Positions 1 to 18,246 of a stretch of 18,246 bases of DNA are shown here, piece by piece. The position numbers and the translations under genes were made by a program. Below the pieces are notes generated by a model. The model made no database searches. It was not told where the DNA came from and saw only the letters and a program-made list of their open reading frames with translations. The stretch lies in IMG/VR virus record IMGVR_UViG_2609459834_000002, positions 1 to 18,246 of that record; one strand, written 5' to 3'. Source of the stretch: a virus. Its lineage: Duplodnaviria; Heunggongvirae; Uroviricota; Caudoviricetes. The stretch's first letter is position 1; each line of letters starts with the position of its first letter.

Positions 1-286
1 TCACGGCACGTCGCCAGAACTCATAGGCCACGCACCACCGCTCAAGTACCGCCAGGTCAGTCACGCACAACAGGCCCTGACCGCAGAGTTCTTTGGTTGT
101 CAGTTGCCACATGATCGTGGCGAGAGGGAGATCTTCTTCAGCGAACCACTCCGGTGGCTCAACACCTTTGATGGGCGTAAAAACAGGTTCATCTTTGTTC
201 AGGGCTCGCTTGCCGGGGTTTCCGGCCAGCGCCTTGCGCGCCGTTGGCTTGGGGCGACGCCCGGAACGCCCCGCCGTTCCAGCCAT
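1..286 (-). CDS. Phage terminase small subunit (P27 family), N-terminal 95 codons; gene continues beyond the window start
   Basis: Minus-strand ATG at 286-284, open to position 1 with no stop. N-terminus MAGTAGRSGRRPKPTARKALAGNPGKRALNKDEP is the characteristic P27-family terS opening. Sits beside an HNH endonuclease, as in HK97-like packaging modules. Absent from the ORF track because it is truncated. Confidence 0.75.
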   Translation of the reverse strand, partial: MAGTAGRSGRRPKPTARKALAGNPGKRALNKDEPVFTPIKGVEPPEWFAEEDLPLATIMWQLTTKELCGQGLLCVTDLAVLERWCVAYEFWRRAV

Positions 287-411
287 ATGCGGCACTCCTG
301 GTTAAATTTCATTTTTCGCGGGTATAAAAAAACGATGGGGCGGGCAGTCCGGAAGACGTCAGGCCACAGGGATTTGCCCCGCCCCTCCCCTCAGGCAGTT
401 GAGAATTATTA

Positions 412-762
412 TCACTTTAGCCGTTCACGGGCCGTCTTCGTCTTATGGCACGACCAGCACAGGCTCTGCAGATTACTGTCTGCATCAGTGCCGCCATGCG
501 CTTTAGGAATGATGTGGTCAACGGTTTTCGCCTCACGCACCACACCAGCACGCAGACATAACTGACACAGGCCTTTGTCACGCTTCAATATGCGCACGCG
601 GATACTGTCCCACTTCGAACCGTAGCCGCGCTGATGACGGGATTGTCCAGGTTTGTATTGCTTCCAGCCTTCGCTTTTGTGGCTTTCACAATAGCCTGAC
701 GGATCTGTGGTGGTATGGCGGCAACCGCGAACACGGCAGGCTTTTGGGATTCGTGGCGGCAT
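412..762 (-). CDS. HNH endonuclease (terminase-associated)
   Basis: 116-aa ORF with Cys-rich N-terminus (CRVRGCRH...CESH) and HNH core motifs (DHIIPKAHGG...NLQSLCWSCH). Immediately upstream of terS, the established HK97-like arrangement. Confidence 0.85.
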   Translation of the reverse strand: MPPRIPKACRVRGCRHTTTDPSGYCESHKSEGWKQYKPGQSRHQRGYGSKWDSIRVRILKRDKGLCQLCLRAGVVREAKTVDHIIPKAHGGTDADSNLQSLCWSCHKTKTARERLK

Positions 763-1077
763 ATGTACTAATCTCCGATTTATCCAAATTTCACTGCCAT
801 AATGCCGACATTCTCTGCCATTATTGGCTCCGTTTATCCGTTAAAAGGGATATCAGTTAAGTTATCCCGTGCAGGGTATAAGCCATTGTCGAGACCACTC
901 ATTGAATGGCCTCTGCAATAACCGATGTCTTTCCATCAGTCCGCCACCACAAAGAATCTTTTTTGCCATAAGGCTGGAGGTTCATCTTTCAGTGGCTGCC
1001 AGTGTTATTTCCCCACTTACTGGCTTGGGTTGTTTCGCTGTACTGCCGTAATGCAAAAACTGGATTAACCTGCGAAA

Positions 1078-1608
1078 TCACACCATTCCGGGCAAATACA
1101 TTTGCACTTCATTTGCCGCTCTCTCACGTGCAACATGAAGCAATCTTTTTCGCCCACCAACGCCCCACTTAGCCATTTGGCTTGCGCACTGGCTTATCGC
1201 TTTGGTTTCAGTATTGATGATGTGATCGATTCTATTCAGACGGGACATTGCGCCAACGCCGAGACGGACAACCGTTTTGAAAACTTCATAAACTTCGATT
1301 TCAAATTCCGGCTTAATCCATGCTGCATATCTGATTGCCAGAAGTTCAACACCCCACACACCTGGTTCTGCACCACCTTTGATTATTTTAAGTGGCTGAA
1401 TTTGTTCCAAAGTGCTTTTTTGCACTTTGGCCTCCAGTGCTTTTATGAAGCGTTTTATCTGCGCGCTACGCAAAAACTGGCTTGGGCGCTGTTGCTCTGT
1501 AGCCTCTCCATTTGCAACTGCTGCTGCATGGAGATCGTTTAAGTTGTAGCGTCCATCCTCATCAACACGAACGGACACACCATTGACAATAACTGTTGGG
1601 TACTTCAT
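1078..1608 (-). CDS. KilA-N domain protein (moron between lysis cassette and packaging genes)
   Basis: ATG at 1608-1606 with AAGG RBS about 10 nt upstream. N-terminal VIVNGVSVRVDEDGRYNLNDLHAAAVANG matches the KilA-N signature and is paralogous to the N-terminus of the 5788-6597 product. Confidence 0.8.
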   Translation of the reverse strand: MKYPTVIVNGVSVRVDEDGRYNLNDLHAAAVANGEATEQQRPSQFLRSAQIKRFIKALEAKVQKSTLEQIQPLKIIKGGAEPGVWGVELLAIRYAAWIKPEFEIEVYEVFKTVVRLGVGAMSRLNRIDHIINTETKAISQCASQMAKWGVGGRKRLLHVARERAANEVQMYLPGMV

Positions 1609-1752
1609 CAGTAATTACCTTTTAGTGATGAACCTTGTCACACAGGATTCCGGCCCACAGAAAGGTACCGATCACCAAACCGGCATCCTCAAGGGTCATC
1701 CTGAAAGGTTCTGTGTTCATAAGTCGCGCGTGTGAAGCGCGTTTACTGCGGA

Positions 1753-1779
1753 CATAAAAAAGCCCCGCATCGCGAGGCT
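1753..1779 (-). terminator. Candidate rho-independent terminator after the lysis genes (minus strand)
   Basis: Imperfect 8-bp stem (1761-1768 agccccgc / 1772-1779 gcgaggct, one mismatch), 3-nt loop, followed on the minus strand by a U6 run (plus-strand A6 at 1755-1760). Lies about 30 nt downstream of the Rz stop. Confidence 0.45.
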
Positions 1780-1810
1780 CATTAAATGGACTTTGTGATT
1801 TGCAAAAAAA

Positions 1811-2272
1811 TTATTTCAGGCACTGAGCCCTGATGTACTCCTGCAGGTAGTTAACCTGCGCGGTTATCCTGTCTATTCCACTTCGGAGACGGTAATAATT
1901 GAGTTCAGCATCTGCTGTAAGTCTTGGGCTTTCTCCATCGCCCATGCTGCTGGCTCCGGTCGTTGACTTTGCACAGGTGGCGGAGACTTGCAGGCGCTTA
2001 CGACCAGCAGAAACATCAGCACGGAGACTTTCGATAGTGGCGTTAGCATCAGCAAGCTCCTTTGTATATCTGGCATCGAGTTCTGCTACGTCACGTTGAC
2101 GCTTCTGCATATCAGAGATCGTCGCCATAGCCGAATCTAATGCCATAGCGTTTTCATCGCGCTGTTTTTTGTATTCAATGGCTTTATTGTGGTAATGATT
2201 AGCTGACCAGACAAGACCACCAGCAATACAAGCAATAAACGTTAAAATGAGCGCCCAATAACTCGTCTTCAT
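1811..2272 (-). CDS. Rz-like i-spanin (inner-membrane spanin subunit)
   Basis: 153 aa with an N-terminal TM segment (YWALILTFIACIAGGLVW) and coiled-coil-like periplasmic domain. Start overlaps the endolysin stop (ATGA), and a +1-frame lipoprotein ORF is embedded, the hallmark of Rz/Rz1. Confidence 0.8.
   Translation of the reverse strand: MKTSYWALILTFIACIAGGLVWSANHYHNKAIEYKKQRDENAMALDSAMATISDMQKRQRDVAELDARYTKELADANATIESLRADVSAGRKRLQVSATCAKSTTGASSMGDGESPRLTADAELNYYRLRSGIDRITAQVNYLQEYIRAQCLK
1873..2049 (-). CDS. Rz1-like o-spanin (outer-membrane lipoprotein), embedded in Rz in the +1 frame
   Basis: ATG at 2049-2047 with GGAG RBS 8 nt upstream. About 20-aa signal peptide ending in lipobox VSAC, then a Pro-rich mature region (KSPPPVQSQRPEP). 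An alternative upstream ATG at 2076 is in frame. Confidence 0.7.
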   Translation of the reverse strand: MLTPLSKVSVLMFLLVVSACKSPPPVQSQRPEPAAWAMEKAQDLQQMLNSIITVSEVE

Positions 2273-2883
2273 ACCAGCAGCGCCGCCCGCGCCTTGTTGT
2301 ATCGAATCTTACGATCCTCAATACCGTTCAGACCGCCGTTAATGATGCGCGTAACACGATTAATATCGGCACCGTAGACCATGCAGCCTTTAGATGTGTA
2401 GAACCATGCAGCTGAGCGCGCGGCCTGTAGATCCTGCTCCAGTTGTTCAGGTGAAGTCACCAGATCTAACTTCAGCGCCGCGCCACAGATGCGATAATTA
2501 TGGAGGCCAGTGATTTGAATTAATCCTCTACCGCGATATTTCCAGCCATCACCGGGTGCTTTGTTACCCAGCCGGTTGCTATACACAAGATTGGCAATAG
2601 CATCCTGACGAGCTGCATGTCCGGATGTTCTGCCAAGGGCATCAGCCTGCTGCTGTGTGATCCTCTTTCCGAACGTCGCCACAAGCGCAGATGGTGTGTA
2701 GTTAAAATTTTCAACTACGGCGCTAAACCCCATCGACTCATGGCCTACCTGAGCAATAAACATTGCCTGATCCGCTGGTGCTGTAATGCCGAATTCCTTC
2801 ATCGCCGCATCAATGTGCGGAAACCAGCGCGCAGCCAGCCCGGCGCTAATACCAGCCGCCTTTTGAAATAATTGTTGGTTCAT
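2269..2883 (-). CDS. Endolysin, glycoside hydrolase family 19 (chitinase-like phage lysozyme)
   Basis: 204 aa with motifs typical of GH19 phage endolysins (FIAQVGHES, GRGLIQITG, YNKARAAL). Coupled to the upstream membrane-protein gene (TAATG overlap at 2883) and to Rz downstream (ATGA at 2269-2272). Confidence 0.85.
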   Translation of the reverse strand: MNQQLFQKAAGISAGLAARWFPHIDAAMKEFGITAPADQAMFIAQVGHESMGFSAVVENFNYTPSALVATFGKRITQQQADALGRTSGHAARQDAIANLVYSNRLGNKAPGDGWKYRGRGLIQITGLHNYRICGAALKLDLVTSPEQLEQDLQAARSAAWFYTSKGCMVYGADINRVTRIINGGLNGIEDRKIRYNKARAALLV

Positions 2884-3164
2884 TAGTGCCTCAGATGATC
2901 AACCAGACGTGCAACGTTGCCTCTTACGGCCACCAGCACGGAAAGAAAAATAGTGTTCGCCACGATAATGGGCCATGAGGAATGGGGATAAATCCCACAG
3001 AGATAGGCCAACGGAACAGCACTGTATGTAACAGTAATCAGCCAGGCTAAACGTGAAACCCAAGGACGATGCCGCGAATCACCACGACGATAAAACATCA
3101 GAGTAATAACAACACAAGCACATAACAGCGCATTTATAGTTGCTGTCGGGTCATTTAGCTCCAC
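2883..3164 (-). CDS. Small lysis-associated membrane protein (holin/antiholin-like, function unassigned)
   Basis: 93-codon ORF between holin and endolysin with two to three hydrophobic segments. The first codon is GTG at 3164, so the true start is uncertain. Overlaps the holin 3' end by 14 nt. Confidence 0.5.
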   Translation of the reverse strand: MELNDPTATINALLCACVVITLMFYRRGDSRHRPWVSRLAWLITVTYSAVPLAYLCGIYPHSSWPIIVANTIFLSVLVAVRGNVARLVDHLRH

Positions 3165-3537
3165 CTGAACCTCCCCGGCGCGTTATGAGCGCCACCAGCG
3201 AGCCGATATCCTGATTATTCAGGAACGTCAGGATTTTAACGGCTAAAGCAGAGACGATTACGGCACCAATAGCATCCAGAGGTTTATCACTGTATCCGGT
3301 CAAGTTCGCCAGCTTGGAGCCAACCAACCCAGAGCAAAGAATCCCGGCAATATATGACACGATAAAATATGCCAGTCGGCGCGATGCACTCAGATCTGCT
3401 GCTGTTGCTATGTAGAATACAGCCCCTGCAAATGCGCCAAATACAACGCCGTAATCAGTTCCGGTCAGCAGTCCATAAACACTGGCACCCGTCAGGGCAC
3501 CACCAGCCAGCCCAGTACCGGAAATCGGATCGGACAT
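3151..3537 (-). CDS. Putative holin (Gly-rich multi-TM membrane protein)
   Basis: ATG at 3537 with strong GAGGGGG RBS. 128 aa, glycine-zipper-rich hydrophobic segments, charged C-terminal tail. First gene of the lysis cassette downstream of the pR'/tR'-like unit. Confidence 0.65.
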   Translation of the reverse strand: MSDPISGTGLAGGALTGASVYGLLTGTDYGVVFGAFAGAVFYIATAADLSASRRLAYFIVSYIAGILCSGLVGSKLANLTGYSDKPLDAIGAVIVSALAVKILTFLNNQDIGSLVALITRRGGSGGAK

Positions 3538-3616
3538 TTAGCCCCCTCTTAATTGCTGTTGGTCCTCTCAGATATGAGGGGAAGGGATCTTAATGACAGT
3601 CTGTTTATTATTTCAG

Positions 3617-3874
3617 TCAAATACTACCCTGTTGATGATTTCTCAGAAGCGAACTTGACTCCCAAGGGAAACTCAACTTTCCGTTAAAACCACCAGCAGA
3701 CATTCGTTCAATTTCCACAGAAATATCACTGAGCCGTTCTTCAAGCTCTGCTTTTTCTTTTACCAGACGGTTATAGCGGCTTAGATGAAGCTTTTGCTGC
3801 TCCAGCCAGTCTTCAAGCTGTTCAACAGTCATACCAGGGTTAAAAAAATATGGCTGCTGCTTTTCGCCCTGCAT
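3617..3874 (-). CDS. Hypothetical small protein (85 aa), first ORF of the late transcript
   Basis: Track ORF 3617-3943 trimmed to the ATG at 3874-3872, which has GGAGG 6 nt upstream. The longer version would include the terminator hairpin. Predicted helical, acidic; no family recognised. Confidence 0.5.
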   Translation of the reverse strand: MQGEKQQPYFFNPGMTVEQLEDWLEQQKLHLSRYNRLVKEKAELEERLSDISVEIERMSAGGFNGKLSFPWESSSLLRNHQQGSI

Positions 3875-3892
3875 TATTGACCTCCAGAAAAG

Positions 3893-3914
3893 CAAAAACC
3901 CCGCCGAAGCGAGG
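3893..3914 (-). terminator. tR'-like rho-independent terminator downstream of Q (minus strand)
   Basis: Minus-strand RNA CCUCGC-UUCG-GCGGGG (6-bp stem including one G-U pair, UUCG tetraloop) followed by U5. Lies about 50-60 nt downstream of the candidate late promoter, as for lambda pR'/tR'. Confidence 0.5.
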
Positions 3915-3964
3915 TTTGTTATGATTTCGTTAACGGCAGACATACAAAGCCCATCGTTAGGAGA

Positions 3965-3993
3965 ATCCTAACCAGATTTTTTGAAAAATGCAA
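3965..3993 (-). promoter_or_regulatory. Candidate late promoter (pR'-like) with presumed qut region
   Basis: Minus strand: -35 TTGCAT (plus 3988-3993), 17-nt spacer, -10 TAGGAT (plus 3965-3970), directly downstream of the Q stop at 4025. Hexamers are only moderate matches; the position is what supports the call. Confidence 0.3.
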
Positions 3994-4024
3994 GAATCAT
4001 GTCGCTATCTTCGGCGAAAATCAT

Positions 4025-4777
4025 TTATCTCGTCACTTTTCTTAATTGCGCCTCAGCATATGCTTCTTCCTGCCAGCACTTTGTCACCAGTTTATCAATG
4101 ACATCTGCATATCCTTTGTACCACTGATAATCCGTCAGGTCTGGTACCAGCTTCTGGACATGATGCCGCGCCAGTGTGGTTGGTAAACGGCTAAACCGGT
4201 TTCCATTGCAACGCCCACAAATCTTATAAACAGGCATGCCATGAAGCCGGGTTCTTTTTTCATCCAGGACAATACCTTTGCCCTTACACCCTCTGCACGC
4301 TGTGCTGACTTCTCCCTTACCATGACAATGCTGACATAGTTCCTTCACCCACTCTTCCTTGATAACAGATTCCCCGTTTCTGGAGTGTTTCACCACTTCG
4401 CGCAATACATTATGAAATCCCGTACCTGCACAATGCTCACAGCGAGCCTTACTTGCCGCAGATCTGGAATAATCAGCAAAGGCAAAATTCACAAGGTAAG
4501 GAATGATCTGTAGCCGGGTTTCTTCACTCAATTTATTCAATGTCGGGTTATCCAGTGCCATCGCGTAATTGAGCAGACCTTCAATCGCAAACTGAGGATC
4601 CTGAACACCAACTTTTGCCAGGAATAAGGCAAACCCAAGCGGTGCTTTCGACTGCACCATCCCCTGCGCAGCCATCACATCCGTAATCGTTAAACCACCT
4701 GAGCCTGTCGCCGGTGCGTCATCGCTCAATTTTGGAGATTTTGGGGAGTAATATTTTGGTAAGGCTTCAAGGTTCAT
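4025..4777 (-). CDS. Late-gene antitermination protein Q (phage 21/82-like Q family)
   Basis: ATG at 4777 with GGAG RBS 8 nt upstream, after trimming a 14-codon in-frame extension. Contains CxxC...CxxC zinc-binding-like motifs (CEHCAGTG, CQHCHGKG, CRGCKGKG, CGRCNG) and sits immediately upstream of the late promoter and lysis cassette. Confidence 0.85.
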   Translation of the reverse strand: MNLEALPKYYSPKSPKLSDDAPATGSGGLTITDVMAAQGMVQSKAPLGFALFLAKVGVQDPQFAIEGLLNYAMALDNPTLNKLSEETRLQIIPYLVNFAFADYSRSAASKARCEHCAGTGFHNVLREVVKHSRNGESVIKEEWVKELCQHCHGKGEVSTACRGCKGKGIVLDEKRTRLHGMPVYKICGRCNGNRFSRLPTTLARHHVQKLVPDLTDYQWYKGYADVIDKLVTKCWQEEAYAEAQLRKVTR

Positions 4778-4790
4778 GCTCGTTCTCCAC

Positions 4791-5786
4791 TTACGCCAGT
4801 ACGCCAATTGCCAGCGCACGATCGATAAAACGAAATATCAGCTCCAGCTGGGAGCCATACTTCTCTTCAAATGCCACGGTATCCGCATGCAGCTCGTCGT
4901 GATGCTTTCTGCACAAAGGCAACACAAAGAGGTCATGCGCTTTTGTTCCCATTCCACCCTGACCGTGACCTATCAGGTGGTGGGGATCATCAGCAGGCTT
5001 ACCACAACATGCACACGGCTGTGTCTTAACCCAGCGCGTGTACTTTTCATTAACCCAGCGGCGACGTTTTGGGCGTAACATAAAAGACTCCGGCGACTCC
5101 GGATCCACTTTCAGCGCCAGCACCTTTTTCGCTTTATCCTGGATAATGCTGGTGGCAGGAACCGAAGGCACAAGGTCACTCTCCCGGGTGACAGACGGCA
5201 CAACAGGCTTCGGTAATCTCAGTGCCTTACGGGCTGCACTTTCCGGTAAGGCATCCGCCAGATCATTACGAACCAGCCACCAACACAGTTCCGGCATTGT
5301 CACAACGTGACTGTCATCAAAACCGAGATCCCGACGCACAACAGACAACACCCAGCGGGCACAGTTATCCGTTGCCATTGATTCCAGCCGTTCCGTGAAC
5401 TGATCGCGCAGCTGGTTATCGCAGTGCCAGCACAGACGGATTGCGCCCGGAGCGTGTCGCATTGTGGTCATGTTCTCGCTGTGCCAGTCGGAATGAGGCC
5501 ACTGGCAGCCTTTTTCACGAAGTAACCAGCTTTCAAGACATTCCACGCCACCAGCACGACGGATCACTGCCTCATTGCGGAACACGGCCCGAACGGCAGG
5601 ATCATCCGCCAGCGGTTGTGATGCCGCCGGAACGGCACCACTGGCGAAAGATGAATAACGTTCCGGCTCAGGCTCCAGCAGAACACGCCCCTGCATAAAC
5701 AGGGGCATCAGCTCTGAACCTGGCCTGAACAATACGATCCCCATACGCGGGGCAATTTCAGGGGTCAGTAGTGCTCTCACGGTCAC
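4791..5786 (-). CDS. DUF968-family protein (YdfU-like) with HNH-like C-terminal motif
   Basis: 331-codon ORF. C-terminus has CACCGKPADDPHHLIGHGQGGMGTKAHD...CRKHHDELH. Recalled as resembling the E. coli Qin-prophage gene upstream of its Q. The first codon at 5786 is GTG directly after the KilA-N stop, so the start is uncertain. Confidence 0.75.
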   Translation of the reverse strand: MTVRALLTPEIAPRMGIVLFRPGSELMPLFMQGRVLLEPEPERYSSFASGAVPAASQPLADDPAVRAVFRNEAVIRRAGGVECLESWLLREKGCQWPHSDWHSENMTTMRHAPGAIRLCWHCDNQLRDQFTERLESMATDNCARWVLSVVRRDLGFDDSHVVTMPELCWWLVRNDLADALPESAARKALRLPKPVVPSVTRESDLVPSVPATSIIQDKAKKVLALKVDPESPESFMLRPKRRRWVNEKYTRWVKTQPCACCGKPADDPHHLIGHGQGGMGTKAHDLFVLPLCRKHHDELHADTVAFEEKYGSQLELIFRFIDRALAIGVLA

Positions 5787-5787
5787 C

Positions 5788-6597
5788 TCAATGAACGGTA
5801 TCGAGCAGCTTTAACAGCTCAGGGAATCGGGATTCGAAGAAATGCGGCTGCGTCTCGCGCGGATTTGCAGGACTGGTGATGTTCTTGCCGAACATGCAGC
5901 CTTTCGCTGTCAGCGACCAGAATTTTTTGATGTTGTTAATCGCAGTGCGGCTGTATCGTTCACGTTGTTCAACGATCCCCAGCTTCGCCATCTGGTGATA
6001 TGCCTGATTAGCTGTCAGGCGGATACCATACTGCTTCAGCAGTGCACTCAATGATAGCGTGGGGCGGCTTGAGCCATCAGGCGCGTCAGCAGGAGCATCA
6101 ATGGCATAGCGTGGTGCCAGATTCGGTAAGCCAACAGCCTCCTGGAGTTTCTGACAGGCACCAAGCACAGATGAGTTAGACAGGTTTAATTCCCGACGCA
6201 TAAAGTCCAGCAGAATCACACCAGCCTGCATCTTGTCAGCAGCCTGCCCGGATAATTTTTCCGGTGCGCTGGTTACCATATCGAAAGTACGGATCACCTT
6301 CAGATGGAATGACGGGCTGATCCACATTGCATAGGCATACACCAGTTCCTTGCAGACATACGTTCCCCGTTCATTTCCCCCATGAATCACACTCACCGGG
6401 TCAACACCCAAATTCTGGGTGTTGGTCAATTCATGAACAAGCTCAACAGTTTGTTGGCTGGAAAGAAACTTTCCCGGCTCCTTGGTTCTGGCATTTGCAC
6501 CAGATGCTACTGCTGCGCGATGCAGATCGTTCAGGCTGTAACGCCCATAAGCATCACGACGAACTTCAATACCATCAATGACCATCAGATTATTCAT
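5788..6597 (-). CDS. KilA-N domain protein (antirepressor-like), second paralogue
   Basis: ATG at 6597 overlapping the RusA stop. N-terminal MVIDGIEVRRDAYGRYSLNDLHRAAVASG is a KilA-N signature; the 170-aa C-terminal domain is unassigned. Confidence 0.8.
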   Translation of the reverse strand: MNNLMVIDGIEVRRDAYGRYSLNDLHRAAVASGANARTKEPGKFLSSQQTVELVHELTNTQNLGVDPVSVIHGGNERGTYVCKELVYAYAMWISPSFHLKVIRTFDMVTSAPEKLSGQAADKMQAGVILLDFMRRELNLSNSSVLGACQKLQEAVGLPNLAPRYAIDAPADAPDGSSRPTLSLSALLKQYGIRLTANQAYHQMAKLGIVEQRERYSRTAINNIKKFWSLTAKGCMFGKNITSPANPRETQPHFFESRFPELLKLLDTVH

Positions 6598-7006
6598 ACT
6601 TCGTTTCTCCTCTTAATCGGGCGGCTGCCCCCGCCGTTTTCTCGTACTTACTGATAGTGATCTCGACCTTCCCTTCCGGGATAACCGGTCCCCACTCCAC
6701 CAGCATTCTTTTCACCTGACTGTCGTCTTCCCACACACCCGCGTGGGTCAGGGCGTCAAACAGCGCCTTGTTATAGTTGTCCAGATCGCGGATCCGGTTA
6801 TCCGGAGGAAACAACACGATCTCCACTGAAGCAGGTGCCGACGTTGGTTTCGGCAGACGACGTAACTGCTCAACTATTGCTGCGCACGCCGCGCTCTGAA
6901 ATTTTCGCCCCGCCGCGCTTATCAGGCTCTTACCAGCAAATGCCCCTTTATTGGGGTGTCGCCAGTACGTGTTCACGCTGGGCGGGAAAGGCAGGATCAG
7001 CTTCAT
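6590..7006 (-). CDS. rusA: Crossover junction endodeoxyribonuclease RusA (Holliday junction resolvase)
   Basis: 138 aa; N-terminal MKLILPFPPSVNTYW and RDLDNYNKALFDAL are RusA signatures. ATGA-coupled to the upstream gene. Confidence 0.9.
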   Translation of the reverse strand: MKLILPFPPSVNTYWRHPNKGAFAGKSLISAAGRKFQSAACAAIVEQLRRLPKPTSAPASVEIVLFPPDNRIRDLDNYNKALFDALTHAGVWEDDSQVKRMLVEWGPVIPEGKVEITISKYEKTAGAAARLRGETKYE

Positions 7007-7329
7007 ACTTTCAGGCCCCTCTCATGTAACCAGTGGGTTGCACGCAGCCTGGCGTTTTCCTCACCGGCAAGCAGTGAGCGGATAATCCCGACCGCCTCGC
7101 TGTCGTCGTCCTTCACCGCGGTATGAAGAGTGATACCCCGGGCCACGCCACGCTTTATCGTGATGACGCCTTTTTTCTCCAGTGCGCGAAGATGTTCCAC
7201 CGCTGCATTCACTGAACGGTATCCCAGCATGGTTGCCACCTCCTGATTGGTTGGCGGGAAGCCACGTTCTTTCTGGTAAGAAATCAGCATATCCAGCACC
7301 TGCTGCTGGCATTGAGTTAACGTCGTCAT
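7003..7329 (-). CDS. LexA-type N-terminal DNA-binding domain protein (no peptidase domain)
   Basis: 108 aa; LTQCQQQVLDMLISYQKERGFPPTNQEVATMLGYRSVNAAVEHLRALEKKGVI resembles the LexA winged-HTH. No S24 protease motifs. ATGA-coupled on both sides. Confidence 0.6.
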   Translation of the reverse strand: MTTLTQCQQQVLDMLISYQKERGFPPTNQEVATMLGYRSVNAAVEHLRALEKKGVITIKRGVARGITLHTAVKDDDSEAVGIIRSLLAGEENARLRATHWLHERGLKV

Positions 7330-7979
7330 GCCGCCATCTCCCTGACCAGTTTTTCCGCCTGCTGGCGAACCTGCGCCAGAAACGCCTCACCACATGCCTC
7401 AAGTTCATCACGCCCGATGTAGCTGATTGCCGGTCCCTTCCAGGTCTTGTCGAAAACAGCAATAGCACCAGCGAAGAAAGCGCCTGTCGGCACCTGCTTC
7501 TCGTCCTTCGGTATAAACCAGGCAGGCAGTTCAAAACCAATACGCCCGCGAATAAAAGCAATATGATCTGCATCTTCCGGCCACCACACTTCGCTGGTGG
7601 CCGCTTTGATCAGGAAAACATAGCGCCCGCCCTTATCACGCATGGCACTGGCATGTTTCATGATGTAACGCATGCCGGTGATGTATTGCCCCTCATGCTG
7701 ACTGGCGCGGCTGTATGGGGGATTACCAAAGGCAGCACCTTTAAGCTCCGCAAGACGTTCTGACCAGTCATGCGCCAGCGCGTTATCTTCCGCCGTGTAA
7801 TACGCGGCACATTTGGCGTTATCACCGTCAGTAAACAGATCCAGAACAAACGGGCCAAACAAGGTGTTAATTCCCCAGAAAATGTTATCCGGCGTGCGCC
7901 ACTGATCGCCCACTTCCTTCAGTTCATGGGCTGGTTTGTTCCGCAGTTCCACCAGCGCCTGGCAATATTTATTACTCAT
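7326..7979 (-). CDS. Phage DNA N-6-adenine methyltransferase (Dam family)
   Basis: Start assigned to ATG at 7979-7977 (MSNKYCQ...), which overlaps the upstream TAA as TAATG. Contains the catalytic NPPY motif (FGNPPYS). The track start at 8012 is an in-frame upstream extension. Confidence 0.85.
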   Translation of the reverse strand: MSNKYCQALVELRNKPAHELKEVGDQWRTPDNIFWGINTLFGPFVLDLFTDGDNAKCAAYYTAEDNALAHDWSERLAELKGAAFGNPPYSRASQHEGQYITGMRYIMKHASAMRDKGGRYVFLIKAATSEVWWPEDADHIAFIRGRIGFELPAWFIPKDEKQVPTGAFFAGAIAVFDKTWKGPAISYIGRDELEACGEAFLAQVRQQAEKLVREMAA

Positions 7980-8467
7980 TAAGCCCCCACGTAATTCCCT
8001 GAGAGATACCACTCTTCACCCGATGCAGCGCGCTTGCTGCTTTTCCGTAAGCACCGCTCACGACGCGCCAGAAAATTGTTTCGTTCTGGCTGGGAGTGGC
8101 TTTCACGGAATGCCGCCATCCACACGGTTGCAGCACGACGGTATAAGCCCCTTGACTCCAGTTCTTCAGCCTGGCGGGTCAGGCACAAAATCACCCGGGG
8201 GTCGTTAGTGCCGACATAGAACTTGCGCACAGGTCTGGTTTCACGAACTGGTTGTGGTTCCGGCTCCTGCGCTCTCTCAGTCAGGCGCGGGAAATGTCTG
8301 CGTGTATCCCCTTCACAACGGTGAGCCACACGCCCACTCTGACGTAACTTGCTTGCTGACTGCAGAACGCGCTGCCGTGAGTAACCAGCAAAAGCATCCG
8401 CAATGTCTCCGGAAGTACACCCCGGATGGGCTTCAATGAATTTCTGAACTTCATTCAAAAGACTCAT
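7979..8467 (-). CDS. Hypothetical regulator, PerC/ANR-like (tentative)
   Basis: Start at ATG 8467-8465 (the track begins at GTG 8473). C-terminal LESRGLYRRAATVWMAAF...RRERCLRK resembles PerC/ANR-family proteins as recalled; N-terminus looks like a small HTH. Assignment from memory only. Confidence 0.45.
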   Translation of the reverse strand: MSLLNEVQKFIEAHPGCTSGDIADAFAGYSRQRVLQSASKLRQSGRVAHRCEGDTRRHFPRLTERAQEPEPQPVRETRPVRKFYVGTNDPRVILCLTRQAEELESRGLYRRAATVWMAAFRESHSQPERNNFLARRERCLRKSSKRAASGEEWYLSGNYVGA

Positions 8468-8469
8468 GA

Positions 8470-9288
8470 TCACCCCCTGAATCCTGCCGGGATCTGGCTG
8501 TAGTCCACGTTGTCGTAACTGGCTTTGAAGTACGGGTCCTCGCGTCTGGCTGCAGATACCGCAGGAACTTCCCAGGATTCTTCGAAATGACGATCCGGAC
8601 CAAAGAACGTGACAGCCTGTTTCACAAATTGTGTGCCGCTGTTACCCATCGCAGATACCCAGCCCGCGTAGCGTTTCACACCTTCCAGCATGGTTTCGGG
8701 GTTTACTCCCTCATTCAAACGGGCTTTCCAGGCTTTGAAGGCTGCAGATTTTGAATTGCCACCAGCACGTTTGGGATATGCCAGCCATGCCTGCTCAAAC
8801 TCCGGAGAGTATTCCGGTCGGTTTGAACGAACTCGCACGGACTCATCAACTGATGCACCAACAGCTATTGGTTCATTGACTGGTTCTTTGACTGGTTCAA
8901 AAGAGTGACTGGTTCTGGGTGAATCTCCTGCACTACCCCCTGGTGCAACTCCTGCACTACCTGGTGAATTTGCTGCACCAGATAGTGAATTATTTGCACT
9001 ACCCCCTAGTGAATCTCCTGCACCATCCAGATGAAGGAGATAGATATTACTTGAGTTACCTTTTTCACCTTTCCGGGTGACTTTTTTTACCAGCCCGGAC
9101 TCACAAAGGGCCGCAATATGATTCATCACAGAACGTTTGCTAATCTCGCACTGGTCAGCAATATGCTGATAGCTGGGCCAGCACTCACCCTGATCGCTGG
9201 CATTATCAGCCAGCTTGATCAGAACCAGTTTTCGCAATGGATTACCCACTCGAATTTTCATCGCTTTAACCATCAGCTCCATACTCAT
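8470..9288 (-). CDS. Phage replication initiation protein (N-terminal HTH domain, repeat linker, C-terminal domain)
   Basis: 272 aa. N-terminal HTH (PLRKLVLIKLADNASDQGECWPSYQHIADQCEISKRSVMNHIAALCESGLV), a Gly/Ser/Ala-rich linker encoded by tandem DNA repeats, and a basic C-terminal domain. Sits at the lambda O position after the cro/CII-like genes. Confidence 0.7.
   Translation of the reverse strand: MSMELMVKAMKIRVGNPLRKLVLIKLADNASDQGECWPSYQHIADQCEISKRSVMNHIAALCESGLVKKVTRKGEKGNSSNIYLLHLDGAGDSLGGSANNSLSGAANSPGSAGVAPGGSAGDSPRTSHSFEPVKEPVNEPIAVGASVDESVRVRSNRPEYSPEFEQAWLAYPKRAGGNSKSAAFKAWKARLNEGVNPETMLEGVKRYAGWVSAMGNSGTQFVKQAVTFFGPDRHFEESWEVPAVSAARREDPYFKASYDNVDYSQIPAGFRG
8877..9028. repeat. Iteron-like tandem repeat array inside the replication gene (candidate phage origin)
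   Basis: Five tandem 21-24-bp repeats at 8917-8940, 8941-8961, 8962-8982, 8983-9006 and 9007-9028, consensus tGGTGAATctcCTGCACTACCccc. Three copies of TGACTGGTTC at 8877, 8889 and 8907. A moderately AT-rich stretch follows at 9029-9090. Confidence 0.5.
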
Positions 9289-9509
9289 GCTGCACCTCCG
9301 AGATGCTTCATGTTTTTTCCGGAGCGAAAGGCTATAAGCGGCATACTGACGCGGTAATTACGGCCCAGCGGTTCACAAACCACCTTCTGACATTCACGGT
9401 CAACCAGGCTAACACGTAGAACATGCCCTGCAGGCGTGGTGTACCACTGACCGGGGCGAGGACAACGGAAAGTCTGATTGGTAAATCGTTTGAAAATATT
9501 CCGGATCAT
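9285..9509 (-). CDS. Hypothetical protein (74 aa), translationally coupled between Rha-like and replication genes
   Basis: ATG at 9509 overlaps the Rha stop (ATGA) and its stop overlaps the replication-gene ATG at 9288 (ATGA). No recognised domain. Confidence 0.5.
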   Translation of the reverse strand: MIRNIFKRFTNQTFRCPRPGQWYTTPAGHVLRVSLVDRECQKVVCEPLGRNYRVSMPLIAFRSGKNMKHLGGAA

Positions 9510-10063
9510 TTGCGCCCCCTTACCTCTGAAGAGTTCAGCGACGAATGAATAAGACGGGCAAGAAATGCCGCATCGTTAATTCGGTCATACAGACTTACAG
9601 CCAGAGGTGATTCAGCTTTTTCCAGCATGGGATAAAGCTGCTGCAACCAGACCTGATGAATTGATGAAATGTAGGAATAGAGAACGCTGGCGTTATGTGC
9701 AACGTCGCTCGGTACAGAGGGCTTTGAAAGCTGTTTCTCCATCTGGTTAAAGGCATTGATGTATGCCTCTTTGAACTGGGCAGCACGTTTCCCCGTGAAA
9801 CCCATAGCAAGAAACGCAAAGCCGTCGCGGGTTATTTGATAGCAAGGAAGTTTGCGAGTACCGCCGTTGGGCTGGCGTACCAAAATTGATGTCTCCGCAA
9901 AATTGCGGGCACAAAACTCTGGAGAACAATCCAAAATGCGGATCTTTTTCAGAACATCGTCATGACGTTTAGAGAAGAAGTCAGCAACAGCCAAAGAAGA
10001 TGTAACAGCCTGACCATCAACGATGGCAATTTCAGGTTGAGAGAGGGTTGGGAGAGTAGTCAT
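9506..10063 (-). CDS. Phage regulatory protein, Rha family
   Basis: Product from the internal ATG at 10063-10061 (MTTLPTLSQPEIAIVDGQAVTSSLAVADFFSKRHDDVLKKIRIL...YQITRDGFAFLAMGFTGKRAAQFKEAYINAF) matches the Rha N-terminal domain. The track ORF extends in frame to 10669; that extension is treated separately in findings. Confidence 0.75.
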   Translation of the reverse strand: MTTLPTLSQPEIAIVDGQAVTSSLAVADFFSKRHDDVLKKIRILDCSPEFCARNFAETSILVRQPNGGTRKLPCYQITRDGFAFLAMGFTGKRAAQFKEAYINAFNQMEKQLSKPSVPSDVAHNASVLYSYISSIHQVWLQQLYPMLEKAESPLAVSLYDRINDAAFLARLIHSSLNSSEVRGRK

Positions 10064-10665
10064 GGTGACAGCCCCGGTAGTCAGTTTTTTAGAAAACTCA
10101 CCACATGGGACGCCAATCACAGAGGTGGTGAGACGTACAGGGTTGGCGTTACCGGAGACTACCGAACCCGGCCCGACCGAAGTCGGCCCTGTACGCCCCA
10201 CCATAATTTGGGCGTAGCAATGCTCATGACACGAAAAAACCGCATGAGCGCGGTTATGCTCAGTAATCAATTTCAGGACGCCAATCCCGGCACCCGTTTT
10301 ATAAGGTGCCTGAACAGTGTAACGTCCCGGAATGGCAGAATCAATGTGCTGGTGGTCCTTCACACTCAACAAAATCACGCCTGAATTTCCACAAAGGACT
10401 AAAGCACTCATGCGGGTAGTCTTTGCGAAGATAGATAACGCGCTGTGTTTCTGGCTCCCAACGAATAACATGAACATAAAGTCCTCTTCCGTCACGAAAC
10501 CAGCGGTTAAGTTCCTGCACAACTCGCCCCCCACAGTCAGGTAAAGTTCTCTGTGGTTACTTACAGCCAGGTGATTTGGTAATCTGCATTCATGCCGTAA
10601 CAACAGGTGTTCAGCGACGCTGACCACCTGTTGTTGCGACAAACGGTTATTTGCCGTTAAACTGT

Positions 10666-11229
10666 TCATGCGTTAGTTTCTCCACAGACACAAAACGCCA
10701 CGACGCCCGGAGCTGCACACTCGCGGGCGTCACTCTTTTCTGGAGCGCAAAAGATTTTGTAGACCAGTGCTGCATGCTCCTGGAGCTTCGAAATTGACAG
10801 ATACAACTCATCATTAATTGCTGTCTGCTCGTGTGGCTCCACTACCCCATCTTCGATTGCCGAACGAATCTGCTTTGAGTAACTCCCGATCTGTTCGATG
10901 ACTTCCAGCAGGCGCTGGTTTATATCGGCGTTCTCTACTTCCTCAATTTCAGGAAGCGATACAAACACCCCACCAGCAGACTGTGCGACAGCATCCGCAA
11001 TGTAGTGAGTGCCAGCCGCGCGCTGTAAAATCATTGCCCATCCCAGCGGGAAAATCTGATCGCCATCTGCACGAAGGCGGTTGAATAAAGCGTTCTCTGT
11101 TACATCCAGCCACTCAGCAGCTTCAGCGTAACCCCCCGGCAACGCCGCGATAGTTTTTCTGACAGCTTTCACGTACCACTCAGGCTGTTTTTCTACTTTC
11201 CAGTGATGCTTACCCACGGTTAGCCTCAT
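10666..11229 (-). CDS. CII-like / YdaT-like regulatory protein (tentative)
   Basis: 187-codon ORF immediately downstream of the cro-like gene on the same strand, the CII position. No strong RBS at ATG 11229; an in-frame GTG at 11217 has GAGG upstream. Family assignment is by position and weak recollection. Confidence 0.45.
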   Translation of the reverse strand: MRLTVGKHHWKVEKQPEWYVKAVRKTIAALPGGYAEAAEWLDVTENALFNRLRADGDQIFPLGWAMILQRAAGTHYIADAVAQSAGGVFVSLPEIEEVENADINQRLLEVIEQIGSYSKQIRSAIEDGVVEPHEQTAINDELYLSISKLQEHAALVYKIFCAPEKSDARECAAPGVVAFCVCGETNA

Positions 11230-11260
11230 CGTTCTGTGGTTAAAAATTGAAGGTGTTCTG

Positions 11261-11461
11261 TTAATCTTTCGGATAGATATCCGGTCTTAAGTCAGATTTC
11301 GTAATTGCACCTGACGTGCATTGCTCAAGTTTTTTAGCCAGCACAAAACTGGCTTTTTTATAACCATTGAAAACCAGCCGTAAGTAGCCTGGTGTTGAGC
11401 CAACTTTTCCGGCCAACTCGCCCTGCTGTTCTTTGGTTAAAGAGTCCCAATACGCTTTCAT
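11261..11461 (-). CDS. Cro-like HTH regulator (YdaS-like)
   Basis: ATG at 11461-11459 with GGAGG RBS about 10 nt upstream. The 66-aa product MKAYWDSLTKEQQGELAGKVGSTPGYLRLVFNGYKKAS...LRPDIYP is divergent from the repressor gene. The 167-aa track ORF is an upstream extension running through the operator region. Confidence 0.7.
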   Translation of the reverse strand: MKAYWDSLTKEQQGELAGKVGSTPGYLRLVFNGYKKASFVLAKKLEQCTSGAITKSDLRPDIYPKD

Positions 11462-11464
11462 ACA

Positions 11465-11536
11465 ATATGTACCTCCGATATACATATTACATGATTGAGA
11501 TGAACCTTCAAGATACTTGTACCCTATCGGTACAAA
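11465..11536. promoter_or_regulatory. Immunity operator/promoter region (OR-like; pR leftward, pRM-like rightward)
   Basis: Two operator-like inverted repeats: 11465-11487 ATATGTA-N9-TACATAT and 11518-11536 TTGTACC-N5-GGTACAA. Candidate pR on minus: -35 TTGAAG (plus 11504-11509) and -10 TAATAT (plus 11482-11487). The cI-like ATG at 11552 has no convincing RBS, suggesting a leaderless or weakly initiated mRNA. Confidence 0.5.
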
Positions 11537-11551
11537 GGTTTTAATTTCGTT

Positions 11552-12226
11552 ATGAAAACAGTCCATGACATCCGGCGGTCTAACGCCAGAAAACTGAGAG
11601 ATGGTGTTGGCGGGAATTCTTCCTTTGCCACCATGATTGATCGCGAGCCAACCCAGACCAGCAGGTTTATGGGGGATGGTGCTACTAAAAATATCGGTGA
11701 CAGCATGGCACGGCACATCGAAAAATGTTTCGACCTGCCTGTCGGATGGCTTGATCAAGAACACCAGACAACAAACATCACAAAAAAACCTGATGTTTCA
11801 ATCACTAACAAACAAATAACGTTAGTCCCTGTCATATCATGGGTACAGGCCGGAGCATGGAAAGAAGTTGGCTATTCTGAGGTTGATTTGAGCACAGCAG
11901 AAACTTATCCCTGCCCTGTACCCTGTGGCGAAATGACTTATATCTTGCGGGTGATTGGTGATTCAATGATTGATGAGTACCGCCCGGGAGACATGATTTT
12001 TGTTGATCCCGAAGTCCCTGCCTGCCACGGTGACGACGTTATTGCATTGATGCACGATACAGGCGAAACCACCTTTAAGCGGTTGATAGAAGATGGAACA
12101 CAGCGTTATCTCAAAGCATTAAACCCAAACTGGCCTGAACCTTACATTAAGATCAACGGTAATTGCTCTATAATTGGCACAGTGATTTTCTCAGGAAAAC
12201 CAAGAAGATACAAAATAAAGGCCTAA
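11552..12226 (+). CDS. CI-like prophage repressor (HTH plus LexA-like S24 peptidase domain)
   Basis: 224 aa. C-terminal domain has the S24 autocleavage-fold motifs (VIGDSMIDEYRPGDMIFVDPE). Divergent from the cro-like gene and followed by a strong terminator. Confidence 0.85.
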   Translation: MKTVHDIRRSNARKLRDGVGGNSSFATMIDREPTQTSRFMGDGATKNIGDSMARHIEKCFDLPVGWLDQEHQTTNITKKPDVSITNKQITLVPVISWVQAGAWKEVGYSEVDLSTAETYPCPVPCGEMTYILRVIGDSMIDEYRPGDMIFVDPEVPACHGDDVIALMHDTGETTFKRLIEDGTQRYLKALNPNWPEPYIKINGNCSIIGTVIFSGKPRRYKIKA

Positions 12227-12239
12227 TCAATATTTATAA

Positions 12240-12260
12240 CCTGCTTCGGCAGGTTTTTTT
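12240..12260 (+). terminator. Rho-independent terminator after the repressor gene
   Basis: CCTGC-TTCG-GCAGG hairpin followed by T7 (12254-12260), 14 nt after the cI-like stop. Confidence 0.7.
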
Positions 12261-12264
12261 ATAC

Positions 12265-12297
12265 TTGACAATGTACCCTCGAGATACATAATGTATC
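12265..12297 (+). promoter_or_regulatory. pL-like promoter with overlapping operator (OL-like)
   Basis: -35 TTGACA at 12265-12270, 17-nt spacer, -10 ATAATG at 12288-12293. The spacer holds a 19-bp operator-like site ATGTACC-N5-GATACAT (12271-12289), overlapped by the perfect palindrome GATACAT-A-ATGTATC (12283-12297). Confidence 0.5.
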
Positions 12298-12575
12298 TAA
12301 AAGAAACATGTCACAGGCAAGATTAAACAAAATTTGGTTGTAACACGGCGTATGGCACATGCGTCGTTAGCGGTCTGGGGACGTTAAAGGGGACAATCCA
12401 CTCCTTGCTCGGGCAAACAAACCAGGTAGCCGGAATGTGCAAGTCAATGATGATGCTGATAAGACGCCTAACCAGCGTGGCGGTTCGGTTTGACACCTGG
12501 GAAGAGACCAGGGTGCAACGATGAGGGCATTTATGGAACCGCGACAAAGTGTGGTGCCGTAACTGGCTAAGTGCT

Positions 12576-12596
12576 CTCAGCGTTGTGGTGAATGCG
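12576..12596 (+). repeat. 21-bp direct repeat, copy 1 (CTCAGCGTTGTGGTGAATGCG), followed by a GC hairpin
   Basis: Differs from the copy at 13204-13224 by one base. Followed by hairpin GCGCA-GGCTGA-TGCGC at 12594-12609. Lies in the roughly 450-nt leader between the pL-like promoter and the first small ORF. Confidence 0.6.
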
Positions 12597-12739
12597 CAGG
12601 CTGATGCGCGAAAGACATTGCAGCTATTGCGGAAAAGAGCTGTTCGGCGGGGCAATTAAACGCCCGTATCTGGAGGTTAAAGAACAAAATGAAAGTCCAG
12701 ATTTTAAACAATAACTGTGAAGTCGTTTGGGCGTAAAAC

Positions 12740-12946
12740 ATGACCGCGCGTAGACCAAGGGAGGAAAAAGTGGGAATAGTTAGAAATCAAGCAGATATAT
12801 TGAAAATCAGCTCTGAATTGCTTGGAGTTTTGAAAAGTGAGCTCACCGCACATGGCATCGAGCCCACTGACGAAAATTTAAGTTGGGTTTTGTCGATTAT
12901 TCAACAATCACTCAAGCCCAGCCTCAGCAAACTTTTTATCGAGTAG
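12740..12946 (+). CDS. Hypothetical small protein (68 aa) at the N-gene position; possible N-like factor or moron product
   Basis: ATG at 12740 lies 3 nt after the stop of a 15-codon upstream ORF (12689-12736, MKVQILNNNCEVVWA, GGAGG at 12672-12676). An in-frame GTG at 12770 has a strong GGGAGG RBS. N-terminus MTARRPREEK is mildly Arg-rich. Sits in a visibly AT-rich island. Confidence 0.4.
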   Translation: MTARRPREEKVGIVRNQADILKISSELLGVLKSELTAHGIEPTDENLSWVLSIIQQSLKPSLSKLFIE

Positions 12947-13099
12947 TGCTTCGAACTTATCGTAAAGCTTGCTTATGTCGTCTATCGGGTTTTCTGACGT
13001 ACTGTAATTTTTATCTGATGTCATGGCAGCAGTCTGATATGCAGTGTGAGTCTTAACCGATAGTTGGAATAAATAAAGAATTTTTTCTTCTTTGGTCAT
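12908..13099 (-). CDS. Hypothetical small protein (63 aa), convergent with and overlapping the 12740-12946 ORF
   Basis: ATG at 13099-13097 with AAGGA RBS 7 nt upstream. Product MTKEEKILYLFQLSVKTHTAYQ...DKKFAEAGLE. Its 3' end overlaps the convergent ORF by 39 nt. No family recognised. Confidence 0.4.
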   Translation of the reverse strand: MTKEEKILYLFQLSVKTHTAYQTAAMTSDKNYSTSENPIDDISKLYDKFEALLDKKFAEAGLE

Positions 13100-13203
13100 G
13101 ACTATTTCCTTCTTGGCTATATGAAAACACCAAGATACCACCGAGCCTGAAGTGGTGAAAAGACAGGCACATAACAGCTAAGTATTTTCAACCAGAGAGA
13201 ATC

Positions 13204-13224
13204 CTTAGCGTTGTGGTGAATGCG
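13204..13224 (+). repeat. 21-bp direct repeat, copy 2 (CTTAGCGTTGTGGTGAATGCG), followed by a short GC hairpin
   Basis: Near-identical to 12576-12596 (20 of 21). Followed by TGCG-GCTCAG-CGCA at 13221-13234. Marks the right boundary of the AT-rich island. Confidence 0.6.
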
Positions 13225-13355
13225 GCTCAGCGCACGCGGGTTAAGGTTGAGGCTGACAGTCGACCTTCTGTGGATACCCACCCGCCTGGTGTGCAACCTT
13301 CGCCAGGCACCGGGAGGCACCCGGCACCACAACTTTATGCTGTGTGTAGTCCTAG

Positions 13356-13400
13356 CGGTACCAGCTTGTACCATTGCTTCCGGCTGGTACCGTCCTTTTT
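13356..13400 (+). terminator. Terminator-like hairpin (tL1-like candidate) upstream of rdgC
   Basis: Perfect 10-bp inverted repeat CGGTACCAGC (13356-13365) / GCTGGTACCG (13383-13392) with a 17-nt loop, followed by TCCTTTTT (13393-13400). The loop is long for a canonical intrinsic terminator. Confidence 0.4.
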
Positions 13401-13565
13401 ACAAAACAGAGAAGAGCATCACCGGACGACGGGCTCATAACCCAATCCACCCGGGCAAAAAGAAAGCGGTCTCTGCAAGCCGCCGACCAATGCAGGTGCC
13501 CTTCTCTGTTGTGTATGGAGAAACTAACTTTTTAGCGCCGGTGCAGAGGCGTTGAGGAACCGAGA

Positions 13566-14483
13566 ATGAACAATCCGTTTTTCAAAAATATGTTGGTGTA
13601 TCGCATTAGTCGCGATTTCACCATCAACCAGGAAGAGCTGGAACAGCAGCTTGAACTATTTCGCTTCACTCCATGCGGTAGCCAGGATATGGCAAAAACC
13701 GGTTGGGTATCACCACTTGGTCAGCTGTCAGATCGCTTGCATCACACTGTCAATAATCAAGTGTTGTTGGTTATTCGCCGGGAAGAAAAAATACTGCCAT
13801 CTCCTGTCATTGCTGAAGAACTGCGCAAGCGTGTGGCGCGTCTGGAATCCGATCAGGGGCGTCGCCTCAAAAAAACTGAGAAAGATTCGCTGCGTGATGA
13901 AGTGTTGCACTCCCTGCTTCCTCGGGCGTTCTCCAAAAACTCGACTGTTAGTTTGTGGATCAACGTCACAGACGGTCTGATCATGGTTGATACAGCCAGC
14001 GCTAAACGTGCCGAAGACTCACTGGCCCTGCTTCGTAAAACTCTCGGTTCTCTCCCGGTGGTACCGCTGACTATGGAAACGCCGATCGAACTAACTATTA
14101 CCGACTGGGTTCGTTCCGGTAGTGCCCCTGCTGGCTTTAGCCTGGGTGATGAAGCCGAACTGAAAGCTATTCTTGTAGATGGCGGTATTGGACGCTTTAA
14201 AAAACAGACTTTGGTCAGTGACGAAATTCATGTGCATCTGGAAGCTGGCAAAGTAGTTACAAAGCTGTCTATCGACTGGCAACAGCGCATTCAGTTCGTT
14301 CTTTGCGATGACGGCAGCATCAAACGCCTTAAGTTCTCTAATGAGATTACAGAACAAAACGACGATATCTACCGTGATGATGCGGCTCAGCGGTTCGACG
14401 CTGACTTTGTTCTAATGACCGGCGAGCTTATCTCTCTCATTAACGGATTAACAACCTCTCTCGGCGGCGAAGCCAAGCGATAA
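13566..14483 (+). CDS. rdgC: Recombination-associated protein RdgC (prophage-encoded homologue)
   Basis: 305 aa with GAGGA RBS 8 nt upstream. Matches recalled E. coli RdgC along its length ([123 protein letters not shown]). Confidence 0.9.
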
Positions 14484-14562
14484 ACACCAGGCAGCAATTA
14501 CCCCATAAGCATGGGTTGGGTTGCTGCACTCCAAATCTGGCGAAGGTTGGTTCGGATGGCAG

Positions 14563-14817
14563 ATGAATCATATCGAATTTATTGAGAAGAACGTCAGGGA
14601 AATCCTTATAAAACAAGGCTTTTCTTCTTCAGTAGCGCAGGGGGGGGCATGGCAAGCGATTGATTTATATAAGCGCATGTCACAAGCCAGTAAAAAGGGT
14701 GCAATTTTTGATGACGTGATGAGGCATGCGAAAGCATGGGCAGATAAACAGGTTTCGAAAACTGAAGTCACGAAAAGTAAACGCAATCAACCTAAAAACC
14801 AAGGTGGTCTGTTTTAA
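14563..14817 (+). CDS. Hypothetical protein (84 aa)
   Basis: Track ORF 14521-14817 begins at TTG; trimmed to ATG 14563 (MNHIEFIEKNV...). Weak RBS. Basic C-terminus. No family recognised. Confidence 0.45.
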   Translation: MNHIEFIEKNVREILIKQGFSSSVAQGGAWQAIDLYKRMSQASKKGAIFDDVMRHAKAWADKQVSKTEVTKSKRNQPKNQGGLF

Positions 14818-14869
14818 ATATTCAGGCCAATAAGTTTGCGCGGTGCAGCGCGCCAATATGGAGAAAACC

Positions 14870-15196
14870 ATGAGCTACATTCAGACATTATCCGGTAAAA
14901 AATTTAACTACCTGACCGCCACAATCGACGATATCGATGTAGAGGATATCGCGACGGCGCTTTCCAACATCTGTCGATTCGCTGGGCATCTCCCAGAGTT
15001 CTACAGCGTGGCTCAGCACTCTGTGCTTGTAAGCCAGATTGTGCCGCCAGAGTTCGCCTTTGAAGCGCTGAAATTCGATGACTTCCAGATTGTCCACTAT
15101 GGCGGTTCTGAGGATTACGCGAAAGGTTATATCGACTGCCAAAACAACTACAACAAAGCTCTGACCGCCGCTGGCATTGGCGTGAAGGGGAAGTGA
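14870..15196 (+). CDS. HD-domain-like protein (YfbR-type 5'-nucleotidase fold), short and with the HD dyad altered; possibly degenerate
   Basis: ATG at 14870 with GGAG RBS 6 nt upstream (MSYIQTLSGKKF...). Motif CRFAGHLPEFYSVAQHS resembles the first metal-binding region of HD hydrolases, but the expected L-H-D-A motif reads EALKFDD (His replaced by Phe). The protein stops at 108 aa, against roughly 180-200 for intact HD domains. Confidence 0.45.
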   Translation: MSYIQTLSGKKFNYLTATIDDIDVEDIATALSNICRFAGHLPEFYSVAQHSVLVSQIVPPEFAFEALKFDDFQIVHYGGSEDYAKGYIDCQNNYNKALTAAGIGVKGK

Positions 15197-15197
15197 G

Positions 15198-15672
15198 ATG
15201 GCGGAGCAAACCATTTTAGACATGTGCTGCGGTTCCCGCATGTTCTGGTTCAACAAGCAGGACACCCGCGCCGTGTTCACTGATATCCGCGCCGAAGAGC
15301 ACGAGCTGTGCGACGGTCGCCGCCTGGTTATCAGTCCAGACCTGATTGCCGACTTTCGTTCACTGCCGTTCGCTGATTCTTCTTTTCCGGTTGTGGTGTT
15401 TGACCCACCGCACTTGGAGCGCGTTGGCCAGTCTGCCTGGATGGGTAAAAAATACGGGCGACTGAACAAAAAAAACGTGGCGCTCTGACTTACGCGCCGG
15501 TTTCAAAGAAGCGTTTCGGGTGCTGTGGCCACGCGGCGTACTTATTTTCAAATGGAACGAAACACAAATCCCAGTGAGCCAGATTCTGGCGCTTACAGAT
15601 GTGAAACCTGCAATTGGCCAGCGTACCGGGAAGAACGATAAAACCCACTGGATTATTTTTGTGAAGGACTAA
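15198..15672 (+). CDS. Small SAM-dependent DNA amino-methyltransferase (DPPH motif) interrupted by a +1 frameshift at an A8 tract
   Basis: Frame 0 (15198-15488, 96 aa) carries motif I LDMCCGS and motif IV FDPPH and stops at TGA 15486-15488. The +1 frame is open from 15466 to the TAA at 15670-15672, ending 3 nt before the next ATG. The only region open in both frames (15466-15485) contains the A8 run at 15468-15475. One fewer A would give a single product of about 156 aa. Confidence 0.6.
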
Positions 15673-15675
15673 CTC

Positions 15676-16230
15676 ATGACAACTAAACACCCGGCGCACG
15701 GTCCTTTATCCCTCGATCGCCTGCACCAGATACGCGAACACCTGCAGCATGATACCCAGTACTCAAACGGCGGGAACAGAGCTTATATTCTCGCTGATAT
15801 GTTGAAGGTGATTGATGAGGTGCTGGCATCGAGGAACGCAGAGCCAGTATTGCCAGATGAAAAGCCGATGCCAGAAGCGTCGAAAATGCATGCAATAGAC
15901 GCTGTAGCTGCAATCGCAGAGGTCAGAGGATGGAACGCCTGCCGCGCCGTCATGCTTAAGGCTGGCAACTCTCCGGTAACTCAGGATGGTTACGTGCTGG
16001 TCCCGAAGAAACTAACCGCTGAGAACGGCGCAAAGAGTGTGCTGTCCGGTGAGTTTTCAGAAACGAAATTTATAAACTGCCCAGAGTGTTTTGGTGATGA
16101 TGATTGCGAAACCTGCGACGGCAGCGGAAGAATTGAAATCACCGTTCCTGTCACATGGACGACCATCAAAGCTATTTGGGCTAAAGGTGTCGAGCATTTC
16201 GCAGCAGCACCGCAGCAGGAGAATGTATAA
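15676..16230 (+). CDS. Hypothetical protein with C-terminal CxxC...CxxCxGxG zinc-finger-like motif
   Basis: 184 aa, tightly packed between neighbours. Motif CPECFGDDDCETCDGSG resembles a DnaJ-type zinc-finger repeat. Otherwise unassigned. Confidence 0.6.
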   Translation: MTTKHPAHGPLSLDRLHQIREHLQHDTQYSNGGNRAYILADMLKVIDEVLASRNAEPVLPDEKPMPEASKMHAIDAVAAIAEVRGWNACRAVMLKAGNSPVTQDGYVLVPKKLTAENGAKSVLSGEFSETKFINCPECFGDDDCETCDGSGRIEITVPVTWTTIKAIWAKGVEHFAAAPQQENV

Positions 16231-16804
16231 CGTGAACAATTTAATGATCGACCTTGAGTCCATGGGCAAAAAACCGAATGCCCCTATTGTCTCCATTGGT
16301 GCCGTATTCTTCGATCCGCAAAGCGGTGATCTTGGTCAGGAGTTTTACACCGCCGTTAATCTTGAAAGCGCTATGGAGCAGGGAGCTGTGCCGGATGGTG
16401 ACACTATTCTGTGGTGGTTAAGACAAAGCTCAGAAGCACGATCAGCAATCTGTGTTGATGATGCGATGCCGATATCGTCTGCCCTATCTGAACTGAGCCA
16501 TTTCATTAATCGGCATTCTGATAACCCAAAATATTTAAAAGTTTGGGGCAATGGAGCTACTTTCGACAACGTTATATTGCGCGGCGCATATGAGCGCGCC
16601 GGCCAGCTTTGCCCGTGGCAATTTTGGAACGATCACGACGTCAGAACCATCGTCACATTAGGCAGAGTTGTGGGTTTCGATCCAAAGCGAGATATGCCAT
16701 TCGATGGGGTTGCACATAACGCACTGGCCGATGCGCGACATCAAGCAAAATACGTGTCCGCGATCTGGCAGAAGTTGATTCCGGCCACCAGCAGAGACCT
16801 GTAA
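16223..16804 (+). CDS. DnaQ-like 3'-5' exonuclease (DEDD family)
   Basis: Exo I motif LMIDLESMG, later H-x4-D-type motif (GVAHNALADARHQAKY), about 190 aa. Start is ambiguous among ATG 16223, GTG 16232 (best-spaced relative to AGGAG at 16217-16221) and ATG 16244. Track ORF 16091-16804 is an in-frame upstream extension. Confidence 0.8.
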   Translation: MYNVNNLMIDLESMGKKPNAPIVSIGAVFFDPQSGDLGQEFYTAVNLESAMEQGAVPDGDTILWWLRQSSEARSAICVDDAMPISSALSELSHFINRHSDNPKYLKVWGNGATFDNVILRGAYERAGQLCPWQFWNDHDVRTIVTLGRVVGFDPKRDMPFDGVAHNALADARHQAKYVSAIWQKLIPATSRDL

Positions 16805-16842
16805 TTTTCCCTGGGTGCAGCCAGGTTGTATGGAGAATGTCT

Positions 16843-17115
16843 ATGAATACTTTGTTTTTACTTATGGCTGAGTTCAACACGCCTAACATCGAGCTGTCAG
16901 CTGTATGCCAAAAGTATTTCGGTATGAGCCCTAACACAGCAGAAGCGAAAGCAAATGCCTGTCAGTTGCCGATCCCGACTTATCGTGTAGGAACATCACA
17001 GAAAGCGAAGCGCTGCATCAACATTCAGGATCTTGCTGAGTATATAGACCAGCGGCGTGAAGAAGGCAGAATTGAGTGGGAAAGGGTCAGAACGAACAAA
17101 CAGAAAAATAGTTGA
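16843..17115 (+). CDS. PrtN-like small DNA-binding protein (tentative)
   Basis: Start at second ATG 16843 (GGAG 7 nt upstream). MNTLFLLMAEF...CQKYFGMSPNTAEAKANACQLPIPTYRVGTSQKAKRCINIQDLAEYID resembles the pyocin-activator PrtN family as recalled. Followed by a terminator. Confidence 0.5.
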   Translation: MNTLFLLMAEFNTPNIELSAVCQKYFGMSPNTAEAKANACQLPIPTYRVGTSQKAKRCINIQDLAEYIDQRREEGRIEWERVRTNKQKNS

Positions 17116-17141
17116 GTTTCACACAGATAAAAAAAGAAAAA

Positions 17142-17157
17142 CCCGCCAGATGGCGGG
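17142..17157. terminator. Rho-independent terminator between convergent genes (strong for minus strand, weaker for plus)
   Basis: CCCGCC-AGAT-GGCGGG hairpin. The minus-strand RNA is followed by a U-rich run (plus-strand A-rich 17128-17141); the plus strand has only CTTT after the stem. Confidence 0.6.
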
Positions 17158-17180
17158 CTTTCAAAAAGCACCAGCTATGA

Positions 17181-17354
17181 TCATGCTGCCTTGCGACGAC
17201 GAAGCTTACCCTGCTGCTCTTTACCAGAGACAATAGCGTGAGTGAACGCGTTAGGAGCAGCCTTCATCAGAACTTCAACAGCAGCACCCATACCTGCGAA
17301 TGCTTTCATTGTGTCGAACTTAACCTGTGGCTTGGTTGCTTTTTGATCTTTCAT
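17181..17354 (-). CDS. Hypothetical small basic protein (57 aa), absent from the ORF track
   Basis: ATG at 17354-17352 with GGGAG RBS 8 nt upstream; stop at 17183-17181. Product MKDQKATKPQVKFDTMKAFAGMGAAVEVLMKAAPNAFTHAIVSGKEQQGKLRRRKAA. Terminator about 20 nt downstream. Confidence 0.5.
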   Translation of the reverse strand: MKDQKATKPQVKFDTMKAFAGMGAAVEVLMKAAPNAFTHAIVSGKEQQGKLRRRKAA

Positions 17355-17549
17355 AGAAAACTCCCGAGACGATAAGGGCGCCTCTAACCTCTTAGTTAAA
17401 GTTAGCTTGTCCAGCCAACTTGTGCCAATCGGTTCCTCCGATTGGTGACATCGTTTTCAGTAGTGCGAATACATAACGACTGTCCCAGATGTACCTTTAA
17501 GGTAATCCGGATGGATATCCTACAATCTGTAGACACTCGGCGTCTACAT

Positions 17550-18083
17550 CTATTGTGCGAATTTAAGAAATGTCTCTTGCAGATTATCTGTGGCTGTAGA
17601 CATTACGTAGCCACACTTTTCCATACAAAAACCGAACGACTCATAAAATGGCCGCAATTCAGGAACTGGTTCAATGATTTGAACAACCTCACACTCGACA
17701 GCCTTACAAAAAACAAAGGCACTCATTAGTGTGAGCAAAACCATTCGCCCTTTTAGTGGGTGTGATTCATCTTCCCTTGAGAACCTTTCAACAATATGGA
17801 TGCGAAAGATTTTATCTTCAACCCCGTAAACACAAATTGCCGCCCCTGAAGGAATCCCCTGCACTACTCCTTGCTGAACAAGTTTGATGCAAAATTCATA
17901 CTTGTCATCAGAATTACCATAGGCACCGAGCATATAGTCCCACTCAAGCTCGCCATAACCACCACAGAGGATCTTGTAATCTTCATCACTGATCGGGCCA
18001 ACTGCGAGAGGCAACCCCACATGGTCAATAACTAACTGAATGTTGTTACGAACAGATTGACCTATCTCGTCTAAAGTGAGCAT
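17550..18083 (-). CDS. Hypothetical protein, possibly GNAT-like (acyl-CoA N-acyltransferase) fold; function unassigned
   Basis: 177 aa with GAGAGG RBS and a perfect TATAAT (plus 18117-18122, read on minus) upstream. C-terminal ELRPFYESFGF resembles the GNAT beta-bulge/C-terminal region, but no clear Q/RxxGxG/A acetyl-CoA motif was seen. Confidence 0.45.
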   Translation of the reverse strand: MLTLDEIGQSVRNNIQLVIDHVGLPLAVGPISDEDYKILCGGYGELEWDYMLGAYGNSDDKYEFCIKLVQQGVVQGIPSGAAICVYGVEDKIFRIHIVERFSREDESHPLKGRMVLLTLMSAFVFCKAVECEVVQIIEPVPELRPFYESFGFCMEKCGYVMSTATDNLQETFLKFAQ

Positions 18084-18246
18084 TAGAGCCTCTCAAGCGG
18101 AACGGCGAAAGACCCCATTATACCTATTCCCGCCATGCAATGCCTGGTAAGAGTTGCGTATTAAATTAAAAACATCGGGTCCCCAATAGGCCCCCATAAA
18201 ACACACAACACCGCTATTTCTCTGTACAATCCGTCCTATCGAGCAT

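Follow-up and report, generated by a model that had tools for sequence, protein, structure and literature searches.

In toxin-first toxin/antitoxin (TA) modules such as rnlAB, higBA and mqsRA the antitoxin gene has an extra promoter of its own, and type III (ToxIN-like) modules are marked by direct RNA repeats, arranged in tandem, ahead of an endoribonuclease toxin gene. In the GNAT/DUF1778 (RHH) type II modules the RHH/DUF1778 antitoxin is encoded directly upstream of the toxin, usually overlapping it, and the toxin acetylates aminoacyl-tRNA (PMC9177977). The gpA-gpQ region of P2, in which one of the cassettes considered below is inserted, has been described as a defence hotspot (PMC9122126, PMC13586616).

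The window analysed here, i.e., the whole 18,246-nt stretch of DNA, contains two minus-strand genes, A and B, that form one unit at the prophage end (Table 1). The unit is best explained as a cassette of the moron type that moves horizontally and here lies at the att-proximal end of a lambdoid prophage integrated in dusA. Like TacAT, AtaRT, KacAT, and ItaRT it combines a GNAT-fold protein in the range of 160–180 aa with a small partner and is carried by mobile elements, and A retains the catalytic-type Tyr of helix alpha4. It is, however, not a member of the GNAT/RHH family of TA systems. The gene order is reversed, with B downstream of A after 195 nt; the two genes are split by structured RNA rather than overlapping; B is a 57-aa single-helix basic protein without an RHH/DUF1778 domain; A is acidic (net charge -12) whereas the TA toxins bind tRNA; and no sequence-profile similarity to A was found. 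A type III (ToxIN-like) system was also considered and rejected: 17100-18246 is free of tandem repeats, the structured RNA follows A instead of preceding it, and the fold of A is that of a GNAT.

Table 1. Features of the A-spacer-B cassette and of the adjoining prophage end (positions in the window).
Feature	Position	Strand	Basis and remarks
att core ATGCTCGAT within dusA, prophage/host junction	18238-18246	-	comparison of lysogen and phages
-10 hexamer TATAAT of candidate promoter P_A	18117-18122	-	sequence; 34 nt before ATG
SD of gene A, GAGAGG	18089-18094	-	sequence; GAGAGG/GAGG in homologues
Gene A, 177 aa, phrog_4350	17550-18083	-	ORF
Spacer A-B, 195 nt	17355-17549	-	sequence
Hairpin H1, TGTAGAC-N7-GTCTACA	17528-17548	-	MFE fold; directly after stop codon of A, overlaps -35-like box
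Candidate internal promoter P_B: TAGACG (17541-17546), 18-nt spacer, TAGGAT (17517-17522)	17517-17546	-	inference
Hairpin H2, CCGGAUUACCU / AGGUACAUCUGG	17485-17510	-	MFE fold
Hairpin H3, variable-sequence helix closing a variable loop	17447-17484	-	MFE fold
Hairpin H4, perfect 8-bp inverted repeat CCAATCGG-N5-CCGATTGG	17425-17445	-	inverted-repeat search and alignment
Hairpin H5, AAGUUGGCU / AGCUAACUU	17399-17421	-	fold and alignment
Small hairpin H5b	17385-17398	-	MFE fold
Hairpin H6, GAGGCG / CGUCUC, abuts SD of gene B	17366-17384	-	MFE fold
SD of gene B, GGGAG	17361-17365	-	sequence; 6 nt before ATG
Gene B, 57 aa, phrog_2741	17181-17354	-	ORF; PHROG match 2.5e-35
Intrinsic terminator, 11-bp stem (17137-17162) followed by T run	17127-17162	-	terminator scan

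When the sequence was re-read, every ORF, the TATAAT hexamer, the spacer, the repeats and the terminator listed in the preliminary description were found in place. In the Salmonella lysogen locus L180 the 5' end of the host dusA gene is joined to the prophage at the att core ATGCTCGAT, and in mEp460 and Lys8385Vzw a surrogate dusA 5' end lies ahead of the same core. The truncated DusA' frame ends at a TAG codon (18214-18216), the DNA ahead of A consists solely of non-coding promoter and att sequence, and a scan of the window revealed no terminator-like site between the att junction and gene A. In the lysogen, reading from the host dusA promoter and 5' codons would continue into the prophage across the att core. 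At the other end, the cassette terminator faces the end of the plus-strand gene xis (16837-17115), and it was kept in all homologous cassettes compared.

Gene A had been described as having its own TATAAT promoter. The hexamer is present and the -10 position is conserved among homologous cassettes (TATAAT, TACAAT, TAAACT, GATAAT), but a strict two-hexamer sigma-70 scan called no promoter at P_A because there is no acceptable -35. P_B, the promoter-like element that overlaps the stop codon of A, has 8 of 12 matches, which is under the scan threshold in the window, and both of its hexamers are invariant or nearly so in an alignment of 19 spacers. In three divergent lineages promoter-like sites begin at the stop codon of A or within about 20 nt after it. 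As judged from its sequence, P_B may be a working promoter.

The GNAT-like fold of A, previously put forward as uncertain, was borne out at the structural level, by a predicted model and two fold searches, and not from the sequence. The AF2 model (pLDDT 88) has a GNAT fold with the predicted topology of a mixed alpha/beta GNAT core, beta1-alpha1-alpha2-beta2-4-alpha3-beta5-alpha4-beta6. With A as query, Foldseek placed TacT3, KacT, AtaT, and NatD among the top 10 matches in the PDB, and the fold matches in BFVD were GNATs. The scores of the GNAT toxins barely exceed those of many ordinary GNATs, and the matches include small-molecule enzymes such as the streptothricin, glucosamine-6-P, spermidine, and glyphosate acetyltransferases. 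Remote homology at the level of sequence profiles was not recovered: A matched no Pfam or NCBIfam model at E <= 1, Acetyltransf_1 and related GNAT families included, and only one of 37 representatives of the A family touches PF00583 (E = 0.006). Profiles of A and of B retrieved no match in a PDB sequence search, and peptide strings of the two proteins matched no paper in a literature search. A motif-B-like stretch, Y147...G151-F152, is invariant in A; Y147, which is followed by a conserved FGF, remains invariant together with W48 in a 37-sequence alignment reaching down to 16–20% identity. The motif-A loop reads HPLKGRM where the canonical form is Q/R-x-x-G-x-G/A; it retains the central Gly and a basic residue but has Met in place of the last G/A. 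The loop is non-canonical and catalysis is therefore not assured. At the fold level the predicted structure confirms A as a very divergent GNAT-fold protein, a putative acyl-CoA N-acyltransferase. Its acidity (pI 4.6, net charge -12) would argue against tRNA binding. As an acidic enzyme facing a basic partner, A resembles the N-terminal and protein acetyltransferases NatD/Naa40, RimI, and Naa50, with which it shares only 10–11% identity and from which it differs in the non-canonical acetyl-CoA loop. Several frameshifted alleles of A exist.

B carries the opposite charge (net +7.6, pI 10.5) and contains nine lysines. Its AF2 model (mean pLDDT 61) has one helix at residues 15–32, the remainder being of low confidence, and B is predicted to be mostly disordered apart from this helix. 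No Pfam or NCBIfam match and no RHH or other recognisable antitoxin domain was found in B. The dN/dS ratio of B is 0.08–0.27, and its synonymous divergence (pS) is 0.05–0.44 compared to 0.68–0.88 for A in the same locus pairs, so that the nucleotide conservation of B is far above that of A. The codon usage of B is of the high-expression type (judged by eye), which suits an antitoxin and equally well a structural or regulatory protein made in large amounts. As a separate observation, the C-terminus of B (...RRRKAA) resembles the ClpX degron of MuA (RRKKAI), which is a lead only.

On the sense strand, the spacer between the two genes forms a conserved RNA of several hairpins. Its RNA folds at -73.7 kcal/mol (z = -5.0 relative to 200 shuffles), and across 19 non-redundant homologous spacers the hairpins persist through compensatory and wobble substitutions; spacer lengths among the homologues range from 156 to 197 nt. 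In the alignment of the 19 spacers 77% of the cells pair, against 31–43% in slid controls, and the covariation score is 0.211 against 0.06–0.08 in the controls. In 17 of the 19 spacers the sense RNA folds more stably than the antisense RNA, and G·U wobbles outnumber A·C (125 vs. 53). The wobble pattern and the difference in stability between the strands argue for hairpins formed by the sense RNA, and for the same reasons the idea, implied earlier, of the inverted repeats as DNA operator sites for B is not favoured. The two inverted repeats exceed chance and correspond to hairpins H4 and H1 of this RNA.

The hairpins differ in their degree of conservation. H4 pairs in 94% of the cells (19 sequences) around a loop of unconserved sequence, and its variants (U·G and G·U wobbles, C-G to U-A) are tolerated on the sense strand only. 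H5 pairs in 84% of the cells, with 4 of 9 pairs changed on both sides (GC/AU/UA). The core of H2 (UACC/GGUA) is invariant and its outer pairs covary. In H3 both partners have changed in 6 of 9 pairs, and this hairpin is missing in two loci (L004 and L005). The GUCUC arm of H6 is invariant; its 5' arm was partly misaligned by MAFFT. H1 pairs in only 62% of the cells, and other lineages have a different hairpin (ACGGGATCCCGT) in its place. The spacer is similar to ribosomal-protein autoregulatory leaders and to the leaders of type I toxin mRNAs in that a covarying multi-hairpin 5' region precedes the SD of a gene for a small basic protein, but it differs from these in having no Rfam family match (nothing was found in the sense strand with the Rfam 15 covariance models at E <= 10) and no conserved antisense RNA signals.

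Other readings of the spacer were discarded. The scan flags a terminator-like site at H4 on the plus strand; an antisense sRNA ending there was rejected, because the T run is unconserved in other lineages and the wobbles favour the sense strand. A 44-aa ORF (17402-17536, minus strand) was rejected as coding, because spacer lengths differ by non-multiples of three. The 9-nt direct repeat CTGTAGACA is found at 17527-17535 and 17594-17602; the significance attached to the CTGTAGAC(A) direct repeat was withdrawn, as about 0.5 such pairs are expected by chance in the region and CTGTAGAC is not conserved in mEp460. A 14-base palindrome was likewise dismissed as a general phage motif, since 77 of 119 IMG/VR matches are chance matches without similarity to the leader.

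The association of A with a small downstream gene is one-sided. B was found downstream in every one of the 97 loci with A homologues of at least 59% identity. In Pectobacterium homologues (45% identity to A) a divergent B lies 80 nt downstream, and in relatives from Pantoea and Salmonella (21–24% identity) a 52–57-aa ORF with a terminator follows after 83–110 nt. Across about 100 loci, relatives at 21–45% identity included, a small ORF and a terminator come after A without exception, and the survey found no A homologue without a downstream small ORF. The small ORFs beside the most distant relatives have no demonstrable homology to B, and one of them is acidic; IMG/VR scans with two of the distant relatives (P0101 and P0111) gave nothing. 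The structured leader was found only together with both genes (42 of 42). B, on the other hand, also occurs without A: of 566 matching E. coli records no more than 359 cover both genes, and B is common, at 93–98% identity, to phages without A. A and B are therefore an obligate pair from the side of A, while B alone occurs. The B-only cassettes may reflect the position of B in the recombination flank next to xis.

A, the spacer, B and the terminator were found as one unit in five unrelated genomic contexts. In the window the order is xis, cassette, att, next to the dusA attachment site; the other insertion slots are the Q-to-lysis region (in one case adjoining a gene with a RelA_SpoT domain), the P2 gpA-gpQ region, a tail cluster, and an integrase-adjacent island as well as an ICE-like region. 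The proposal that the unit is an autonomous accessory module is thus strongly supported, resting on its own -10 element, its own terminator and its insertion at unrelated places in unrelated temperate elements. It forms an independent transcription unit between backbone genes and is variably present among relatives. In these respects it resembles phage morons (P2 old/tin at gpA-gpQ, Q-lysis cargo, att-adjacent conversion genes), which have a promoter element and a terminator of their own, occupy the same slots between backbone genes and are present, absent or swapped among close relatives; it differs from them in consisting of two genes, with a structured leader and probably a second promoter between them. 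Sister phages carry a different cassette between xis and att/int, made up of a Panacea-antitoxin gene, a 139-aa ORF and B. These Panacea (SocA-like) cassettes share the dusA att-adjacent slot and have the same gene B and terminator after them, but their proteins are unrelated to A and the spacer before B is 39 nt with no structured leader.

That the cassette is toxin/antitoxin-like or serves defence, as already suggested in the preliminary description, is our best current hypothesis, although a tentative one. It is based on the one-sided co-occurrence of A and B, on the slots known for defence or TA genes and on the exchange with Panacea-type TA cassettes at dusA. No match to A or B was found among the PADLOC-DB v2 defence HMMs at E <= 1. 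The most likely mechanism would be a reverse-order toxin/antitoxin-like or abortive-infection-type system. Transcription would enter from the weak promoter of the cassette itself (-10 TATAAT); in the lysogen, transcripts initiated at the host dusA promoter would probably run into the cassette as well. The transcript would comprise A, the promoter-like element, a leader of about 190 nt with six to seven hairpins, B and the strong terminator. A would be an acetyl-CoA-dependent effector, with a basic protein or peptide as a more likely target than tRNA, and B would be the cognate partner that neutralises or regulates it, probably with a short lifetime and produced in surplus by way of a separate promoter and the structured leader. 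A would become active when the supply of B fails, for instance after host shut-off by an infecting phage or after loss of the element. With the toxin-first TA modules the cassette has in common that the larger protein comes first and the small partner second, that promoter-like sites lie at the end of the first gene and that the partner is predicted to be disordered; it differs in the lack of homology and in the long structured leader, which is unusual. A more specific version, doubtful at present, is that A-leader-B constitutes an undescribed GNAT-based conflict system in which a tiny, rapidly degraded basic protein restrains the acidic acetyltransferase or is controlled by acetylation (type VII-like), the RNA leader and the stop-codon promoter determine how much of the small protein is made, and shut-off by a phage frees the effector and aborts infection.

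The opposite charges would also fit a pair of enzyme and substrate. Here B, rather than A, would be the working molecule, binding nucleic acid or the ribosome and altering the physiology of the lysogen, and acetylation by A at the N-terminus of B or at some of its nine lysines would tune or switch it. A would then be useless without B while B could act alone, and B is indeed intact without A in many genomes. The lysine-rich, basic nature of B facing an acidic A, its high-expression codons (by eye), its very low synonymous divergence and its strong SD are all consistent with this. We nevertheless consider it unlikely, as the small partner of distant relatives is unconserved in charge and sequence, which fits a fast-co-evolving binding partner better, and as the hot-spot contexts favour conflict systems.

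The small-molecule GNATs among the fold matches bring to mind lysogenic conversion, with A acetylating an antibiotic, a microcin, a polyamine, or a toxic metabolite and B being a regulator or chaperone. The moron architecture and the lysogen-oriented transcription from the att end agree with such a detoxification function. It would leave unexplained why A is so strictly paired with a disordered protein of 57 aa across 21–100% identity, why a TA cassette can replace the unit in the same slot and why the unit lies in the P2 defence hotspot. A is also without sequence-level similarity to known resistance GNAT families, and all of this makes detoxification decidedly unlikely. It is highly improbable that A and B are merely independent neighbours, i.e., unrelated morons or backbone genes with inverted repeats that are DNA operators or recombination scars. 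The occurrence of B at 93–98% identity in phages without A, and its nucleotide conservation far above that of A, are what would be expected of a backbone flank next to xis; but the cassette including its terminator moves as one unit into five unrelated contexts, every A homologue has a downstream small ORF, the leader occurs only with both genes, and the strand-specific wobble pairs point to RNA and not to DNA sites.

If the toxin/antidote or defence reading is true, the cassette would be a compact two-gene addition to the prophage defence repertoire, widespread in Enterobacterales, with an architecture unlike that of known GNAT toxin modules (reversed order, non-RHH partner, RNA leader). If it is false, the cassette is still a well-delimited moron. 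In addition, the leader is a new conserved cis-acting RNA to study, A is a candidate protein-targeting bacterial GNAT effector, and the slot at the dusA attachment site provides a clear case of cassette swapping. Both genes are present in 356 of 5426 complete E. coli genomes (about 6–7%), and many Salmonella assemblies also carry the cassette (contig index).

The GNAT-fold gene A (177 aa) and the gene for the small basic protein B (57 aa) form, with their spacer and a terminator, a delimited, mobile, two-gene transcription unit. At all 97 loci with an A homologue of at least 59% identity B follows after 93-197 nt on the same strand, and in the one apparent exception, Pectobacterium, the A of 45% identity is followed after 80 nt by a divergent B (MIMTQSDKKTQYRVTDVFTRMGVAMEELLQAAPHMIESGKFEGNELHGKPRDRQKAA). 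A-family members with 21-24% identity are followed, at 83-110 nt, by a 52-57-aa ORF and a terminator; these small ORFs have no demonstrable homology to B and one is acidic. Both genes were covered in only 359 of 566 matching E. coli records, and in the sister phages Lys8385Vzw and SKA5 and in 16 IMG/VR contigs the same dusA-adjacent slot is occupied by the gene of an antitoxin with a Panacea (SocA) domain and a 139-aa ORF, followed by B after a spacer of only 39 nt. The GNAT-type and Panacea-type cargos have about 85 nt in common after the att core, diverge and reunite just ahead of the Shine-Dalgarno sequence (SD) of B, which places B in the right-hand recombination flank, so that B alone is weaker evidence for a function of B without A. 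In the Panacea-type cargo (comparison loci L018 3550-4751, which is Lys8385Vzw, L019 and L164-L179) the 190-aa antitoxin overlaps the 139-aa ORF, a putative toxin that gave no match to Pfam, by 4 nt, and the same B and terminator follow. The cargo swap has its left boundary at the common 85-nt stretch (...GGGAGCCTATTGGGAACC..., L018 about 4950-5010), which is possibly an integrase arm-type site.

The preliminary description was right to call the unit an autonomous accessory module. In mEp460, this window and Salmonella lysogens it is flanked by xis and the dusA att site; in Citrobacter and Salmonella prophages it separates the Q antiterminator gene from the lysis genes, as it does in Hafnia, there beside a RelA_SpoT-domain gene. 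Photorhabdus has it among the genes of a tail cluster, P2-like prophages have it between gpA and gpQ (portal), and it also lies beside an integrase at a Pantoea island edge and in an ICE-like region of Salmonella. As it is found across several unrelated slots, the A-B unit behaves as a moron or accessory cassette, and the slots are ones that house defence and TA genes; that between P2 gpA and gpQ is a defence hotspot (PMC9122126; PMC13586616). The Hafnia RelA_SpoT-domain protein (319-352 aa; L186-L189, about 1000-2600) is encoded directly upstream of A-B, between Q and the holin gene, and is possibly a toxSAS/CapRel-like defence protein.

Positions of the cassette and neighbouring features in the window (hairpins in plus-strand coordinates)
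Feature	Position	Strand	Remark
Rv2179c-like 3'-5' exoribonuclease-domain (exonuclease) gene	16091-16804	+	right end of window, early-left operon end
xis, PrtN-family excisionase gene	16837-17115	+	right end of window, early-left operon end
Intrinsic terminator	17137-17162		
B	17181-17354	-	57 aa
Spacer	17355-17549		195 nt
H6	17366-17384		
H5b	17385-17398		
H5	17399-17421		
H4	17425-17445		8-bp inverted repeat
H3	17447-17484		
H2	17485-17510		
TAGGAT	17517-17522		
H1	17528-17548		7-bp inverted repeat
TAGACG	17541-17546		
A	17550-18083	-	177 aa
T6 run in A	about 17705-17712		
TATAAT	18117-18122	-	
Stretch common to both cargos	about 18150-18200		
Site of the dusA 5' fusion in a lysogen	18214-18246	-	

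A mosaic lambdoid prophage related to mEp460 and SfV provides the window, which is its early-left arm. A and B are minus-strand ORFs converging on xis, and a hairpin terminator is common to xis and B. The right edge of the window coincides exactly with the dusA att core ATGCTCGAT. Minus-strand reading from 18246 gives ATGCTCGAT AGG..., which matches the junction at which a Salmonella lysogen has the host dusA 5' end (MQPETQSSALPAYRFSIAPMLD) joined to phage DNA. A surrogate dusA 5' end precedes the same att core in mEp460 and Lys8385Vzw, as described for dusA-specific integrases (PMC4482086). With the host dusA 5' end joined on at the att core, the native dusA promoter of a lysogen is directed into the cassette, which explains why the cassette is oriented opposite to the early-left operon. 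A scan of the window found no terminator-like sites between the dusA att junction and the cassette. In the Salmonella lysogen (L180 2553-2633) the fusion gives a short truncated DusA' ORF (MQPETQSSALPAYRFSIAPMLDRTYCTVK*), the transcript of which would continue into the cassette. The Salmonella prophage L184 (3881-4348) has, as a further small accessory insert at the B/xis junction, an extra 155-aa gene with an HTH and two transmembrane segments (Pfam 2TM).

Both ORFs, the spacer, the perfect 8-bp and the 7-bp inverted repeat and the terminator of the preliminary description are present where it had placed them, the terminator being a strong intrinsic one. The TATAAT ahead of A is also there, its position kept in homologous cassettes, but it has no usable -35 and a strict promoter scan therefore reported nothing at this site. 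The direct repeat (CTGTAGACA, 9 nt) exists at chance level and is not kept in mEp460. The inverted repeats are real but, rather than isolated operators, they are parts of a new structured RNA leader. In the sense direction the spacer RNA is predicted to form a row of hairpins (H1-H6), H6 directly adjoining the SD of B, with -73.7 kcal/mol and z = -5.0 relative to 200 dinucleotide shuffles, a control that overstates the significance because the sequences are related. About 100 loci gave 36 distinct spacers, of which 19 non-redundant ones were aligned with MAFFT, so that no structure guided the alignment, and RNAalifold recovered H2, H4, and H5 from it. Slid controls (3' partners shifted 1-3 columns) retain the relatedness and are thus the fairer comparison: with the window fold 77% of cells pair vs. 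31-43% in these controls, the covariation score is 0.211 vs. 0.06-0.08, and 73 vs. 19-34 cells are changed on both sides. In H4 94% of cells pair, the variants being U·G, G·U, and C-G to U-A. The excess of G·U over A·C across all helices (125 vs. 53) and the strand comparison, in which the sense strand is the more stable one for 17 of the 19 spacers (mean difference -7.4 kcal/mol), point to gene-strand RNA hairpins rather than DNA operators, and the leader is a conserved sense-strand RNA. The spacer matched no Rfam family, and its region holds no tandem repeats. The 14-base H4 palindrome occurs at 119 IMG/VR loci; 42 have the leader, each of them with A and B, and in this survey the leader was only found together with both genes. 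The other 77 were rejected as chance palindromes.

The boxes TAGACG and TAGGAT, 18 nt apart, are (nearly) invariant in all 19 spacers of the window lineage, and the TAG of TAGACG is the stop codon of A in many of them. In three far more distant lineages a scan gave promoter-like sites that begin at, or within about 20 nt 3' of, the stop of A, i.e., TAGATA-16-TACAAT with an upstream TG (Pectobacterium), TTGATC-17-TATAGT (Pantoea), and TTGTAA-17-TAGAAT (Salmonella ICE-like region). At the 2-4 sites per kb expected from the scan each single one is unremarkable; it is their recurrence at one place across lineages that suggests that B may have its own promoter and be translated from a long structured leader. 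In four spacers (L010, L095, L097, and L015) the SD region of B (AGAGGUAAUC) has a complementary segment just 3' of the conserved TAGGAT box (GGAUUACCUU; spacer alignment A4, columns 44-60 and 205-225), and a GGUAA/UUACC motif occurs three times in the leader. This hints that alternative leader pairings could mask this SD in some lineages; the lineage of the window itself lacks the complementarity.

The remote-homology search and structure prediction proposed for both proteins were run. A had no match in Pfam, NCBIfam, PADLOC or PDB sequences, its sole label being phrog_4350, "unknown function," and its family comprises only 87 clusters at 50% identity among 1.8 billion representatives, with Enterobacterales throughout where organisms are named. 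The suspected GNAT-like fold was borne out by a confident AlphaFold2 model built from 32 homologues (pLDDT 88, pTM 0.87), which has the GNAT order of elements, and by Foldseek, where the top ten in the PDB include TacT3, KacT, AtaT, and NatD and the viral models returned are GNATs. Y147, followed by F-G-F, is invariant and lies where the GNAT catalytic Tyr is usually located; A counts as an enzyme of the GNAT fold that has kept a catalytic-type Tyr. In GNATs the loop before helix alpha3, canonically Q/R-x-x-G-x-G/A, binds the acetyl-CoA pyrophosphate; the invariant H-P-L-x-G-x-M loop of A is related but not identical to it. With a pI of 4.6 and a net charge of -12 A is markedly acidic, and it is under strong purifying selection (dN/dS 0.05-0.10).

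B, phrog_2741, gave nothing further in Pfam, NCBIfam, PADLOC or a PDB profile search. It is basic (pI 10.5, charge +7.6, 9 Lys and 3 Arg) and is predicted as a small, mostly disordered partner with a single helix (residues 15-32) between low-confidence tails (mean pLDDT 61). To judge from a dN/dS of 0.08-0.27 B is a genuine coding gene. Its synonymous divergence (pS 0.05-0.44) is 2- to 13-fold below that of A (0.68-0.88) across lineages in identical locus pairs, and it is 97% identical to the mEp460 copy in nucleotides vs. 83% for the adjoining A; translational selection, extra RNA-level constraint or recent exchange could account for this. The codons GGT, CGT, CTG, TTC, and AAC, typical of highly expressed enterobacterial genes, are read in B, and its SD is strong (GGGAG, 6 nt ahead of ATG). 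The C-terminus ...RRRKAA, retained as ...KAA or ...AVA in divergent lineages, resembles the ClpX degron of MuA, RRKKAI (PMC8138137), and is a lead in this respect.

The function of the cassette is most plausibly TA-like or defensive. As a leading though tentative possibility, A would be an acetyl-CoA-dependent effector with a harmful or conditional activity, and B would bind and neutralize it or serve as its substrate; an own promoter and leader would supply B in excess, and as B would be short-lived, A would become active once this supply is interrupted. A purely enzyme-substrate relation of the pair is unlikely, and it is somewhat less likely still that A detoxifies a small molecule. The co-occurrence of A and B is strict but one-sided, and it is quite improbable that they are unrelated neighbors. 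The cassette may work like the known GNAT/RHH TA modules (TacAT, AtaRT, KacAT), but it is not to be classed as one of them, as it has no upstream RHH antitoxin gene, a reversed gene order, an acidic toxin candidate and no profile match. The cassette would carry greater weight if toxicity, neutralization or phage defense proves true. Five distinct frameshifted A alleles occur in public assemblies (P0019, P0020, P0046, P0047, and P0049), one with the frameshift in the T6 homopolymer GTTTTTTG; they are consistent with a costly gene, but may also stem from sequencing or assembly errors or ordinary prophage decay.
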